Assembly: GCA_002502785.1 (NCBI GenBank)
Contig: DAQG01000046.1
Coordinates: 4,018 to 68,017, forward strand
Length of the DNA: 64,000 nt
From: Methanothrix harundinacea
GTDB lineage: Archaea > Halobacteriota > Methanosarcinia > Methanotrichales > Methanotrichaceae
Direction: 5' to 3'
Positions 1-64,000 of this stretch are shown here, in pieces (position 1 is the first letter of the stretch; each line of letters opens with the position of its first letter). Both the position numbers and the translations under genes were made by a program. The notes below the pieces were generated by a model. That model was not told where the DNA came from, searched no databases, and worked only from the letters and a program-made list of their open reading frames with translations.

Positions 1-658
1 CGACAGATCCGTCGCTTGGGGGAAGGTGTCTGACTCCATTCTTAGTGGCGCTGACGTGGACGTTCAGGATCCGATCTCCAAGGGCGTCGATGAAGTCCAC
101 GGCCCTGGACAAAGGTGGCATTGCGTGGGAGATGTCCAAGGTCATGCCGAGCGGCAGCTCGCCCAAAAATTGATTCATCTCCTCTGGGTCCGCGCAGATG
201 TTCCAAGGGGCAGGCTCGAGGTTCTCCAGAGCAATGAGTATCCCCCTCTCCTCTGCTCGGTCCAGGCAGACGTCCAGGTACTTGCGGAACTTCTGCCGTT
301 CGGCCTCCCTCACTTGGCGTTTCGCCGTCCTCTTGCCAGGGTGGATCGTCACGACCTCTGCGCCCAGAAATTCCGCCAGGTCGATGGCCCTCAGGGACTC
401 TGCAATAGTCGCCTGGCATACGAGGTCGTTGTAGGATGAGGGATTGAGGTCCATGACGGGGGCGTGAAGGGTCGTTTTTAGCTTACCAAGCTCCCTTTTG
501 ATCTCTTCTGCCTGCTCTTCTCGCCTACCCCCCTCCCAGTACCAGGGGGTCTCGGCCCAGAACTCGATCTCTCCGAGGCCAGCCTCGGCGATGACATCGG
601 CAATGCCCTCGGGGTCCAGATCCCAGAGGAACATGGATGATACCGATACCCTCGCCAT
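1..658 (-). CDS. Sugar phosphate isomerase/epimerase family protein (xylose-isomerase-like TIM barrel); 3' end runs off the left edge
   Basis: Not in the ORF track because there is no stop in the window. My translation from the ATG at 656-658 reads MARVSVSSMFLWDLDPEGIADVIAEAGLGEIEFWAETPWYW...VVTIHPGKRT...GILIALENLEP...LDISHA...LNVHVS, typical of this TIM-barrel family. Confidence 0.6.
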   Translation of the reverse strand, partial: MARVSVSSMFLWDLDPEGIADVIAEAGLGEIEFWAETPWYWEGGRREEQAEEIKRELGKLKTTLHAPVMDLNPSSYNDLVCQATIAESLRAIDLAEFLGAEVVTIHPGKRTAKRQVREAERQKFRKYLDVCLDRAEERGILIALENLEPAPWNICADPEEMNQFLGELPLGMTLDISHAMPPLSRAVDFIDALGDRILNVHVSATKNGVRHLPPSDGSV

Positions 659-661
659 CAT

Positions 662-940
662 TCACCGCCTCATGTCTTCTATTAGCCTCTCGATCCTCTG
701 CAGCCGTTCCATCTGGACCTGCATCCTTCGGAGCAGGACCGGAGGCGCCTGGGTGGGAGCAGTGCACTGGTCGGTCCAGCCATCGACGTCTCTCATGACA
801 TTCTGAACCATCTTCTCGAACTCCGTCGTGAGCTTTCCTCCCTCTCGAAGCTGCTCGACACCGCCTTTTATGGCCTCCTGTATCTGGGCGATGTTAAGCA
901 GCAAGAGGTTCAGTTCAGCCTCTATTCTGGTCTGATCCAA
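662..940 (-). CDS. Hypothetical coiled-coil protein
   Basis: 92-aa ORF with a TTG start. Its stop lies 4 nt before the ATG of the downstream TIM-barrel gene, suggesting an operon. The sequence is Leu/Glu/Arg-rich and helical-looking, and I recognise no family. Confidence 0.4.
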   Translation of the reverse strand: MDQTRIEAELNLLLLNIAQIQEAIKGGVEQLREGGKLTTEFEKMVQNVMRDVDGWTDQCTAPTQAPPVLLRRMQVQMERLQRIERLIEDMRR

Positions 941-1081
941 CTTTAGTCCTCCCGCATTTCCGTCTGATCTGAAGCGTTTTGGTCGCAGGATCGCCGACAG
1001 GTCCTATTTTCATCCTCTGCGGCCAAGGCCTTTTTTTCCTCACTCTTCGGCGAGCGAAGACGGTGAGTTTGGATGCCGCTT

Positions 1082-1435
1082 TCAGCTCGACCCGAGTTTC
1101 ACTATCGCCTCAGCAAGATCTCCATTGGCCTCTTTCAGAGCCGCCTTCGCCTCATCGGGACTGCATCCTGTCTGGGCCACCACGAGGTCTATGTCGGAAT
1201 CGGGTATCGATACCTCCCGGGGCCTTTCCTGGGCGGTGCCCACGACCTGATACGACCTGTTGCCCTGGGCGTCCATCACGGTGACTGATGCGTCCAAAAA
1301 GAAGATCTCCCGGTCTCCCGTCCTGATTATAACTTCTTCAACGTCCTCGATCTCCTCGATGTTGATGCCCATTTGTTTCATCATCTGCTTCATCTTCTTG
1401 GGGCTTACCCCCTTTCCACCGATGCCTGGGAACAT
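1082..1435 (-). CDS. nac: Nascent polypeptide-associated complex protein (archaeal NAC alpha with C-terminal UBA)
   Basis: MFPGIGGKGVSPKKMKQMMKQMGINIEEI...VVAQTGCSPDEAKAALKEANGDLAEAIVKL is the classic archaeal NAC sequence. I chose the internal Met (M16 of the 132-aa ORF) because homologs start at MFPG. Confidence 0.85.
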   Translation of the reverse strand: MFPGIGGKGVSPKKMKQMMKQMGINIEEIEDVEEVIIRTGDREIFFLDASVTVMDAQGNRSYQVVGTAQERPREVSIPDSDIDLVVAQTGCSPDEAKAALKEANGDLAEAIVKLGSS

Positions 1436-1908
1436 GCTCCAACCAAGGTGTGCCATATTTAGTAAATCTATCTGTGGCATCTCATTCCCGAGGTCGGTTC
1501 AATCCCATGCCGGAATCGTCTGAAATTTTGAGTTTTAAGTGGTAAGTGTCGTTTCGTCACCAATCTTCGGCCCGCTGGATCTCGATTTGATAATCTTGAA
1601 AAACTGCCTTTACAATAATGGACAATCTGGTGGCGATGTATTCAAAAGCCGGGTCATGGGATTCAAAACGAAGCCGACTTATTGGAATTATTGATCGAAA
1701 AAAGTGGAGAAACTTACTTTATCGTCGCGAAAAATGTGGGTTTTTAGACAGAATTTATATGCTCAATGATAAAGATCGACCTTAAAAATGGAAAAGGATA
1801 TATGCAATGCAGTTGCAGCAGGTCTTGTCGAATCTTTCGGCCTGTAAGGTAAAATCGGAGGGAATTAATTTGGCCACAGAAATGGGTGGAGGAAGGGCGA
1901 AGGACATA

Positions 1909-2493
1909 ATGCACCTTGGACCCTTGGACATAAGAGACACAACGTCAAACCCGGCGCCCCTCGGTCTGATGGGCTTCGGCATGACCACGGTTCTCTTGAA
2001 CATGCATAACGCTGGCTGGTTCGGGCTCGGCTCCATGATCCTTGCCATGGGATTGTTCTACGGTGGTATCGCTCAGATCATCGCCGGGATAATGGAGTGG
2101 AAGAAGGGCAACACCTTCGGCACCACGGCCTTTACTTCTTATGGGCTTTTCTGGCTTACGCTGGTATTCTTGTTATTGATGCCCAAATACGGATGGTGGG
2201 ACGGCCCTGAGAACAACGCGCTCATCGCCTACTTCTTCATGTGGGGGCTTTTCACCTTCTACATGTTCATAGGCACTCTGAAGCTGAACAGGATCTTGCA
2301 GATCGTCTTCCTCACTCTGACGATTCTCTTCTGGCTCCTGGCCATAAGGGACTACACCGGCAGCGCCACCATCGCCATGATCACCGGCTACGAGGGCATT
2401 TTCTGCGGCTTTACGGCCATATACGCCGCATGCGCCCAGGTGCTGAACGAGGTATACGGCAAGACCGTCCTGCCGATAGGTCCGGTCAAGTAG
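1909..2493 (+). CDS. aceP: GPR1/FUN34/YaaH (SatP/AceP) family acetate channel
   Basis: Carries the family signature [23 protein letters not shown] and six hydrophobic segments. The start is uncertain: the ORF opens at 1807, and in-frame ATGs at 1882 and 1909 are better. 1909 has AAGGA 4 nt upstream and gives a length typical of SatP. Confidence 0.8.
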
Positions 2494-2509
2494 CTGGATC
2501 GAGTCTGAG

Positions 2510-2800
2510 ATGAATCGAACAGCTTTGAACGTGCTGATCGACGTCATCTCCTTTTTTGCTTTTTTGGCGTCGACTTCATCGGGCCTGGTTCTCTGGCAGG
2601 TTCTGCCCGGCGCTGGGTACGGGTTTCGTGGCGGCCGGACGGTCGTTGCAGAGCAGCTATTTTTAGGTTTATCCCGCCAGGACTGGTTGGACCTGCACAA
2701 TGGGACCAGCCTTCTGCTGGCGGGCCTGATCGTTCTGCACATAGCTATTCACTGGCGCTGGATCAGGAGTCTGGGCAAAAGGGTTGGAAGATGCCCGTGA
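2510..2800 (+). CDS. Small membrane protein, DUF4405-like
   Basis: 96-aa ORF 17 nt after aceP. It has two TM segments and the pattern NVLIDVISFFAFL..SGLVLW...W.DLHN....LAGLIVLHIAIHWRWI seen in DUF4405 proteins. Confidence 0.5.
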   Translation: MNRTALNVLIDVISFFAFLASTSSGLVLWQVLPGAGYGFRGGRTVVAEQLFLGLSRQDWLDLHNGTSLLLAGLIVLHIAIHWRWIRSLGKRVGRCP

Positions 2801-2914
2801 CGACCTGCGGTTCTGGCCTTAGGATGATACTATCCCTTTGAAAAGAGATCATCAATCACTACCACCAAAGAACTTTATACACTGCCGACGCTTATGATAA
2901 GTGGTGTATAGGTC

Positions 2915-3811
2915 ATGATGCATTCTGGTGACAGAATTAAAGGCGGTGATATGCCGACCGACCTGATAGATAAGGTCGACGGCCTATTCGATCAGTTCAT
3001 GGGGATCGTGGACAACCTGGTGGAGGAGCGGAAGATTCAGAGGGGAGTCGTCCGGAGCCAGAACCCTAGCAGCATAGTGGCGGTTTTGGACAAGGCCACA
3101 CTCTACATCCTGGCCCAGCACCATGCTGGCGCCCTCTCCACCATGTACACCTACCATCCTGATAAGCAGATCTCCGAGCGGACGGCCCTCAGCAGCGCTC
3201 GGTGGGAGTTCGGGTACGAGGACCCCTTTATGATCGTATTTCCCGCCGTGATCCTCGACGAAAGCGAGAGAGGTAGGCGCGACATCCTCAGGGTGATCGC
3301 TCTCGCTCACGTCGAGTCTGAGGTCCAGAGGGCCCTGAACCTCATGAGCTTGATGCAGATCAGGCCCCTATTCGGTCACGCATCTTACATCGTGGACGAT
3401 CGGCTGGCTTCGGTTCTGGTCCCCCTCACCGACGAGGGTGACGACCTATACGACGAGGCCGTAAAGCCCGCCCTAGAGCGGGCAGGCCTGATCTCTCGGA
3501 GGGCTCTGGAGTTCGGCGAAGACGAGGATAAGCTCAAAGCGATCTGGAGGGACTTATGCAGGTCCAGGATGGTGGTGGCCGACCTGACTGGCACCGACCC
3601 TCTGGTGATGTACGAGCTTGGGATCGCCCACGCCGTCGGCAAAGAGTCTCTGGTCCTCTGCAAGCGTGGCCAGTGTCCCAAGTTCCCATCACAACTGATC
3701 CTGGCAAACTTCCTGGAGTACGATGAGGGCGAAGAAGGGATGGTGGAACTCAGGGCTGAGATGGCCGAAATTCTTCATCAGATAATGAACCCGGTGATGG
3801 GCTCGGATTGA
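2915..3811 (+). CDS. Hypothetical protein with C-terminal nucleoside 2-deoxyribosyltransferase-like / TIR-like Rossmann domain
   Basis: 298-aa ORF. The C-terminal motif VVADLTGTDPLVMYELGIAHAVGKESLVL matches the D..G..fElG.A.a.GKp core of the NDT-like fold. The N-terminal ~170 aa are unrecognised. Confidence 0.5.
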   Translation: MMHSGDRIKGGDMPTDLIDKVDGLFDQFMGIVDNLVEERKIQRGVVRSQNPSSIVAVLDKATLYILAQHHAGALSTMYTYHPDKQISERTALSSARWEFGYEDPFMIVFPAVILDESERGRRDILRVIALAHVESEVQRALNLMSLMQIRPLFGHASYIVDDRLASVLVPLTDEGDDLYDEAVKPALERAGLISRRALEFGEDEDKLKAIWRDLCRSRMVVADLTGTDPLVMYELGIAHAVGKESLVLCKRGQCPKFPSQLILANFLEYDEGEEGMVELRAEMAEILHQIMNPVMGSD

Positions 3812-3832
3812 GCAATCTGAACAAAAGAGTTT

Positions 3833-3876
3833 GGGCGCGGAAGATCTCGCTCTCGCGCCCGGTCGTCTTTTCTTCT
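3833..3876. terminator. Hairpin plus T-rich tract between convergent genes (possible bidirectional terminator)
   Basis: GGGCGCG (3833-3839) pairs with CGCGCCC (3854-3860) and is followed by ggtcgtcttttcttctg. It lies between the stop at 3811 (+) and the stop at 3899 (-). Confidence 0.45.
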
Positions 3877-3898
3877 GAGTTTATGCCCTCGAAGATGT

Positions 3899-4459
3899 TT
3901 AGCAGGATTTCTCCATCTGAAGGTAAACTTTTGCGAACTCGGTGTTCACCTTAACAACTTCATCGTTGAAGCCTTTCAAATTCTCGGGAATCGGGCCCAG
4001 GGCGTCGGCCTTCTCCTGGGTGTCGATGACGGTTCCCGGCGGAACGAAGCTGCCGTCTTTCAATCTGACGCCCACCACCAGGGCCATGTGGCCTACGAAG
4101 CACTTCTTGCCCAGGGTCGATGCGTGGACTACGGCGTTGAAGCCGACGAAGCTCTCGTCTCCGACTTCGAGGGGACCGTGGACTACCGCGCCGTGGGCGA
4201 TGCTCACCCTCCTTCCCAGCCTTATGCTGCTTCCTTCCAGGCCGTGGAAGACCGCGCCGTCCTGGACGTTGCACTCGTCCCCGATCGTTATCGGCGTAGC
4301 CTCGTCGGCCCTCACTGAGGCCCCTGGGGCGACGTAAACCCTCTCTCCGATCCTGACGTCTCCTATGACTGTTGCAGCCTCGTCGACGTAAGCGGTGCTG
4401 GCGATGGTGGACATCGATTCAGCATTGTTCCAAGAAGTTTTTGGATTGGCTCTGATCAT
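3899..4459 (-). CDS. cam: Gamma-class carbonic anhydrase (Cam type, left-handed beta-helix)
   Basis: Aligns by eye to Methanosarcina thermophila Cam: SVRADEA, NVQDGAVFHGLE and IAHGAVVHGP correspond to SIRSDEG, NVQDGVVLHALE and LAHQSQVHGP. This includes the three Zn histidines and the Cam-specific Glu residues. Confidence 0.8.
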   Translation of the reverse strand: MIRANPKTSWNNAESMSTIASTAYVDEAATVIGDVRIGERVYVAPGASVRADEATPITIGDECNVQDGAVFHGLEGSSIRLGRRVSIAHGAVVHGPLEVGDESFVGFNAVVHASTLGKKCFVGHMALVVGVRLKDGSFVPPGTVIDTQEKADALGPIPENLKGFNDEVVKVNTEFAKVYLQMEKSC

Positions 4460-4878
4460 CCAAACTCACCGACCACTAACTTACCTTCTAAGATAAAAGG
4501 TATTATCATCAAAAACCGTGACCTTTATCATAATGCAACTTGGTATAAATAAGCCCGTGGCGAACTAAATAATATTAATTGTTAATTATCTTAACTTCTC
4601 TACGTGATGTTAAGGCGATAATGGCTCTCTAATTGCATTATCATCGGGTTTGTAGGCACCTATCAAAAAGCCGATATTTGATATGCATAATGTATATTCG
4701 GGATAATTGGCGCTAATTTTAAATAGATGCGGAGCACCTAAAAATTAGTCCGTTAAATCTTTGGAACGATATCCTCTGGGAGGGAGAATAGATCCGGATC
4801 GGATTTTTTCAAGGTGGCGTATAGTCTCCAAAACTGTATAAAAATATTAGTTATATCAGCGTTTTGGGTGTGGAACCT

Positions 4879-6147
4879 ATGAGTGATGATGTGAAAATAT
4901 ATGGGATGGAACCCGAAAAGGGGAGATGGTTGCTCGTATTTTTGGGCATGGTTATCAACTTATGCCTAGGCAGCATCTACTCTTGGAGCGTTTTCGTAAA
5001 GCCTTTGACCGACTACTTCACAGGCATGGGAATGGAGGTCAGCGCTAGCCAGGTACTGATGCCTTTCTCGGTGTTTTTGGGAGCATTCGCAATAGCGATG
5101 CCTCTGACAGGAAAGTACATCGAGATCCATGGACCGCGTAAGATCACCCTCATTGGCGGAATACTCACCGGCCTTGGGTGGTTTTTGGCATCAATGGCCA
5201 CGTCCGTGACCTGGCTCTACGTGGCTTACGGGATCATAGGCGGTCTTGGTGTCGGGATCGCCTATGGTTGCCCGGTGGCCGTCTCTGCTAGATGGTTCCC
5301 GGACAGGCGCGGCCTTGCCGTGGGTCTGACCGTTCTAGGGTTCGGCTTTTCGGCATTGCTGACCGCGAACATTGCTGGCTATCTGATCGGCAGCACTGGT
5401 GTCATGAACACCTTCAGGGTATTTGGGATAGCCTTCGTTATCATAATTGCCATCCTTTCGATGCCCCTCACTTTCCCACCTTCGGGCTGGAAGCCCCGGG
5501 GTTGGACACCGCCAGCACCTAAACCAGGTGCTCACGTGACCTGCGAGTGCAAACGTGACGAGATGCTGAAGACAAAGGGGTTCTACGGGCTCTGGATTTG
5601 TTACTTCATAGGTTGCCTTGCAGGTCTAATGGCCATATCGATATCCAAACCTGTGGGAACTGAAATTGTCCAGGTCGAAGCGGGCCTCGCCACCTTCCTG
5701 GTGGGCTTCTTTGCCATATTCAACGGTGGCGGGCGGCCGGTTTTCGGCAGCCTCACAGACAAGCTCACCCCCAGAAATGCGGCGATGGTCTCGTTCGTAT
5801 TGATCGCGCTGGCTTCTGTCCTCATGATGATGTTTGCAGCTCCGGGGAGCACCGGGACCTACGTCTACATCATCAGCTTCGCCATCCTCTGGGGTTGCCT
5901 GGGTGGCTGGCTCGCGATAGCTCCCACATCCACGGCGAGCTTCTTTGGGACCTGCGACTATCCCCGTTGCTATGGCATGGTTTTCCTCGCCTACGGCGCA
6001 GGCGCCATAGTGGGGCCGAGGCTCGCTGGATACGTCAAAGACGCCACCGGCAGCTACATCGGCGTATTCCAGTATGTGGTGGCCTTTGCCATTCTGGGGA
6101 TCATAGTAGCCTTCCTCCTGATGAAGCCCCCTGTGTCGAAAGAATGA
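4879..6147 (+). CDS. MFS transporter, oxalate/formate antiporter (OFA)-like
   Basis: About 12 TM segments. N-terminal pattern RWLLVFLGMVINLCLGSIYSWSVF and loop motif WFPDRRGLAVGL are typical of OFA-family MFS proteins. I prefer the ATG at 4879 to the upstream TTG at 4864. Confidence 0.75.
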   Translation: MSDDVKIYGMEPEKGRWLLVFLGMVINLCLGSIYSWSVFVKPLTDYFTGMGMEVSASQVLMPFSVFLGAFAIAMPLTGKYIEIHGPRKITLIGGILTGLGWFLASMATSVTWLYVAYGIIGGLGVGIAYGCPVAVSARWFPDRRGLAVGLTVLGFGFSALLTANIAGYLIGSTGVMNTFRVFGIAFVIIIAILSMPLTFPPSGWKPRGWTPPAPKPGAHVTCECKRDEMLKTKGFYGLWICYFIGCLAGLMAISISKPVGTEIVQVEAGLATFLVGFFAIFNGGGRPVFGSLTDKLTPRNAAMVSFVLIALASVLMMMFAAPGSTGTYVYIISFAILWGCLGGWLAIAPTSTASFFGTCDYPRCYGMVFLAYGAGAIVGPRLAGYVKDATGSYIGVFQYVVAFAILGIIVAFLLMKPPVSKE

Positions 6148-6408
6148 ACCGTTTGATCAAAGGTACCGGAGGTGATAGATACAGGCCGATGGCTGGAGTC
6201 TCTGGGGGAAGGGCGGCGTACGGTACCGCTCTTTCCCTGTGTCTTCCAGGGCGAATCGTGATGATCCTCTCTTTTTAATCTCTATTTTTCCCGGTATTCA
6301 GGGGCTGTTTTTCTCCTGACTACACTTTCTGACTTATACTTTGAGCGACCAAATTCTCCGGGTAGTTTGCCAAACACATTAAATAAAACCGTGGCGTAAT
6401 TCCCTCTG

Positions 6409-7284
6409 ATGTTCAAGCTTGGAGAATATGACGAGGTCGAGGCCTCGGATATAGCAGCCTATCTCAAAGAGGCTGGCGTGAGAGTCGAACTGAAACCATC
6501 GATTTGCGCCTTCATGGAGAGCGCGGTCTACTTGGAGGGGAGGCTCAGCCAGCTCAAGGAACGGGTTGAAGATTTCGAGGTTTACGATCGATATATTGAA
6601 GCTTTGAAGACGGCCCTCGCCGAGGGCGCGGAGGCCGAGGACTTCGTAGATCGGTATCTATCGACTCTGGACCCGTCCTGGAATGAGAAGAAGGGCGAGA
6701 TGGCCGAGTTCTTGGAAGACGATTCGATTGGCACGGATGGGGGCGGCGACTCGCCCGAGGAGATGATGGAACAGGCAGCTGACCTTTTGGATATGCTCGA
6801 GGCGATCCAATTTATGGGATCTGCTATCGAACTCAATGAGATCGAGATCGAGGACGGTCCCAGAGGGTTGCTGGATGACGATCCGATCCTCAGGATCCTG
6901 GTAGATCCCGACGAATGCGACCCCGACGACGAGCTGATAAAGCCCATTCTTGCGGTCCGCCTAGATAAGCGGGTCGAAGTCCGACTGGACGAGATGACAA
7001 CACCTCTGGCCAAAGATGTGGACGACGAGTTCGCGGACGAGTATCCTGAAGAGTACTACATGATCTCTTCCATAGGCATGACGATGGAGAGGCTCCTCGA
7101 TCCGCCAGGAGATTCGAACAAAATCGATCTCGACGAGTTCAGAGAGACTCTCGTTTTCGAAGAGGATATGGTGGATTTCGTCATGATGGTCGACGGAACG
7201 GCCGTGGCCGAGGATATTGTCCGGGTTTTGAAGAAAGAAGGTGTGATCAAGATCAAGAACGATAAGATCACGTGGAAAAAATGA
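6409..7284 (+). CDS. Acidic hypothetical protein
   Basis: 291-aa ORF, very Asp/Glu-rich, with no recognisable family. It lies 19 nt upstream of the Isf-like gene on the same strand. Confidence 0.5.
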   Translation: MFKLGEYDEVEASDIAAYLKEAGVRVELKPSICAFMESAVYLEGRLSQLKERVEDFEVYDRYIEALKTALAEGAEAEDFVDRYLSTLDPSWNEKKGEMAEFLEDDSIGTDGGGDSPEEMMEQAADLLDMLEAIQFMGSAIELNEIEIEDGPRGLLDDDPILRILVDPDECDPDDELIKPILAVRLDKRVEVRLDEMTTPLAKDVDDEFADEYPEEYYMISSIGMTMERLLDPPGDSNKIDLDEFRETLVFEEDMVDFVMMVDGTAVAEDIVRVLKKEGVIKIKNDKITWKK

Positions 7285-7303
7285 GAAGCTGTTGGTTTGA
7301 TAT

Positions 7304-7837
7304 ATGAAGGTACTGGCTTTAATCGGCAGCCCCAGAAGAGGGGGAAACACCGAGCTTCTCGTCGACCAGATCCTCAGGGGATGCGGCTCCAGAGGCGACG
7401 GCACAGAGAAGCTTCGGCTCTACGATATCGGGATTGAGGCATGCATCGACTGCCGTCGATGCAAGAAAGGGGACTTCTCCTGCGCCCTCATGGACGGGAT
7501 GCAGGAGGTGTATCCGAAGCTCGAGGAGGCCGACCTTATCGTCTTTGGAACCCCGATATACTGGTACGGCCCCACAGGAAAGATGAAGCTATTCATCGAC
7601 AGGCTCCGGCCCTACATCGCCAGCGGGAAGCTGAGAGGAAAGGCGGGCGTAGTCGCGGCCCCCTCTGAGGAGGGTCCTGGATGCTGCGGGCCCCTGATGG
7701 AGATGTTCAGGATGTCCTTTGACTACCTGGGGATGGAGTTTGCGGGAAGCATCCTCGCCAGGGCGTATGAGAAGGGCGAAGTTGGGGAGGATGCTGAGGA
7801 GATGAATAGGGCCTACGAGCTGGGCAGATCTCTTTGA
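7304..7837 (+). CDS. Iron-sulfur flavoprotein-like / NADPH-dependent FMN reductase family
   Basis: Flavodoxin-like N-terminus MKVLALIGSPRRGGNTE and the compact cysteine motif CIDCRRCKKGDFSC (CX2CX2CX6C), as in Methanosarcina Isf. Also carries FGTPIYWYG. Confidence 0.7.
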   Translation: MKVLALIGSPRRGGNTELLVDQILRGCGSRGDGTEKLRLYDIGIEACIDCRRCKKGDFSCALMDGMQEVYPKLEEADLIVFGTPIYWYGPTGKMKLFIDRLRPYIASGKLRGKAGVVAAPSEEGPGCCGPLMEMFRMSFDYLGMEFAGSILARAYEKGEVGEDAEEMNRAYELGRSL

Positions 7838-7896
7838 TCTCTTTTCATCTGAGCGCGAAGAGGTCCATCGTAGTCCGTTATCGAGGTTTCAGGCCC

Positions 7897-8880
7897 TCAA
7901 AGCATCTCCTTTCTCAGCTCTTCAGCCGTCCGGGGTGACAAGTAGGCCGGAGCTATGTCGAAGACGGTCTTGGCGCCGATCGCACCTTTGAGACTGAGCC
8001 TGAATGCGGCGCGGGCGTAGGCGAGGAGGACGCTGGCCGTGAAGCCTGGGTTGCTCTCGAGCTTCAGCCTGAACTCGATGACATGTTTGCTCCCGTCCTC
8101 GGTTTCGCCCGTCCGCATCACGAACCCTCCGTGAGGCATCCTGGAATGGTTTTTGTCCATCTCCTCCTGGGTGATGAAGGTCACCTCTGTCTCGTAGTCG
8201 GCGAAGTAGTTCGGCATCGTCTGGATCATCCGCCGGATCTGCTCTATATCGGCCCCTTCCTCAGCGACCACGTAGCAGTCTCGAAAGTGCTTTTCCTTAG
8301 TCGAGAGATCTGGCGCCCGTCCCGACCGAACCCGCTCGACGGCCTCGTCAATGGGCATCGTGTACTGCCTTGCGTCTTTGACGCCTTTAATCCTGCGGAC
8401 GGCGTCGGAGTGGCCCTGGCTGACTCCAGGACCCCAGAAGGTGTAATCTGTGCCTCCCGGCAGAACCGCTTCCTCGATCAGGCGCATCAGGGAGAAGAGG
8501 CCCGGGTCCCACCCCGTCGAGATGATGGCCGTCTTTTTGGCCTTCCGCGCCGCCTTGTCGACGGCATCGTAGTACTCGGGGATTCGGGCGTGGGTATCGT
8601 AGCTGTCCACGGTGTTGAAGATCCCCGCCATGGCGGGGCCCTGCTCCGGTAGGTCCGTGGCCGAGCCGCCGCAGAGGACCGCCACGTCAACCTGGTCAGC
8701 ATACCTCTCGGCCTCATCCATCGAGTCGACTTTGAGCCCGGGGGTCTGGGTCCTGATGTTCTCCGGGTCCCTGCGGGTTAAGATTACTGCGGGTGTCATG
8801 TCAAAGTTCTGCTGAAGGGAAAGCTCGACCGCCTTCCCGATGTTTCCGTAACCGATGATTCCAATCCTCGTCTTCTCCAT
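7897..8880 (-). CDS. ddh: meso-Diaminopimelate D-dehydrogenase
   Basis: Colinear by eye with Corynebacterium Ddh: RIGIIGYGNIGK, VLCGGSATD.PEQ, STGWDPG.FS, TFWGPGVSQGHSDA.RRI.GV, MPHGG and NP.FTAS. Confidence 0.85.
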   Translation of the reverse strand: MEKTRIGIIGYGNIGKAVELSLQQNFDMTPAVILTRRDPENIRTQTPGLKVDSMDEAERYADQVDVAVLCGGSATDLPEQGPAMAGIFNTVDSYDTHARIPEYYDAVDKAARKAKKTAIISTGWDPGLFSLMRLIEEAVLPGGTDYTFWGPGVSQGHSDAVRRIKGVKDARQYTMPIDEAVERVRSGRAPDLSTKEKHFRDCYVVAEEGADIEQIRRMIQTMPNYFADYETEVTFITQEEMDKNHSRMPHGGFVMRTGETEDGSKHVIEFRLKLESNPGFTASVLLAYARAAFRLSLKGAIGAKTVFDIAPAYLSPRTAEELRKEML

Positions 8881-9158
8881 TCATCTCGCCCTCCCATGGG
8901 GTCTATCTCGGCGCGACGCTCTCAGGTCTTTATGCCTTTCGCCATCGAGGATAAAACCTTTTACGGCATCTCGACGAATTAGGCGCCAACAAGACCATTC
9001 TATCTCCAAAGGCGGCGATCACCATCCCCAAAAAGTCCCCACCCCCCCGAACGCTCGCGCCCGAAGAAAAGCTGGCCGAGGCAAAAAGGCTCTGCCACAT
9101 CCACTGCGCCAAAGAGTGCGTCGCCCAGAAGCATAGTGGCTTTCACCTTAAACTTCTG

Positions 9159-9743
9159 GTGATGAGGCCGCACTGGTCGGTTCTGGGGCGCGAAGAGCAG
9201 CACAGGACCATCGACCGGGGCGAGACCGAGCCCTTCGATATCGCCATACCCCTCCCAGCCAAAGACCGAGCCGATCCCGAGAATACCTCGCAGGGCGTCG
9301 ACTTATTCTGGGAGTGGTTCAGGTGCACCGGGTGCGGCAGGTGCTGCTATACACCCGGTGCCGGCCTCTACCTCGACAGAGAGGACATGGAGCGGATCTG
9401 CCGGCATCTCGGCTGGTCGATTAAGAGGTTGAAGAGCCTATGCAGACGCGACAAGGTCCTGAAGGCTTGGGCTCTGAAGCAGCCCTGCCCCTTCTACGAT
9501 CCCGAGGGGAAAGGTTGCACCATCTACCCTGCAAGACCCCTCACCTGCACCCGCTACCCTCTTCACCCGCCCCTCAAAGAGATGCCCTACAACCTGGCCG
9601 TCGACGCCTTCTGCCCCGCGGCCAGGGAGTTTGTTAAGGATACCCTGGGCTGGTGGATCGTCTGCGAGACGAACTGGGCTCGAATTCTGAGGGATATGGA
9701 AAAAGAGGAGAACGAGAGGAATAGGGATCTTGGTGGGCGATAA
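9159..9743 (+). CDS. YkgJ-family (UPF0153) cysteine-cluster protein
   Basis: Motifs CTGCGRCCYTP, CPFYDPEGKGCTIYPARPLTCTRYP and AFCPA. The start is uncertain: the same frame stays open and protein-like upstream to about 8955 but has no ATG/GTG/TTG there. Confidence 0.6.
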   Translation: MMRPHWSVLGREEQHRTIDRGETEPFDIAIPLPAKDRADPENTSQGVDLFWEWFRCTGCGRCCYTPGAGLYLDREDMERICRHLGWSIKRLKSLCRRDKVLKAWALKQPCPFYDPEGKGCTIYPARPLTCTRYPLHPPLKEMPYNLAVDAFCPAAREFVKDTLGWWIVCETNWARILRDMEKEENERNRDLGGR

Positions 9744-9748
9744 AGAGG

Positions 9749-10429
9749 TCAGAACATCTCTCTATGGATCATCTGATCCACGATATCGCAAAATCCAGCA
9801 CCGAACTCGAACTCTGAAACGTACTCCGACTCCGCCTTCAACTCCGGCACGGCGTTCGCGACCGATGCCCGGAAACCCGCGACCCTGAACATTGGCAGGT
9901 CGCTTATGCTGTCGCCCACCGCGGCGACCTCGTCCCGACGAAGGCCGAGCCGGTCCATCACCTTACCGAGGGCTTGCCCTTTGTCCACCTTTCGATCTTT
10001 TATGTGGACGGCAAAGCCGCTGTCGACGAGGTCCGCCTCCAGACCCCAGCCTTCGAGGCGGGATGTGGCCTCAACTACGTTGAAGTTCGACTCGACGACG
10101 AGATCTGTCATTCTGTACCGCGAGTCCATCCTCGATAGGGGGTAGACCTCTTTGAGGCGGAGGTATGCCTCCTGGCAGATCGTGGGGTCGGATAGGAGTT
10201 CGGTTTCTCCCTCGGACCAGGAGACGATGCCGCCGTTCTCGGCGATGAAGGTCCTGCTGGTCCCCAGCAGGACCGCCGCGGCCCGTGTGAAACAGTGGAC
10301 ATTTCCCGTCACTAGGATGACCTGGGTGCGGGAGTTCAGACTTTGAACGGCCTCTACCGCCGGTGGTGAGAGCAGCCTCTTATCGTCGGTGAGGGTCCCA
10401 TCGATGTCGAGAGCGACGGCCCTGATCAA
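9749..10429 (-). CDS. HAD-superfamily phosphatase (archaeal phosphoglycolate phosphatase / SPP-like)
   Basis: [14 protein letters not shown]...VILVTGN...IAENGG...GDSISD are HAD motifs I-IV. The listed 392-aa ORF extends into radA and is Arg/Pro-rich junk there. I place the start at TTG 10427-10429, which overlaps the radA stop (ATTGA). Confidence 0.65.
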
Positions 10430-11406
10430 TCCTGCAACCCCGCTGTGGTCACCGAAAAGACCGCCTCGCCATCGGGGAGGTTCGGCGAGTCCACGAGCCT
10501 TGCTATCCTCTTTTCTCCCTTGGATTTCCGGAGGTATATCCTGAAGGTGGCGGTGTGACCTACGATGTGGCCTCCTACGGGCTTTGTGGGGTCTCCGAAG
10601 AAGGCGTCGGGCTTTGCCATCACCTGGTTTGTCACGAGAACGACGGCGTTGTTCAGGTCGGCGAAACGCACCAGGGTGTGGAGGTGCTTGTTCAGCTTCT
10701 GTTGCCGATCGGCAAGGGTTCCCCTCCCCACGTACTCGGCCCTGAAGTGGGCGGTCAGGGAGTCTTCGATCAAAAGCTTCACCGGCTTTCCGGACTTTTT
10801 CAACTTCTCGGCTAGGTCGAGGGCGCTCTCGACCAGGAGGATCTGATGGTTGGAGTTGTAAGCTCTGGCCACGTGTATGTTTTTCAAAAACTCCTCGGGA
10901 TCCCAAGGTTTGTCCGGATCCTCGCAAGGAGGAAGCCCTTCGACCATCTGGAGGATCCTTTCGGGCCTGAAAGTGTTCTCGGTATCGATTATAATCACCG
11001 AACCGTCGAGTCCGCCCATCTCTATTGGAAGCTGGACCTTGACCGCCACCTGGTGGGCTATCTGGGTCTTGCCGGACCCGAACTCGCCGTATAGCTCCAC
11101 GATCGACTGGGTCTCAAACCCTCCGCCCATCAGGGCGTCGAAGGTCTCGCTGCCGGTCGTAACCTTCCCGACAAGCTTTCTCCTTTCCATCACCTGATCG
11201 CCGGTCTCAAACCCCCCGATGTCCGCGGCCTCCCTGGCCGAGGCGATGATCTTGGCAGCCGTCGACTCGCCCACGTCGGCGCAGGCCGCAAGCTGCGCTG
11301 GCGAGGCCACCGCCAGGGCCTCGACGCTGGCAAACCCCGCCTCTCTCAGCTTCTCTGCCGTGGCCGGACCCACCCCGGAGAGATCTTCCAGTAATATTTC
11401 AGCCAT
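10426..11406 (-). CDS. radA: DNA repair and recombination protein RadA
   Basis: N-terminal HhH ([20 protein letters not shown]), Walker A (GEFGSGKTQ) and full-length similarity to archaeal RadA. Confidence 0.95.
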
Positions 11407-11456
11407 ATTTCACCAATCCCAAATGGACCAAAAGACCCTTCTCGACTTTAACCCCT

Positions 11457-12563
11457 TTACTCGGGCGGGGCGAAAGTAACCTTGGTGCTCCATCCGCAGC
11501 TGACCTCCAGCTCGCCGTTCCACCCCTCCTTCGCCTGGCAGTCGACAAGCTCGATCCGGGAGCCCAGGTCCAGGTTTTCGATCAGCCTGACGTGATCGTT
11601 CCAGAGGGCGACCCTCACACGTCCGGTCTCGTCGGAGACGTAGATGTTGGCGACCCTCCCCACTGTCCCGTCGTCCCGCTCAAACTCCCGGACCTCGCCC
11701 AGGCCCGTGACAAAGCCGGATATGCTGTAGATAGATCCGGGAGCAAGCTCCGAGACATGTGTGATCTTCTCCTGATACTCGACTAAAACGTCGCTTTTTC
11801 TCACCACCGAGTAGCCTCCGGCCTGGATCTCGACCTGGCCGTACCTCTCCCGGGAGAGGGCGTTAATCACCTCCAGGGTATCACCCTCACAAAGGTCCAT
11901 TTCCGCCTTCTCGTTCCAGAGGGTGAGCCTGATCTTGCCGGAATCGTCGCCGAGGGTGACAGACTTAACCCGGCCGACGGAGCCGTCCCGCCGCGCGAAC
12001 TCGCGAACCATTCCGGGGTCTACGACCTTTGCGAGGATGGTGATGTCGCCCATGTCGGCCCTTATCTCCGAGATCTTGTGGGGCTCGACCCTGGTCTGGA
12101 TCTGGGCCTCCACCTCCTCAAGGCCGCCACGATCGACCGTCACTTCGGTTCCGAAGTAACCCTCCCGCGTGAAGCCTCTGATCCTGAAGGTCTGATCGAC
12201 CTTTAGCTCACCGCTGGATACGGGCTCCACCAGCTCGTCCCAGAGGACGACTCGTACGGTCCCGGTCTCATCGCCGATGGCGAGGTTTGCAACCCGACCG
12301 GGCGATCCGTCGCCGCGGGCGAACTCGTGGACTTCAGAGATGGATACGATCTTGCCGACGAAGGTGACCTTGCCGGTCTCGGGCCTGATCCGGTCGATCT
12401 TCAGCTCCACCTCGCCGAACTCCCGCGCGACGAGCATCGCCGCCGTCCTCCTGTCGCAGAGCTCGCCCATTAGCTGGACCTTCTCCTCAACCCTTTGTTC
12501 GAACTCCTGTGGCGAGATCTGACCTGATATCTGGTCGTAGATCTCTCCGATCTCCTGGTCCAT
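11457..12563 (-). CDS. Replication protein A (multi-OB-fold ssDNA-binding protein)
   Basis: Three to four repeats of the OB pattern ..V..V.EF.R.DGS.GRVAN..IGDETG..R..LW... I prefer the start MDQEIGEIYDQ (M26 of the ORF) because it clears the upstream gene stop at 12578. Confidence 0.75.
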   Translation of the reverse strand: MDQEIGEIYDQISGQISPQEFEQRVEEKVQLMGELCDRRTAAMLVAREFGEVELKIDRIRPETGKVTFVGKIVSISEVHEFARGDGSPGRVANLAIGDETGTVRVVLWDELVEPVSSGELKVDQTFRIRGFTREGYFGTEVTVDRGGLEEVEAQIQTRVEPHKISEIRADMGDITILAKVVDPGMVREFARRDGSVGRVKSVTLGDDSGKIRLTLWNEKAEMDLCEGDTLEVINALSRERYGQVEIQAGGYSVVRKSDVLVEYQEKITHVSELAPGSIYSISGFVTGLGEVREFERDDGTVGRVANIYVSDETGRVRVALWNDHVRLIENLDLGSRIELVDCQAKEGWNGELEVSCGWSTKVTFAPPE

Positions 12564-12577
12564 GAAATCCACCTTCT

Positions 12578-14308
12578 TCAGGCCTTCCCTGTCGGGGCTG
12601 TCGTCTCGGGAGGGTGCTTGAGGTACGATGCGTCGCACCGGGAGACGAAGATGTCGCAGACCTGGGCCGGGTCGCCGTCCATGAATACAGCGCCGTCGTC
12701 GATCAAAACCGCCCTGTGAGAGATCTCCCGGACGAAGTCGACGTGATGGCTGACGAGGAGGATGGTGGTTCCGAACTCGGCGTTGATCCGCTTTATGGCA
12801 TTTGAGACGTCCCGGAGGGTTATGGGGTCGATGTCTCCGAAGGGCTCGTCGAGGACGAGGATCTTGGGGTTTGAGGCCAGAAGAAGGGCGAGGGACACCC
12901 TCACTTTCTCGCCACCGCTGAGCTGGTGGGGGTATTTGTCCAAAACCGAGAGGTCCAGGTCCAGGACCTTGAATACCGGCTCTGCGTACTTTTTAGCCTC
13001 CGTCGATGGGAACCTCGGGAATAGCTCGACGGAGACCTCGGTGGTGAGTCCAAGCTTGTCCAGGACCGCTTTCGCGTCCTCCTCCGTCATGTCGGTGAGG
13101 GCGTATATCACGTCCAGAACCTTGTCGCTTATGCCGAGTTCGTTCGCCATCCTTCGGGCGTGCTCGATGACGTCCTGGCCTTTGACCCCTAGCTTGTAGC
13201 CGATCTGCTCAAGAACCGTCTCGCGGGGGGCTAGGGCAAACTCCTGGTACATTATCCCCAGGTTTCTTCGAACCTCAACCCTCTCCCGCGAGTACTCAAC
13301 CATGTCGACCCAGCTGTCTGCGAGCTTGTAGAGGACGGAGCCCTCGTCGGGCCGCGCCAGCCCCTGGATTATCTTGAGGAGAGTGGTCTTCCCTGTGCCG
13401 CTAGATCCGATCAGAGATGTGATCTCGCCTTCTCTTATGTCCAGGTTCAGGTCCTCGATTCTGAGGACCTCACCTGTGCCAACGAGGTAGTTTCTCTTGT
13501 AGAGGCCAACCACCTTGATGGCGGGCGGGGCGTCCGGCCTGGGGGCCAGGGGGTCGGCTTCGCCCAGGAGGGATAAGAACCTGTCCAAAACCTCTTCGGG
13601 CTCGCCCTCATCCCGGATCTCGCCCTTGTCCAGCCAGATCAGCCTGTTGGCCAGGTACCTGTGAACCTCGGGCAGGTGGGATACGACGACGGTGGTAATC
13701 CCGAGCTTGAGGTTGACGTTTTTAATGGCGTCGAGGACCTCCTGCTTTGTCGCTGGACATGCCATGGTGGCGGGCTCGTCGAGGAGGAGTAGCTTAGGCT
13801 TTTTGGCGAGCTGCCTTGCGATCAGCAGCCTCTGCTTCTCGCCGCCGCTAAGGATCGTGGCGAGCTGCTTCGCCTTTTTCTGCAAGCCTACGACCTTCAG
13901 GTACTCCATCGCCTCGGCCATCACGTCCTCGTATTCGGGGTCGTATTTCGTGGGGATCGTCTCGTAACCGGTCTTGCGAGAGTAGACCCGCTTTGCCACG
14001 TTGTTCAAGGCCGATTCGGTCCAAAGGCCGAAGTCTCTCTGGAGGTGGATGGCAGTTACCAGCCTCTGTTTTTGCATAATCTCCTCCCCCGAGTCGGGCA
14101 TGATCTCGAGGCCGTCGATCTCGATCCGGCCGGAGTCGAAGGTCTCAACGCCGCGCAGGATCTTCATGAGAGTACTCTTGCCGCTGCCGCTTTTTCCCAC
14201 AATTCCAAGGATCTCGCCCTCTTCGGTGGTGAAGCTCACCCCTTTCAGGGCCTCAACTTGGTGATCTTTAAGCTGGTAGACTTTGGATAAGTTCTCAACT
14301 TGGAGCAA
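12578..14308 (-). CDS. atwA: Tandem-NBD ABC ATPase without a permease partner; probable methyl-CoM reductase system component A2
   Basis: Two complete ABC cassettes: GKSGSGKST/LSGGEKQR/LLLLDEP and GSSGTGKTT/LSGGEKVR/ILVLDEP. Length is 576 aa with no adjacent transmembrane gene, in a methanogen. The A2 assignment comes from architecture and memory of the family, not from a search. Confidence 0.6.
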   Translation of the reverse strand: MLQVENLSKVYQLKDHQVEALKGVSFTTEEGEILGIVGKSGSGKSTLMKILRGVETFDSGRIEIDGLEIMPDSGEEIMQKQRLVTAIHLQRDFGLWTESALNNVAKRVYSRKTGYETIPTKYDPEYEDVMAEAMEYLKVVGLQKKAKQLATILSGGEKQRLLIARQLAKKPKLLLLDEPATMACPATKQEVLDAIKNVNLKLGITTVVVSHLPEVHRYLANRLIWLDKGEIRDEGEPEEVLDRFLSLLGEADPLAPRPDAPPAIKVVGLYKRNYLVGTGEVLRIEDLNLDIREGEITSLIGSSGTGKTTLLKIIQGLARPDEGSVLYKLADSWVDMVEYSRERVEVRRNLGIMYQEFALAPRETVLEQIGYKLGVKGQDVIEHARRMANELGISDKVLDVIYALTDMTEEDAKAVLDKLGLTTEVSVELFPRFPSTEAKKYAEPVFKVLDLDLSVLDKYPHQLSGGEKVRVSLALLLASNPKILVLDEPFGDIDPITLRDVSNAIKRINAEFGTTILLVSHHVDFVREISHRAVLIDDGAVFMDGDPAQVCDIFVSRCDASYLKHPPETTAPTGKA

Positions 14309-14500
14309 TATCAGGACCTCCTCATATCTTCATCTCTACAAATCCGGAATTTGACGTAAATTTTTTGGTGAATGTTCATCTCGTCCAGCCTTCAGAAGGT
14401 ATCGGTTCTCGGCGGGTTTAGCCTTCAAAATATCGGAAACTTTGGGTCGGTCAGGAAAATCGAATCGAGATCGACTCGATCCTGACCGATCCGGCGTACC

Positions 14501-16525
14501 TCAGCGAATCTTGGATCCCGGGGGGACCGCCTTCTCCGGCGTCAGCAGGACCGCGGAGTCTCCCATGTCTGCGGCCAGAAGCATCCCCCGGGACTCGACG
14601 CCGAAGAGCTTGGCAGGCTCCAGATTGGCGAGGACGACGATCTGCCGCCCTACCAGATCCTCGGGACTGTGGGTCATGGCGATCCCAGCCACGATCTGCC
14701 TCTCCTCGGACCCTATATCGACGATCAGGCGAAGGAGCTTGTTTGATCCCTTGATACTCTCTGCTTCCAACACCACCCCGACTCTGATGTCGAGGTTCTT
14801 GAAATCTTCAAATTTTATGGTGCTCATCTTATCTTCACTCTTCTTCTCTCCCTTCTTCGCTTCGATGGCAGCTATCCTCGCCCTAAATACTTCATCGAGG
14901 TCTGATACCATCGAGTCGTCCATCTTGTCGAAGATGTGCTCAGGGACGCCGAGCCTTCTTCCCGCCTCTACGGGGACTAGGGCGTCGTCGAATAGGGCTT
15001 CAGCTGCGGTCCCCTCAAGCCCCAGCTGCTTCCAGGCCGACTCCATCTTCGCCGGCATCACCGGCTGGAGCATGATCGAGAGAGCCTTTGCGATCTGGAG
15101 GCAGTTTCTTAAGACGGCACCGCATCGGGCCCGGTCTGTCTTGGCCAGCTTCCAGGGCTCGTTCGCCTGGAAGTAGGTGTTCCCATAGTCGGCCAGGGAC
15201 ATGGCACCGTCGACCAGCTTCTTGAACTCGTACTCATCGAGGGCGGCTTTCACCTCGGCAAGGGTCGCCTCGATCTTCGACGTCACCTCCGGGTCGAGGT
15301 CGCCTTCGGGAATGGTTTGGTCGAAGTTCTTGGTGGTGAAGGTGGCGGCCCTGTTGACGAAGTTGCCCAGGGCCCCTACAAGCTCGCCGTTCACCTTCTC
15401 CCCGAAGACCGTCCAGGAGAAGTTCAGCTCTTTTGTGTGGGAGGTGTAGGAGGCGAGGTAGTACCGCAGAAGGTCCGGGTGTAGCCCCTTCTCCAGGTAG
15501 TCGTCTATCACCCAGACGACGTAGCCCCTGCTCTTGGAGAACGTCTTGTTATCGATCTTCAGCATCCCGCTGGCGACGACGGCGCTCGGGAGGGTGTAGC
15601 TTGCCCCCTTCAACATCGCTGACCAGAATATGCAGTGATGGTATACGATGTCGCCTCCGATGAAGTGGACGATTCTAGAGGGCTTTTTCCAGTAGCTTTC
15701 CCAGCTGCCTCCGGATCGCTTCGCCCACTCTTCGGTGAAGGAGATGTAGCCTATGGGCGCGTCCACCCAGACGTAGACGACCAGCCCCTCCTGGCCGGGA
15801 AACTTGACACCCCACTCGAGGTTTCTGGTGATGCACCAGTCTTTCAGCTCCTGCTTGACCCACTCGAGGGCGTAGTTTCTGGCGTTCGATGTCCCTCCCA
15901 GCCCCTCTAGATAATCGATCAGAAAATCGCTGAAGTCCGAGAGCCTGAAGAAATAGTGTTTCTGGGTCCGATATTCCGCTTCGCTTCCGCAGACCTTGCA
16001 GAGGGGCTCCTCTATCTCGCCGGGTTCCAGGTGGCGGCCGCATCCCTGGTCGCATTCGTCGCCTCTGGCGGGGGATTTGCAGTAGGGGCAGGTCCCCTCG
16101 ACGTATCTATCGGGAAGGAAGCGATCGCAGGAGGGACAGTAGGCGAGCTGGATCTCCTGGGGGTAGACGTACCCCTCGCCCATCAGGGCTTCGACGATCG
16201 ACTGGGTCCGGCTGTGGTTGGAGGGGTCGTCGGTGTTTCCGAAGTAATCGAACTCCACTTCCATGCGCTTGAATACGTCGTCGAAATGGTCGTGGTATCG
16301 AGTCACAAGCTCTGTGGGGGTTGTTCCCCTCTCCTCGGCGTTGACGACGATGGGGGTACCGTGAGAGTCGGATCCGCAGATGAAGATGGGGCCCTTTCCC
16401 ATCTTCTTCAGCCCCCTGACGTAGATGTCAGCGGGCACGTAGGTTCTCAGGTGCCCGATGTGACAGGGGCCGTTGGCATAGGGCAGTCCACAAGTTACGA
16501 GTATGGGAAGTTCGGATGAAGGCAA
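14501..16525 (-). CDS. metG: Methionyl-tRNA synthetase with C-terminal tRNA-binding (EMAP/Trbp111-like) domain
   Basis: [13 protein letters not shown] (HIGH), zinc knuckles CPYC/CDQGC/CKVCG, KFSKSRG (KMSKS) and the C-terminal motif [27 protein letters not shown]. The listed ORF starts at 16609, giving an implausible 40-aa extension. I prefer TTG at 16523-16525, which is preceded by AGGTG. Confidence 0.9.
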
Positions 16526-16994
16526 ATCAGAACACCTAGCGAGGCTATGCCCAAACTTCCTGATATACGTTTCCCATCTAAAAAAAAGAGATAACAGCGA
16601 GCACGACACTGCCGCCGACGTGCACAGTGCACCGAGCTGCGGGACGAGGTTCTGTTAGAGCTTCGCCCTTTGGTCGACGTGCAGCAGGTCTTTTTAGCCC
16701 TTCGGTCCTTTTTGGTTGAGGGGAGAGGCAACCTGCCCTGTAAAACTTAATCGAGAAACCTAATTGAGCGCCGGATCAGATAACTAAGACCTCCAGACAA
16801 TCTGCATGCGAGAGCAAATTACTTAAATGCCGAGATGCATAGAACCTGAAGGTTACGATGGAGGATTCGCGAAATCGCCCATTCTAGCTACAAATTTAAC
16901 TGCATACAAGTGGGCAAATATCAGTTTGATTTTAATTTGCGATTAGGTTTTCACGAATCCTAGAAGTTGAGAGCTAATAAAAACGTGGGAACGT

Positions 16995-18443
16995 ATGGAT
17001 ATGGACGAAAGAGATCTGGTGAAGCAAGTAAGGGCGTTCGCAAGTTCAGAGTTGAGATTGAATATTTTACTTTGTTTAAAAAACGGTGAAATGGATATAA
17101 ATGATTTACAGAAAGAGCTGGGTGGCAGAAACACCACAATTCTGCACGCAATCAGGGATATGAGCGATTCCAGCCTGATCACCAAAAATCGATATGGGTA
17201 TATGCTTACTAATCTTGGCAAAATAAAAACAAGCCTTTTAGAAAACGTCATGAGCGTTTTCGAGAATCTGGAGATGAACCCCGATTTTTGGCTGAACCAT
17301 GACATAAGCAGCATACCGCCAGAAATATTGGAACGGCTGAGCATGCTTTTCCAATCGGATATAATATTCTCAGATCCCTCAACACCTTTGAAGTGCCATG
17401 AAAGCTTGGTATCGATGTTGGCCAAGTCAAAGAAAATATTCGCAATTTTACCCGTATTGATATTTCCAAAAGAGTCTGACATATTTATAAACACTCTTAG
17501 AAAAGGAAGCCAAGTAGATCTGTTAATTACTGACAAAGTTGCAGGAACCCTTCTCGATGAAAATGGCATGTTATCATCAAAATTTAAGAAGTCGCTCAAA
17601 TTCGAGAATTTCAATTTACGTCTGACCACTGAGGACATTAAGCTCGTTTTAATAGTCACCGAATCGTTTGTTTATCTGGGGCTCTGGAGGCATGACGGTG
17701 TCTATGATGTCGGATCCGGGACAATTTATACGGGAAAATGCGCTGTGACCTGGGGCATGCAGCTATTCGAATATTATTTAGAGAGATCCACCAATATAGG
17801 TGAGGGGGTGTTGATGGAAGTATCATCAAAGCAAAAACTCTCTACTTTTGGCGGGGCTCAGGCTGTCCCGTGCACGGGACAAGGACCGAACCCGGCAGTG
17901 GTCGATACCGTCATGCTCGTTGAGGATAATATGGGCCATGCTGCTTTTATCCGTCGGTTGTTCGAAGAGGGCGATTCGAAATGGGACTTCCATCACGTTA
18001 TGAACCTTCGGGATGCTTTGAGGTGGATCGGGGAAAATAAAGACAGACCATTTCTGATCGTTGCAGACTACCTTCTTCCGGACGGCCGCGGCTTGGATCT
18101 GGCAAGGAACGCAGAGAGCCCGATGGACGTGGGTTTTCCCCTGATAATACTCACCGGGTTTGGCTCGGAGAAGATCGCAGTTCAAGCCTTCAAGTCCGGG
18201 GCCATGGATTACGTGGTAAAGGACGCAGAGAGCATGCTGAAGCTTCCGGAGATTTCAAAACGGGCTATACGCAAGTGGCTAGAGTACAAAGGACAAAAGT
18301 CTGAGAAGGACGATATGCAGGGTTCTATAAGACTTAACGACGCGGAATCTCGTCAAAAAAAAGGGCGCTCAAAATGTAGTGCGCGACCCCTCCCCCAAGA
18401 TTTTCCGTCGCCCTTAAGCCCCCGGACGCTTACGCTTCGGTAG
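16995..18443 (+). CDS. Fusion protein: ArsR-like wHTH + DUF1724 (Msr-type methanogen regulator) + C-terminal CheY-like receiver domain
   Basis: The N-terminal part (SELRLNILLCLKNGEMDINDLQKEL...YMLTNLGKIK...NPDFWLNHDISSIPPEILERL) matches the wHTH/DUF1724 pattern. The C-terminal part (VMLVEDNMGHAAFI...LIVADYLLPDGRGLDL...LIILTGFG...GAMDYVVKD) is a receiver domain. It is one uninterrupted ORF whose 3' end overlaps the convergent kinase gene by 14 nt. Confidence 0.65.
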   Translation: MDMDERDLVKQVRAFASSELRLNILLCLKNGEMDINDLQKELGGRNTTILHAIRDMSDSSLITKNRYGYMLTNLGKIKTSLLENVMSVFENLEMNPDFWLNHDISSIPPEILERLSMLFQSDIIFSDPSTPLKCHESLVSMLAKSKKIFAILPVLIFPKESDIFINTLRKGSQVDLLITDKVAGTLLDENGMLSSKFKKSLKFENFNLRLTTEDIKLVLIVTESFVYLGLWRHDGVYDVGSGTIYTGKCAVTWGMQLFEYYLERSTNIGEGVLMEVSSKQKLSTFGGAQAVPCTGQGPNPAVVDTVMLVEDNMGHAAFIRRLFEEGDSKWDFHHVMNLRDALRWIGENKDRPFLIVADYLLPDGRGLDLARNAESPMDVGFPLIILTGFGSEKIAVQAFKSGAMDYVVKDAESMLKLPEISKRAIRKWLEYKGQKSEKDDMQGSIRLNDAESRQKKGRSKCSARPLPQDFPSPLSPRTLTLR

Positions 18444-21108
18444 TGGGAAGCGAAAAGTAGACTGTTGTGCCGTTATCCGACTCAATCCATATTCGACCGC
18501 CTTGAACCTCTACGATCCTCTTTACAATTGAAAGACCGACACCGCTCCCCTCGGTTTCGGGGTCCAGCTTGTAGAAGAGATCGAATACCCTTTCTTGTTG
18601 GTCGGCCTCGATCCCGATCCCGTTGTCCCGGACGAAGAAGACGGTCTCGTTGCCGGTTCGTCTCCACCCGATCTCTATCTCGGGATCGATCCCGTTTCTC
18701 ATGTACTTCGCGTTGTTCTCGATCAAGTTCGTCAAAACCTCGAGGATCCTCAGCCGGTCCACCCGGACAACGGGCCAGCTCTCTGGGAGGATGATCTCAA
18801 TTCCCCTCGATCTGATCTCCTCGGAGAAATGGTTCAAGGCCTCCCGGACGATCTCGCCAAAGGAGACGTCTTTTGGTGGGTTCACCACCCTCCCGATCCT
18901 GGAGAGCTCCAGGGTATCTTTCAGGAGGTGATCCATCTTGACGACGGCGTCCTCTATCATCCGGAGGTCTGTCTCAACCTTCTCATGATCGCCTTCATGG
19001 ACGTCTTCTCTGAGGAAGCCGATGAAGCCCTGGACCGTGACCAGGGGAGATCTCAGGTCGTGGGATACGGTGTAGACGAACCGTTCCATCTCGGCGTTCT
19101 TCGCCTCAACCTCATCGATCCTCTTCTCGAGTTCGTCCCTGGTCCTTATCAGGTCCTCTTTGGTACGCGAACGTATAATGGCGCCGCCAATGCTCCCTGC
19201 AGCGGACTGAAGGACTGATATCTCATTTTTGCTCCAAATCCGCTCGTCATGGCAGTCGTCGAAGCCCACAAAGCCCCAGAGCTGTTCTTGCGCCATTATG
19301 GGCACTATCAGAATGGAGACGATCCCCTGGGGCTCCAGTATCGCCCTCTCCGATTCGGGGAAGTCTTTGACCAGACCTTTGTATGGCCTACCTCTTGAGA
19401 TGTTATCATAAAGCCTGGCAGAGTCGGGATGGTAAGGGAGGTTTTGAAGCAGAGGATTGTTTATCTGCGGCTCTACCCCTTCTCCAGCCCATTCGTAACG
19501 TTGGCTCATGAAAACTTCGCCGGCATCATTGTGGTTCTCAAATATGTAGGCCCTGTCGGCCCCGATCGCTTCGGCCAGAAACTGCAGGGCATCGATCATG
19601 ACGCCGTCCAAATCTTCCCCGACCAAAAGGGCGTTGGAGGCGACGGCCGATGCTGTGAGGAGCAGATCCTTTTTCTGAAGTTGGATCTCGTTCCGTCTCC
19701 GCTCTGTGATGTCTCTTGCGATTCCGCATATACCGACTATCTGGCCGAATTCGTCTCTCAAGGGTACCTTGACTGTGTGGAAGGTGGCCAAAACGCCGCC
19801 TACTGGCTCGGTATGCACTTCGCTGACGTCCATGTTGCCGGACAGTACCCTCTCGTCGGCCTCCCGGATTTGAACCGCAGTTTCAGGGCCGAAGAGATCC
19901 CCGTCCTTTTTACCTAGAATCTCCGAGGCGGATATTTTAAAGAGCTTTTCCATCGCAGGATTGGCTTGAACGTACCTCAAATCTCGGTCTTTGATGAATA
20001 TGCAGTCCTGGACGGTCTCAAAGATTGTCCTGAACCTCTCTTCGCTCATCTTCAACTTCCGGTTGTAAGCGTCGAGATGGTCCAGCATCTCGTTGATCGA
20101 TTCCACCAGGATCGCCAGCTCCGCCCGCCCCACCCTGGAAACTCGAACCCCCTGGGGATCCTTCGTCCTTCTGATCGCCTCTACGGAGCTGGTGATGGCC
20201 GTCAAAGGGTCGAGGAGGGACCGCTCCAGGAAGAACAGGATTACGCCCCCGAAGACAAGGCTGGTCATGACGATCGACAGAGCAAGATCGTGGATGATCT
20301 CCATGCCGCGATGGTAGATCTCCCTCGTTAGCCGATCTTCCAGGAGGATAGAGGGAGCCCCATATAAGTCCTCGATGACCTTGGAGGCGATGATGGTATC
20401 CTCATCCACCATCTCGATCTGAAGGGAAGAATCTGGCGAGGTGAGATTTATCGTCTCTCGGGTCGGGGAGATGGTCTCCATCTTCAGGTCGAGGCCGCTC
20501 AGCCTGCCCAGCTCGTCGACCCTCGCCTCATCCAAATGACGGCCGACGATGAGGGTTCCAGTGATGGGAGTCTCAGAGATCGGATCCATCCACTGGCTTT
20601 TTGTGATGGGATGGGAGCTGACCATCAAAAACCCCTCCGGATCGGCGATTATGCCGGTTATGGCATCTTCTGGCGAGGAATGGGCGAGAAGGAGGTCGTC
20701 CCTCGCTAGGTTCAGAAGGCAATTTGGGGCTGCAACCACCTCTCCGGTGGTCGGATCGAAGGCCCTGGAGTAAAATAAGTCTCCGGTGCCGTCGTAAAAT
20801 ATCATAAAATCGGTGCCGAGGTTGGAGAGGGTCCAGTTGTCTAGGTTATTCTGGACGTAATCCTCATTTTCGCCCATCACGAAATCTTGCGTATCATCCC
20901 AGGGGGCCCAGTCCCCCCCTACCCTCTTCAGGGATGATAGATTCTCCTGGAGGTAGAATAGGGTGTTATCGACCCTCTGGCAGGTGTACGCCTCCTCCAG
21001 ATCCGAGAGGGCGCCTGCCATCAGCTGCCACATAAAGGCGCTGGCGATCAGGCCCATGATGAGGATCACCGCAGCGATGAAGGCCAATATGCTTTTGCGT
21101 AGTGTCAT
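18430..21108 (-). CDS. Sensor histidine kinase (TM - CHASE4-like periplasmic domain - TM/HAMP - PAS - GAF - HisKA - HATPase_c)
   Basis: N-terminal TM then the WAPWDDTQDF...MIFYD...FLMVSSHPI pattern (CHASE4-like). PAS domain (EERFRTIFETVQDCIFIKD...GICGIARDITERRRNE), GAF domain (ADRAYIFENH...LWGFVGFDD), H-box (VSHDLRSPL) and N/G boxes (LIENNAKY, DNGIGI, GSGVGL). Confidence 0.85.
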   Translation of the reverse strand: MTLRKSILAFIAAVILIMGLIASAFMWQLMAGALSDLEEAYTCQRVDNTLFYLQENLSSLKRVGGDWAPWDDTQDFVMGENEDYVQNNLDNWTLSNLGTDFMIFYDGTGDLFYSRAFDPTTGEVVAAPNCLLNLARDDLLLAHSSPEDAITGIIADPEGFLMVSSHPITKSQWMDPISETPITGTLIVGRHLDEARVDELGRLSGLDLKMETISPTRETINLTSPDSSLQIEMVDEDTIIASKVIEDLYGAPSILLEDRLTREIYHRGMEIIHDLALSIVMTSLVFGGVILFFLERSLLDPLTAITSSVEAIRRTKDPQGVRVSRVGRAELAILVESINEMLDHLDAYNRKLKMSEERFRTIFETVQDCIFIKDRDLRYVQANPAMEKLFKISASEILGKKDGDLFGPETAVQIREADERVLSGNMDVSEVHTEPVGGVLATFHTVKVPLRDEFGQIVGICGIARDITERRRNEIQLQKKDLLLTASAVASNALLVGEDLDGVMIDALQFLAEAIGADRAYIFENHNDAGEVFMSQRYEWAGEGVEPQINNPLLQNLPYHPDSARLYDNISRGRPYKGLVKDFPESERAILEPQGIVSILIVPIMAQEQLWGFVGFDDCHDERIWSKNEISVLQSAAGSIGGAIIRSRTKEDLIRTRDELEKRIDEVEAKNAEMERFVYTVSHDLRSPLVTVQGFIGFLREDVHEGDHEKVETDLRMIEDAVVKMDHLLKDTLELSRIGRVVNPPKDVSFGEIVREALNHFSEEIRSRGIEIILPESWPVVRVDRLRILEVLTNLIENNAKYMRNGIDPEIEIGWRRTGNETVFFVRDNGIGIEADQQERVFDLFYKLDPETEGSGVGLSIVKRIVEVQGGRIWIESDNGTTVYFSLPTTEA

Positions 21109-21141
21109 GATGACAGCTTCGGGTTCGTCTCCCTCTGGGGG

Positions 21142-21614
21142 TCATCTGGCCTGGGGTACAGGTATCCGGTCAAGCCAGTATCTTTTAATCTCCTCAACTG
21201 TCTTTTTGAGATCGTCGAAGCTGAGGGGCTTTATAAGGTAGCTGTTGACGTTGTTGGAATAGGCTTTCTTGAGATCGCTGTCGCTGGTGGAGGTCGTGAG
21301 GATAACTACCGGTATTATCCTGAGACTTTTGGATCTCTTAATCTCCCGGAGGACCTCGTGTCCATCGAGCCTGGGAAGCCGAAGGTCGAGCATCACCAGT
21401 TTTGGCATGATTCCATCCCCCATGATCTCGTGCTCGAGGAGGTGTAGTCGAGCGCCGTTCTTCCGTCCTTTACCCAGTCGATCTTGCCGGAAAATCCTAG
21501 GCGTTCAAAGGTTCTCATTATCAGCATGGTGTGGGCGTTGTTATCCTCTACGAGCAATATGAGAAACGGTTCGTCCGCTGTTGAGATGTCTTCAGATCTG
21601 TGGTCTTCATTCAT
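21142..21614 (-). pseudogene. CheY-like response regulator receiver gene split by a single-nucleotide frameshift
   Basis: ORF 21393-21614 encodes the first half (PFLILLVEDNNAHTMLIMRTFERLG...VKDGRTALDY). ORF 21142-21423 encodes the second half in another frame (PKLVMLDLRLPRLDGHEVLREIK...VVILTTS...NSYLIKP). The second frame read upstream gives LLEHEIMGDG, directly continuing a normal receiver. The shift lies near 21425-21450. Confidence 0.65.
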
Positions 21615-22211
21615 ATCTTCTTAATCCTGTTCTTCGATCAGATCTTCGTAATCTGCAAATTAAAGGCCGAAACATTACGTCGCAAATGATCCCTTACTGC
21701 AATATGAATCTTCGTTCTGCCACCTCTCTTTTTTCCCTATGTCCCAATGGAGCTAACCCTTGAGGCGATATGGTTATCCCTCCCTTGCAGATGGGAACTT
21801 GCATATGTCTGTTTCGCCTTATTCGGCGTGTCTTTTCGTCGTCAGAGAGTTCTGATTTTTTGGCTGCGAGGTAGCAGTGCCATCGCTGTCTTTCTCGTAG
21901 CTTCGGCTATGGCGACGATAACCTCGTCCGTCTCACTATCGAGCTCTGTGGCCAGCCTCACGAAGTTGGCTAGGGTGGAGGTCCTAGTACGCGGGAATTA
22001 TGACGTGAACCAGACTGCGCCGCGAGACTGAGACGACAAGGATGCCTCTGTTCTCGGAGCTGAGCGAGCCGATGGGTGGCGTGGGGCAGCCAAAGGACCA
22101 GAGGATGGGCTCATGAGACGTTTGTGATCCGTTTTGTATCATGAAACACTATTTCGTGATTCACAAATGCCGGAGATATAGATTTCCTTATTCCGTCCGT
22201 TAATCGCTTTC

Positions 22212-22967
22212 TCACTTCACTGCATAGCGGATCGCCTCTTTCGGGCAGACATCCACACAGCAGCCACATAGTATGCATTCAGCGTTTTCCATACGCTCTT
22301 GCCGGACCATATCGTTTACATCGAGCCCCATCGGGCAGCTTGTTGAGCATTTCCTGCAGTCGGCGCATCGATCCACATCAGCCGAAAGGTGAAGTGCCGG
22401 CCAGCCGATGAGGTTTCGGATTCTTCTGCCGGTGATCATGATCACCGCGATCGGGCAGAAATAATGACAGAAGCCGCGTTTTCCGGCCAATATGGCGAAT
22501 GTGGTTATAAAAGCGATTTGGGCATAGAATATGGTGTATGCTCCCTCTTTTGCGATTGAGATGCCATGCTCGGTGTAATAAAATGGATCGATGGTTGCCA
22601 GTCCTCCGGCAGAGCGAATTGCGGAAATGATGGACGCAAAAATCGCAAGAAAGGAGAGATATTTGAGCCAGTTCAGCTTCCCGATTTTAACCTTTTTATT
22701 ATTTATTTGAAAATAAATCTCCTGCAGGCCCCCTGCCGGACAGATCCACCCGCACCAGATCCGCCCAAAAAACAGCGAGCTGATGAAGATGAGGACGAAG
22801 ACTATCAGGCCGCCGGTGACGATCCCTTCTGATGCGCCCTGGGCAATTATCGGACAGGATATGTAGACAAAGGTGACCGGCAACAGTACGAAGGAGAAAG
22901 TGATCAGTGTCTTCCTGAGCCGCTGTCTGTCTTTTATGAAGCTTTTCATATAGAAAACCGTCCGCAT
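22212..22967 (-). CDS. Membrane-bound 4Fe-4S binding protein (NapH/MauN-like polyferredoxin family)
   Basis: Carries the hallmark GRIWCGWICPAGGLQE, several TM segments, FCHYFCP, and two C-terminal ferredoxin motifs CADCRKCSTSCP and CILCGCCVDVCP. GC content is lower than in the flanks. Confidence 0.65.
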   Translation of the reverse strand: MRTVFYMKSFIKDRQRLRKTLITFSFVLLPVTFVYISCPIIAQGASEGIVTGGLIVFVLIFISSLFFGRIWCGWICPAGGLQEIYFQINNKKVKIGKLNWLKYLSFLAIFASIISAIRSAGGLATIDPFYYTEHGISIAKEGAYTIFYAQIAFITTFAILAGKRGFCHYFCPIAVIMITGRRIRNLIGWPALHLSADVDRCADCRKCSTSCPMGLDVNDMVRQERMENAECILCGCCVDVCPKEAIRYAVK

Positions 22968-23400
22968 TTATGGTATTTTAGGGTTACTCCAATTGGAGCA
23001 ATCGGATCTTGCCGATCTTCAAGTCGGAGTGCCGGTGCTGCCTCTGACCCCGCGAGTTGTTCGGCACCCACCACCCGAGCATCTCGAGATGAGCTTGATT
23101 CTAACTTTCAGCAGGGCGAGCTTCGATCCAGAGTTGTTATCTTAGTGATAGTTTCAAAGCTGGATTATGTGTGAGTTTTAATTAATTTTACCTTCAATTC
23201 CTTCTCCAATGATGATAAACACGATGTAGATGAAAATGTAACGCTTCTTGAATATTTTGTTAGCTTTCTTATGAAATGGCGTTCGATAGTGGGAAATGAC
23301 AACCGCAAAACGATACAACTATATAACAACCAAATCAATAATGACATTAGGATATAAAAATCATCTGACTGAGATATGCTGGAGAAAAGGAGGAGAAAAG

Positions 23401-24108
23401 ATGAAAGTCGAGGAGTTGAGTCGATATGGAAAGCCCTTGAGGATGCCGAAAGAAGCGGTGAAGAAACAGGATAAAATTGTCATGGGCATTTTGAAGAATG
23501 AATTTGGCACGCTGGGGATCGTACCGTTCTTCGTCACCCTGCTTAACGAGCGAAGAAAGATCCAGCGAGAGTTCCCCGATACGATGAAAAAGGTGGACGA
23601 GTTCGGCGAAGATACCAGAACCGAGTTTCTCATGTTCTCATCAATGTTTAGGGTTTTGATCCGACGCATGGGTCGCGAGAAGGCGTATGAGTTTCTCAAG
23701 GATATCATGCAGGCGATAGCGCCGATAAGCATGCCCGCAATCTATCAGCTCGATGAGCTGTTACAATGCGAGGGGGATACCTTCGAGAACTTCAAGAAAT
23801 ACAACATAGCGATGTTTAAGGCCATCCACGAGGAGGGCACATGGGTTAACGACCTCATCGATGATGGGAAGGATAAACTGACCATCCGGGTGACATCCTG
23901 TGCCAATGTGGATCTATTTGGTGAGATTGGCTACCCGGAACTCTCAAAACTCGGTTGTGATCACGACCTCGCCGGGTATCCATTAATTGAAGAAAATGTG
24001 GACTGTGATTTCAGACGGCTATGCACCATTGCGAAAGGAGACGATTTCTGTCTCTTTGAGTTCTATCGCAGGGGAACTGCACCCGATAATGCGCATTTGA
24101 ATAGATGA
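23401..24108 (+). CDS. Hypothetical protein, possibly L-2-amino-thiazoline-4-carboxylate (ATC) hydrolase-like family
   Basis: Start chosen at the ATG preceded by AGGAGGAGAAAAG. The C-terminal pattern GCDHDLAGYPL...CTIAKGDDFCLFEFYR resembles the ATC_hydrolase family from memory only. Confidence 0.4.
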   Translation: MKVEELSRYGKPLRMPKEAVKKQDKIVMGILKNEFGTLGIVPFFVTLLNERRKIQREFPDTMKKVDEFGEDTRTEFLMFSSMFRVLIRRMGREKAYEFLKDIMQAIAPISMPAIYQLDELLQCEGDTFENFKKYNIAMFKAIHEEGTWVNDLIDDGKDKLTIRVTSCANVDLFGEIGYPELSKLGCDHDLAGYPLIEENVDCDFRRLCTIAKGDDFCLFEFYRRGTAPDNAHLNR

Positions 24109-24183
24109 TCAAACTTCCGGTGGCGCAAGTTTTGTACCTGATCGGCTTTATCGAGTCGATACCTTCAAAGATGAGTAAAAGAG

Positions 24184-24279
24184 CGCCGAGGGGGAGATTC
24201 GAACTCCCGCGACCCTTGCGAATCACAAGCTTTCAGTACAGAATTCCAGGCTTGCGCCTTACCACTAGACTACCTCGGC
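24184..24279 (-). tRNA. tRNA-Ser (anticodon GGA), class II with long variable arm and a ~12-nt insertion in the anticodon arm (intron)
   Basis: Hand fold: acceptor GCCGAGG/CCTCGGC, 3-bp D stem, anticodon stem CAAGC/GCTTG enclosing CTGGAA+TTCTGTACTGAA+A, variable arm GATTC-GCAA-GGGTC, T arm GGGAG-TTCGAAT-CTCCC and discriminator G. Confidence 0.7.
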
Positions 24280-24283
24280 ACGA

Positions 24284-25282
24284 TTACGATTTTTTGGCCC
24301 ACAGCCTCGGATATGTCCCCGGAGCCATGACGACCCTGGAGGTCTTGGCCACGATCCCTGAGGAGGACTTCATCATATCCTCGCTCGCCATGACTGCGAC
24401 GGTCACGGCAACAGCCTCTCTTTTCAGGGTATAAATAACTACCTTATCGCCCTCCTTGATATCCGACTCAAGCCGGAGGAGCCCCGGCGCCGCCAGGGGC
24501 GCCCCGTGACAGATGGCGTCGACTGCGCCATCGCTGACGACGAGGGACGGCATATGCCTTAACGCCTCCTCCACCGGCAGGATAGCGCGCCGCAAGAGGG
24601 TTTCGTCGCCGGTCTCTTTCCAAATCTCCTTTGCGTCCTTGAGGTCGTGGAGGGTTACCAGAGTATCGTCTTCGCGAAAGGGACCGCTCTTCGTCCTTCG
24701 AAGCTCCTCCATGTGGGCCCCGGTCCCCAGGGCTAGGCCGATATCGTGGCAGAGCTTTCGGATGTAGGTTCCCGCCTCGCAGCCGACCCGCATCAAGACG
24801 CTCGGACCTTCGATCTCCAGAACCTCAAGATAATAGATCTCTCTCGTCCTGAGCGCTCTCTTGACGCTGGACTTGAGGGGAGGCCGCTGGTAGATTTCGC
24901 CCTGGAACTCGCCGCACGCCTCAAGAATTCTCTTTCGGGGTAGGGTTGCGTGAATTCGCATCAGGCAGACGTACTCTTTTCCCGCGGTGAGAAGGGTCTC
25001 GACGACCCTCGTCGAGTCGCCTAGCATTGTAGGGAGAATCCCCGTCACCTTGGGGTCGAGGGTGCCGCTATGGCCAGCGCTCTCGATCTCGAGGATCCTC
25101 TTGACCCAGGCCACTACCTCGTGGCTGGTGGGGCCTGGGGGCTTGTCCAGGTTTATGCAGCCGAGCCTGAGGTGGAGGTCGAGAGGCCGCAGGTTTGGCA
25201 AAACGCCATAGTTGGGGTCGGTTCTGCCCTCCCTCCGGACTAGAACCTCACGGACCCGATCAGAGGGTAGATTTCCCGCCAT
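24284..25282 (-). CDS. cbf5: H/ACA RNP pseudouridine synthase Cbf5 (TruB family with PUA domain)
   Basis: INLDKPPGPTSHEVV, HSGTLDPKVTGILP, QRPPLKSSV, TYIRKLCHDIG and a C-terminal PUA-like region. Confidence 0.9.
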   Translation of the reverse strand: MAGNLPSDRVREVLVRREGRTDPNYGVLPNLRPLDLHLRLGCINLDKPPGPTSHEVVAWVKRILEIESAGHSGTLDPKVTGILPTMLGDSTRVVETLLTAGKEYVCLMRIHATLPRKRILEACGEFQGEIYQRPPLKSSVKRALRTREIYYLEVLEIEGPSVLMRVGCEAGTYIRKLCHDIGLALGTGAHMEELRRTKSGPFREDDTLVTLHDLKDAKEIWKETGDETLLRRAILPVEEALRHMPSLVVSDGAVDAICHGAPLAAPGLLRLESDIKEGDKVVIYTLKREAVAVTVAVMASEDMMKSSSGIVAKTSRVVMAPGTYPRLWAKKS

Positions 25283-25799
25283 CTTCGAGAGACCTCACTG
25301 CAGCCAAGGCGATCGCGACAACTCCCTTCTCGTCCCATGTACCGGAGTCTATGACGAGGTCGTAGACGGAGAAGTCGTTCAAGTCTATGTTGTAGTACTT
25401 CTCGTACCGTCTCGCCTCGCTCTCCTCCCGGATCCTAGACTCCCGGAGGGCGTCCTCCACGAGCTTGTTCTCGCGGGCCGCTATCCTCTCGGCCCGAACC
25501 CTCCGGTCGGCCTTGAGGAGGATCTTCAGGTCAGCGTCGAGGATGTGGCCCGAGAGCCTCCCCTCGAAGACGCCTCCGGCATCTTTTGCCATCGCCTTCT
25601 GGGCGTCGTCTATGAGATAATCGATCTCGGGACTTTCCTCGGCGATCCGCCCAAGCTCCCTCAAGGAGATGCCTCGATCGCTGGCGATCTTTCTGAACAG
25701 CTCCCCAGAGTTGATCCAGCGAAGATCGAGCTCTTTGGAGAGCATTCGGGCGAGGGTGCTTGTCCCCGTTCCGGGAGACCCGCCGATTGTGATTATCAT
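25260..25799 (-). CDS. cmk: Cytidylate kinase (archaeal type)
   Basis: MIITIGGSPGTGTSTLARMLS P-loop and the conserved position after secY/DUF106. Confidence 0.85.
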   Translation of the reverse strand: MIITIGGSPGTGTSTLARMLSKELDLRWINSGELFRKIASDRGISLRELGRIAEESPEIDYLIDDAQKAMAKDAGGVFEGRLSGHILDADLKILLKADRRVRAERIAARENKLVEDALRESRIREESEARRYEKYYNIDLNDFSVYDLVIDSGTWDEKGVVAIALAAVRSLEDGGKSTL

Positions 25800-26404
25800 C
25801 CCATACCGCCGATGTCCAGAGCTTTTCTTATGATCTGCGATATCGGTATTGAGCAGATGAAGTACCAGTAGAACCAGTAGAATATGGGGCCTATGACGGT
25901 CTCAGAGATTTCGTGAACCCCCCAGAAGGGGAAGTTCAGGTAAAGGGCGTTCTGGTCGATGTAGAGGTAGGCCCACATGAAGAGGGGTATCGAGACGATC
26001 CCGATGTAGGCCATCGGCTTCAGCTGCATCTTCATCATCTTGCTCTGATCGCCCAGCATCTCCCTCTGCTGGTTCTGAAGCTGTTGCTGGCGAGCCTTGT
26101 CCCCGGAGAGCTGAGCCTCGCGCATCTCCCGCTGGAAGCCCCTCATGGTCTCTTGCTGCTTTTTGAGGTAATCCCAGTCCATGGTGTACTTCTGGATGAG
26201 GCTCGCGTAAAGGCCGGTTATGGCGGCGAGGGCGAAGAGGACCATGTGGAAGGGGAGGATATCGGGCAGCCACCCGATAGCCGCATCCATCACCACTCCC
26301 ACAGTGTGTCTGAACTCCTGGCTCACCATTATCCCCACCATCAGGGCGGTTCCGACGCCCAGAAGGAGAGAGTCAAGGGACCTTGCAAGATTCCCAGTCT
26401 TCAT
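25796..26404 (-). CDS. DUF106 membrane protein (EMC3/TMCO1-like, archaeal Oxa1/YidC-superfamily member)
   Basis: Three TM segments with a coiled-coil loop (QQETMRGFQREMREAQLSGDKARQQQLQNQQREM). It sits in the conserved slot between secY and cmk. Confidence 0.7.
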   Translation of the reverse strand: MKTGNLARSLDSLLLGVGTALMVGIMVSQEFRHTVGVVMDAAIGWLPDILPFHMVLFALAAITGLYASLIQKYTMDWDYLKKQQETMRGFQREMREAQLSGDKARQQQLQNQQREMLGDQSKMMKMQLKPMAYIGIVSIPLFMWAYLYIDQNALYLNFPFWGVHEISETVIGPIFYWFYWYFICSIPISQIIRKALDIGGMG

Positions 26405-28020
26405 GCCGATTCACCGAAGAACTTGCGCATCATCGGATACATCTCCTGGATCTGCTCGCTGGCGATCTGCTCGTAGAGCCTGTAGACGATGCTCACCGTG
26501 AGAAGAAGACCGGTACCTCCAGCGCCTCCCAGGGTTCCCATGAGGCTTGCGACTAGAGTGAGAAGGCCGATAATGACGCCGCCGATCACCGTCACCTTGG
26601 GGATGTACCTCCCGAGGAGCTTCTCGATGCTGACGGGATTTCTCCTGTGGCCCGGAACCTGGAGTCCTGAGGCGTGGATCTTGGCAGCAACGCTCTTTGC
26701 CCCCATTCCGGTGGTCTCGATCCAGAACATGGCGAAGATCACGCCGCCCACTATCAGAACGGTAGCGTCGGTGAAGACATGGAGCCATATCTGCCAGCCC
26801 GCTATAGGCGAAATGCCGAGAAGCTCCATTCCAGGGTTGCTGTTGGAGACGAGGCTCGGTATCCAGTCGTAAGGGCTGTTGATCGGCGAGAGGTAGTACA
26901 TGAGGCCCGATATCGGCTGAGGCGATGTCGCGCTCACTAGCTCTCCTGTCACCATGTCGTACCTTGAGGTCGATGTAAAGGTTCCAATGAGGCTGGAATA
27001 GGCCGTGTAAACTATGTTAAGTCCAGCGGTCGTATCGGTGGTGCTGGCCGTTGTGATCGTTCCGATCTTGCCAGCGAGGAGGGTTCCGATCATCTGGATG
27101 TTGGCTTGAAGGGCTCTCACCAGGATCATGGGAAGAACGCTGGCGTAGACGAGCTTGACCGGGAACCTGCCTCTTGCGCCTCTGACAGAGCTGTGGGCGA
27201 GGGGTATCTCAACCCTCGTGCTCTCCACCAGGACTACGAAGAGTATGATCGCTATGGTGGATATAAGCGCCAGGACCCCGCCGTCTATGAAGACCCGTTC
27301 AAGGCCGGAGGTCGTGAAGACGTCCTCGAGGCCCAGAACGTTGTTTGTGAATATGTAGATCCATTTCGGGATTATCCCTATGGGCAGACCTTTGTCCCCG
27401 ATCGTCCAGTTGAAGACTCCCGTGATCAGCTGCTGGCTGACTCCGGCGACGATGAAGAGCCCAACGCCGGACCCGACACCCCATTTGCTCACCACTTCGT
27501 CCATGAAGAGTATGAGAACTCCACCGATGCAGATCTGGAGGAATATTATAAACGAGATCACGCCGAGGGATACGCCCATCGACGAGGCCAGTCCCTGATC
27601 CGGCAAGAGGTAGCCGCCCATCACCTGAGGCAGGGCCTCCACGATTATCATGACGAAGACCAGAAGCTTCTGAGTTCCCTGGAAGACCGCCTGGTCACGC
27701 GGATCTCTCAGGTCGAGCTTTATCAGATCGGCCCCGACAAGTAGCTGGAGCACGATGGAAGCGGTGACTATCGGTCCTATTCCCAGGAGCATCAGGGATC
27801 CGAAGGATCCGGCGAAGAAGGCTCTGTACATCCCGAAGAGGTCTCTGGATGCTGAAGAGAGGCCGAAGAGGGTGACGTTGGATAGGGCGAAGTAGAGGAC
27901 GAGTATGCCAACGGTCCAGCTGAGCTTCTTCTTGAAGTGGACGTGACCTTCGGGCCTCCCCACCGCTGGCAGCCTCCTCACAAAAGGCTCTATCGCGTAG
28001 AAGAAGCTGTGCTGATTCAT
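26401..28020 (-). CDS. secY: Preprotein translocase subunit SecY (unusually long, with Thr/Ser-rich insertion)
   Basis: 10-TM SecY pattern ([51 protein letters not shown]) and position after rpl15. Confidence 0.9.
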
Positions 28021-28394
28021 GATACCACTACTTCACCGCCGGCCTCTTCGATCTTCTCTCTGGCGGCAGCGGAGAAGCTGGCTGCACTGACGGAAACGGG
28101 CCTCGTCAGCTTGCCCCTGCCGAGGACTTTCATCCTCCCGAGATCGATTCGGCCGTCCTCTACAGTCATCGCATCCAGTTCGCCGACGTTGACAACGTCG
28201 ACTTCCTTGGCGTTGTGCTTGTAAAACCCGTGCTTGCCCATCGCCCGGCCTCGCATCATCACTCTTTGGAAATGATGCTTGCACCCTCCCGCATTACCGT
28301 GACCGCCTCTCGACCCCGCGCCTCTGCGGTTTTTATGAGTGCCGCCACCACAGGTCCTGCTACCCCGAAACTTCTTCAGCTTGTTTTTAGGCAT
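28017..28394 (-). CDS. rpl15: 50S ribosomal protein uL15
   Basis: [29 protein letters not shown]. Confidence 0.9.
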
Positions 28395-28398
28395 GGTC

Positions 28399-28860
28399 CT
28401 ACCTCATCTTCCAGATAAGATCTGAGATCGACTCGTGATACCCGAGTTCTCCGCCCTCTCTGACGGTCTTTTTCGTACCGCGGTGACCCTTTCTCGGCGG
28501 GTGAAGCCTGAAGACCGGCTTTATTCCGGCGTCCTTTAGGCTTGTTGCTCCCTGACAGACCGCCGATGCGAACTCCTTTATGGTCTTGTAGGAGGTGTTC
28601 TCCTTTATGAACTGGTCAGTCAAACGCTTGTTGCCGCTCAACCTGCCGCGCATTTCGAGCATGGACGCCAGAGCGTTCTCGTCGATCTCACCCCAAGCTA
28701 CGTAGTCCTTCACATTCTGGATCATGCCCCTGTAGTGGGGGTTGTCCGGCACCACGACGCAGTGGTTAATCCTGTGAAGTCGAAGCATCTTGAGGGTATC
28801 CTTGATATCGGGCTTGGTTTTGACGCTGCCCCGAAGTCGCACTATCGCATACATCGTCAT
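28399..28860 (-). CDS. rpl30: 50S ribosomal protein uL30
   Basis: [35 protein letters not shown]. Confidence 0.9.
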
Positions 28861-29468
28861 ACCCTCATTGTGACGGTATTACGCAACGCATTGTAGGTGG
28901 CTTTGGCGAAGTTGAGGGTGGTTCTGGTGTTGCCCGAAGACTTCGTCCAGACGTCCTGGATCCCGGCCATCTCCATCACCTTTTTGGCGGTTCCTCCCGC
29001 CGCGATCCCCAAGCCCCTCGGAGCAGGGATCAGGGTGATCTGGACAGATCCCGCCTTTCCCATGACTTCGAAGGGTACTGTGTGACCCGCGCCGCAGCCG
29101 CATTCCCAGCTTCCACAACCGCGCTGTACCTTTATGATATTCAGCTTGGCCACATCTATACCCTTTCTTATGGCGGGTCCGACCTGGTTGTCCCTGCCCT
29201 GACCGATGCCGATGTAGCCGTCCTTGTTTCCGACGATGACTGTAGCCCTGAACTTGACCCTTCGTCCCGAGTCGGTCATCCTCTGGACCATGTTTATGTC
29301 CAGAACCTCGTCCTCAAGCCCGGGCAGCAGGGCGTCGACTATTCCCGCTTCTTTGATCGGGAGCCTTGATTTGAGCGCTTCGTCAAAGGTCGTGATCTGC
29401 CCCTCGTAAACGAGTTTGCCCAGTTTGGTCTTGGGGACCCATTCTTCTCTGTATCCCATCCTCCTCAT
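28857..29468 (-). CDS. rps5: 30S ribosomal protein uS5
   Basis: [31 protein letters not shown]...[10 protein letters not shown]. Confidence 0.9.
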
Positions 29469-29472
29469 CCAC

Positions 29473-29982
29473 TCACCCCAGTATCTTCTCGCGGGCAGCC
29501 TCGAACTGAGCCGTGAACTCCACGCCTCGGTAGGCCTCTATATTCTCGCCACGGATCCTACCATCGTCCGGGAAGATCTCCGGGCTGTGGGGCACCGTTA
29601 TCCCGGCGTCCACCACGCCTTTCAGGGCGGAGTATATCCTGTTGCCCTTGGTGTTGGCGTGAATCCCCATGTCCAAAATCGCCTCGGTCTCGCCCATCGC
29701 CTTCATCCTCTTGCCGAAGAGGAGGCCGGCCAGGTACGATGCTGGGACGTTCCCGGTGTTCTGCTCATAGCCGAACTGTTTAAGCTCCCGGGAGTTGACT
29801 GTAAGGAGCGTTCTGTCGCCAATGGGCTCTGCAACGATCAGCTGCAGTGTTATGTTCTTGTTGCCCTTTCTGACCACAAGTCTCGGCTTTCTGGAAAGGA
29901 TTAGCTTGTATCTGAAGTGATAATCCGTTCTGCCCTCTCTCCGCCTTCTGAAGGGCACTTTGTATCGCGGTCCGGTTGCCAT
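29473..29982 (-). CDS. rpl18: 50S ribosomal protein uL18
   Basis: [25 protein letters not shown]. Confidence 0.9.
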
Positions 29983-30443
29983 CAGTCACTCCTCGTTAGA
30001 CCTTTTGCTTTGATGTACGCGTTGAGATGGGCTGTGCTGCGGTACTCGCCGCCCTTGGCCTTACGATAAAGCATCCTGTAGGTGTGACGGTCGATATCTT
30101 CCTTTTCCCTCAGCTCTTTCAGCGTCCGGCGAAGTGCCCGGATCTTGGTCATCCACATCTCTTTGCTTGGAGACCTGGACCCTTTAGCGCCCTTTCTCCT
30201 GCCCTGACCTTTCTTGTGGCCGTAGGCCCTCTTGGCGGCTCTGACCCTGTATCTCGCGCGGCTGTTGCCCTTCTTCGGCTTGGCCTTGATGTTTCCAGCC
30301 TCGATCTGAGACCTGATGTCCTCTCTCGTAATGGCATCGGCTATATCGCCGGCAGTGTCCGGATCGGGGTTGATCCAGATCCTGCTCTCGCCTACGTCAA
30401 GAACGCTGGCAGCGAGCCTCTTCTGTGTTGAAAAGTTGGGCAA
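29982..30443 (-). CDS. rpl19e: 50S ribosomal protein eL19
   Basis: QKRLAASVLDVGESRIWINPD...GNSRARYR. Confidence 0.9.
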   Translation of the reverse strand: MPNFSTQKRLAASVLDVGESRIWINPDPDTAGDIADAITREDIRSQIEAGNIKAKPKKGNSRARYRVRAAKRAYGHKKGQGRRKGAKGSRSPSKEMWMTKIRALRRTLKELREKEDIDRHTYRMLYRKAKGGEYRSTAHLNAYIKAKGLTRSD

Positions 30444-30444
30444 T

Positions 30445-30840
30445 TCAGTCGCCTCCAGAAGTGGGGTTGAGAACCTTCAGGTTCATCTCCCGGGCCATCG
30501 CCTCGATCTCGTCTCTTTTCTTCATGCCCACGGTTCCGGCGATCCGGACAGCACAACCTTCGGCTTCCAACAGGTCGCCTGGACACTTCACGAGAATCTC
30601 TTTCATGCCGCAGGGATGGTATCCCCTGACGCCCTTGGGGCTCCCGTATCCTGCCTTGACGAGTTTTCCCTTGGCTGCAATCTGCTGTCTGAGTTTGTTG
30701 TGCAGGCCACGGGGCCGTCTCCAGCTGGGTGAGAGCTTCTTCTTTTTGTGTGAATCGCAACGGTTGAACTCGGGCTTCCTCTTCTTCTGTCTTGCCCGAA
30801 CTTTCATCAACCTCTCAGTTTCGGAAGTCAACTCCGTCAC
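30445..30840 (-). CDS. rpl32e: 50S ribosomal protein eL32
   Basis: KPEFNRCDSHKKKKLSPSWRRPRGLHNKLR...GYGSPKGVRGYHPCG. Confidence 0.9.
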   Translation of the reverse strand: MTELTSETERLMKVRARQKKRKPEFNRCDSHKKKKLSPSWRRPRGLHNKLRQQIAAKGKLVKAGYGSPKGVRGYHPCGMKEILVKCPGDLLEAEGCAVRIAGTVGMKKRDEIEAMAREMNLKVLNPTSGGD

Positions 30841-31379
30841 CTCTTGTCCACCAGGTATATTCCGTCCTGGAATACTCTGATGTCGAACCCTCTGACCTTG
30901 GTCGCCTGCTCGATGTTGGCCATCGTCTGACCAACAAGTTCCTTATCGATACCGGTGACGATCACGGTGTCGCCTTTGATCTCCACCTTGGAGTCGCCCA
31001 TGATCTTGGCGGTGCGGGGCTTCCTCTCGCCCAGGAAGTTGCTTATCAAAAGCTCCTTCTTGGTGGCCTTCAGCTGTATCGGGAAGTGAGAGTAAACGGC
31101 CTTCATCCTGTACTCGAAGCCCTCGTTCACCCCTTTGATCATGTTGTTCAGGTGGGCGGCCAAAGTTCCGACCATGGACCTGTGCCGCTTCCTGGTGATC
31201 TCGGCGTCCATGACCAGGCCGGATTCGTCTTTTCTGATCTCTATACCAGGATACCAGAGGCGTCTTGAAACCGTCCCCAAAGGTCCGGTAACCGTCACTG
31301 TGGCGTCGTCGCTGATCTCCACCTCGACACCATCTGGAATTTCTATATATCGCGCCAACTCTTTGACCATCGTGACCAC
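30837..31379 (-). CDS. rpl6: 50S ribosomal protein uL6
   Basis: Position and sequence (YSHFPIQLKA...DIRVFQDGIY). Confidence 0.9.
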   Translation of the reverse strand: MVTMVKELARYIEIPDGVEVEISDDATVTVTGPLGTVSRRLWYPGIEIRKDESGLVMDAEITRKRHRSMVGTLAAHLNNMIKGVNEGFEYRMKAVYSHFPIQLKATKKELLISNFLGERKPRTAKIMGDSKVEIKGDTVIVTGIDKELVGQTMANIEQATKVRGFDIRVFQDGIYLVDKR

Positions 31380-31772
31380 CTAATAAACGTAAGCCAAAAG
31401 CTGGCCGCCGATCCCGCGCTCCCTGGCATCGACGTGAGATACGACTCCCTGGCTAGTGCTCATGATTAGCACGCCGAAGTTCCTGGAGGGAAGGTACCTC
31501 TTCTCCCACTTCTCCAGGTCCAGGACCTGAGCCGAGAACCGAGGCTTGATCACGCCGCACCTGTTTATCTTTCCTTGCAAGTTGACCTTGAACATGCCGG
31601 ACTTGCCGTCGTCTACGAATTCGAACTCACCGATGTATCCAAGATCTGCCATAACCTTCAGGGTGTTGCCGACGAGCTTGGAAGCGGGCTGGATGATGCA
31701 TTCTCCTTTGCCGACGTCTTCAGCGTTTTTTATGACAGACATGGCATCGGCAAGCGGATCTAACAGTACCAT
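31380..31772 (-). CDS. rps8: 30S ribosomal protein uS8
   Basis: [14 protein letters not shown]...[27 protein letters not shown]. Confidence 0.9.
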
Positions 31773-31782
31773 TAGTCATCAC

Positions 31783-31935
31783 CTACGAGTACTTCTCAAA
31801 ACCCATATCCTGGGCGATCTCTCTGAAACATTGTTTGCAGAGATAGATTCCGTATTTCCTGATTAGCCCCGACTTTCTGCCGCATCGCTTGCAGCAATTT
31901 GCGCCTCTGCCGAAGCTCTTGGTATTGATCTTCAT
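31783..31935 (-). CDS. rps14: 30S ribosomal protein uS14 (zinc-ribbon type Z)
   Basis: Below the ORF-track size cutoff. My translation is [50 protein letters not shown]. The ATG overlaps the rpl5 stop (ATGA). Confidence 0.85.
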
Positions 31936-32447
31936 GCCGCCTCCACGACGTCTACGCCGTACTTATTTTTGACGTACTCCATGGCGTCGCCTTTGGTGAC
32001 TCTGTGCTTGGAAGCGATCTTCGTTCTCGCGACGCGCCTTCTGGCAACTCGGTATCCGGGCCGCTTGAGGGCCACCGAGACGTCCATGCCGAAGATCCCG
32101 ATATCGGGATCGTACTTCATCCCGGGAAAGTCGGTATGTTCCTCGACTCCGAAGGAGAAGTTACCGGTATCGTCAAACTGGCCCGCGCGGAGGGCGCTAC
32201 CCGCCACTTCCAGGGCGACTTTGAGGAACTCTTCGGCCTCCTCGCCCCTCAGGGTCAGCCTGCACCCGATCGGCTCGCTCTTCTTTATGCCAAAGCCCGG
32301 AAGGGTCTTTTTGGCGGTGGACCTGACGGGGACTCGGTTGGTTATCGCGCCGAGGATCGTTTCGGCGTTGACCAGTCTCTGGCCGCTCTCGCCGGTACCT
32401 ATGTGGACGGTCACCTTGTCGACGCGCGGTTCCAACATGACGTTCAT
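31932..32447 (-). CDS. rpl5: 50S ribosomal protein uL5
   Basis: [16 protein letters not shown]...[18 protein letters not shown]. Confidence 0.9.
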
Positions 32448-33148
32448 ATCTCTGCCCCCAGCTTAATGGCGGGTTTGTCTCTTCCGATCATGAAGACATG
32501 ATCGATCGTCGTCTCGAAATCATTTTTGCCGGAGATGATTACCCTGTTGGGCCGAGAACTCCTGACGACCTCGATCTCCTTGATCGTCCCGACCTCACCG
32601 GAGTGGGACCCTCCCACGACCATGGCGAGGTTCCCCTCTTTGAACTCGATGACGTCTGCGATCTCCTTATCGGGTATCGAGAGGATGACCGAGCTTCCTG
32701 TCCCGTAATCGCCCTCGGCGAGGATGTTAGTTCCGTCGTTGAGGTTCAGCTGCAATTTGCCGCCCTTCAGGATCGTCTTGTTCTCGATCCTGCAGAGCTT
32801 CCGCGCTTCGCCCTTCTCCAGCTCGTGGAGGTTGAACCTGCCCTTGGCGTCCTGGAGCAATCTGTACTTCTTGTCCAGAGCCGGGACCGATATCACGTCG
32901 AAGATCCCCACGGGGAACTTGAGATCCTTTCTCGCCTTTCCGTCGACCAGGACCCCTCCCTCGTGGAGGACGCGCTTAGCCTCTCTGGAGTTGTCGACCA
33001 GCCCCAGAAGATCCCTGACCACGACGACGAGGGGTATGCTCCCCTTTGCATAGTGGGGACCGGGTTTGCTCTTGGTCACCCACGTGTGGATCTTCCTTGC
33101 GATCGGCCAGCTTCTGGGACTCGCAACCCTCTTTTGATGTCTGCTCAC
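32444..33148 (-). CDS. rps4e: 30S ribosomal protein eS4
   Basis: HQKRVASPRSWPIARK...VLVDGKARKDLKFPVGIFDVISV. Confidence 0.9.
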   Translation of the reverse strand: MSRHQKRVASPRSWPIARKIHTWVTKSKPGPHYAKGSIPLVVVVRDLLGLVDNSREAKRVLHEGGVLVDGKARKDLKFPVGIFDVISVPALDKKYRLLQDAKGRFNLHELEKGEARKLCRIENKTILKGGKLQLNLNDGTNILAEGDYGTGSSVILSIPDKEIADVIEFKEGNLAMVVGGSHSGEVGTIKEIEVVRSSRPNRVIISGKNDFETTIDHVFMIGRDKPAIKLGAEI

Positions 33149-33153
33149 CTAAA

Positions 33154-33513
33154 TCACCTGGAAAAGATCTTCTTGCGTTCTTCGTCGTCCAGCTCCATCT
33201 TGGTGATGACGACGTTGGAGGGCTGGACCGCTCTTGGCACCTCGGTTCCGTCGGCCCGGAATACGCTCACACCGGCAACGTGGATGGTGCCGCTCTTGAG
33301 GTCCGCCTTCTGGACTTCACCCTCGGTTCCCGCATGGTCGCCGCGCATCATCTTGACAGTATCGCCCACTTTCACCTGAGCGCTGCGAGTCTTCATCTCC
33401 TCGCGAAGCTCCTTGGAGAGGGCAGCGTGCATGTACTTCTGCCGTTTGTGAAGGGGAGCGGAGAACCTTTCTTTGCGCTGTTTGCGTGGCTGTTTGCTCT
33501 TCATGGTTATCAC
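33154..33513 (-). CDS. rpl24: 50S ribosomal protein uL24
   Basis: [27 protein letters not shown] and a KOW motif. Confidence 0.9.
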
Positions 33514-33908
33514 ACTATTATCGACGCGGCCGAGGCGATCTTTCCGTACCGCTCAGCCACTTCTCTGGCCACTGGCCCTTTTATCTCCGATCCCTTGGGA
33601 ATTCCGGCAAGGTCGGTGATGACAGCTGCGTTGTCCTCGAACTTGACCCTCAGGCCGTCAGGCCTTCGGAACTCCTTCTTCTGGCGGATGATCACCGCGG
33701 TCAAGATCTGCTTTCTCATCTCCGGGGTTCCCTTCTTTACAGATACCACGACCATGTCGCCGACTCCGGCACAGGGCATCCTGTTTTTAACGCCCCTGTA
33801 CCTCTTCACCGATATGACCTCGACCAGCCTCGCGCCGGTGTTGTCGGCGCATTCCAGGCGCGCCCCCGCGTTGATCGGCCTTGGGATACTGGCCTTAAGC
33901 CCCTTCAT
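33510..33908 (-). CDS. rpl14: 50S ribosomal protein uL14
   Basis: [40 protein letters not shown] prefer the internal Met (MKGLKAS...), which gives 132 aa and an ATGA overlap with the rps17 stop. Confidence 0.9.
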
Positions 33909-34234
33909 CGCACGACCTCCACCACGACGAAGGACTTTGTCTTGCTGAGAGGTCTGCACTCGGCAACCTTGACGACGTCACCGACCTTCGCCTTCAGACA
34001 GGGCGGGTTGTGAGCGTGAAGCTTCGACCGCCTTTTCTCGAACCTATCGTACTTCGTCATCTTCCTTTCGAACTCGCGCAGGACCACCACAGTAGCGGTC
34101 ATCTTGTCGCTGACCACCGTTCCGTCAAAAACCTGACCGCGAACGGAAAGTTTTCCATGAAAGGGACAATTTGGATCGTCACAGGCCTTCTCAGGTGACT
34201 TGACGCCCAGTCCGACATCCCTCATAATTTCCAC
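33905..34234 (-). CDS. rps17: 30S ribosomal protein uS17
   Basis: [32 protein letters not shown]. Confidence 0.9.
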
Positions 34235-34515
34235 CTCGATCTCCGTATTTTTTTGTTAATCCTGTTTTCGGGTTGTGAGACTAAAACTGAGCCCTCTGCC
34301 TTCACCTTCAGGCCCTGAGACAGGGTGAAAAGGAAGCAGTTGCAGGACTTGGGAACGCGTTTATCTCCACTCCTGGTCTCGATCAGAAAGGTGTTTCGGG
34401 TTTCATCAACGACCCTGCCGGATATTCCCACCTGGAAGGGGTTTGTGCCTTCGACGACCTCTACAAGCAGGCCTATCAGCTCATGTCTGACGAGATTCTC
34501 AGGAGTTATCATCAC
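34222..34515 (-). CDS. rnp1: RNase P protein component 1 (Rpp29/Pop4 homolog)
   Basis: [37 protein letters not shown] and the conserved slot between rpl29 and rps17. Confidence 0.85.
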
Positions 34516-34715
34516 GCTGTTACACGCTCCTTCTGTATGGTCTTGATCCTGGCTATGGACCTCTTTATCTCCCTTATCCTGCCAGGGTTCTCCGGGGCGC
34601 CGCCAGAGACGACGAGCCCCCTCTCCCGGATCAGCTCGCTTTGGAGCTTTTCAAGCTCCTCACCCAGCTCCTCGGGGCTCATATTCCTCAGTTCATCGAC
34701 CCTGAATATCGCCAT
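34512..34715 (-). CDS. rpl29: 50S ribosomal protein uL29
   Basis: [25 protein letters not shown]. Confidence 0.9.
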
Positions 34716-34734
34716 GTCAAGTCACGCTCTCGTC

Positions 34735-35667
34735 TCACACTTCGCTCTTCGGCTCTTCCTCGGAGACTTCCTCCGCAGGAACCTCTTCCTCGACGACCGT
34801 CTCTTCAGTGATCGCCTCTTCGGCTACCGTCTCTGCGGGAACCTCCTCTTCAGCGACGATCAGCTCCTCGGAGACCTCTTCCTCGACGACCGGTTCTTCG
34901 ATGATCGCCTCTTCGGCGACCGTCTCTGTAGGGACCTCTTCCTCGGTGATCTCGACCTCCAGGTCCTCGACGACTATCTCCTCGACGGGTCCTTCGGTCT
35001 CGGTTTCCAGAAGCTCCTCCAGCTCGTCTTTCTTCTCCTCAACTGGAGCAAGTTCCTCTGCCGTCTCCTTGGATGGCGGAACTATCAGGAACCTGTCTGG
35101 AGGTATGGCGTCGGGAGGTACGATCCTCACCTGGCAACCGATGGTTCCCAGTTTCTTCACCGCCACGGCGTATCCGTGGTCAACGATCTCCTGGGAGGGT
35201 TTGCCCGAATGCTTGACGTAACCTGCCAGGAACTTCTCGACCCTGGATCGAGGTCCCGTCACCTTGCCGCTCAGGATTATCTCGCAGCCTAGGGCTCCAC
35301 TCTCCATGACCCTCCGAAGGGTGGTCTGGCCGGCCTTTCTGAAGTACCAGCCTCTTTCAAGGGAGCTAGCCAGCCTGTTGGCCACGACCTGGGCGTTCAG
35401 CTCGGCCTTGCCCACGTCCTGCACGTCTATCTGGGGGTTGTCCAGACGGAAGTTCCGGTCCAGGTTCCGGGTGAGCTTTCTGATCAGCTTTCCGCCCTTC
35501 CCGATGACCATTCCAGGCTTTTCGGCATAGACGGTGATCTGGATCCCCATAGGGGTCCTGTTCATCATCATGCCGCCGTACCCGGCCCGACTGAGCTCCT
35601 TGGACAGATACTCGTGGACCAGAGCTTTGGTAAAGCCGTCCTCTACAAATTTCTTCTCTACGCCCAA
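34735..35667 (-). CDS. rps3: 30S ribosomal protein uS3 with long acidic repetitive C-terminal tail
   Basis: KH domain and uS3 core ([32 protein letters not shown]...[13 protein letters not shown]), followed by ~100 aa of E/V/P/A/T repeats. Confidence 0.9.
34781..34944 (-). repeat. In-frame tandem duplication (93-nt period, 2 copies of ~71 nt) inside the rps3 3' region
   Basis: 34781-34851 and 34874-34944 align with about nine mismatches by hand. They encode [23 protein letters not shown]-type units. Confidence 0.7.
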
Positions 35668-35668
35668 G

Positions 35669-36130
35669 TTAGCTCACCTCGGTCAATATCAGCTCTATCG
35701 ATACGGTCTCCGTATCCTTGGGGGTGGCTCTGCCCATGGCTCTTGGCATCCAGCCCCTCAGGGTTCTGCCCTGCTTGGTGGAGATGTAGGTGATCTTCAT
35801 CTCAGCAGGGTCAAGCCCCTTGTACTCGGCGTTGCTGGTGGCGTTGATCAAAACGCCCAAAACGGCTTTGGCCGCCTTTTGGGGGTACCTGCCAGCATCC
35901 CAGCCCACAAGGCCACGCCTGTGGGGGATTTTCTTGTTGTGCCGCTTGAAGGGCACTGGCCTCTTCAGGGCGATCACATCTTCCAGGTATGCCCTTGCGG
36001 TCTCTGCTCGCATCCCCTTTATCGTCCTGCAGATCTCCAGAGCGTGTTTGGGCGAGATGTGATGTTCTGTGCCCATCGCCCTGGACGATTGCTCTTTTTC
36101 AGGGGTGATGGAATATTTCAGTCGTCCCAA
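35669..36130 (-). CDS. rpl22: 50S ribosomal protein uL22
   Basis: [17 protein letters not shown]....[15 protein letters not shown]. Confidence 0.9.
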
Positions 36131-36140
36131 AATTCACACC

Positions 36141-36551
36141 TCACTTCAACGGCACGAACCTGCTCGATCGGGTGGCGCCCACACCGGCGCTGCCGTGAGA
36201 GACCCTTCCTCTGGTCAGGGAGTACTCGCCGAGGTAATGGCCGACCATCTCCGGCATGATCTCGACCCGGTTGAAGGTCTTACCGTTATAAATCTCGATC
36301 GTCTTTCCCACCATCTCGGGAAGGACTATCATGTCCCGAAGGTGGGTTCTCACCACGTCTCGGTTCTTGACCCTGGAGAGCAGCCTTCTGTGATCCTTGG
36401 TCAGGCCCCTCTTCAGCCTTCTTCGCTGCCTTGCTGGAAGAAGCGCCATCAGCTCGTCCATGTTGAGCTTGTTCAGCTCATCGACCTTGAGGCCGCGATA
36501 GGTGAACTCCTCTTTCCTCTTCGGAAGCCTTGATCCTGATTTCCTCGCCAA
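36141..36551 (-). CDS. rps19: 30S ribosomal protein uS19
   Basis: [11 protein letters not shown]...[29 protein letters not shown]. Confidence 0.9.
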
Positions 36552-36563
36552 AACAATCCCTCT

Positions 36564-37277
36564 TTAACGCTTTCCGGTCCTTCTGGCCGCAATGGACCCG
36601 ACCTTACGACCGGGGGGTGCGTTCCTGCTGACGGTCTTGGGCCTTCCTGGATGCTGCCATCCACCGCCACCGAAGGGGTGGTCCACCACGTTCATGGCCA
36701 CGCCTCTGACCCTGGGATACTTGCCAGCCTTGGACTTCATCTTGTGGTATTTCTTTCCAGCTTTTACGAAGGGCTTGTCGGTCCTGCCGCCGCCAGCGAC
36801 GACCCCTATCGTCGCCATGCACTGGGGGTTGAGCCACTTCATCTCTCCGCTGGGGAGCTGGACGACGGTCTTCCCCACATCGTGGGCTATGAGTATGCCG
36901 TAAACTCCGCTGGATCTCGCGAACTGGCCACCGGACCTCGGGCTCGACTCGATGTTGCAGATGGGAATTCCCTCGGGGATCTCTGCGAGATGCAGTGAGT
37001 TGCCCGGCTTGATCTCGGCAGAGGCGCCACAGGCTATCTCCTGGCCGACGTAAACGCCCTCTGGGACTAAGATGTATCTTTCCTCATCGTTGTCGAGGAT
37101 CACTCTCGCCACCGGGGCGTTCCGGGCCGGATCGTGGACGATGTCCTTTACGAGCCCTCGAACGGTCTCGTCCCGGTCCACCTTCACGTGCTTGAGCTCC
37201 GCCCTGAACTTGTGAGAGGGTGCCCGGTAAGTCGGGGTTCCTCGACCTCGGTTCTGTTGTATAATTCTGTGCCCCAT
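36564..37277 (-). CDS. rpl2: 50S ribosomal protein uL2
   Basis: [13 protein letters not shown]...[16 protein letters not shown]. Confidence 0.95.
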
Positions 37278-37286
37278 AACCTCACC

Positions 37287-37544
37287 TCACAGCAGTCCGA
37301 GCGTTGTGGCCAGCTCGTTGGCGCTGCCGTCGCCTGCCAGCTTCACGGCCGCTTTCTTCTCGCCCTTGGAGGTGATCATCGTCCTTATCGAGATCACATC
37401 GACGTCGTAGAGCTCTTCCAGTTCCTTCTTGATCTCTTTCTTGTTGGCCTTGATGTTCACCAAAAACTCCATGGTGTTGTCGGAGTCGATCATGTTGGTG
37501 ACCTTCTCCGTGATGAACGGACTCTTAATGACCATAGGTCTCAC
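37287..37544 (-). CDS. rpl23: 50S ribosomal protein uL23
   Basis: Position and the pattern F.V...[18 protein letters not shown]. Confidence 0.85.
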
Positions 37545-38289
37545 CCAGCCATTTCAGAGAGGATTCGGTCCAGACTGTGAGCCTGCCGGCTTGGGTACCG
37601 GGAGCTAGAAGCTCGGCGTTCAGCCTGTCCACTGTGGTGATGTCAACGCCCGGAAGGTTTCTGGAGGCTCTGATCAGCCCGCTGTTTTTGCCTGCCACTA
37701 TCAGCAGGCTCTTTGGATGCTTGTACTTTCTGCCCCGCATCTTGCCTCGGCCCGCGCGGATCGTTCTGCCGTTCTTGGCCCTCAAAACGTCTTCCCAAAG
37801 GCCGCAGGCCGCCAGGAAATTTCGGACCTCATTCGTCTTCTCAACAGCTTCCAGGTCGTCTTTTGCAACGAAGACCGATTCGCCTGAGAATACGTGGCCT
37901 CTGGCCCTTACGAGATCGGCGTTCGCGGTTGCTGCTATCGCTGAACGGATCGCCTTTCTCCGCTCTTTGGCGTTCACCTTCTCGGTTCTGTCCGCCTCGG
38001 GTTTTGGGGGGTGGGCTCTTCGGCCACCCTTGGCTTGGGGGACCCTGGCAGCTCGCCTTCCGTTTATGATCCTTGGAACTCGAGAGACTCCGCGGCAGGT
38101 TCCCCAGGACTGGGCAGAGGTCTTGAGGCCCGAGAGATTACTTGGACCGTAGGGCTGAAGCCTGTTGGCCTGGGCCGCCAGAACCGCCCTCTTTATGAGG
38201 TCCGGTCTAAACTCCTCGTCGAAGACCGACGGGAGGTCAACCTCTCCGACCTCATTTCCAGATAGATCGATAACCTTTGCCTTCATCAC
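37525..38289 (-). CDS. rpl4: 50S ribosomal protein uL4
   Basis: [27 protein letters not shown] and position. Confidence 0.9.
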
Positions 38290-39293
38290 AATCCCTGCTT
38301 CGAGTCTGTGCTGACGTAGAGGACCTCGGGCGTCTTTGCCACGGCGTCCTTGGATCTAACCGCGTTTCTCATTCTGACCAGCCTCTTGGAGGGGCCGGGA
38401 ACGCTTCCGCTGATGATGGCGTATTCGCCCCTAACGACGCCGTATCCCGGGAAACCGCCCTCGGGCGTTATTTCGCCGCCGTCGGATCCGATGGCCAGAA
38501 TTCTTTTGTTGAACTCAGTTCTCTGGTGGTAGCCCATCTGGCCCAGGAGGGGGACCGTCCACCTCACGTGGTGGGGGTTCCAGGGGCCGAGGTTGCCTAT
38601 GTGGCGGCGTTTGCCGCCTCGGGAGTGTTTCCTCTTCTGGAGCATTATGCCCCAGCGCTTGACGGGACCCTGAGTTCCCTTGCCCTTGGTGATGGCAGAG
38701 ACGTCGATTATCGATCCAGTGCCGAAGACGCTGGAGATCGGCACCGTGGAGCCGAGAAGGCCACGGGCCAGCTCGAACTGGTCTTCGATGCTGCCACTGT
38801 TTACCTGAATCTCCATCAGGTCAGGGTTCTTCTTGGGAACGCCCGTCAGAAGCTTGGGGTTTGTATAAGCGATCAAACGCAATTCAGCCATCTTGTCTAT
38901 TTGAGCCCCGATGTCATCGAGAGAGACGCCCCTCTTGTTCTTGGGGACGGTGATCGACCTTGCGAGGTACGGGTCCAGCTTCTCTGACCAAGCCTCTCCC
39001 GCAGCCCTCACGCCGCCGTTGTACTTCTCGTAGACGCGAAGGGCGGCTATGCTGAGGGGCGGTGTCTCCAGAATGGTCACCGGCACGCTGATCTCCATGC
39101 CCTCCGTGAGGCTGTTAGGCTTGTCGTCGATCATTATGAGATGGGTCATGCCGGCCTTGTACCCGGCAAAACCGTCCATTCTGGCTTTCTCCTCGCCAGC
39201 GGCCCAGTATCTCGTCCTGGGGACCTGGCTCTTAGCCCGTTTTCGGGGGCTGGAGGCCAGCGAACCTCGTCTTGGTCGGTGTATGGTTGCCAT
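38286..39293 (-). CDS. rpl3: 50S ribosomal protein uL3
   Basis: [16 protein letters not shown]...[10 protein letters not shown]...[12 protein letters not shown]. Confidence 0.95.
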
Positions 39294-40133
39294 TTAGCCC
39301 TCCAGTGATCGCATCAGGTTGACCTGGGAAAGGGTGGCGAAGATCGCCTCTTCAAGCCTTACCGTTTCGGTTCCCTGATGCGGTATGGTGTTAATCACGC
39401 AACATCCTTCCATCGTTTCGCTGCTCAAGAACGCATCAACGCCGCGTGCGGGCGAGCCGAAGACCACTTCCAGACCACGCTTTAGGCCTTGACGTATCGT
39501 CTGCCTCAGGAGGTCTGGGGTTGCTGGCGTGCCCTGTCTGGACGTGGCCACGACTAGGCTCTCTGTTGAGCGGACGTGCTCGTCCAGGTTCGGGATGACC
39601 TCGGTTTCGTAGCCCCAGTAGTGAGGTATCTCCGATCGGTCTACCGGCTCCGCGGCGAGGGGTTTCAGCGAAAAGACTCTGACGTTCAGGCGCTGCCCCG
39701 CCAAAAACCGCTTCGCGGTTTTGAGGGGCAATGGGCACTCAACACCTATGTCCACCCATGCGCCGTTGTCAGATCCCACTTCGTCGACTACTAAACCTAC
39801 TCTGAACTCGCCGACCTTGAGCGTTGAAACCTTTGAGCTTGTGGGATGATGAGCGGTGCGCAGCGGCGGCAGGATGCCAACGTACCTCAACGCTCTTTCC
39901 CTAGGAAAGAGCCTTTTTCGGAGGTACTGGGGCGTCTCTGCGTACTGCAGGACTCGGGATATGAACCTGGAGTCATCAAACTCCTCATCGCGATAGATGA
40001 CGATCCTGTCCACCCGAAATACCGCAGCTGCTCTTGCGATCTGGCCCACCTTGAGGGTGCGTATTCGCAGGTCCGCCGACTCCATTGTAGCGGAGGACGG
40101 AATCAAGATGGACGTCTCGCTGTCACCGATCAT
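39294..40133 (-). CDS. Putative SPOUT-superfamily RNA methyltransferase (DUF171 / Methyltrn_RNA_3-like)
   Basis: TSILIPSS......DLRIRTLKVGQIARAAAVFRVDRIVIY...YAETPQYLRK and the conserved position directly upstream of rpl3 in archaea. Confidence 0.6.
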   Translation of the reverse strand: MIGDSETSILIPSSATMESADLRIRTLKVGQIARAAAVFRVDRIVIYRDEEFDDSRFISRVLQYAETPQYLRKRLFPRERALRYVGILPPLRTAHHPTSSKVSTLKVGEFRVGLVVDEVGSDNGAWVDIGVECPLPLKTAKRFLAGQRLNVRVFSLKPLAAEPVDRSEIPHYWGYETEVIPNLDEHVRSTESLVVATSRQGTPATPDLLRQTIRQGLKRGLEVVFGSPARGVDAFLSSETMEGCCVINTIPHQGTETVRLEEAIFATLSQVNLMRSLEG

Positions 40134-40160
40134 CGGATCTTACCCCCAAGACCTATTCTT

Positions 40161-40170
40161 GATATAAAAA
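40161..40170 (-). promoter_or_regulatory. Candidate TATA box for the ribosomal-protein superoperon (would give a leaderless or near-leaderless first gene)
   Basis: The minus strand reads TTTTTATATC, 28 nt upstream of the ATG at 40133. It is the only strong AT box in the 160-nt gap. Confidence 0.35.
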
Positions 40171-40293
40171 GGTTTGGAGAGGAAAAAGAAGCCCATTTCA
40201 GCGCCGGATCTCCCGGCCCTGCCTTATCTGATACCATTGAATTGCCTACCTTGTCCCCACACCCACGCTTCAGCTACTATATTATATCTCTCG

Positions 40294-40854
40294 TCATGGC
40301 ACGGGCCTGAAGGTCCTGGGGTCGAGGGTGAGGGCCGTCTCGCAGTAGGAACATATCGTGTCAAGTCCCGTGTCGGACAAAACTGCTCTATCAACAACCT
40401 CCTGGGGCGGAAGGTACTGGGTCATCTCCTCGCCGCAGAAGGGGCACTTTATCTTCAGCCACTCGAGGCTGGTTAAGTCCCGTATATTTAGTATCACCTC
40501 TCCGAGGGCGTCTGAGTAGGTCTCCCGGGAAAAGGTGATCGGCTTGAGGTGCCTTATCAGGACGGGAATCTCCGCCTCCACCTCCAGGAGCGGGATCATC
40601 AGCTGGTCGATCCCGGAGGCAAAGCCTATCTCCTGGTTGACCCTTGGCGAGACCACCCCATCCAGCGTAAGAAGGGCGATGACGCAGTCTGAGTGGCGGA
40701 TCCCAAACCTCACTCTATCGCCCGGCGACACCCCTCGGGCGCGCCGGTAGATGGCGACGAAGCTCTCAAGCCCCACCCTCCAGAGGGCTTCGGCCAGCTC
40801 CCGGGCCAGGGGCTCGTCCTCCTCGCAGTGGGTGATGTAGACTTTGGTGATCAT
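40294..40854 (-). CDS. TIR-like domain protein with C-terminal zinc ribbon
   Basis: The N-terminus VYITHCEEDEPLARELAEALWRVGLESFV...SDCVIALLT....SPRVNQEIGFASG follows the TIR/TIR-like (DUF1863) pattern. The C-terminus has CPFCG...CSYC. Assignment is by motif only. Confidence 0.5.
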   Translation of the reverse strand: MITKVYITHCEEDEPLARELAEALWRVGLESFVAIYRRARGVSPGDRVRFGIRHSDCVIALLTLDGVVSPRVNQEIGFASGIDQLMIPLLEVEAEIPVLIRHLKPITFSRETYSDALGEVILNIRDLTSLEWLKIKCPFCGEEMTQYLPPQEVVDRAVLSDTGLDTICSYCETALTLDPRTFRPVP

Positions 40855-40879
40855 GAAAGTGAAACTCCGAGGGGTTATG

Positions 40880-41053
40880 GTCGTGAGGGGTATTCACAGT
40901 TTCCGTCGATCTTCTCGAACATGTCCTACCGAAACGATGGGAGCATAGCCTTTCATGGGAAGCTCGGGTTCAGAGAATGCGGCCGCTTCAAGGCTATCGG
41001 GAGAAAGTGGGGGTGAGGACTTCGACGCCATATGGATGCAGAGGATGCTTTGA
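40880..41053 (+). pseudogene. Remnant of the 3' end of a GNAT (phosphinothricin-acetyltransferase-like) gene, N-terminally truncated and frameshifted
   Basis: Frame 1 reads ...NDGSIAFHGKLGFRECGRFKAIGRKWG* (stop 41014-41016). The next frame continues GEDFDAIWMQRML* (stop 41051-41053). Together they mimic the N.aSi.lH.klGF...G....iG.KfGrW.D...mQ..L C-terminus of PAT-type GNATs. No N-terminal half is present. Confidence 0.5.
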
Positions 41054-41218
41054 GGTTGGTCTGCCTATTTGTCTTTTCAGGGACACCTTCTCAGGTCTCG
41101 GCGAAGTGTGCTGTTCTTAAAACGCTGCGATTTGTGGCGATGTGCAAAGGTTTAAATAGTGACAAGCCTTTCTAGCATTCCGCGTTAAGCTGTTCTGTTT
41201 TATGGTTTTTCGCAAAGG

Positions 41219-41461
41219 ATGGTGCAAAGTTTGTACGGTAATAATAGAGGCTCTTTTGGTGCCAGCGGGTTTGGTCCCTCTGCGCCAGTAGAGACTGGTA
41301 AGGAATACGACGTTGAGATCGAGGACATATCAAGACAAGGAGATGGCATCGCCAGAATTGAGGGTTTTGTCATCTTCGTTCCAGAGACCGGGGTTGGCGA
41401 TAAGTCCACCATAATGGTCGATAAGGTTATGCAAAGGTTCGCAATAGCCCACAAGGTCTAA
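41219..41461 (+). CDS. TRAM-domain RNA-binding protein
   Basis: GKEYDVEIEDISRQGDGIARIEGFVIFVPETGVGDKSTIMVDKVMQRFAIA is the standalone archaeal TRAM pattern. Confidence 0.8.
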   Translation: MVQSLYGNNRGSFGASGFGPSAPVETGKEYDVEIEDISRQGDGIARIEGFVIFVPETGVGDKSTIMVDKVMQRFAIAHKV

Positions 41462-41770
41462 AATTATCATCTGCCTTAAGCGTCGTTGGCGGTCTGCGCA
41501 GCGATTTCGCTGCGTTAGACTGCTTTACTAATAGACACTTTGTTTATCTCTCGCCTTCGATCTGCTCGATTTCTCGGGACGAGGATCTTCTGTTTGGCGA
41601 TCTGCTCTATGCCGGTGGCAAGACGGAAGAAGTAAGAAGGGTGGAGTTCGGGGCGAATTTATCAGCTCCATAGGCTTCTTGACCTTTTCGCTGTTTTTGT
41701 GTGGCGGCTAGGGTTATGCAGTGACGAATACGCACAAAAAAAAAAACAAGATATTTAAAATTAAGGAGAT

Positions 41771-41944
41771 ATGTATATGGGCAAGACGTCAAACCAAGAC
41801 TCAACAGAGGAACAGAATCTGGACAGCACGCTCAAAGAAGAAGCAGAAGGCTACGGGGATCTGGTGGCCATATCGGTGGTCCACAAGGTGAGCATGAGAG
41901 CACTCCGATCCAGGTTGAAGGAATTGCAGATAGATCGAGTATGA
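41771..41944 (+). CDS. Possible small protein (57 aa)
   Basis: Below the ORF-track cutoff. AAGGAG lies 5 nt upstream of the ATG. My translation is MYMGKTSNQDSTEEQNLDSTLKEEAEGYGDLVAISVVHKVSMRALRSRLKELQIDRV*. No family is recognised and coding status is uncertain. Confidence 0.3.
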   Translation: MYMGKTSNQDSTEEQNLDSTLKEEAEGYGDLVAISVVHKVSMRALRSRLKELQIDRV

Positions 41945-41983
41945 ATACGTCAACTGTAAAGTGAAATTGAACGAAAAAGTGAC

Positions 41984-42391
41984 TTGATTATGAGTGAAGA
42001 TATGAATGGAAATTTGACGATCGATGAGAATACCATCATAGCAGAAATAGCTGAAAGGATCAGATGGACCGCCCAGGGGTGGCCCGTGCCGGAAGGTAGA
42101 GAGGACGACCGGGCGCTTCAGAAGTGTTACTCCTGGCTCGCGGTGCAGGATCTCCCTCTTGCGGTGGTACCTGAGAACGATTCCGAGTTCGACGAGTTTG
42201 TATCTTCGAACATCTTCCTGAAGATCAGCTTCGACGGCCGAGACCTCAACGATCTGGGTTTTGTCACCAGAGAGTACGTTGAAACTTTCGGTCGGATAGA
42301 AAATGTGAACTTCGTTCCTGCCGCCTTTGGAGCGAAAAAAATGTTATCAAGGCTCAAGGCCTTCAAGTTCTCCTCGGATGAACAAAAATGA
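41984..42391 (+). CDS. Hypothetical protein
   Basis: 135-aa ORF in a lower-GC patch with no recognisable motif. Confidence 0.4.
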   Translation: MIMSEDMNGNLTIDENTIIAEIAERIRWTAQGWPVPEGREDDRALQKCYSWLAVQDLPLAVVPENDSEFDEFVSSNIFLKISFDGRDLNDLGFVTREYVETFGRIENVNFVPAAFGAKKMLSRLKAFKFSSDEQK

Positions 42392-42523
42392 GGTCCGGAT
42401 TATACGATCCCGATCTCCAAAACCCGAAACGACCTTTCGCCTGAGTGCCTCTTTTATGCCGCGATCGATTTGACGATCGTTTTGTGACCTCACTCTCTCT
42501 CTTCGATCTTATCGACAACAGCC

Positions 42524-42946
42524 TCACAGAAATGGCAGCGGGTCTCTCTTTCTATAGACTAGGGCCTGGCAGATGGCTATGAGATCTCCAGTCTCGGTTT
42601 TGACCTGGATGCTGTAGGTTGCAACTCTGTTGGACCTGCTGACCTCTTTTCCTTCCGCCAGGAGGGTGTCCCCCTTCTTCGGACTGCTGACGTAGGTGAC
42701 GCTCATGCTGAGGGCCACAGATACCGTGCCGTGGGAGTTTGAGGCGACCTCAAAGGCCTCGTCGATCAGGGAGAATATGGCTCCACCGTGGGCCATACCG
42801 AAGACGTTCTCCATATCCTCGGTGAACTTCATCTCCACCAGTGAGCGGCCGCTGTCCACCTCGACCAGTTTGAGCCCCATCTTCTTCGCGTAGGGCTCCT
42901 CTTCGACCCTCTTTCGGATCGCCTCGAATATCTCTTCACCCATCAA
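42524..42946 (-). CDS. PaaI/YdiI-type hotdog-fold thioesterase
   Basis: NVFGMAHGGAIFSLIDEAFEVA...TYSIQV pattern of the PaaI family. Confidence 0.75.
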   Translation of the reverse strand: MMGEEIFEAIRKRVEEEPYAKKMGLKLVEVDSGRSLVEMKFTEDMENVFGMAHGGAIFSLIDEAFEVASNSHGTVSVALSMSVTYVSSPKKGDTLLAEGKEVSRSNRVATYSIQVKTETGDLIAICQALVYRKRDPLPFL

Positions 42947-42998
42947 TCAGCATCTCCCAACAATCGCTTTTGCCGTCTGAACTATTTATCTCAACGTC

Positions 42999-43541
42999 TC
43001 AAAGTTTGAGGTCGTATCTGACCTCGGTGACGGTGCTACCCCAGATCTCGGAGGTCTTCTCTTCCCTCCTCTCAAAGCCCAGGGATTCGTAGAGGCTTGT
43101 TGCGGCCTCAAGCCCCCGAACCGTCCAGAGGAAGACTCTGGAGTACCCGACAGATCGAGCGAAGTCCAGCGCCTCCTTCACGAGCTTCCGACCAAGGCCC
43201 TGTCCTCTTACCTCCGGGTCCAAGAGGAGCCATCGGAGCTGGGCCTCGCCGTCGGAGACGTTCACGATGGCGACAGACCCGACGATCGGTCCCGCTTTTC
43301 CTTCTCCGACCTCCTCGGCACCCACCACACGCTCGACGATCCAGATCCGGTCCCGATCCGATCTGGACTTGACGAACTCGGCCAGAGGTCCTGCGACGTA
43401 GGCATCGAAGGTGTGGTCCCACCCCTGCTCCTCGGCATAAACGACGCCGTGAAGGTGCACCACAATCCCTATATCGCCGGGTCTCAGGTCAGTTCGTATC
43501 GAGATCGAATGGTTCCGGTTCTTTGAGAGCTTCGCCAACAT
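42999..43541 (-). CDS. GNAT family N-acetyltransferase
   Basis: Acetyl-CoA motif LLLDPEVRGQGLGRKLVKEALDFAR and LWTV.....A..LYESLGFE. Confidence 0.8.
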   Translation of the reverse strand: MLAKLSKNRNHSISIRTDLRPGDIGIVVHLHGVVYAEEQGWDHTFDAYVAGPLAEFVKSRSDRDRIWIVERVVGAEEVGEGKAGPIVGSVAIVNVSDGEAQLRWLLLDPEVRGQGLGRKLVKEALDFARSVGYSRVFLWTVRGLEAATSLYESLGFERREEKTSEIWGSTVTEVRYDLKL

Positions 43542-43650
43542 GTCGCGAGTCGTCTTAGCATCTCGACATATTTCAAAATTGCCTTTCTCATCCCTCTCCT
43601 TTTGTTGTTAGGCGGTGAACTTTTAGTCCTAGCCCGGCAAAGGTCTGAAC

Positions 43651-43992
43651 ATGGGTCCAGAAGATCGGCCAGATGTCGGAATCGGTATAGAGCCCGCCGG
43701 GAGCGACGCGGAGGCGCCGAAGTCGTGGGAGTCGGCCGAGGGCCACAGGTTCGCCCTCGAGGTCCTTCAGCTAAGGGTCAGGAGAGATATCTTGAAGTTC
43801 ATCGGCGAGGGCGTCGTGTCCACGGAGGAGATCGCCGAAAAGTTCGGCATCCACGAGAGGCAGGCAGCCTTCCACCTGGCTATGCTCGATAAAGCCCTGG
43901 TTGTCGAGCCAGTTTCCGGCGGCTACAGGTCCACGCCCACCGGCCTGCTCTATCTCGAGAAGGTCGAAACCTCGTACCCTGGAAAATTTTAA
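43651..43992 (+). CDS. Winged-helix (ArsR-like) transcriptional regulator
   Basis: FALEVLQLRVRRDILKFIGEGVVSTEEIAEKFGIHERQAAFHLAMLDKALVVE. Confidence 0.6.
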   Translation: MGPEDRPDVGIGIEPAGSDAEAPKSWESAEGHRFALEVLQLRVRRDILKFIGEGVVSTEEIAEKFGIHERQAAFHLAMLDKALVVEPVSGGYRSTPTGLLYLEKVETSYPGKF

Positions 43993-44043
43993 ACGATATG
44001 GTGTCCATAAAGTTCTGGGTATATTTCTGGCGGGTGAGCGATT

Positions 44044-45423
44044 TTGAGAACAATCTTGCAGTTAGGGCTCGCTTTGGCGGTGGGCCTGGCTTTGACATTG
44101 GGGACGGGCCTCGGGGCGGATCTCGTCATGGAAAAGAGCCCGAGCCTTCTGAAAACTCCCCTGGACGCATCCATCGGATCGAGGCTCAGCATAGTTGAGC
44201 CGGTTGAGGCGGCTAAAGAGCAGGAAGAACGTTATTTTCTTGTCGGAACCCTGGACGACATCAAGGCGGTCATAGTAACTGACGCTGGCGAGCAGCAGAC
44301 CAGTCTCAAGGGCGAGATCGTCTTCGCAACCGAGCCGGATGAGCGGGGCGATCTCAGCCTGGTTCTGACCAGGCTCAACCTGGTATCGAGCGGGGTTGCC
44401 ACAAAGAAGGGCGAGTCGGGGGTCATCGGCCTCAACCTGGCCGAGCCTGAGTACAAGGGCACCTACGATTCCAGAACCGGCCACTTCTCGGCCGAGTTCG
44501 ATTCCACCCTCCACTACGCCCAGATCGACGAGATCATGGGCTACATTCCCAGCAAGTCCGAGGAGGGCGACCTCTTCCTCTCCTACACCGAGTCGATGGG
44601 AGGCAAAATAGAGGGGAGGCTTCCAGAGGGGATGAAGGCGGCGGACGAGGGCGAGGTCACCATGAACGCCGAGATCCGTCTGGAGCTTGAACGCACCGTC
44701 GTCGGATCGCTCCGGAGCATGGTGGTCTACCTCGACATCACTAAGCTTTGGTGGTACTTGGAGACCAGCCCCTCCGAGATCCTCCTGGTCCAGCCGGTCT
44801 TCATAGGTACTGGACCCTCGGACCCTTCGGCCACGGGAACCGTCTACAACACCCTTCTGGACGGATCGGCGGAGATCTGGGACCGGTGCGGAACCGTCCG
44901 GTGCATTGCAATCCGGTCCAGGACCCCCGTCTACATCAACAACAACGCCTACCGGGTGCTGAACAGCGAGGCTGAGGCTGCAGCCCTCCGGGCGGAGGTC
45001 AACGTCGCGGATGCGGTGGAGGTCTTCGTGGTGGAGGAATGGGATCCATACTATGACGGCGGCGGAGCATGCTGGAGCAGCGGGACCGCCTCCGCCAAGA
45101 TCGTGACTTGTGATCAGCAGATGGCAGTGCCATGCCCGATGCCTGCTGGCCTCTGGGGATGTTCGGTCGCCGAGGGCGGCTCTTGCGGCGACGTGAATTA
45201 TTACCATCTCGCCCACGAGCTGGGCCACGCTTTGAACCTCCTCCATCCTGGAGAGTATCGGTCGGGGATGGTGGCGGGATCCTCGGGTTCGATCCTGGAG
45301 CCCAGCGGCTTTTGTCGCGACAACCCGGACGTTCAGAGCGCTAGAAACTGCCGCAGCGCCTCAAGTCCGCTTCTATATTCGGGCAGATCCACCTGCACGG
45401 GAAGCCCCGACATCATGGACTGA
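44044..45423 (+). CDS. Secreted protein with C-terminal HExxHxxxxxH zinc-metallopeptidase motif
   Basis: Signal-peptide-like N-terminus MRTILQLGLALAVGLALTLGTGLGA. The C-terminal motif is HELGHALNLLHPGE in a Cys-rich ~130-aa domain. The N-terminal ~330 aa are unrecognised. Confidence 0.55.
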   Translation: MRTILQLGLALAVGLALTLGTGLGADLVMEKSPSLLKTPLDASIGSRLSIVEPVEAAKEQEERYFLVGTLDDIKAVIVTDAGEQQTSLKGEIVFATEPDERGDLSLVLTRLNLVSSGVATKKGESGVIGLNLAEPEYKGTYDSRTGHFSAEFDSTLHYAQIDEIMGYIPSKSEEGDLFLSYTESMGGKIEGRLPEGMKAADEGEVTMNAEIRLELERTVVGSLRSMVVYLDITKLWWYLETSPSEILLVQPVFIGTGPSDPSATGTVYNTLLDGSAEIWDRCGTVRCIAIRSRTPVYINNNAYRVLNSEAEAAALRAEVNVADAVEVFVVEEWDPYYDGGGACWSSGTASAKIVTCDQQMAVPCPMPAGLWGCSVAEGGSCGDVNYYHLAHELGHALNLLHPGEYRSGMVAGSSGSILEPSGFCRDNPDVQSARNCRSASSPLLYSGRSTCTGSPDIMD

Positions 45424-45528
45424 AGGCCCGGAGGCTGCCCCATGGGGCCGGTCCCCGGGCAGCTTTCGATCATTTTTGTCGTAGGATTTTTTTGATAGAA
45501 TATTCGTTGATAGGATAAGCCCCAAAGG

Positions 45529-45750
45529 TCATTCCCTCAAAACCCCCATCCATCCGGTCCCGCCGCAGGCTGGGCATCCCTTGATGCAGAGCCTTCCTGT
45601 GCCGTTGCAGAGGGCGCACCGTTTCGCGGGCTGGGCTACCGTCACCATCCCTCGACCGCAGCAGGCGGGGCAGCGCCTTCCTCCAGATTCGCCCGCGCCT
45701 TTGCAGAATGCACAAGTTTCGGGAGCATGCTTCGCCGGGGACATAGACAT
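45529..45750 (-). CDS. Standalone DnaJ-type zinc-finger miniprotein (4 x CxxCxGxG)
   Basis: CAFCKGAG, CPACCGRG, CALCNGTG and CPACGGTG within 73 aa. I prefer it to the overlapping 174-aa ORF (45470-45994) in another frame, which has no motif and an odd composition. Confidence 0.45.
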   Translation of the reverse strand: MSMSPAKHAPETCAFCKGAGESGGRRCPACCGRGMVTVAQPAKRCALCNGTGRLCIKGCPACGGTGWMGVLRE

Positions 45751-46113
45751 GCTTCGGTCTATTCAGGGTATGATATATTACCTGCTCCACTGCCATGGCG
45801 CTTGCAAACCACCCCTGCCCTGTAACAATTAAACCGAAAAGCTTATTACTAAATATGATTGTAGCATGAAATGCCGCGCGAACGGCGCCATCCTGACCTC
45901 CACCGCACGAAAGCCTTGTGCCGAATCTGTGCTCATTTCGACAGAAAAGTGCCCGAACGTTGAGCGACGTTCGGGCCCGCTCTCCCGCTATCAACGGTTG
46001 GAAGGGTGGCGTTCAGCCATCGGGCCGGGTCCAACGGTCACGATCGGGATAATGGCGAGAGAAGCTGTCGGCCACCAGACCGTATCTTTCTCCTATTTTT
46101 TTATTATTCGGTA

Positions 46114-46737
46114 TTAGCCCCTTCTACCGTACTTGATCGCGAGAAATATCCTCTGAACAGCGGTCAGGTTTGAGAGAACCGCGGCGAGGACGATGGCGCC
46201 CACCAGCCAATCGTTCCCGAAGAGGAGGGCAATGATCATCCCGGCGTAGATTAGGATAAGCCTCTCGGCCCTTTCGAGAAGCCCTCCCATCTTTTTTGCC
46301 AAAACCTCCTGGTCCTCGACAAGGCCCCGGTGGTCGGCGTAGGCTCGGACGAAGGAGGTCATCACCGCCCCGAAGATGAGGATCCCAATCCAGGCGCCGA
46401 TCGGGATCAAAAACCAGGTTTCTGGGCCGAGATAAAAAAGGAGGCCGAGGATCAGGAGGGCTTCAACGTATCTGTCGAGGACCCCGTCCAGAAAGGCTCC
46501 GGCCGCCGAGGTCCGGCCAGTCGCCCTCGCAACAGCCCCGTCCACCATGTCGAGGGCCCCCGATAGGAGGAATAGAAGGAAGCCGAGGAGGAGCCTGTGG
46601 TCCCAGAGGGCCAAAAACCCACCGAAGGCGACCGCCAGGGCGAGGGCGGTCCAGGCGTTGGGGGATAGGCCGAGACGGGAGAGGCCCGCCAGAGATCTGT
46701 CCACCTTCTTTCCGTCCACCAGACGGGACTTGAGCAT
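46114..46737 (-). CDS. CDP-alcohol phosphatidyltransferase family protein
   Basis: Signature DMVDGAVARATGRTSAAGAFLDGVLDRYVE (DGx2ARx8Gx3Dx3D) and multiple TM segments. Confidence 0.8.
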   Translation of the reverse strand: MLKSRLVDGKKVDRSLAGLSRLGLSPNAWTALALAVAFGGFLALWDHRLLLGFLLFLLSGALDMVDGAVARATGRTSAAGAFLDGVLDRYVEALLILGLLFYLGPETWFLIPIGAWIGILIFGAVMTSFVRAYADHRGLVEDQEVLAKKMGGLLERAERLILIYAGMIIALLFGNDWLVGAIVLAAVLSNLTAVQRIFLAIKYGRRG

Positions 46738-46799
46738 CGAGGTCGGAGACGAAATGGAGGTATTAAACCCTTTTGTCCTCTTCTAACCAGAATTTCAGG

Positions 46800-48029
46800 T
46801 CACAATCCCAGATCTGCCAGGAACCGCTCGATCCTGTCGATCGCCTCCAGGATCTCCTCTCTCGATGTGGCATAAGAGCAGCGGAGGAACCCCTCGCCGC
46901 TTTCACCGAAGGCGTTTCCTGGAACTGCCGCCACCTTCTGCTCTTTTAAGAGCTGTTCCGCAAACTCCTCGGAAGAAAGGCCCGTCCCCTCGATGGAGGG
47001 AAAGGCGTAGAAGGCTCCCTTCGGCTCAAAGCAGGGCAGGCCGAGCCTCTCCAGCTCTGAGACGAAGAGGCGCCTCCTTCTGTCGTACTCCCGCTTCATC
47101 GCCTTCATCTCCGACTCGCCCCGGCGGAGGGCTTCGACCGCCGCCACCTGGGCCATCGTCGGGGCGCAGAGCATCGTGTACTGGTGAACTTTGGTCATCG
47201 CCCCTATGATCGCGGGGTCTCCGAGGGCGTATCCTACCCTCCATCCAGTCATGGCGCAGGACTTGGACATCCCGTTCAACAGGACCGTCCTATCTTGCAT
47301 TCCCTCGAGCTGGGCGAAGCTCGCGTGCCTGCCGTTGTAGGTGAGCTTGGCGTATACCTCGTCTGAGATGACAAGAAGGTCGTTTTCCATCACCAGGTCC
47401 GCGATCTCCTCCAGGTCCTCCCGGGTCATGATCGCTCCGGTGGGGTTGTTCGGGTAGCTCAAAACCAGGGCCTTCGTCTTCTCGTTTATGGCGTCAGCGA
47501 AGTCCTCGGGACGGAGCTTGAACTCTTCGGATAGCCTCGTGGCGACAGGCCTTGGAACGCCTCCCGCGAGGAGGATATCGGGGACGTAGGCGACGTAGCA
47601 GGGCTGAGGCACGATCACCTCGTCGCCGGGGTTCAAAGTCGCCCTGAAGGCGAGGTCGACGGCCTCGGAGACGCCGGTGGTGACCAGGATCTCCTCTTCG
47701 GGATCGTAGTCGAGGCCCAGGTCCTCTTTCGTCGATTCCGCCAAGATCTCCCTCAGCTCCAGAAGGCCCTTGTTTGGGGTGTAAGAGGTGTGGCCGCCTT
47801 CAAGAGAGTAGATGCATGCTTCCCTGATGTGCCAGGGGGTCGCAAAGTCCGGTTCTCCCACCCCGAGGCTGATCACGTCCTCCATCCCCACGACGATGTC
47901 GAAGAACTTTCTGATCCCCGAAGGCGGCATCTCCCTCACCGTCGTCGAGAGGTGGGAATCGGGACGCCAGAGAGCGGGCTTCTCCATAGCGAGCTTCTTG
48001 TTTTCTGCGCCGATCTCGCTATTCGTCAT
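46800..48029 (-). CDS. Class I/II PLP-dependent aminotransferase (aspartate/aromatic aminotransferase-like)
   Basis: SGIRKFFD, ISLGVGEPDF, NPTG, and SKSCAMTGWRVGY with the PLP lysine. Confidence 0.85.
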   Translation of the reverse strand: MTNSEIGAENKKLAMEKPALWRPDSHLSTTVREMPPSGIRKFFDIVVGMEDVISLGVGEPDFATPWHIREACIYSLEGGHTSYTPNKGLLELREILAESTKEDLGLDYDPEEEILVTTGVSEAVDLAFRATLNPGDEVIVPQPCYVAYVPDILLAGGVPRPVATRLSEEFKLRPEDFADAINEKTKALVLSYPNNPTGAIMTREDLEEIADLVMENDLLVISDEVYAKLTYNGRHASFAQLEGMQDRTVLLNGMSKSCAMTGWRVGYALGDPAIIGAMTKVHQYTMLCAPTMAQVAAVEALRRGESEMKAMKREYDRRRRLFVSELERLGLPCFEPKGAFYAFPSIEGTGLSSEEFAEQLLKEQKVAAVPGNAFGESGEGFLRCSYATSREEILEAIDRIERFLADLGL

Positions 48030-48517
48030 GCGGTGACCACCAGTCGTTTGGGCTGGGTCCTGTCGTAGAGGATGACCCCGTGCTCCTTGTAGCTTTTGAG
48101 GACGAAATGGGTGCAGGTCGACTCGACCCCTTCGAGGGTCGCTATCTTCTCGGTGACGAAGAAGGCGACGTCCTTCATGGACCTGCCCCTGACCGTGAAG
48201 GATATGTCGTGGTCGCCGGATATCAGCCTCACCGACTGGACTTCGGAGAACCGGGCGATCCTCTCGGCGATGGCGTCGTAACCCTTGTCCCGCTGGAGAG
48301 ATACCTTCAGCTCGATCATGGCGTAGACGTAGCCGTCATCGATCTTCTCCCAGTTGATCATGGTCATGTACTTCCTTATGACCCCCGACTCCTCCAGGCT
48401 CTTGATCTCTGCTGCGACCTCCTCCTCTGAACGGCCCAGCAGGGTTGCGATCTCCCCTGGGGTGGCCCTGGCGTTCTCCTCCAGCACCTCTAAGATCTCC
48501 TTGGCGAAGTCCCTCAT
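48026..48517 (-). CDS. Lrp/AsnC family transcriptional regulator
   Basis: An N-terminal HTH (ILEVLEENARATPGEIATLLGRSEEEVAAEIKSLEESGVI) plus a RAM-like domain. It overlaps the aminotransferase start by 4 nt. Confidence 0.8.
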   Translation of the reverse strand: MRDFAKEILEVLEENARATPGEIATLLGRSEEEVAAEIKSLEESGVIRKYMTMINWEKIDDGYVYAMIELKVSLQRDKGYDAIAERIARFSEVQSVRLISGDHDISFTVRGRSMKDVAFFVTEKIATLEGVESTCTHFVLKSYKEHGVILYDRTQPKRLVVTA

Positions 48518-48645
48518 AGATCCTTCCGTTTCGATCTGAAAAGGATTATAGTTTTCCTCTGGGGTTTGCCCCCCCCTTTCCCGTCACGTCACTGCGTTTT
48601 TACGGGGCGTGACGACATATTTGTCCAAAGGCGAATCGAGAAACG

Positions 48646-48981
48646 TCACCACCAGTCTCTGATGAGCATCTCAAAGAAGGTCCCATTCCATGTGGTGTTG
48701 ACGTGAAGGGGAATCGGGTCCACAGGGCCGGTGAGGTTCTCGAAATCGCGGAACATGCTATCGTTTCTCATGAGATGATAGAAGGGTGGATCCGCTCCGG
48801 CTGGTGATCTGGTCTCGTTGAAGATCCCCTCCCCTGCTGAGCGGTTCACAAACCCGATCCCCTCTCCGGCCAGGAGAGCCTCCAGCTCGTCCAAGTCGCC
48901 GGTGAAGTTGAGGGCGAGTGGGTCCAGAGCGGGCGATGCCGCCGCCACCGTCGAGAAGAGAAGGAAGAATATCAGACGCAC
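48646..48981 (-). CDS. Small secreted hypothetical protein, dense in N-glycosylation sequons
   Basis: GTG start and the signal peptide MRLIFFLLFSTVAAASPA. It has seven N-x-S/T sequons in 111 aa (NFT, NRS, NET, NDS, NLT, NTT, NGT). Confidence 0.4.
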   Translation of the reverse strand: MRLIFFLLFSTVAAASPALDPLALNFTGDLDELEALLAGEGIGFVNRSAGEGIFNETRSPAGADPPFYHLMRNDSMFRDFENLTGPVDPIPLHVNTTWNGTFFEMLIRDWW

Positions 48982-49016
48982 GTTCTGCCTCCGGAATCGA
49001 TAGAATTTTGGTTTTA

Positions 49017-49090
49017 AGCCCCGGGCGTGATTCGAACACGCGACCTAGTGATTACAAGTCACTCGCTCTAGCCAGCTGAGCCACCGAGGC
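49017..49090 (-). tRNA. tRNA-Thr (anticodon TGT)
   Basis: Hand fold: acceptor GCCTCGG/CCGGGGC, D arm GCTC/GAGC, anticodon stem AGTGA/TCACT with loop CTTGTAA, and T arm GCGTG-TTCGAAT-CACGC. Confidence 0.9.
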
Positions 49091-49118
49091 CCGTTTCCTC
49101 TCGTACCATCCTCAACAT

Positions 49119-50081
49119 TTAAAGACTTTGCTCCGCCCGGACCCGGTCCAGGAGCCTGCAGCTTGCGCAGATCCCGTCGCTGGACGGCTCTCCGCACCGG
49201 TTGCAGGGTATGACCTCGTAAGAGCCGGGGGGCTCCCGCGCGAGGATTTTGTCAAAGCCTTTCATGATCGAGTACTTGGTTCCAGGGTGCTTCGCCTCGA
49301 TCTCGTTCAAGAGGTCTTTCACCTCCTGCCTCATGGCCCTCGATATGTAGGGACAGGCCGAGGTGTCGATGGGAATATTGTGGGTTATGGCGTAGATTCC
49401 CATCTCTTTCTCAGGAACGCGGCGCAGCGGCTTTATTCGGGGTACCATGCCCGCAAGAGCCCTCTTCGGTCTGAGCCTGTAGAGCCGGTCGACGTCCCCT
49501 TTCAGATAGTTGAGCATCACCGTTTGGGCCTCGTCGTCGAGGTTGTGGCCTGTGGCGACGGCGTCGGCCGAAAGCTCCCGAGCCGTTTTGTTCAGAAGCC
49601 CCTTCCGGAGGACGCCGCAGAAGCTGCATGGTCCCTGGGCGTGGCCCTGGGAGGCCATCAGGTCTGTGGTGACGCCGAAGTTGTCCTCGAGCTTCTCGAC
49701 GACGTGCTCGATTCCGAGCTGCTTTGCAACTGCCTCCGCCGCCTGAATCGTCTTCGTCCTGTATCCCTCGATACCCTCGTCGATGGAGATGGCCAAAAGC
49801 TCCACGTCATCTCTGTATGAGAAGAGGTTGTGGAGGATCATGAGAAGGGAGGAGCTGTCTTTGCCGCCGGAGACGGCCACTGCTATCCTGCAGGGTTTCC
49901 CGAATATCCTGTAGGCCCGGAGGACCTCCTTTACCTTTCTGTGGACGTCCTCCTCGAAGTGCTGGGCGCAGAGGTGCTTTCCCGAGTACTTCTGAAATAT
50001 CACAGCCCGCCCCGAGCACTTGTCGCATGATATCATCGTACCGACCGGGATCTGCTGAGATATAAGAACATATCCCGTCAC
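49119..50081 (-). CDS. ncsA: tRNA 2-thiolation PP-loop ATPase (NcsA/TtuA/Ncs6 family)
   Basis: N-terminal zinc finger CDKCSG...CAQH, PP-loop AVAVSGGKDSS, CSFCGVLRK, GHNLDDEAQT and C-terminal CNRCGEP...CASC. Confidence 0.8.
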   Translation of the reverse strand: MTGYVLISQQIPVGTMISCDKCSGRAVIFQKYSGKHLCAQHFEEDVHRKVKEVLRAYRIFGKPCRIAVAVSGGKDSSSLLMILHNLFSYRDDVELLAISIDEGIEGYRTKTIQAAEAVAKQLGIEHVVEKLEDNFGVTTDLMASQGHAQGPCSFCGVLRKGLLNKTARELSADAVATGHNLDDEAQTVMLNYLKGDVDRLYRLRPKRALAGMVPRIKPLRRVPEKEMGIYAITHNIPIDTSACPYISRAMRQEVKDLLNEIEAKHPGTKYSIMKGFDKILAREPPGSYEVIPCNRCGEPSSDGICASCRLLDRVRAEQSL

Positions 50082-51124
50082 CGGTTGATCTTGTACCTCG
50101 TGATCGCCGCAACCCCTCCCAGGGCACAGAGCCTCTTTCCCGGCTCAAACTCCGAGCTGAAGATCACAACCCTTCCTCTGGCGTTAGAAACCGACCTCAC
50201 CAAGTCGTCCATCTCGGGTCTTCGGACCAGATCGCCTGAGACCATCAGGGTCTCGACGGCCCCGATTTCCACAGCACCTTTCACCTCGGCGGGACCGTAA
50301 GCTGCTCTGCCATCGGTGGCGATCTCTCGGAGCAGGTCTTCGATCAGGGTCGTCTCCAGGGCGAGCCTGCTCACTTCCAGGATCTTGTCTATGGCACCTC
50401 GTCGGAGTACCTCTTGGAACCCCGAGACCCCCATGGTGGTGGCGTCGTACAGGATGATCCTTGATGCGAGGTCTGGGTAGGCAGCATCGATCCTCTTTTT
50501 TAGATCCTCCTTGGTGAAGCCGGGTCCTGCCAAAATCACCCTGGAATCGGAGACGGCAACTCTGTTGAGCTCCTTTGCAGCCTCGTCCAGAAACTCGGAC
50601 CTGCGGTCGCCCCCTTTGCCGCCCATGCCTTTGCCTCCTCCCATCTTGATCTCCGAGGCGGTCTCGACGCCGAACTGTCGGAGGACCCCGATCGCAGCCT
50701 CCCCCTCCTCGATCAGGGCGATCACCACCTTCGGCCGTTTCGCCTCGGCCACGGCCTCCTTGATCCGCGCAATCTCGTCGGGCCGCCACCTCTTGATGAT
50801 CGAAACGTCGGCCCCCGGCTCCAGGTTGAGGGTGTGATAGGAGGCGACGTCCGGTCCTACCTCGATCACCCCGTGGACCCGGAGCCAGTTGGAGTGGGTG
50901 TGAAACTCCACCGACTCCGCCCTTATGCCGAGCCTCACCGGCCTTCGTTCCAGCTTTTCGGGCCGGAGCTTGTCGGTGGCGGCGGTCGCCTTTCGGTGGG
51001 TCAGAGCGAAGACGAGGTCGCCGGGGGCGATCAGGTACTTGAGGTGCCAGAGGTCGTCGATCGACTCGGGCACGAGGGTGATCTCCCCCTCCTCGCCGCG
51101 GAGGCTCTTTTTCAGAACGCGCAT
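50078..51124 (-). CDS. pelA: mRNA surveillance protein Pelota (Dom34 homolog)
   Basis: GEITLVPESIDDLWHLKYLIAPGDLV... and an eRF1-like C-terminal region. Confidence 0.9.
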   Translation of the reverse strand: MRVLKKSLRGEEGEITLVPESIDDLWHLKYLIAPGDLVFALTHRKATAATDKLRPEKLERRPVRLGIRAESVEFHTHSNWLRVHGVIEVGPDVASYHTLNLEPGADVSIIKRWRPDEIARIKEAVAEAKRPKVVIALIEEGEAAIGVLRQFGVETASEIKMGGGKGMGGKGGDRRSEFLDEAAKELNRVAVSDSRVILAGPGFTKEDLKKRIDAAYPDLASRIILYDATTMGVSGFQEVLRRGAIDKILEVSRLALETTLIEDLLREIATDGRAAYGPAEVKGAVEIGAVETLMVSGDLVRRPEMDDLVRSVSNARGRVVIFSSEFEPGKRLCALGGVAAITRYKINR

Positions 51125-51180
51125 GAGATATCCTTCGGATCAAAAGGCTTAAATGGATTGCCTGAAAAGGCAGGGTTCGA

Positions 51181-51253
51181 GCCGCCATAACTCAGTTGGT
51201 AGAGTGTCTGGCTGTTAACCAGATCGTCACAGGTTCGAGCCCTGTTGGCGGCG
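51181..51253 (+). tRNA. tRNA-Asn (anticodon GTT)
   Basis: Acceptor GCCGCCA/TGGCGGC, anticodon stem TCTGG/CCAGA with loop CTGTTAA, and a T loop GGTTCGAGCC. Confidence 0.9.
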
Positions 51254-51272
51254 TCTAAAAAAAACGTTTCTT

Positions 51273-51347
51273 GGGCCTGTAGCTTAGTCCGGTTAGAGCG
51301 CTCGGCTCATAACCGAGTGGTCGCCGGTTCAAATCCGGCCAGGCCCA
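51273..51347 (+). tRNA. tRNA with CAT anticodon (elongator Met or Ile2; not initiator-like)
   Basis: Acceptor GGGCCTG/CAGGCCC (G1-C72, unlike the archaeal initiator A1-U72), anticodon stem CTCGG/CCGAG with loop CTCATAA. Confidence 0.85.
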
Positions 51348-51382
51348 TTTTCCCAAATAAACTCAAAAACTCGGAAGCTGGC

Positions 51383-53599
51383 TCAGCAGCCGGAAGCCTC
51401 TTCTGCCAGGGTTTTGGCGGCAACTTGCCAGGAAGATATCTTCTTTTTGTTCAGCCCGGTCTTTTCGGCCAAGTCCTCAGCCTCGGCTCCGGCGAGATCG
51501 AGGGCGGTCTTGACCCCGGCAGCACCGAGCTTTTCCAGGGTCTTGGGGCCGATTCCCGGGATTTTGGCGAGAGCGTCTACCTCGGCCTTCTTCTTCGCCT
51601 CCTCGGCCTTCTTCGCCTGCCACTGATCGAAGTTGCACTTGGGGCAGCCCAGGTCCCAGGGCCGTTTGCCCTTGTTGATTATGCGGATGTGGTACATCCC
51701 GTGCTCTTCGCACACCTTGTCGGTGACGATGATCATCCCGAACTTTGGAAGGGGCAACGTGTTGGTGCAGTCGGGATAGCCCGTACATCCGATGAACCTG
51801 CTGCCGCGTCGTCCCCTCCTGATGATCAACTCCTTGCCGCAGGAAGGACAATTGCCCACGATCTTGTCGGTCCGAAGCCCCTCTCGAAGGGAGGTCTCTA
51901 TCTCCTCCTGGTGCTTGAGAAGATCGTCGAAGACGGTGTCCAGCATCGACCTCGACTCCTCGATCACCTCTCCCTCCACGAGACGACGTTCGGCGATCTT
52001 CGTCATCCCCTCCTCCAAAGTCCGGGTCATCTCCGGTTTGGTGATGGTGGGCGAATGGCGTTCAAGGGCTTCGATCACCGCATAAGCGGTGTTCGTCGGT
52101 TTCATGGGGTTTCCGTGGACGTAGGCTCTAGCGTATAGTTTGCTTATTATCTCGTGCCTCGTCGACTTCGTCCCCAGGCCCAGCTCGTCCATCAGCTTCA
52201 CGAGCCTGCCCTGGCCGTATCTCGAGGGCGGCTGGGTCTCCTTGTCGACGAGCTCTTTTCCGAGGACCGGAAGCCTCTCCCCCTCGGCTAGTTCGGGCAG
52301 GATCTGCTCGGCAGCCTTGCTGTAGGGGTAGCACGCTCTCCAACCGGCCTCGATCTGTCGAGCGCCCATCGCCTTGAAAGGCTCGCCTCCGATGTCCAGC
52401 TTGACGTTCATGACGATCCATCGAGAGGGCTCGGATAGGGTCGCCAAAAAGCGCCGCACTACCAGCTCGTAGATCTTCCATTGGTCGCTCTTCATATCCT
52501 TCTTGGTGGCCGAGGCCGTCGGGTATATGGGCGGATGATCCGTCGATTTTCTCTTCCCTCTGGTCGGCACCATCGGCCCTTTCAGCACCCTCTCGGCCTC
52601 TTCTCGGAACGGCCCCTTCTTGAAGATCGAGACGAGGGCCTTCAGGTCAAGGGTGGTCGGGTAAACCGTGTTTTCGGTTCTGGGGTAGCTTATGAACCCG
52701 CTCGTGTAGAGCCACTCTGCGATCCTCATGGCGTTGGCTGCGGAAAAGCCGATGCTGCTGGCGGCGCTGATGAAGGCGGTGGTGTCGAAGGGGGCAGGTG
52801 GTCTGTCGGTCCTCGTCTTCTCCTTTATGGAGATCACTTCGGCAACGTCGTCGAGGCCGTCAAATATAGACCTCGCCACGTCGCCCTCCCATATCCTGCC
52901 CTTTTCGTGCTTGACCCGGAGGTCCTTTTCGAGGTCGGCGTAGATCTCCCAATACGGCTGGGGCTTAAAGGCCTCGATCTCCTTCTCCCGATCGACGATC
53001 AGGGCCAGGGTCGGGGACTGAACTCTCCCCACCGAGAGAAAGCCCTTCCCGAGCCTTCCAGCGGTGATGGAGATGAACCTGGTCAGGGCCGCTCCCCAGA
53101 TCAGGTCCACAACTTGCCTCGCCTCCCCGGAGGATGCGAGATCGAAGTCTACCTCTCCAGGAGATTCGAACGCGTCCAGGATCTCATCTTTGGTTATGGC
53201 GCTGAACCTTACCCTATCGGCTTTGATATCGGGGTTCGCCTCTTCGGCTATCCGGAGCGCCTCGACTCCGATCAGCTCCCCTTCCCGGTCGTAGTCGGTA
53301 GCTATAGTGATCTGATCTACATCTTTTCCGAGATCGTGAAGGGTGGATACTATCTTTGCCTGGGTGGGCTTGGTCACCACCTGGGCGTGGATCAGGTCTC
53401 TGTAGTCCACCTTCTGCCAGTTGTTGTATCCGGGCGGGTAGTCCACCCCGACAATATGGCCGGAGAGGCCCATGACCACCTTGTCGTCGAAATGAAAAGT
53501 CTCGATCCCGTGGACCCTTTTGACCTTGAGCTTTGAGTCGGCGAGAATGTGGGCGATCCGCTTGGCCACGTTGTGCTTTTCCGCAATGATGAGATGCAT
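51383..53599 (-). CDS. topA: DNA topoisomerase I (type IA) with zinc ribbons and C-terminal HhH
   Basis: Toprim domain MHLIIAEKHNVAKRIA...TDYDREGE, active-site region SYPRTENT, zinc ribbons CPSCG..CTGYPDC and CPKC, and HhH LAKIPGIGPKTLEKL. Confidence 0.9.
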   Translation of the reverse strand: MHLIIAEKHNVAKRIAHILADSKLKVKRVHGIETFHFDDKVVMGLSGHIVGVDYPPGYNNWQKVDYRDLIHAQVVTKPTQAKIVSTLHDLGKDVDQITIATDYDREGELIGVEALRIAEEANPDIKADRVRFSAITKDEILDAFESPGEVDFDLASSGEARQVVDLIWGAALTRFISITAGRLGKGFLSVGRVQSPTLALIVDREKEIEAFKPQPYWEIYADLEKDLRVKHEKGRIWEGDVARSIFDGLDDVAEVISIKEKTRTDRPPAPFDTTAFISAASSIGFSAANAMRIAEWLYTSGFISYPRTENTVYPTTLDLKALVSIFKKGPFREEAERVLKGPMVPTRGKRKSTDHPPIYPTASATKKDMKSDQWKIYELVVRRFLATLSEPSRWIVMNVKLDIGGEPFKAMGARQIEAGWRACYPYSKAAEQILPELAEGERLPVLGKELVDKETQPPSRYGQGRLVKLMDELGLGTKSTRHEIISKLYARAYVHGNPMKPTNTAYAVIEALERHSPTITKPEMTRTLEEGMTKIAERRLVEGEVIEESRSMLDTVFDDLLKHQEEIETSLREGLRTDKIVGNCPSCGKELIIRRGRRGSRFIGCTGYPDCTNTLPLPKFGMIIVTDKVCEEHGMYHIRIINKGKRPWDLGCPKCNFDQWQAKKAEEAKKKAEVDALAKIPGIGPKTLEKLGAAGVKTALDLAGAEAEDLAEKTGLNKKKISSWQVAAKTLAEEASGC

Positions 53600-54084
53600 C
53601 CGATCTCCGCCAGTTCTGGAGATAATATAAGTATTTATCGCAGACTTCGATCATCGTGCTGAAGGGGGCAGAGAAGATGCGTGTTCTGCAGGCGTTTTTT
53701 CACCTCCCGGTTTCCCACTCTTTTTACTTCCGGGTTTCGCGCGTCCCTCGCGGCACCTTTCGATCGTTAGTTTACAGATAATACGTATTATGTGCAAACG
53801 GTTGGAGACTGTCAAGCTCATGTAACACAATTACATACATTCGGTATTCCTCTTACAAAATTTAACTTGATATCGAGTGTTCATGCGGAGTACAGCAAGT
53901 CTAATATATAGGCATCATTTGAGCACTAAACCGGGAAACGTCCTATTTTAGACCACATTATCCAGATGTATCATCGTTATTTTGCACCATCCGTCCATTT
54001 GGCTATTTTTTTGCGATTTCTTACATTCTGGGGATCATATTTCAACATATTCGAATAAATGCATTGTTATGAAATGCATCGCGC

Positions 54085-54098
54085 AAAAACTTTAAGTA
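54085..54098 (+). promoter_or_regulatory. Candidate BRE/TATA element for the mcr operon
   Basis: AAAAACTTTAAGTA lies ~150 nt upstream of the mcrB start inside a 650-nt AT-rich intergenic region. Several other AT boxes exist, so the assignment is tentative. Confidence 0.3.
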
Positions 54099-54153
54099 GC
54101 GATATCACCATGGAGAGTTAGGCGGGAGACTGTAGTAGAGAGGATCATTGCCG

Positions 54154-54184
54154 GGTATGATAACACTGGACAGCATATCATACC
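54154..54184 (+). promoter_or_regulatory. Perfect 9-bp hairpin in the putative mcrB 5' leader
   Basis: GGTATGATA (54154-54162) and TATCATACC (54176-54184) are separated by 13 nt. The hairpin ends 62 nt before the GTG start. Confidence 0.4.
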
Positions 54185-54246
54185 GTTCGCACCGGCTGCC
54201 CCAATTCGTTCAGTTTTCTGCTAAAAGGTAAAGGTGGAAAAAGAAC

Positions 54247-55551
54247 GTGTCTGACAAAATAGACCTCTATAGTGACCGTGGCGTTCTTTTAAAGAGTGAC
54301 GTTGACCTGAGCGCCGTCAGCCCACTCAAGAACGCGGCGATGAAGAAACTGATCAACCTGACCAAGCGGACCGTTGCGGTCAACCTGGCAGGAATCGAGA
54401 ACGCGCTGAAGACCGGAAAGGTCGGCGGGCAGGGCAGGCAGATCAAGGGACGCGAGCTCAAGTACGACGTCACCGCCAACGCCGATGCTCTCGCCGCCAG
54501 CATCAAGAGTTTGCTCCAGGTCGATGAGGGTGACGACACCAACGTTAAGATACTGGGTGGAGGAAAGCAGCTTCTGGTTCAGGTCCCCACCGCCAGGGTC
54601 GACGTTGCATCCGAGTTCGTCGTCGGAATGACCGCCGCAGCCGCAGCTGCCACCGAGGCGATCATAGGGCAGTTCAACGCCAGCATGTACGACGCGCCCA
54701 TGGTCCACGCTGCAGTCTGGGGCCAGTACCCCCACACCGTTCCTATGTCCGGCGGAAACATCGCATCTGTTCTCAACATCCCCCAGAACGATGAGGGTCT
54801 CGGCTTCGCTCTCAGGAACGTCATGGCCAACCACCTTGCCGCCATCTGCAAGAGGAACGCCATGAACACCGCCGCTCTGTCATCCATCCTCGAGCAGATC
54901 GGAAACTTCGAGATGGGCAACGCCATAGGCATCTTCGAGAGGCACCAGTTGCTCGGCCTCGCCTACCAGGGCCTTAACGCCGACAACATGGTCTACGACC
55001 TCGTCAAGTCCAACGGCAAGACCGGAACCATCGGAACCGTCGTCCAGTCCACCGTTGAGAGGGCCCTTGAGGACGGAGTCATCAAGGCCGGCGAGAAGCT
55101 CCCCTCCGGATTCGTCATGTACGAGGCAAACGACGTCTCCAAGTGGAACGCTTACTGTGCAGCAGGCACTCTCGCAGCCACCATGGTCAACTGCGGTGCC
55201 CTGAGAGGCGCTCAGGCAGTATCCTCAACCCTGCTTTACTTCAACGACGTCATCGAGAAAGAGACCGCTCTGCCAGGCTGCGACTGGGGCAAGGTCATGG
55301 GAACCGCCGTCGGTTTCTCCTTCTTCAGCCACTCCATCTACGGCGGCGGCGGACCCGGTGTCTTCAACGGCAACCACGTCGTGACGAGGCACTCCAGAGG
55401 ATTCGCTATCCCCTGCGTGGCCGCAGCAGTTGCTCTTGACGCCGGTACCCAGATGTTCACCCCGGAGATGACTTCCGGACTGGTCGGAGCCGTTTACGGA
55501 GAGATCAAGGAGTTCCGCGAGCCTATCATCTCAGTTGCGGAGGCTGTATAG
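54247..55551 (+). CDS. mcrB: Methyl-coenzyme M reductase beta subunit
   Basis: GTG start after [17 protein letters not shown]...V.L..VSPL.N and FYGYGGGPG-type C-terminal motifs ([13 protein letters not shown]) fit McrB. Length is 434 aa. Confidence 0.95.
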
Positions 55552-55566
55552 ATAGGTTGGGTATGC

Positions 55567-56061
55567 ATGGTCACTAAATCAGACACGGAACCGGTCCAGA
55601 TTGAGATCTTCCCTCGAAGGTTTCTCAACCCGGACACTGCTCAGCGCCTCCTCGACGAGATCTACAGGTCAGAGGGGGTCCTCAGGATAATGATCCAGGG
55701 GCCAAACCTTCCGAGGGAGGTACCCTATGGTCCAGCGAAGGGCACTCCCATCGAGGAGCATAAGAATTTGCTCCTTACGCTGGGGGATCAAGCTCTTGAG
55801 TTGAAGGTGAAAGTTGGCAGGATCGGGCTGGAGCTGGAGAGCGAAGAACATATTGAAGGCGTAAGAGCTGCGTGTGAGCGAACGTTGCCCTTTTCCTTCA
55901 GTATCAAAAAACGGAAGCTCTTTCACAACAAGCTGACCGTCTCGGATTACGCGAAGTACGGAAGCAAGGTGGAGGACGAGAGAATCCTTGGACTGGTCGA
56001 TCCGAAGGCCAAAAAGGAAAAAAACCTGGCCATGTTGTCTGATAGCAGAGGTGACTCGTAA
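55567..56061 (+). CDS. mcrD: Methyl-coenzyme M reductase operon protein D
   Basis: IEIFPRRFLNPDTAQRLLDEIY..EGV.RI.I.GP.LP..VPYGPAKG and VKVGRI.LEL fit McrD. Confidence 0.9.
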   Translation: MVTKSDTEPVQIEIFPRRFLNPDTAQRLLDEIYRSEGVLRIMIQGPNLPREVPYGPAKGTPIEEHKNLLLTLGDQALELKVKVGRIGLELESEEHIEGVRAACERTLPFSFSIKKRKLFHNKLTVSDYAKYGSKVEDERILGLVDPKAKKEKNLAMLSDSRGDS

Positions 56062-56085
56062 CATTTTCACAAGGAGGTTTAGGAT

Positions 56086-56853
56086 ATGGCATACAAACCC
56101 CAATTTTATCCCGGCACTACGTCTGTTGGCGTGAACAGGCGCAAGCACATGTCCGGCGATCTGGAGAAGCTGAGAGATATCTCCGATGCCGACGTCGTAA
56201 CTATAATGGGCCACAGGGCCCCCGGTGCAGATTACCCCAGCACCCACCCACCCCTGGCCGAGATGGGCGAGCCCGACTGTCCCATAAGGCAGCTTGTAGA
56301 GCCCACCCCCGGCGCAGCTGCTGGAGACCGAATCAGGTACTCCCAGTTCGCTGACTCCATGTACAACGCTCCCGCCATTCCATACTGGAGAAGCTACTGG
56401 GGAGCAATCAACTGCAGAGGCGCAGACCCAGGAACTCTCTCAGGCCGACAGATCATCGAGGCCAGAGAGAGAGACATAGAGCAGTACACTAAGGTCCAGA
56501 TGGACTCCGAGATGACCGACGTAGCTCTCTGTTCCATGAGAGGCTGCACTGTTCACGGCCACTCCCTGAGGCTTCAGGAGGACGGCATGATGTTCGACAT
56601 GCTGGCCAGGACAGAGATGGGCGCTGACGGCAACGTATACTACGTCAAGGACCAGGTCGGTATCCCCCTCGACAGGAAAGTCAACGTTGGAAAGGGCATG
56701 AGCGAGGCGGAGGTCGCCAAGAGGACCACCATCTTCAGGCACGACAACATACCTTTCGGCGGGGCACAGGGCGCAAGGAAGTTCGATGAGGGTCTGATCG
56801 CTCTGCACCACATGTGGGAGCGCAGAAGCAAGTGGGGCTACAGGCCAGAGTAA
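56086..56853 (+). CDS. mcrG: Methyl-coenzyme M reductase gamma subunit
   Basis: MAYKPQFYPGTTSVGVNRRKHM...GHRAPG..YPSTHPPL...VHGHSLRLQEDG are canonical McrG motifs. Length is 255 aa. Confidence 0.95.
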   Translation: MAYKPQFYPGTTSVGVNRRKHMSGDLEKLRDISDADVVTIMGHRAPGADYPSTHPPLAEMGEPDCPIRQLVEPTPGAAAGDRIRYSQFADSMYNAPAIPYWRSYWGAINCRGADPGTLSGRQIIEARERDIEQYTKVQMDSEMTDVALCSMRGCTVHGHSLRLQEDGMMFDMLARTEMGADGNVYYVKDQVGIPLDRKVNVGKGMSEAEVAKRTTIFRHDNIPFGGAQGARKFDEGLIALHHMWERRSKWGYRPE

Positions 56854-56869
56854 ATGGTGGTGAGATAAG

Positions 56870-58549
56870 ATGGGAAAAATTCATTCTAAGAAGCTTTTCG
56901 TAAAGGCTCTCAACAAGAAGTTCGGAAAGGAATTGGACCTTTCCGGAAAGACGACCACTTATGAGAGAAAGGGTCCCACGCAGAATGCCCGTAAGGTAGA
57001 GTTCATGGAGGCCTCCAAGAAGCTGGAAGGCAAGAGAGGTATCTCCTTCTACAACCCGTACGTCCACGCTGGCGGTGTTCCGCTGGGTCAGAGGCAGCTC
57101 GTACCCTACAAGCTCTCCACCACCGAGTATGTCGTAGAGGGTGACGACCTTCACTTCGTAAACAACCCCGCCATGCAGCAGATGTGGGACGACATCAGAA
57201 GGACCATCGTGGTCGGTCTGGACATGACCCACGAAGTGCTGGAGAAGAGGCTGGGCAAAGAAGTCACTCCCGAGACGATCAACAACTATCTCGAGATTCT
57301 GAACCACGCCATGCCAGGCGCAGCCGTGGTCCAGGAGCACATGGTCGAGACCCACCCCGGTCTTGTCGACGACTGTAACGTCAGGATCTTCACTGGCGAC
57401 GACGACCTCGCAGACGAGATCGATGACCAGTACGTCATCGACATCAACGCGCTCTTCCCCGCCGACCAGGCTGAGGAGATCAAGGCCGCCATGGGCAAGA
57501 CCACCTGGCAGGCTATCCACATCCCGACCATCGTCTCGAGGACTTGTGACGGCGGTACCACCTCCAGGTGGAGCGCCATGCAGTTGTCCATGACCTTCAT
57601 CGACGCCTACAACATGTGCGCCGGTGAGGCCGCTGTGGCTGACCTCGCCTTCGCCGCAAAGCACGCTGCCGTCATCCAGATGGCCGACATGCTTCCCGCG
57701 AGAAGGGCCAGAGGCCCCAACGAGCCCGGTGGAGTTAGCTTCGGCTTCCTCTCTGACATGGTCCAGACTTCCAGGACCAAGCCCGACGACCCGCCACAGG
57801 TCTCCCTGAACGTGGTCGCTGCCGGAACTATGCTCTACGACCAGATCTGGCTCGGGAGCTACATGTCCGGTGGTGTCGGGTTCACCCAGTACGCCACTGC
57901 AGCCTACACCAACGACATCCTGGACGACTACTCCTACTATGGCTGCGACTACGCCATAGACAAGTACGGCGACTGGTGCAGCGCGCCTGTCGACCTGGAG
58001 ACCGCCAAGGACATCGCCACCGAGACGACCCTCTACGGCATAGAGCAGTACGAGGCCTTCCCGACCGTTCTCGAGGACCACTTCGGTGGGTCCCAGAGGG
58101 CTTCCGTCCTGGCCGCCGCTTCCGGTATCTCCTCTGCCTGCGCCACCGGAAACAGCCAGATCGGTTTGGCTGGCTGGTATTGCAGCATGCTGGTGCACAA
58201 GGAGGCCTGGGGAAGACTGGGCTTCTTCGGATACGACCTGCAGGACCAGTGCGGTCCGACCAACGTCTTCAGCTACCAGGGCGACGAGGGCAGCCCCGTC
58301 GAGCTGAGAGGCCCCAACTATCCGAACTACGCGATGAACGTCGGTCACCAGGGCGAGTATGCAGGCATCTCCTGCGCAGCTCACGCTGCCCGCAAGGACG
58401 CCTACACTCTCAACCCCCTGATCAAGGTGACCTTCGCGAACCCGGCGCTGATCTTCGACTTCGCCGACGTCAGGAAGGAGTTCGGAAAGGGCGGTGCCAG
58501 AGAGTTCCGCGCGGCCGGCGAGAGATCCTTGGTCATGCCCGCAGTGTAG
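56870..58549 (+). CDS. mcrA: Methyl-coenzyme M reductase alpha subunit
   Basis: [29 protein letters not shown] and [15 protein letters not shown] are canonical McrA active-site and PTM segments. Length is 559 aa. Confidence 0.97.
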
Positions 58550-58583
58550 GCGTTTCGCCTACACCCTTTTTCCATTTATTTTT
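58544..58583 (+). terminator. mcr operon terminator: 9-bp perfect hairpin spanning the mcrA stop codon, followed by T-runs
   Basis: GTGTAGGCG-TTT-CGCCTACAC (58544-58564) is followed by CCTTTTTCCATTTATTTTT. A second small hairpin (CCGAC...GTCGG) plus TTTTT follows at ~58584-58607. Confidence 0.6.
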
Positions 58584-58751
58584 CCGACTCAACGTCGGTC
58601 GTTTTTGGTCAGTTCGATTATAACGTCAATTCCGAGTTTACAATCGCGTCGGATTTGATCTACTAAAAATAGCCGCTCGACGTCCCTCGGTTGAAACGTT
58701 ACGATAAATATATTCAATAAAAAATAATTTTTAGGGTTTATATGCTAGATT

Positions 58752-59969
58752 TCATACGCCCAGGCCGTTTATCTCCTCGATCAGGTCCGTGAAGGCCTCG
58801 ACCTCCACCTCCATCACCTCTTCAGGCGTCATGCTGATGCTCATCTCACCGTCGACGGTTAACCGGTCTGGGCCTCTCCTCACGAGCCTTGCGACGCCGT
58901 CTCTTGAGAGCGCTTTTCTGATGTCGGAGTCGCAGGCCATCGCCCTTCCCGGCAGGATCACCGTCTCCTTCACCTCGGATAGGTCGAGGTTGATCAGGTC
59001 CTGGATGGTTATCAGGCAGCCTATGTCTTTGTTGACCGGGACGACGTTCACCTGGTCGCTGAGCTCTTCAAATATGGCCGAGAGGAGGGGGTGGGCGACG
59101 GAGCTGGTGATGAGGGTCGCCCCCTTCTGAACTGCTGGAAGTCTTGCGATCTGATCTTTGTGGTGCGCCAGGGCGAAGGGGGATTTTGTTACGGGGTCCC
59201 ATAGGGGGGTTCCAGCCACCCTGAAGGAGTACCTCTCGTTCGTCTCGGTGACGATATCTTTGAACTCCTCCACCGAATGGGGTACTACGCCGGGGATGAT
59301 CGGCTCGTTTCCGAGGATTAGGCCCTGCTCTCTCTCGTTTGCAAACCTCATCAGGATCAGGTTTTTGACCCCCATCTCTTCGAGGTCCTGGCAGGTCCGG
59401 TCGAGCTCTGGACCGTCGTTGACGCCCGGTATCAGCACGGAGGCGGCGTAGACGTCGCAGCTTTCGGCGAAGGTCCGAAGGTTTGCAAGAGCCGCCTCAG
59501 GGTGACGGTCGTTCATGTACTTTCCGCGAAGCTCGGGATCTGTGGAGAAGACGGTGAAGGAGACCTCCTTCACACCGGCATCGATCAGATCCTCGGCCTC
59601 ATTTCCCTTGGTGAATCCCTTGCCGCTGGTGTAACCGAGATGGATCGGGACGGAACCCTGGCCCACAATGCGGGCGAGGGGCAGAAGCTGGGGGTAGCAG
59701 CTGAGGTCGCCCCCGCCGCTGATGGTCACCTTGTCGGGCTTCTTGCCGAAGGCGGCCCCGGCCACCTCCATCGCCACCGTCTGCATCGGTTTGAAGCCGG
59801 GATAGCCCTCCACGATCGCCCGGCTGCAGTAGTCGCAGCCCTTCTGGAAAGGAAGACAGTGCTTGCATCCCAAAGGTTTGATCACCTTTACGCCCTTGAA
59901 GTAGCAGTAGCTGCAAAACCCCTTACAGTCGTGGCCCGGTCGACCTCCAACGTCCGCCAGTATCTCCAT
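58752..59969 (-). CDS. mmp10: Methanogenesis marker protein 10 (radical SAM McrA arginine C-methyltransferase)
   Basis: MEILADVGGRPGHDCKGFCSYCYFKGVK..KPLGCKHCLPFQKGCDYC...SGGGDLSCYP...HLGYTSGKGF...RRGPDRLTVDGEMSI is near-colinear with Methanosarcina Mmp10 as I remember it. Its position just after mcrA is typical. Confidence 0.9.
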   Translation of the reverse strand: MEILADVGGRPGHDCKGFCSYCYFKGVKVIKPLGCKHCLPFQKGCDYCSRAIVEGYPGFKPMQTVAMEVAGAAFGKKPDKVTISGGGDLSCYPQLLPLARIVGQGSVPIHLGYTSGKGFTKGNEAEDLIDAGVKEVSFTVFSTDPELRGKYMNDRHPEAALANLRTFAESCDVYAASVLIPGVNDGPELDRTCQDLEEMGVKNLILMRFANEREQGLILGNEPIIPGVVPHSVEEFKDIVTETNERYSFRVAGTPLWDPVTKSPFALAHHKDQIARLPAVQKGATLITSSVAHPLLSAIFEELSDQVNVVPVNKDIGCLITIQDLINLDLSEVKETVILPGRAMACDSDIRKALSRDGVARLVRRGPDRLTVDGEMSISMTPEEVMEVEVEAFTDLIEEINGLGV

Positions 59970-60071
59970 CCAGCAACTCTCCGGTCTACCATCGATCCTG
60001 AAGTAAAAAGCCTTTGCGGGCTGATAGGTGCCGGAAAACTATTAGTACGTTGAAGAAGCTCAAAAAAGAGT

Positions 60072-61235
60072 GTGTCTCAAAAAAGGCCTTTTCACGTGAT
60101 GATAATCCCCACTCTAGGCTGTCCATCCAGCTGCAGTTATTGCTGGAGTTCCGATGAAAAGTCCCCCGTAATGACCATCGAAACCGTAAAAGATGTGGTT
60201 GAGTGGCTTAAAAATTTCAGGGACGATCCCGTCACCTTCACCTTCCACGGCGGAGAGCCACTTCTTGCAGGCGCTGACTTTTACCGGGAGACGTTGTCTT
60301 TGCTGACGGAGGGACTCTGTCACATGAAAATTGCCTTTGCCCTCCAGACGAACCTCTGGAAGATGACCCCGGAGCTGGCCACGGTTTTGGCGGAGTACAA
60401 GATCCCCATCGGCTCAAGCTTGGACGGCCCAAAGGAGCTCAACGATCTGCAGAGGAGCGAGGGGTATTTCGATAAGATGATGGCCGGTTATGAGATCGCC
60501 AAGGCTCACGGCCTCTCCGTCCAGTTCATATGCACCTTCACCTCCTACTCTGTGGATTTCAAGGAGGATATCTTTGACTTCTTCCTTGATAATGGCCTAA
60601 CCCTGAAGCTTCATCCAGCCCTCCCCTCCTTGAAGAGCGACGACCCTGATAAGTGGGCTCTTGCTCCCGAAAAGTATGGGGAGCTCCTCGTCTATCTTTT
60701 GGACAAATATCTCGAAAATATGGATGATATCGTGATCAGGAACATCAACGACCTCTGTAGATGCGTCTTCACCAGCCGGGGGACCGTCTGCACCTACGTT
60801 GACTGCATGGAGGACACCTTTGCGGTGGGGCCCGACGGGAGCATTTACCCTTGCTACCGGTTCGTGGGGATGCCGGAGTGGGTCATGGGCAACGTCCGCG
60901 ACCATCCAAGCCAGGAGGTCCTCGCCGAATCCGAGGCCGGAAAGCGGATGCACCAGTTCAAGGAGCGGGTGGACGGTGAATGCAAGGGATGCAAGCACAT
61001 CAGATACTGTCGAGGCGGGTGTCCCTACAACGCCATAGCGCCGACGGGCGGCGAGATAAAGGGCGTCGATCCCCACTGCGTCGCCTACAAGAGGATCTTC
61101 GACGAGATCTCCGACCGGTTCAACAAGGAGATGTTCGGGTCCTTTGGCATGGGTATGACACCCCCACAACCTGTTCCTCCTGAGGGTGCAAAGCCCGGGA
61201 TAATGGCGTTAATTCAGAAGATCATATCGAGCTAG
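60072..61235 (+). CDS. Radical SAM protein with C-terminal SPASM domain (anaerobic sulfatase-maturase-like), function unknown
   Basis: CPSSCSYC (CX3CX2C) at residues ~17-24 and GGEPLL. The SPASM-type cysteines are CTYVDC...YPCYRF...CKGCKHIRYCRGGCPYN...DPHCVAYK. It is divergent from mmp10 with a ~100-nt gap. Confidence 0.8.
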   Translation: MSQKRPFHVMIIPTLGCPSSCSYCWSSDEKSPVMTIETVKDVVEWLKNFRDDPVTFTFHGGEPLLAGADFYRETLSLLTEGLCHMKIAFALQTNLWKMTPELATVLAEYKIPIGSSLDGPKELNDLQRSEGYFDKMMAGYEIAKAHGLSVQFICTFTSYSVDFKEDIFDFFLDNGLTLKLHPALPSLKSDDPDKWALAPEKYGELLVYLLDKYLENMDDIVIRNINDLCRCVFTSRGTVCTYVDCMEDTFAVGPDGSIYPCYRFVGMPEWVMGNVRDHPSQEVLAESEAGKRMHQFKERVDGECKGCKHIRYCRGGCPYNAIAPTGGEIKGVDPHCVAYKRIFDEISDRFNKEMFGSFGMGMTPPQPVPPEGAKPGIMALIQKIISS

Positions 61236-61296
61236 AAATTGCAGAGTTCGGGCTTTCTGCTCGAACCCCAATCTTTTCTACGCTGCCATATATTTT

Positions 61297-62253
61297 TCAT
61301 AGGATCGTCAGTATAGTGATGATCTCAAGGAAGTATATCGCCACCAGCATGCTCCCCTCAAACCTCGTTATTCTATTTCCCAGGACCATGAACCCCAAAA
61401 GGAGGCTGATCAAAACGACCACGGGAAGGGTGGTGGAGACGAAGGCTTCGTTCACGGCCACGTCCTGAACCAGGGAGGAGACTCCGAGGATTATCAGGGC
61501 GTTGAAGGTGTTGGCGCCCAGGACGTCTCCCATGGCGATGTCGCCCCGGCCGTTCTTGGCGGCGACGATGGCGGTGCTGATCTCAGGAAGGGAGGTTCCC
61601 ACCGCGAGAAGAATTACCGCCACCACCGCTTCGGAGAGGCCCAGGGTAGAGGAGATCGTCCTTATCGCCTCGATCATGTAGTTGGCGCCGACCGAGAGCA
61701 TAGCGATCCCGGCCAGGAATTGGGCGAGGTACCTGGGCCTGAACTTCTCGCTTCCCTTCGACTCGCTCTTTCGATGCTCTGAGATCTCGTGACGGATGAA
61801 GGAGAGGTAGATCGCGATCAGGAAGATCCCCTCTATCCAGGTAATTTTGAAGTCCAGGAAGACCACGAAGACCGCCAGCATCGAAGCCAGGAGGAATGAT
61901 AGGTCCGTCTCCAGGATCTTCCTATCGATGTATATCCCGTAGAACATCGCCGCTGCGCCCAGGGCGAGGCCGGTGTTCGCCAGGATCGACCCCAGGACGT
62001 TTCCGGCGGCTATCTCGGGCCTGCCTCCATCGACCAGCATCGCCACAAGAGAGGTCGAGAACTCCGGAAGGGCCGTGCCGAAGGCGACCACCGTCGCCCC
62101 TATAACGAACTCTGATACGCCGAGGACCTTGGCAAAGTGGACGGCACTATCGGTGATCGACTTCGCCCCGTAGTAGAGGGCGACCAGGCTTACGGCGAAT
62201 ATCAAAAACTCCAGCAATAAACCAGCCTCTAAAGCCTCCTCGTTGGTCCTCAT
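61297..62253 (-). CDS. Ca2+/cation antiporter (CaCA, YrbG-type Na+/Ca2+ exchanger)
   Basis: Two alpha-repeats (GATVVAFGTALPEFSTS and LLAVGTSLPEISTA) and ~10 TM segments. Confidence 0.85.
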   Translation of the reverse strand: MRTNEEALEAGLLLEFLIFAVSLVALYYGAKSITDSAVHFAKVLGVSEFVIGATVVAFGTALPEFSTSLVAMLVDGGRPEIAAGNVLGSILANTGLALGAAAMFYGIYIDRKILETDLSFLLASMLAVFVVFLDFKITWIEGIFLIAIYLSFIRHEISEHRKSESKGSEKFRPRYLAQFLAGIAMLSVGANYMIEAIRTISSTLGLSEAVVAVILLAVGTSLPEISTAIVAAKNGRGDIAMGDVLGANTFNALIILGVSSLVQDVAVNEAFVSTTLPVVVLISLLLGFMVLGNRITRFEGSMLVAIYFLEIITILTIL

Positions 62254-62569
62254 TAATTAATCAATCTGTCTTCGACTTGGCCGGGGCTGGCTTATATGAT
62301 GTCTGAAGGATGCGAACGCCAGCAGAAGGCGTCAGACCAGATGAGGATATACCGGGCGTGACCTCGGAAATCTGGGAAAATTCCGCCGAAACCCGGGGAA
62401 AATAAGATATACAGCCTTGAATAGGTATTTTAATGAGAAGATACAAAGGATTTCCCGATTATAGATCGACCAGGGGGTTCTCAGGGACTAAGGCGCCCTG
62501 AGGGATTTTCAGGCCGGGAGCTTTATGTGACGTCCCGGACTGGATCGGAGTAGCAAAGGGTGGTCGAGG

Positions 62570-64000
62570 TTGCACATTAAGGAGATAGAGCTCAGAAACT
62601 TCAAGTCCTTTGGCAGGAAGGTAGTGATACCTCTGCACAACGACTTCGTAGCCGTCACCGGTCCCAACGGGAGCGGTAAGTCCAACGTCGTCGACGCTCT
62701 TCTCTTCGCTCTATCCCTCTCGTCCAGCAGGGCGATGAGGGCCGAGAGGCTCCCCGACCTGATATACCGGGGCGACAACGGCAAAAACCCCGACTTCGCC
62801 CAGGTGACTGTTAAGTTCGACAACTCCAGCAGGACCGTTCCGGTGGACGAAGACGTCGTCGAGATATCGAGGAAGGTCAGGCTGACCAAAAACAAGTACC
62901 AGAGCATCTACTATTTTAACGGCAATCCCTGCACCCAAACGGAGATCCACGATCACCTATCACGGGCCGGGATCACCCCCGAGGGCTACAACGTGGTCAT
63001 GCAGGGTGACGTCACCAGGATCATCGAGATGTCGCCCCTTGAAAGAAGGAGGATCATCGACGAGATCGCTGGCGTCGCCGAGTTCGACGAGAAGAAGAAG
63101 AAGGCCCTCGAGGAGCTGGAGGTGGTGAGGGAGCGGATCGACCGGGGCGACGTGATCCTGGAGGAGGTCGAATCCCAGCTATCGAGGCTCGCTGAGGAGA
63201 GGGACAGGGCCCTCGCCTACCAGGCCCAGCGGGAGGAGAAACGCCGCCAGGAGGCCTTCCTGCTTTTGGCGAAGTTGAAAGAGGCAGAATCCGACCTCGC
63301 CGAATTGGAGAGGGAGGGGGAGGGCCTCCGAACGAGAGATGAGGAGCTTTCCGAAAGGCTGGATCGGGAGAGGGCGGAGCTGTCGGACCTCGAAGGAGAG
63401 CTGAAAGAGCTGAACTCCGAGATCACCTACAAGGGCGAGGACGAGCAGATCGAGGTCAAGCGGCGGATGGTGGAGATGAAGGGCCAGATCGAGGCCGAGG
63501 AGAACCGGATCGAGATGGCTGACGCCGAAATCGCTGAGATGGAAGCCGAGCAGAGGTCCGACTACCTGGAGACCGACCGGCTCAGCCGGGAGGCGGAGGC
63601 TCTCTCCTCGAAGATCAGAGACGGGTCCATCAGAAAAGCGAGCATCATCGCCGAAATCGAGGAGAGAGATGAGGCCCTCGGAGGCTACCGGGAGAAGATC
63701 GCCAAGGCCGATGCTCGATACGCGGAGCTGAGAGACCAGCTCTCAGCGGTTAAGATGGAGTGGGAAGAGGCCAAGTCGAAGGTGGCAGACCTTATGCGGG
63801 AAAGGGACCGCCACCTCGACGCCGCTAGAAGGAGGTCGATCGAGCGGGAGGAGGTGGCTCTTGAGATCTCCGAGGCAAAAGAGACTATGGCCGGCTTTGG
63901 TAGGGAGAAGGAGAGGATCGTTCGTGATCGGAAGGGCTTTGAGGACCGGATCTCGGCCCTTGAAGAGGAGAGGGATGACCTCGATTCCGCAAGGATATCG
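62570..64000 (+). CDS. smc: Chromosome segregation protein SMC, N-terminal part (runs off the right edge)
   Basis: Not in the ORF track because there is no stop in the window. My translation from TTG 62570 is (M)HIKEIELRNFKSFGRKVVIPLHNDFVAVTGPNGSGKSNVVDALLFAL...GYNVVMQGDVTRIIEMSPLERRRIIDEIAGVAEFDEKK, followed by a long coiled coil. Confidence 0.9.
   Translation, partial: MHIKEIELRNFKSFGRKVVIPLHNDFVAVTGPNGSGKSNVVDALLFALSLSSSRAMRAERLPDLIYRGDNGKNPDFAQVTVKFDNSSRTVPVDEDVVEISRKVRLTKNKYQSIYYFNGNPCTQTEIHDHLSRAGITPEGYNVVMQGDVTRIIEMSPLERRRIIDEIAGVAEFDEKKKKALEELEVVRERIDRGDVILEEVESQLSRLAEERDRALAYQAQREEKRRQEAFLLLAKLKEAESDLAELEREGEGLRTRDEELSERLDRERAELSDLEGELKELNSEITYKGEDEQIEVKRRMVEMKGQIEAEENRIEMADAEIAEMEAEQRSDYLETDRLSREAEALSSKIRDGSIRKASIIAEIEERDEALGGYREKIAKADARYAELRDQLSAVKMEWEEAKSKVADLMRERDRHLDAARRRSIEREEVALEISEAKETMAGFGREKERIVRDRKGFEDRISALEEERDDLDSARIS

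Follow-up and report, generated by a model that had tools for sequence, protein, structure and literature searches.

A TIGR04083 radical-SAM/SPASM protein encoded beside mmp10 and mcrA in Methanothrix harundinacea as a candidate MCR maturation enzyme

MCR is the enzyme through which nearly all biological methane is formed or consumed, and the modifications in its active site have been known since 1997. Methyl-Arg, thio-Gly, methyl-Cys and methyl-Gln have assigned enzymes (Mmp10, YcaO/TfuA, McmA and MgmA, respectively); for didehydroaspartate and hydroxytryptophan, reviews up to 2026 name no enzyme. Two of the assigned enzymes, Mmp10 (TIGR03278) and MgmA/QCMT (TIGR04014), are encoded beside mcr and beside one another and, according to the literature, act on McrA peptides prior to assembly; both are cobalamin-dependent C-methyltransferases without a SPASM domain. 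Guilt by association led earlier to Mmp10 and to the Gln methyltransferase (PMC5943407, PMC9401015). A third relevant system is the anaerobic sulfatase maturase anSMEcpe (PDB 4K36-4K39; TIGR03942). anSME enzymes act on a protein side chain through hydrogen abstraction followed by one-electron oxidation, which is the formal chemistry required to convert Asp to didehydro-Asp. Here we describe a radical-SAM gene (rSAM) that joins the mcr-mmp10-mgmA cluster, and whose product is the strongest candidate at hand for an MCR modification that lacks an assigned enzyme, a proposal strongly supported by genomic context.

The locus and its MCR neighbours

The window, a 64-kb stretch of M. harundinacea DNA, contains the following features.

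54247..58549, plus strand: mcrB-mcrD-mcrG-mcrA operon for the presumed protein substrate (ORFs; Pfam MCR_alpha_N, MCR_alpha and MCR_D; orthologous blocks in other loci)
58244..58246, plus strand: codon for McrA Asp459, the proposed target residue, equivalent to the didehydroaspartate position in characterised MCRs
58544..58564, plus strand: terminator-like hairpin in the sequence, 9-bp stem followed by a T-run, overlapping the mcrA stop codon
58752..59969, minus strand: mmp10, McrA arginine C5-methyltransferase, radical SAM (TIGR03278, 587 bits, cut-off 350)
59970..60071, no strand: divergent mmp10/rSAM intergenic region, 102 nt between start codons, presumed from the layout to be a bidirectional promoter region
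60072..61235, plus strand: rSAM gene (ORF, GTG start, 387 aa; TIGR04083, Mhun_1560 family, methanogen/ANME clade; candidate MCR maturase)
60789..61079, plus strand: SPASM region with eight cysteines (C240, C245, C261, C304, C307, C313, C317 and C336), from sequence and alignments
61297..62253, minus strand: Na_Ca_ex/CaCA antiporter, the next gene after rSAM and convergent with it

The first-pass annotation of this DNA described the open reading frame at 60072-61235 with its CPSSCSYC motif and C-terminal cysteines correctly, as it did the convergent CaCA antiporter that follows, and the spacer to mmp10 that it put at about 100 nt measures 102 nt. However, it is the 3′ end of mmp10, not its start, that lies 202 nt beyond mcrA. 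The gene is thus tail-to-tail with mcrBDGA and convergent with mcrA, and the predicted terminator-like hairpin probably sets the mcr transcript apart from that of mmp10. mcrC is absent from the window operon (54247-58549). In agreement with the earlier reading, no sulfatase or precursor-like gene flanks rSAM: a Cys-rich precursor-like ORF is not found among the ORFs of at least 20 aa around rSAM, and the sulfatase signature (C/S-x-P-x-R...TG) has no match anywhere in the 64 kb. A database copy of the same protein (P0001) is 378 aa long and starts at Met10; the longer GTG start is favoured because the PFH[VI]M sequence upstream of Met10 is conserved in orthologs.

We surveyed linkage in 80 species-level loci (the best genome hits) together with reference genomes, counting any MCR gene within 10 kb. 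Such a gene is present in about 25 of the 80 loci (about a third), in all three clades of the rSAM gene tree, which match taxonomy; by a rough estimate, if a 3-Mb genome has about four such loci, a random gene would be close to one of them in about 3% of cases. The remaining loci, about two thirds, have no MCR gene within the flanking DNA available, among them all those of Methanosarcina and Methanoperedens whose 10-kb flanks are complete, which counts against an MCR role.

The arrangements vary. In Methanolinea (L049), mcrA lies 168 nt upstream of the rSAM gene. Two Methanolobus genomes (L087 and L089) have it about 485 nt upstream with a 65-aa ORF in between, and mmp10, on the minus strand, ahead of mcrBDCGA. 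Besides the window, mmp10 and rSAM are neighbours and divergent in the Methanocrinis locus L003, where they are head-to-head across a 119-nt spacer and mgmA precedes mmp10 (mgmA-mmp10 divergent from rSAM); in four other Methanotrichaceae (L006, L018, L023 and L025) the two genes are co-directional and 16-105 nt apart. mgmA itself adjoins rSAM in L019 and in L067, a Methanomicrobiaceae genome with the order mcrBDCGA-mgmA-rSAM-mtrE. Together, mcr, mmp10, mgmA and the gene for component A2 recur near rSAM across the three clades, and neither a sulfatase nor a RiPP precursor is found beside an ortholog in more than 80 loci. This recurrent linkage, and the co-directional pairs in Methanotrichaceae, support the first-pass proposal of a candidate MCR maturation enzyme co-regulated with mmp10.

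The protein family, its clusters and its conservation

rSAM matches NCBIfam TIGR04083 (rSAM_pep_methan, Mhun_1560 family) over the entire profile (positions 1-376 of 376) at 695 bits against a cut-off of 300, and its orthologs score 619-703 bits. The protein had been called uncharacterised, which holds for function but not for the family: TIGR04083 is already catalogued, as a hypothetical equivalog with no function attached and the name 'peptide-modifying radical SAM enzyme'. We found no paper on this family. Both the radical-SAM and the SPASM domain, for which an HMM check had been proposed, score above cut-off (PF04055, 58 bits against 29.5; PF13186, 34.8 against 21.5; TIGR04085, 65.8 against 27), and the Pfam scan returned no further domain, including no cobalamin-binding domain.

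The N-terminal motif C17-x3-C21-x2-C24 (CPSSCSYC; nt 60120-60143, plus strand) aligns with C15/C19/C22 of anSMEcpe. Cysteines of such a CxxxCxxC motif ligate the SAM-cleaving [4Fe-4S] cluster. The motif begins just 16 residues from the N-terminus, too few to hold a peptide-recognition (RRE) domain ahead of it; the AlphaFold model (pLDDT 86), whose beta/alpha core matches radical-SAM structures, has no additional N-terminal domain. SPASM domains are defined by a seven-Cys motif (Cx9-15Gx4C ... Cx2Cx5Cx3C ... C) and two auxiliary [4Fe-4S] clusters. In rSAM the spacing is C245-x10-G256-x4-C261 ... C304-x2-C307-x5-C313-x3-C317 ... C336, with C240 in addition. These eight cysteines are invariant in both family alignments (A1 and A2) and match eight anSMEcpe cysteines one-to-one, so that all 11 cluster cysteines are conserved; their number is predicted to suffice for full ligation of two auxiliary clusters, to which they are presumably allotted as in published anSME work. 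The two auxiliary clusters and the lack of a cobalamin-binding domain lead us to predict that rSAM oxidises rather than methylates, in contrast to Mmp10 and MgmA.

By both sequence (E = 3e-35, full length) and fold (TM 0.79-0.84), the closest solved structure is anSMEcpe. The two proteins are of the same length class, residues 6-345 aligning to 3-357, and share a radical-SAM cluster, two fully Cys-ligated auxiliary clusters (11 Cys aligned) and the lack of an N-terminal RRE. The earlier description as anSME-like therefore stands for the fold and the cluster ligands, but not for membership. rSAM scores only 171 bits against the TIGR03942 cut-off of 349 and 132 against 441 for PRK13758, and of the residues that we take to be catalytic in anSMEcpe, with their numbering likewise presumed, Asp277 is replaced by Tyr262, a position that varies within the family (Y, Q, N or P), and Tyr24 is aligned with a gap. 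rSAM is 27% identical to anSMEcpe and differs from it further in having an invariant Arg263, beside Cys261 and one residue past the position aligned with Asp277, and a conserved C-terminal helix (377-386), which in the model follows a disordered linker. The gene neighbours differ too, being MCR genes and no sulfatase; the sulfatase signature is also without a match inside ORFs longer than 300 aa in loci L001-L080.

In the best 80 genome hits, orthologs are 67-86% identical to rSAM. Among the matches listed, their hosts are Methanotrichaceae, Methanosarcinaceae, ANME-2, Methanoperedens and Methanomicrobiales; like Mmp10 and MgmA, rSAM is thus found, among archaea, just in MCR-bearing lineages, although it is less widely distributed than Mmp10. 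Between the window and Methanolobus, identity is 70% for rSAM, 66% for McrA and for McrB, 62% for McrG, 58% for Mmp10 and 47% for McrD; between the window and Methanomicrobiales it is 71-73% for rSAM and 65-66% for McrA. Judged by these identities, rSAM is as conserved as McrA.

The TIGR04083 model also picks up bacterial proteins from organisms without MCR (Chloroflexota, Rhodothermales and others), which counts against a role in the MCR system. They score 320-455 bits, are 38-46% identical and share the Cys pattern and the invariant PCxRF motif. However, most are tandem double radical-SAM/SPASM fusions of about 800 aa, three of the four contexts examined are beside HEAT-repeat proteins and the fourth beside SET-domain genes, with mcr in none, and the methanogen clade, at 620-700 bits, forms a separate long-stemmed branch.

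Alternative roles

The function of rSAM is probably tied to the MCR system, the best reading being that of a predicted protein-directed MCR maturase. A job elsewhere in that system, either in reductive activation or assembly or in the modification of another methanogenesis protein (Mtr or A2), is unlikely, yet it is the strongest of the alternatives. rSAM may, for example, mature or modify a component of the A2/McrC/Mmp activation complex or its iron-sulfur cofactors. A true component A2 (TIGR03269, 849 bits) adjoins the rSAM gene, which lies directly downstream, in Methanoregulaceae (L071, Methanoregula) and is nearby in L024, L058 and L069, whereas the adjoining ATPase in ANME-2 MAGs resembles A2 but misses the cut-off (327 bits, cut-off 517). 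The distance to nifB is 3.4-4.6 kb in Methanothrix loci and 1.6 kb in a single locus of Methanoperedens; Mrp/ApbC-type, MinD-ferredoxin, NifX-like and DUF134 genes occur near rSAM in L007, L019, L049 and L058; and in four Methanomicrobiales loci mtrE follows rSAM at a distance of 280-820 nt. A2, Mmp genes and nifB have been placed in MCR-activation loci (PMC12176620), and the A2, nifB and FeS-assembly neighbours (Mrp, MinD-ferredoxin, DUF134) point equally to MCR activation. However, the activation machinery is universal in methanogens, whereas rSAM is found, among the matches listed, only in Methanosarcinales and Methanomicrobiales, as would fit a variable modification. Furthermore, its tightest and most varied partners are mcrA and the genes of the McrA-modifying radical-SAM enzymes, mmp10 and mgmA, and a radical-SAM step for the clusters of the activation complex is already supplied by NifB.

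It is improbable that rSAM merely hitch-hikes in a 'methanogenesis island' and serves some housekeeping purpose unrelated to MCR, such as cofactor or lipid chemistry. In the Methanomicrobiales loci examined the mcr operon is next to the mtr operon, so any gene between them appears linked, and the Methanosarcina neighbours of rSAM are unrelated to MCR (a pyrophosphatase-like gene, a TRM5/TYW2-type methyltransferase and a 123-aa unknown). Against this, the partner varies (mcrA, mmp10, mgmA, A2) and the MCR theme is constant, adjacency is often within 200 nt and co-directional, and linkage also occurs where mcr and mtr are not adjacent, as in Methanotrichaceae and Methanolobus.

More improbable still is a RiPP maturase whose precursor is encoded elsewhere, with proximity to mcr being incidental. 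The NCBIfam name, the bacterial relatives without MCR linkage and the next-best HMMs, the RiPP maturases DynA (178 bits), PapB (103) and AmcB (98), would agree with it, although all three scores are far under their cut-offs. SPASM RiPP maturases (CteB 5WHY, SuiB, PqqE, DynA and PapB) share the Radical-SAM and SPASM domains and the fold (TM 0.53-0.70), but in the alignments CteB and SuiB extend about 100 residues further at the N-terminus, an extension that we take from the literature to be an RRE, and they presumably have an adjacent precursor gene; rSAM has neither. No conserved small ORF adjoins rSAM in the 80 loci once overlaps of larger genes are set aside. RiPP maturases are usually patchy and fast-evolving, whereas rSAM is vertically inherited, about 70% identical across orders and conserved at least at the level of McrA, and chance would hardly place it beside four different MCR genes, repeatedly and in varying arrangements.

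Finally, formylglycine formation in a sulfatase by an anSME, to which the nearest solved structure and the label 'arylsulfatase regulatory protein' on the ortholog in M. barkeri 3 and UniRef records would point, is already effectively refuted by the sub-threshold TIGR03942 score, the unconserved Asp277 and Tyr24 and the missing sulfatase signature in the window and the 80 loci.

Didehydroaspartate as the candidate product

Returning to an MCR maturase, there is about an even chance that rSAM acts on McrA. The window McrA retains, as stated earlier, the 11-residue segment with the positions of thioGly, didehydroAsp and S-methylCys (residues 452-462, nt 58223-58255, including G454, D459 and C461). 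Through the common GYDLQDQCG motif, Asp459 corresponds to Asp470 of M. acetivorans (PMC7058361), and by this equivalence is proposed to be the modified residue. The enzyme for didehydroaspartate is still unassigned (PMC7581889, PMC8070964, PMC11951088), and M. barkeri and M. acetivorans McrA have just two orphan modifications, N1-methylhistidine and didehydroaspartate (PMC9081873). As rSAM is predicted to be a non-methylating radical-SAM oxidoreductase, didehydroaspartate is the only Methanosarcina orphan that fits it. Its formation from the McrA Asp is the most likely reaction, which we put forward tentatively.

Of the lineages in which didehydroaspartate is reported, those covered here, M. 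barkeri, ANME-2c and Methanoperedens (ANME-2d), all have the rSAM gene, which fits the assignment. The modification is absent from M. wolfeii, Methermicoccus shengliensis, Methanococcales and ANME-1, and present in Methanothermobacter marburgensis MCR. None of these, M. marburgensis included, is among the best 80 genome hits, nor is any Methanobacteriales ortholog found there or among named proteins in the best 120 of each protein search; the single 'Methanobacteriaceae' label belongs to a permafrost MAG that groups with Methanosarcinales in the tree.

In the mechanism that we propose, rSAM would be a three-cluster radical-SAM/SPASM oxidoreductase whose substrate is a protein segment that has folded out, not a peptide guided by a leader, and would belong to the set of MCR maturation enzymes in Methanosarcinales (including Methanotrichaceae and ANME-2) and Methanomicrobiales. 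SAM would be reductively cleaved by the N-terminal [4Fe-4S] cluster, and the 5′-deoxyadenosyl radical would act on Asp459, in the GYDLQDQCG loop of McrA, before assembly, removing a hydrogen at C-beta (or C-alpha). The two auxiliary clusters, both fully ligated by Cys, would then relay one electron away from the substrate radical, as they do in anSME, and the invariant Arg263 is a plausible ligand for the substrate carboxylate. More cautiously still, the methanogen family might be the missing MCR didehydroaspartate synthase, an anSME-type electron relay re-tooled with an Arg in the active-site loop.

If so, rSAM would be the first radical-SAM enzyme known to desaturate an aspartate C-alpha-C-beta bond inside a protein, and a new reaction type for radical-SAM/SPASM chemistry. 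The MCRs of Methanothrix, Methanolobus and Methanomicrobiales should then carry didehydroaspartate, and M. marburgensis should have a cryptic ortholog or another route to it. An ortholog in genetically tractable Methanosarcina reduces the didehydroaspartate question to one knockout and one mass spectrum, and the full set of MCR maturation enzymes matters for heterologous production of active MCR to be used in methane bioconversion.

The locus downstream of mcrA

The gene order and the radical-SAM/SPASM cysteine motifs described for 58752-61235 in the first-pass annotation are reproduced by the ORFs and by Pfam, with the following layout.

54247-55551, plus strand: mcrB (ORF)
55567-56061, plus strand: mcrD (ORF, confirmed by Pfam)
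56086-56853, plus strand: mcrG (ORF)
56870-58549, plus strand: mcrA (ORF, confirmed by Pfam)
58544-58564: 9-bp hairpin followed by a T-run, overlapping the mcrA stop codon
58752-59969, minus strand: mmp10 (TIGR03278, 587 bits against a cut-off of 350)
59970-60071: 102-nt spacer between the start codons of mmp10 and the radical-SAM (rSAM) gene
60072-61235, plus strand: rSAM gene (GTG start, 387 aa, Pfam Radical_SAM and SPASM)
61297-62253, minus strand: Na+/Ca2+ exchanger-family (CaCA) antiporter, the next gene after the rSAM gene

The distance of about 200 nt originally given between mcrA and mmp10 is accurate (202 nt), and the orientation needs correcting: since mmp10 lies on the minus strand, it is tail-to-tail with mcrA, its 3′ end facing the operon. 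The divergence of mmp10 and the rSAM gene across about 100 nt and the CaCA antiporter as next gene both hold, and an SMC ATPase gene lies beyond the antiporter. The best genome matches to the rSAM protein, with up to 86% identity, have this CaCA-SMC synteny in common with the window, whose host belongs to the Methanotrichaceae (Methanothrix/Methanocrinis). In the 102-nt spacer, a promoter scan gave no match, the scan being sigma-70 specific and the host an archaeon, and no clear TATA box was seen by eye. In agreement with the earlier description, there is no sulfatase signature in the window and no precursor-peptide-like ORF around the rSAM gene among window ORFs of at least 20 aa. By tblastn, the 64-kb window contains no homologs of mcrC, atwA (component A2), mgmA or nifB, the sole atwA match being a generic ABC ATPase with 29% identity. 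The 11-residue McrA segment of interest spans residues 452-462. The mcr operon (54247-58549) reads mcrB-D-G-A without mcrC, which lies between mcrD and mcrG in Methanolobus and in the Methanomicrobiaceae locus L067.

The database copy of the rSAM protein, P0001, has 378 aa and begins at Met10 (ATG at 60099). The residues K-R-P-F-H-V upstream of Met10 are kept in orthologs of other genera, and the GTG at 60072 is therefore more likely to be the true start than the Met10 ATG.

Family, fold and predicted clusters of the rSAM protein

The profile search proposed in the first-pass annotation assigns the rSAM protein to TIGR04083 (NCBIfam rSAM_pep_methan; the "Mhun_1560 family" in JGI naming), with 695 bits over the whole profile against a cut-off of 300. 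The runner-up models are all far under their cut-offs (DynA, 178/450; anSME TIGR03942, 171/349; PapB, 103/340 bits). TIGR04083 is classed as a "hypothetical equivalog," a defined family without attached function or substrate; "uncharacterised" was thus apt for the function, and the protein is not nameless. We found no paper on the TIGR04083/Mhun_1560 family, nor any linking SPASM to MCR, and as far as the literature searched shows, the connection between TIGR04083 and MCR has no precedent. The gene is an ordinary ortholog in a catalogued family and a distinct variant within the radical-SAM/SPASM enzymes.

The radical-SAM motif is C17-x3-C21-x2-C24 and, as it starts already at residue 17, there is no N-terminal RRE domain. 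Eight further cysteines (C240, C245, C261, C304, C307, C313, C317 and C336) are in SPASM arrangement. The nearest solved structure by sequence is the anaerobic sulfatase-maturating enzyme of Clostridium perfringens, anSMEcpe (4K36-4K39; E = 3e-35, end-to-end alignment), and the AlphaFold model (pLDDT 86.3, pTM 0.85) matches it with a TM of 0.79-0.84 at 27% identity, well above CteB (sactisynthase, 0.68), ChlB, TigE, SuiB and PqqE. The 3 radical-SAM and 8 SPASM-region cysteines each align with anSMEcpe cysteines, which we take to be the ligands of its three clusters, and the rSAM protein is therefore expected to carry three fully Cys-ligated [4Fe-4S] clusters. This would be the anSME-type arrangement, where auxiliary clusters take the electron from the substrate radical.

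The label "anSME-like" thus fits the fold and the aligned cysteines, but not family membership. The anSME HMM score is about half of its cut-off, and both presumed catalytic residues of anSMEcpe, the base Asp277 and Tyr24, are missing: Asp277 aligns with Tyr262, a position that is Y, Q, N or P across the family, and Tyr24 aligns with a gap. With no sulfatase signature in the window either, we rejected an anSME identity or function. Arg263, directly after position 262, is invariant in both alignments. The tail of the protein (61104-61235, residues 345-387) comprises a low-confidence linker (358-372) and, at its end, an amphipathic helix, KPGIMALIQKIISS, that is conserved throughout the archaeal clade and takes an altered form, GLLRxGxLLSIMRG, in bacterial relatives. 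Unlike this protein, anSME has no such C-terminal helix, which may be a docking element.

Orthologs and their gene neighbourhoods

A species-level genome scan gave 80 loci whose products are 67-86% identical to the rSAM protein. Their hosts are Methanotrichaceae, Methanosarcina (including an M. barkeri MAG) and other Methanosarcinaceae; ANME-2, ANME-2c and Ca. Methanoperedens; and, within Methanomicrobiales, Methanoregula, Methanolinea, Methanoculleus, Methanosphaerula, Methanospirillaceae and Methanomicrobiaceae. Further hosts known from named proteins are M. barkeri 3, Methanolobus, Methanomethylovorans and Ca. Methanomarinus. None of the best 80 genome hits comes from Methanothermobacter, Methermicoccus, Methanococcales or ANME-1, and L050, labelled "Methanobacteriaceae," clusters with Methanosarcinales. 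In the neighbour-joining tree, Methanomicrobiales, Methanotrichaceae and the other Methanosarcinales form three clades, parted from the outgroup by a long stem; these taxonomy-matching clades and the stem argue for vertical descent of the gene.

At the 50% clustering level, no protein falls between the archaeal clade and relatives of at most 46% identity, of which the nameable ones come from bacteria (Chloroflexota, Rhodothermales). Tandem double radical-SAM/SPASM fusions of about 800 aa make up most of the top-scoring bacterial relatives. As bacterial relatives also exceed the TIGR04083 cut-off, the HMM family is wider than the methanogen clade, and our statements on linkage and function cover the archaeal clade only. 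Of four gene contexts of bacterial relatives that were examined, three, on unrelated contigs, place the relative directly beside a large HEAT-repeat protein (L081, 2512-6468; L083, 6001-12318; L085, 1344-5827), and this radical-SAM/HEAT-repeat pairing is possibly another protein-substrate system.

For the neighbourhood survey, ORFs from all loci were extracted and clustered, and cluster representatives were scored against NCBIfam. An mcr operon lies within 10 kb of the rSAM gene in seven Methanotrichaceae loci (L004, L007, L009, L012, L013, L015 and L016), four Methanomicrobiales loci (L049, L024, L067 and L078), one MAG clustering with ANME-2c (L059) and two complete Methanolobus genomes (L087 and L089). 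In L049 (Methanolinea), the rSAM gene starts 168 nt past mcrA on the same strand. In Methanolobus, a minus-strand mmp10 is followed by mcrBDCGA, a 65-aa ORF and the rSAM gene, which lies about 485 nt after mcrA. A divergent mmp10 adjoins the rSAM gene in the window and, at 119 nt, in L003; mmp10 is co-directional, 16-105 nt upstream, in L006, L018, L023 (Mmp10 565 bits to TIGR03278) and L025, a spacing and orientation suggesting a single transcript in these four. Divergent at 286 nt in L019 and co-directional at 153 nt in L067, mgmA, which encodes the McrA glutamine C-methyltransferase (TIGR04014, 637-663 bits), directly neighbours the rSAM gene; in L003, one gene separates the two. L067 carries on one strand mcrB-D-C-G-A, mgmA, the rSAM gene, a 109-aa ORF and mtrE-D-C (mtrE cluster identity checked on the L024 member, 378 bits). 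In four Methanoregulaceae loci, a same-strand component A2 gene precedes the rSAM gene by 215-1659 nt (TIGR03269, 849 bits for L071), and L078 has a partial copy farther away.

In total, at least one of mcr, mmp10, mgmA and true A2 falls within the available DNA at about 25 of the 80 loci, many contigs being short. By our own rough yardstick, four such loci per 3-Mb genome would put a random gene within 10 kb of one in about 3% of cases. The count carries less weight than the fact that four different MCR genes each occur somewhere as an immediate neighbour, in varied orientations and across all three clades. No neighbour is universal across the surveyed loci, and it speaks against the link that every locus of Methanosarcina or Methanoperedens whose flanks are complete shows unrelated neighbours. 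The link of the rSAM gene to MCR, which the first-pass annotation had proposed to look for among orthologs, is thus backed by comparative genomics.

The serious rival to McrA modification is that the enzyme serves MCR activation. Frequent neighbours include A2, nifB (TIGR01290, 367 bits), a Mrp/ApbC-type carrier, MinD-ferredoxin ATPases, a NifX-like gene and DUF134, and A2, Mmp proteins and NifB-made clusters have been tied to the activation complex (PMC12176620). However, the activation machinery is universal, while the rSAM gene is unseen outside Methanosarcinales and Methanomicrobiales, and its closest partners, mmp10 and mgmA, both encode McrA-modifying radical-SAM enzymes. Hitch-hiking in a methanogenesis island would account for the Methanomicrobiales loci in which the gene sits between mcr and mtr but leaves the Methanotrichaceae, Methanolobus and L019-type pairings unexplained, and we consider it unlikely. 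That the protein is a RiPP maturase with an unlinked precursor is more improbable still, nothing beyond the family name speaking for it.

For the TIGR04083 family, a Cys-rich TIGR04165-type partner peptide would be expected. Such a flanking precursor is absent around the rSAM gene, and no small ORF, Cys-rich or otherwise, is conserved beside it over the 80 loci. A conserved Cys/His-rich 92-aa ORF of Methanoregula (…CACGETHEHHEEGKSH…GDSCCCGSG…HRCGHGPRCQ; L058 971-1252, L071 6579-6857, L078 2973-3251) was rejected as precursor, lying 3-6 kb away in three loci only and having no NCBIfam match. It sits just upstream of a 100-aa ORF, DUF134 and atwA, and might encode a small metal-binding protein belonging to the A2/DUF134 cluster. 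The Methanolobus 65-aa ORF (MDSNELANLTLEAFKEDYDPESEIKMFDMRGKK…; L087 9766-9963, L089 9751-9948) has no Cys and no Pfam match and was not seen in other lineages.

Several further arrangements were observed. In three ANME-2-type MAGs, a double ABC ATPase gene (L040 35-1354, L045 2131-3843, L047 2496-4208) lies 166-181 nt upstream of the rSAM gene; scoring 327 bits against a cut-off of 517, it is only A2-like and was left out of the A2 count, and at less than 35% identity to Methanoregula A2 it may be an A2 paralogue. Methanothrix soehngenii-type loci (L007, L009, L010, L012, L013, L015, L016, L021 and L041) share a fixed block reaching back some 6 kb from the rSAM gene: nifB (minus strand; missing in L016), a 100-aa ORF, a PHP phosphatase, a 126-aa unknown, hflX, UPF0280/PRK04334, ending 68 nt before the rSAM gene, and the rSAM gene itself. 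In most of them, mcrAGDB follows 1-9 kb past the block on the opposite strand. In L019, L049 and L058, the rSAM gene directly adjoins a gene for a Mrp/ApbC-type FeS carrier, after which L049 has a NifX-like gene and a pair of MinD-type ATPase genes with ferredoxin inserts; the MinD-type pair is likewise present in L019, and L007 has NifX-like and MinD-type genes without Mrp. These look like an FeS-cofactor assembly set co-travelling with MCR-linked genes. In L004 (Ca. Methanocrinis alkalitolerans), an N-terminal 264-aa mgmA piece (7034-7828) between mcrA/DUF134 and mmp10 overlaps the mmp10 3′ end and looks like a decayed mgmA; L003 has an intact mgmA-mmp10 pair, and the window has no mgmA at that position.

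A candidate role in McrA modification

Between the window and Methanolobus, the rSAM protein is 70% identical, compared with 66% for McrA, 66% for McrB, 62% for McrG, 58% for Mmp10 and 47% for McrD; against the Methanomicrobiales loci L024 and L067, the values are 71-73% for the rSAM protein and 65-66% for McrA. This McrA-level conservation fits recognition of a near-invariant macromolecular surface by the rSAM protein. To our knowledge, RiPP maturases are not usually conserved to such a degree.

Among McrA modifications, 5-methyl-Arg (Mmp10), thio-Gly (YcaO/TfuA), S-methyl-Cys (McmA) and 2-methyl-Gln (MgmA/QCMT) have assigned enzymes, while N1-methyl-His, didehydro-Asp and hydroxy-Trp had none up to the 2025-2026 reviews. 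Didehydro-Asp has been reported for MCR I and II of M. marburgensis and for M. barkeri, M. acetivorans, ANME-2c and ANME-2d; M. wolfeii, M. kandleri, M. formicicus, M. thermolithotrophicus, Methermicoccus shengliensis, ANME-1 and Ca. Ethanoperedens are reported to lack it. The rSAM gene is present in all three didehydro-Asp-bearing lineages checked (M. barkeri, ANME-2c and Methanoperedens). Methanosarcina McrA has only two orphan modifications, N1-methyl-His and didehydro-Asp (PMC9081873), and its MCR lacks hydroxy-Trp. N-methylation to N1-methyl-His is not expected of a SPASM oxidoreductase without a methyl-transfer cofactor. Since Methanosarcina has the gene, didehydro-Asp is nearly the sole known option for any modification of mature McrA by the enzyme.

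By analogy, didehydro-Asp formation would match anSME-type chemistry. The rSAM enzyme would abstract a hydrogen from the McrA Asp, the substrate radical would undergo one-electron oxidation via the auxiliary clusters, and subsequent proton loss would give didehydro-Asp. We speculate that the invariant Arg263, in the loop bearing the anSME catalytic base, might hold the Asp carboxylate. Together, these observations make a function tied to the MCR system probable; that the enzyme acts on McrA itself, as first proposed, has about an even chance, and that it makes didehydro-Asp is a reasoned inference put forward tentatively, at somewhat below an even chance. Were the clade absent from M. marburgensis, another route to didehydro-Asp would operate there, weakening the case. 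The didehydro-Asp enzyme question, open since 2016, becomes directly testable in M. acetivorans.

Three further features were found elsewhere in the window. Rfam calls a 96-nt tRNA (51 bits) at 24184-24279 on the minus strand that is absent from the ARAGORN output and is probably an intron-containing archaeal tRNA. An L4-Archaeoglobi ribosomal-protein leader match (39679-39772, minus strand; 58 bits, gathering score 34.5) sits within a long series of short minus-strand ORFs at about 28-40 kb, which we take to be a ribosomal-protein cluster. Immediately beyond the 3′ end of a topoisomerase gene is a tRNA-Asn/tRNA-Met pair (51181-51348).
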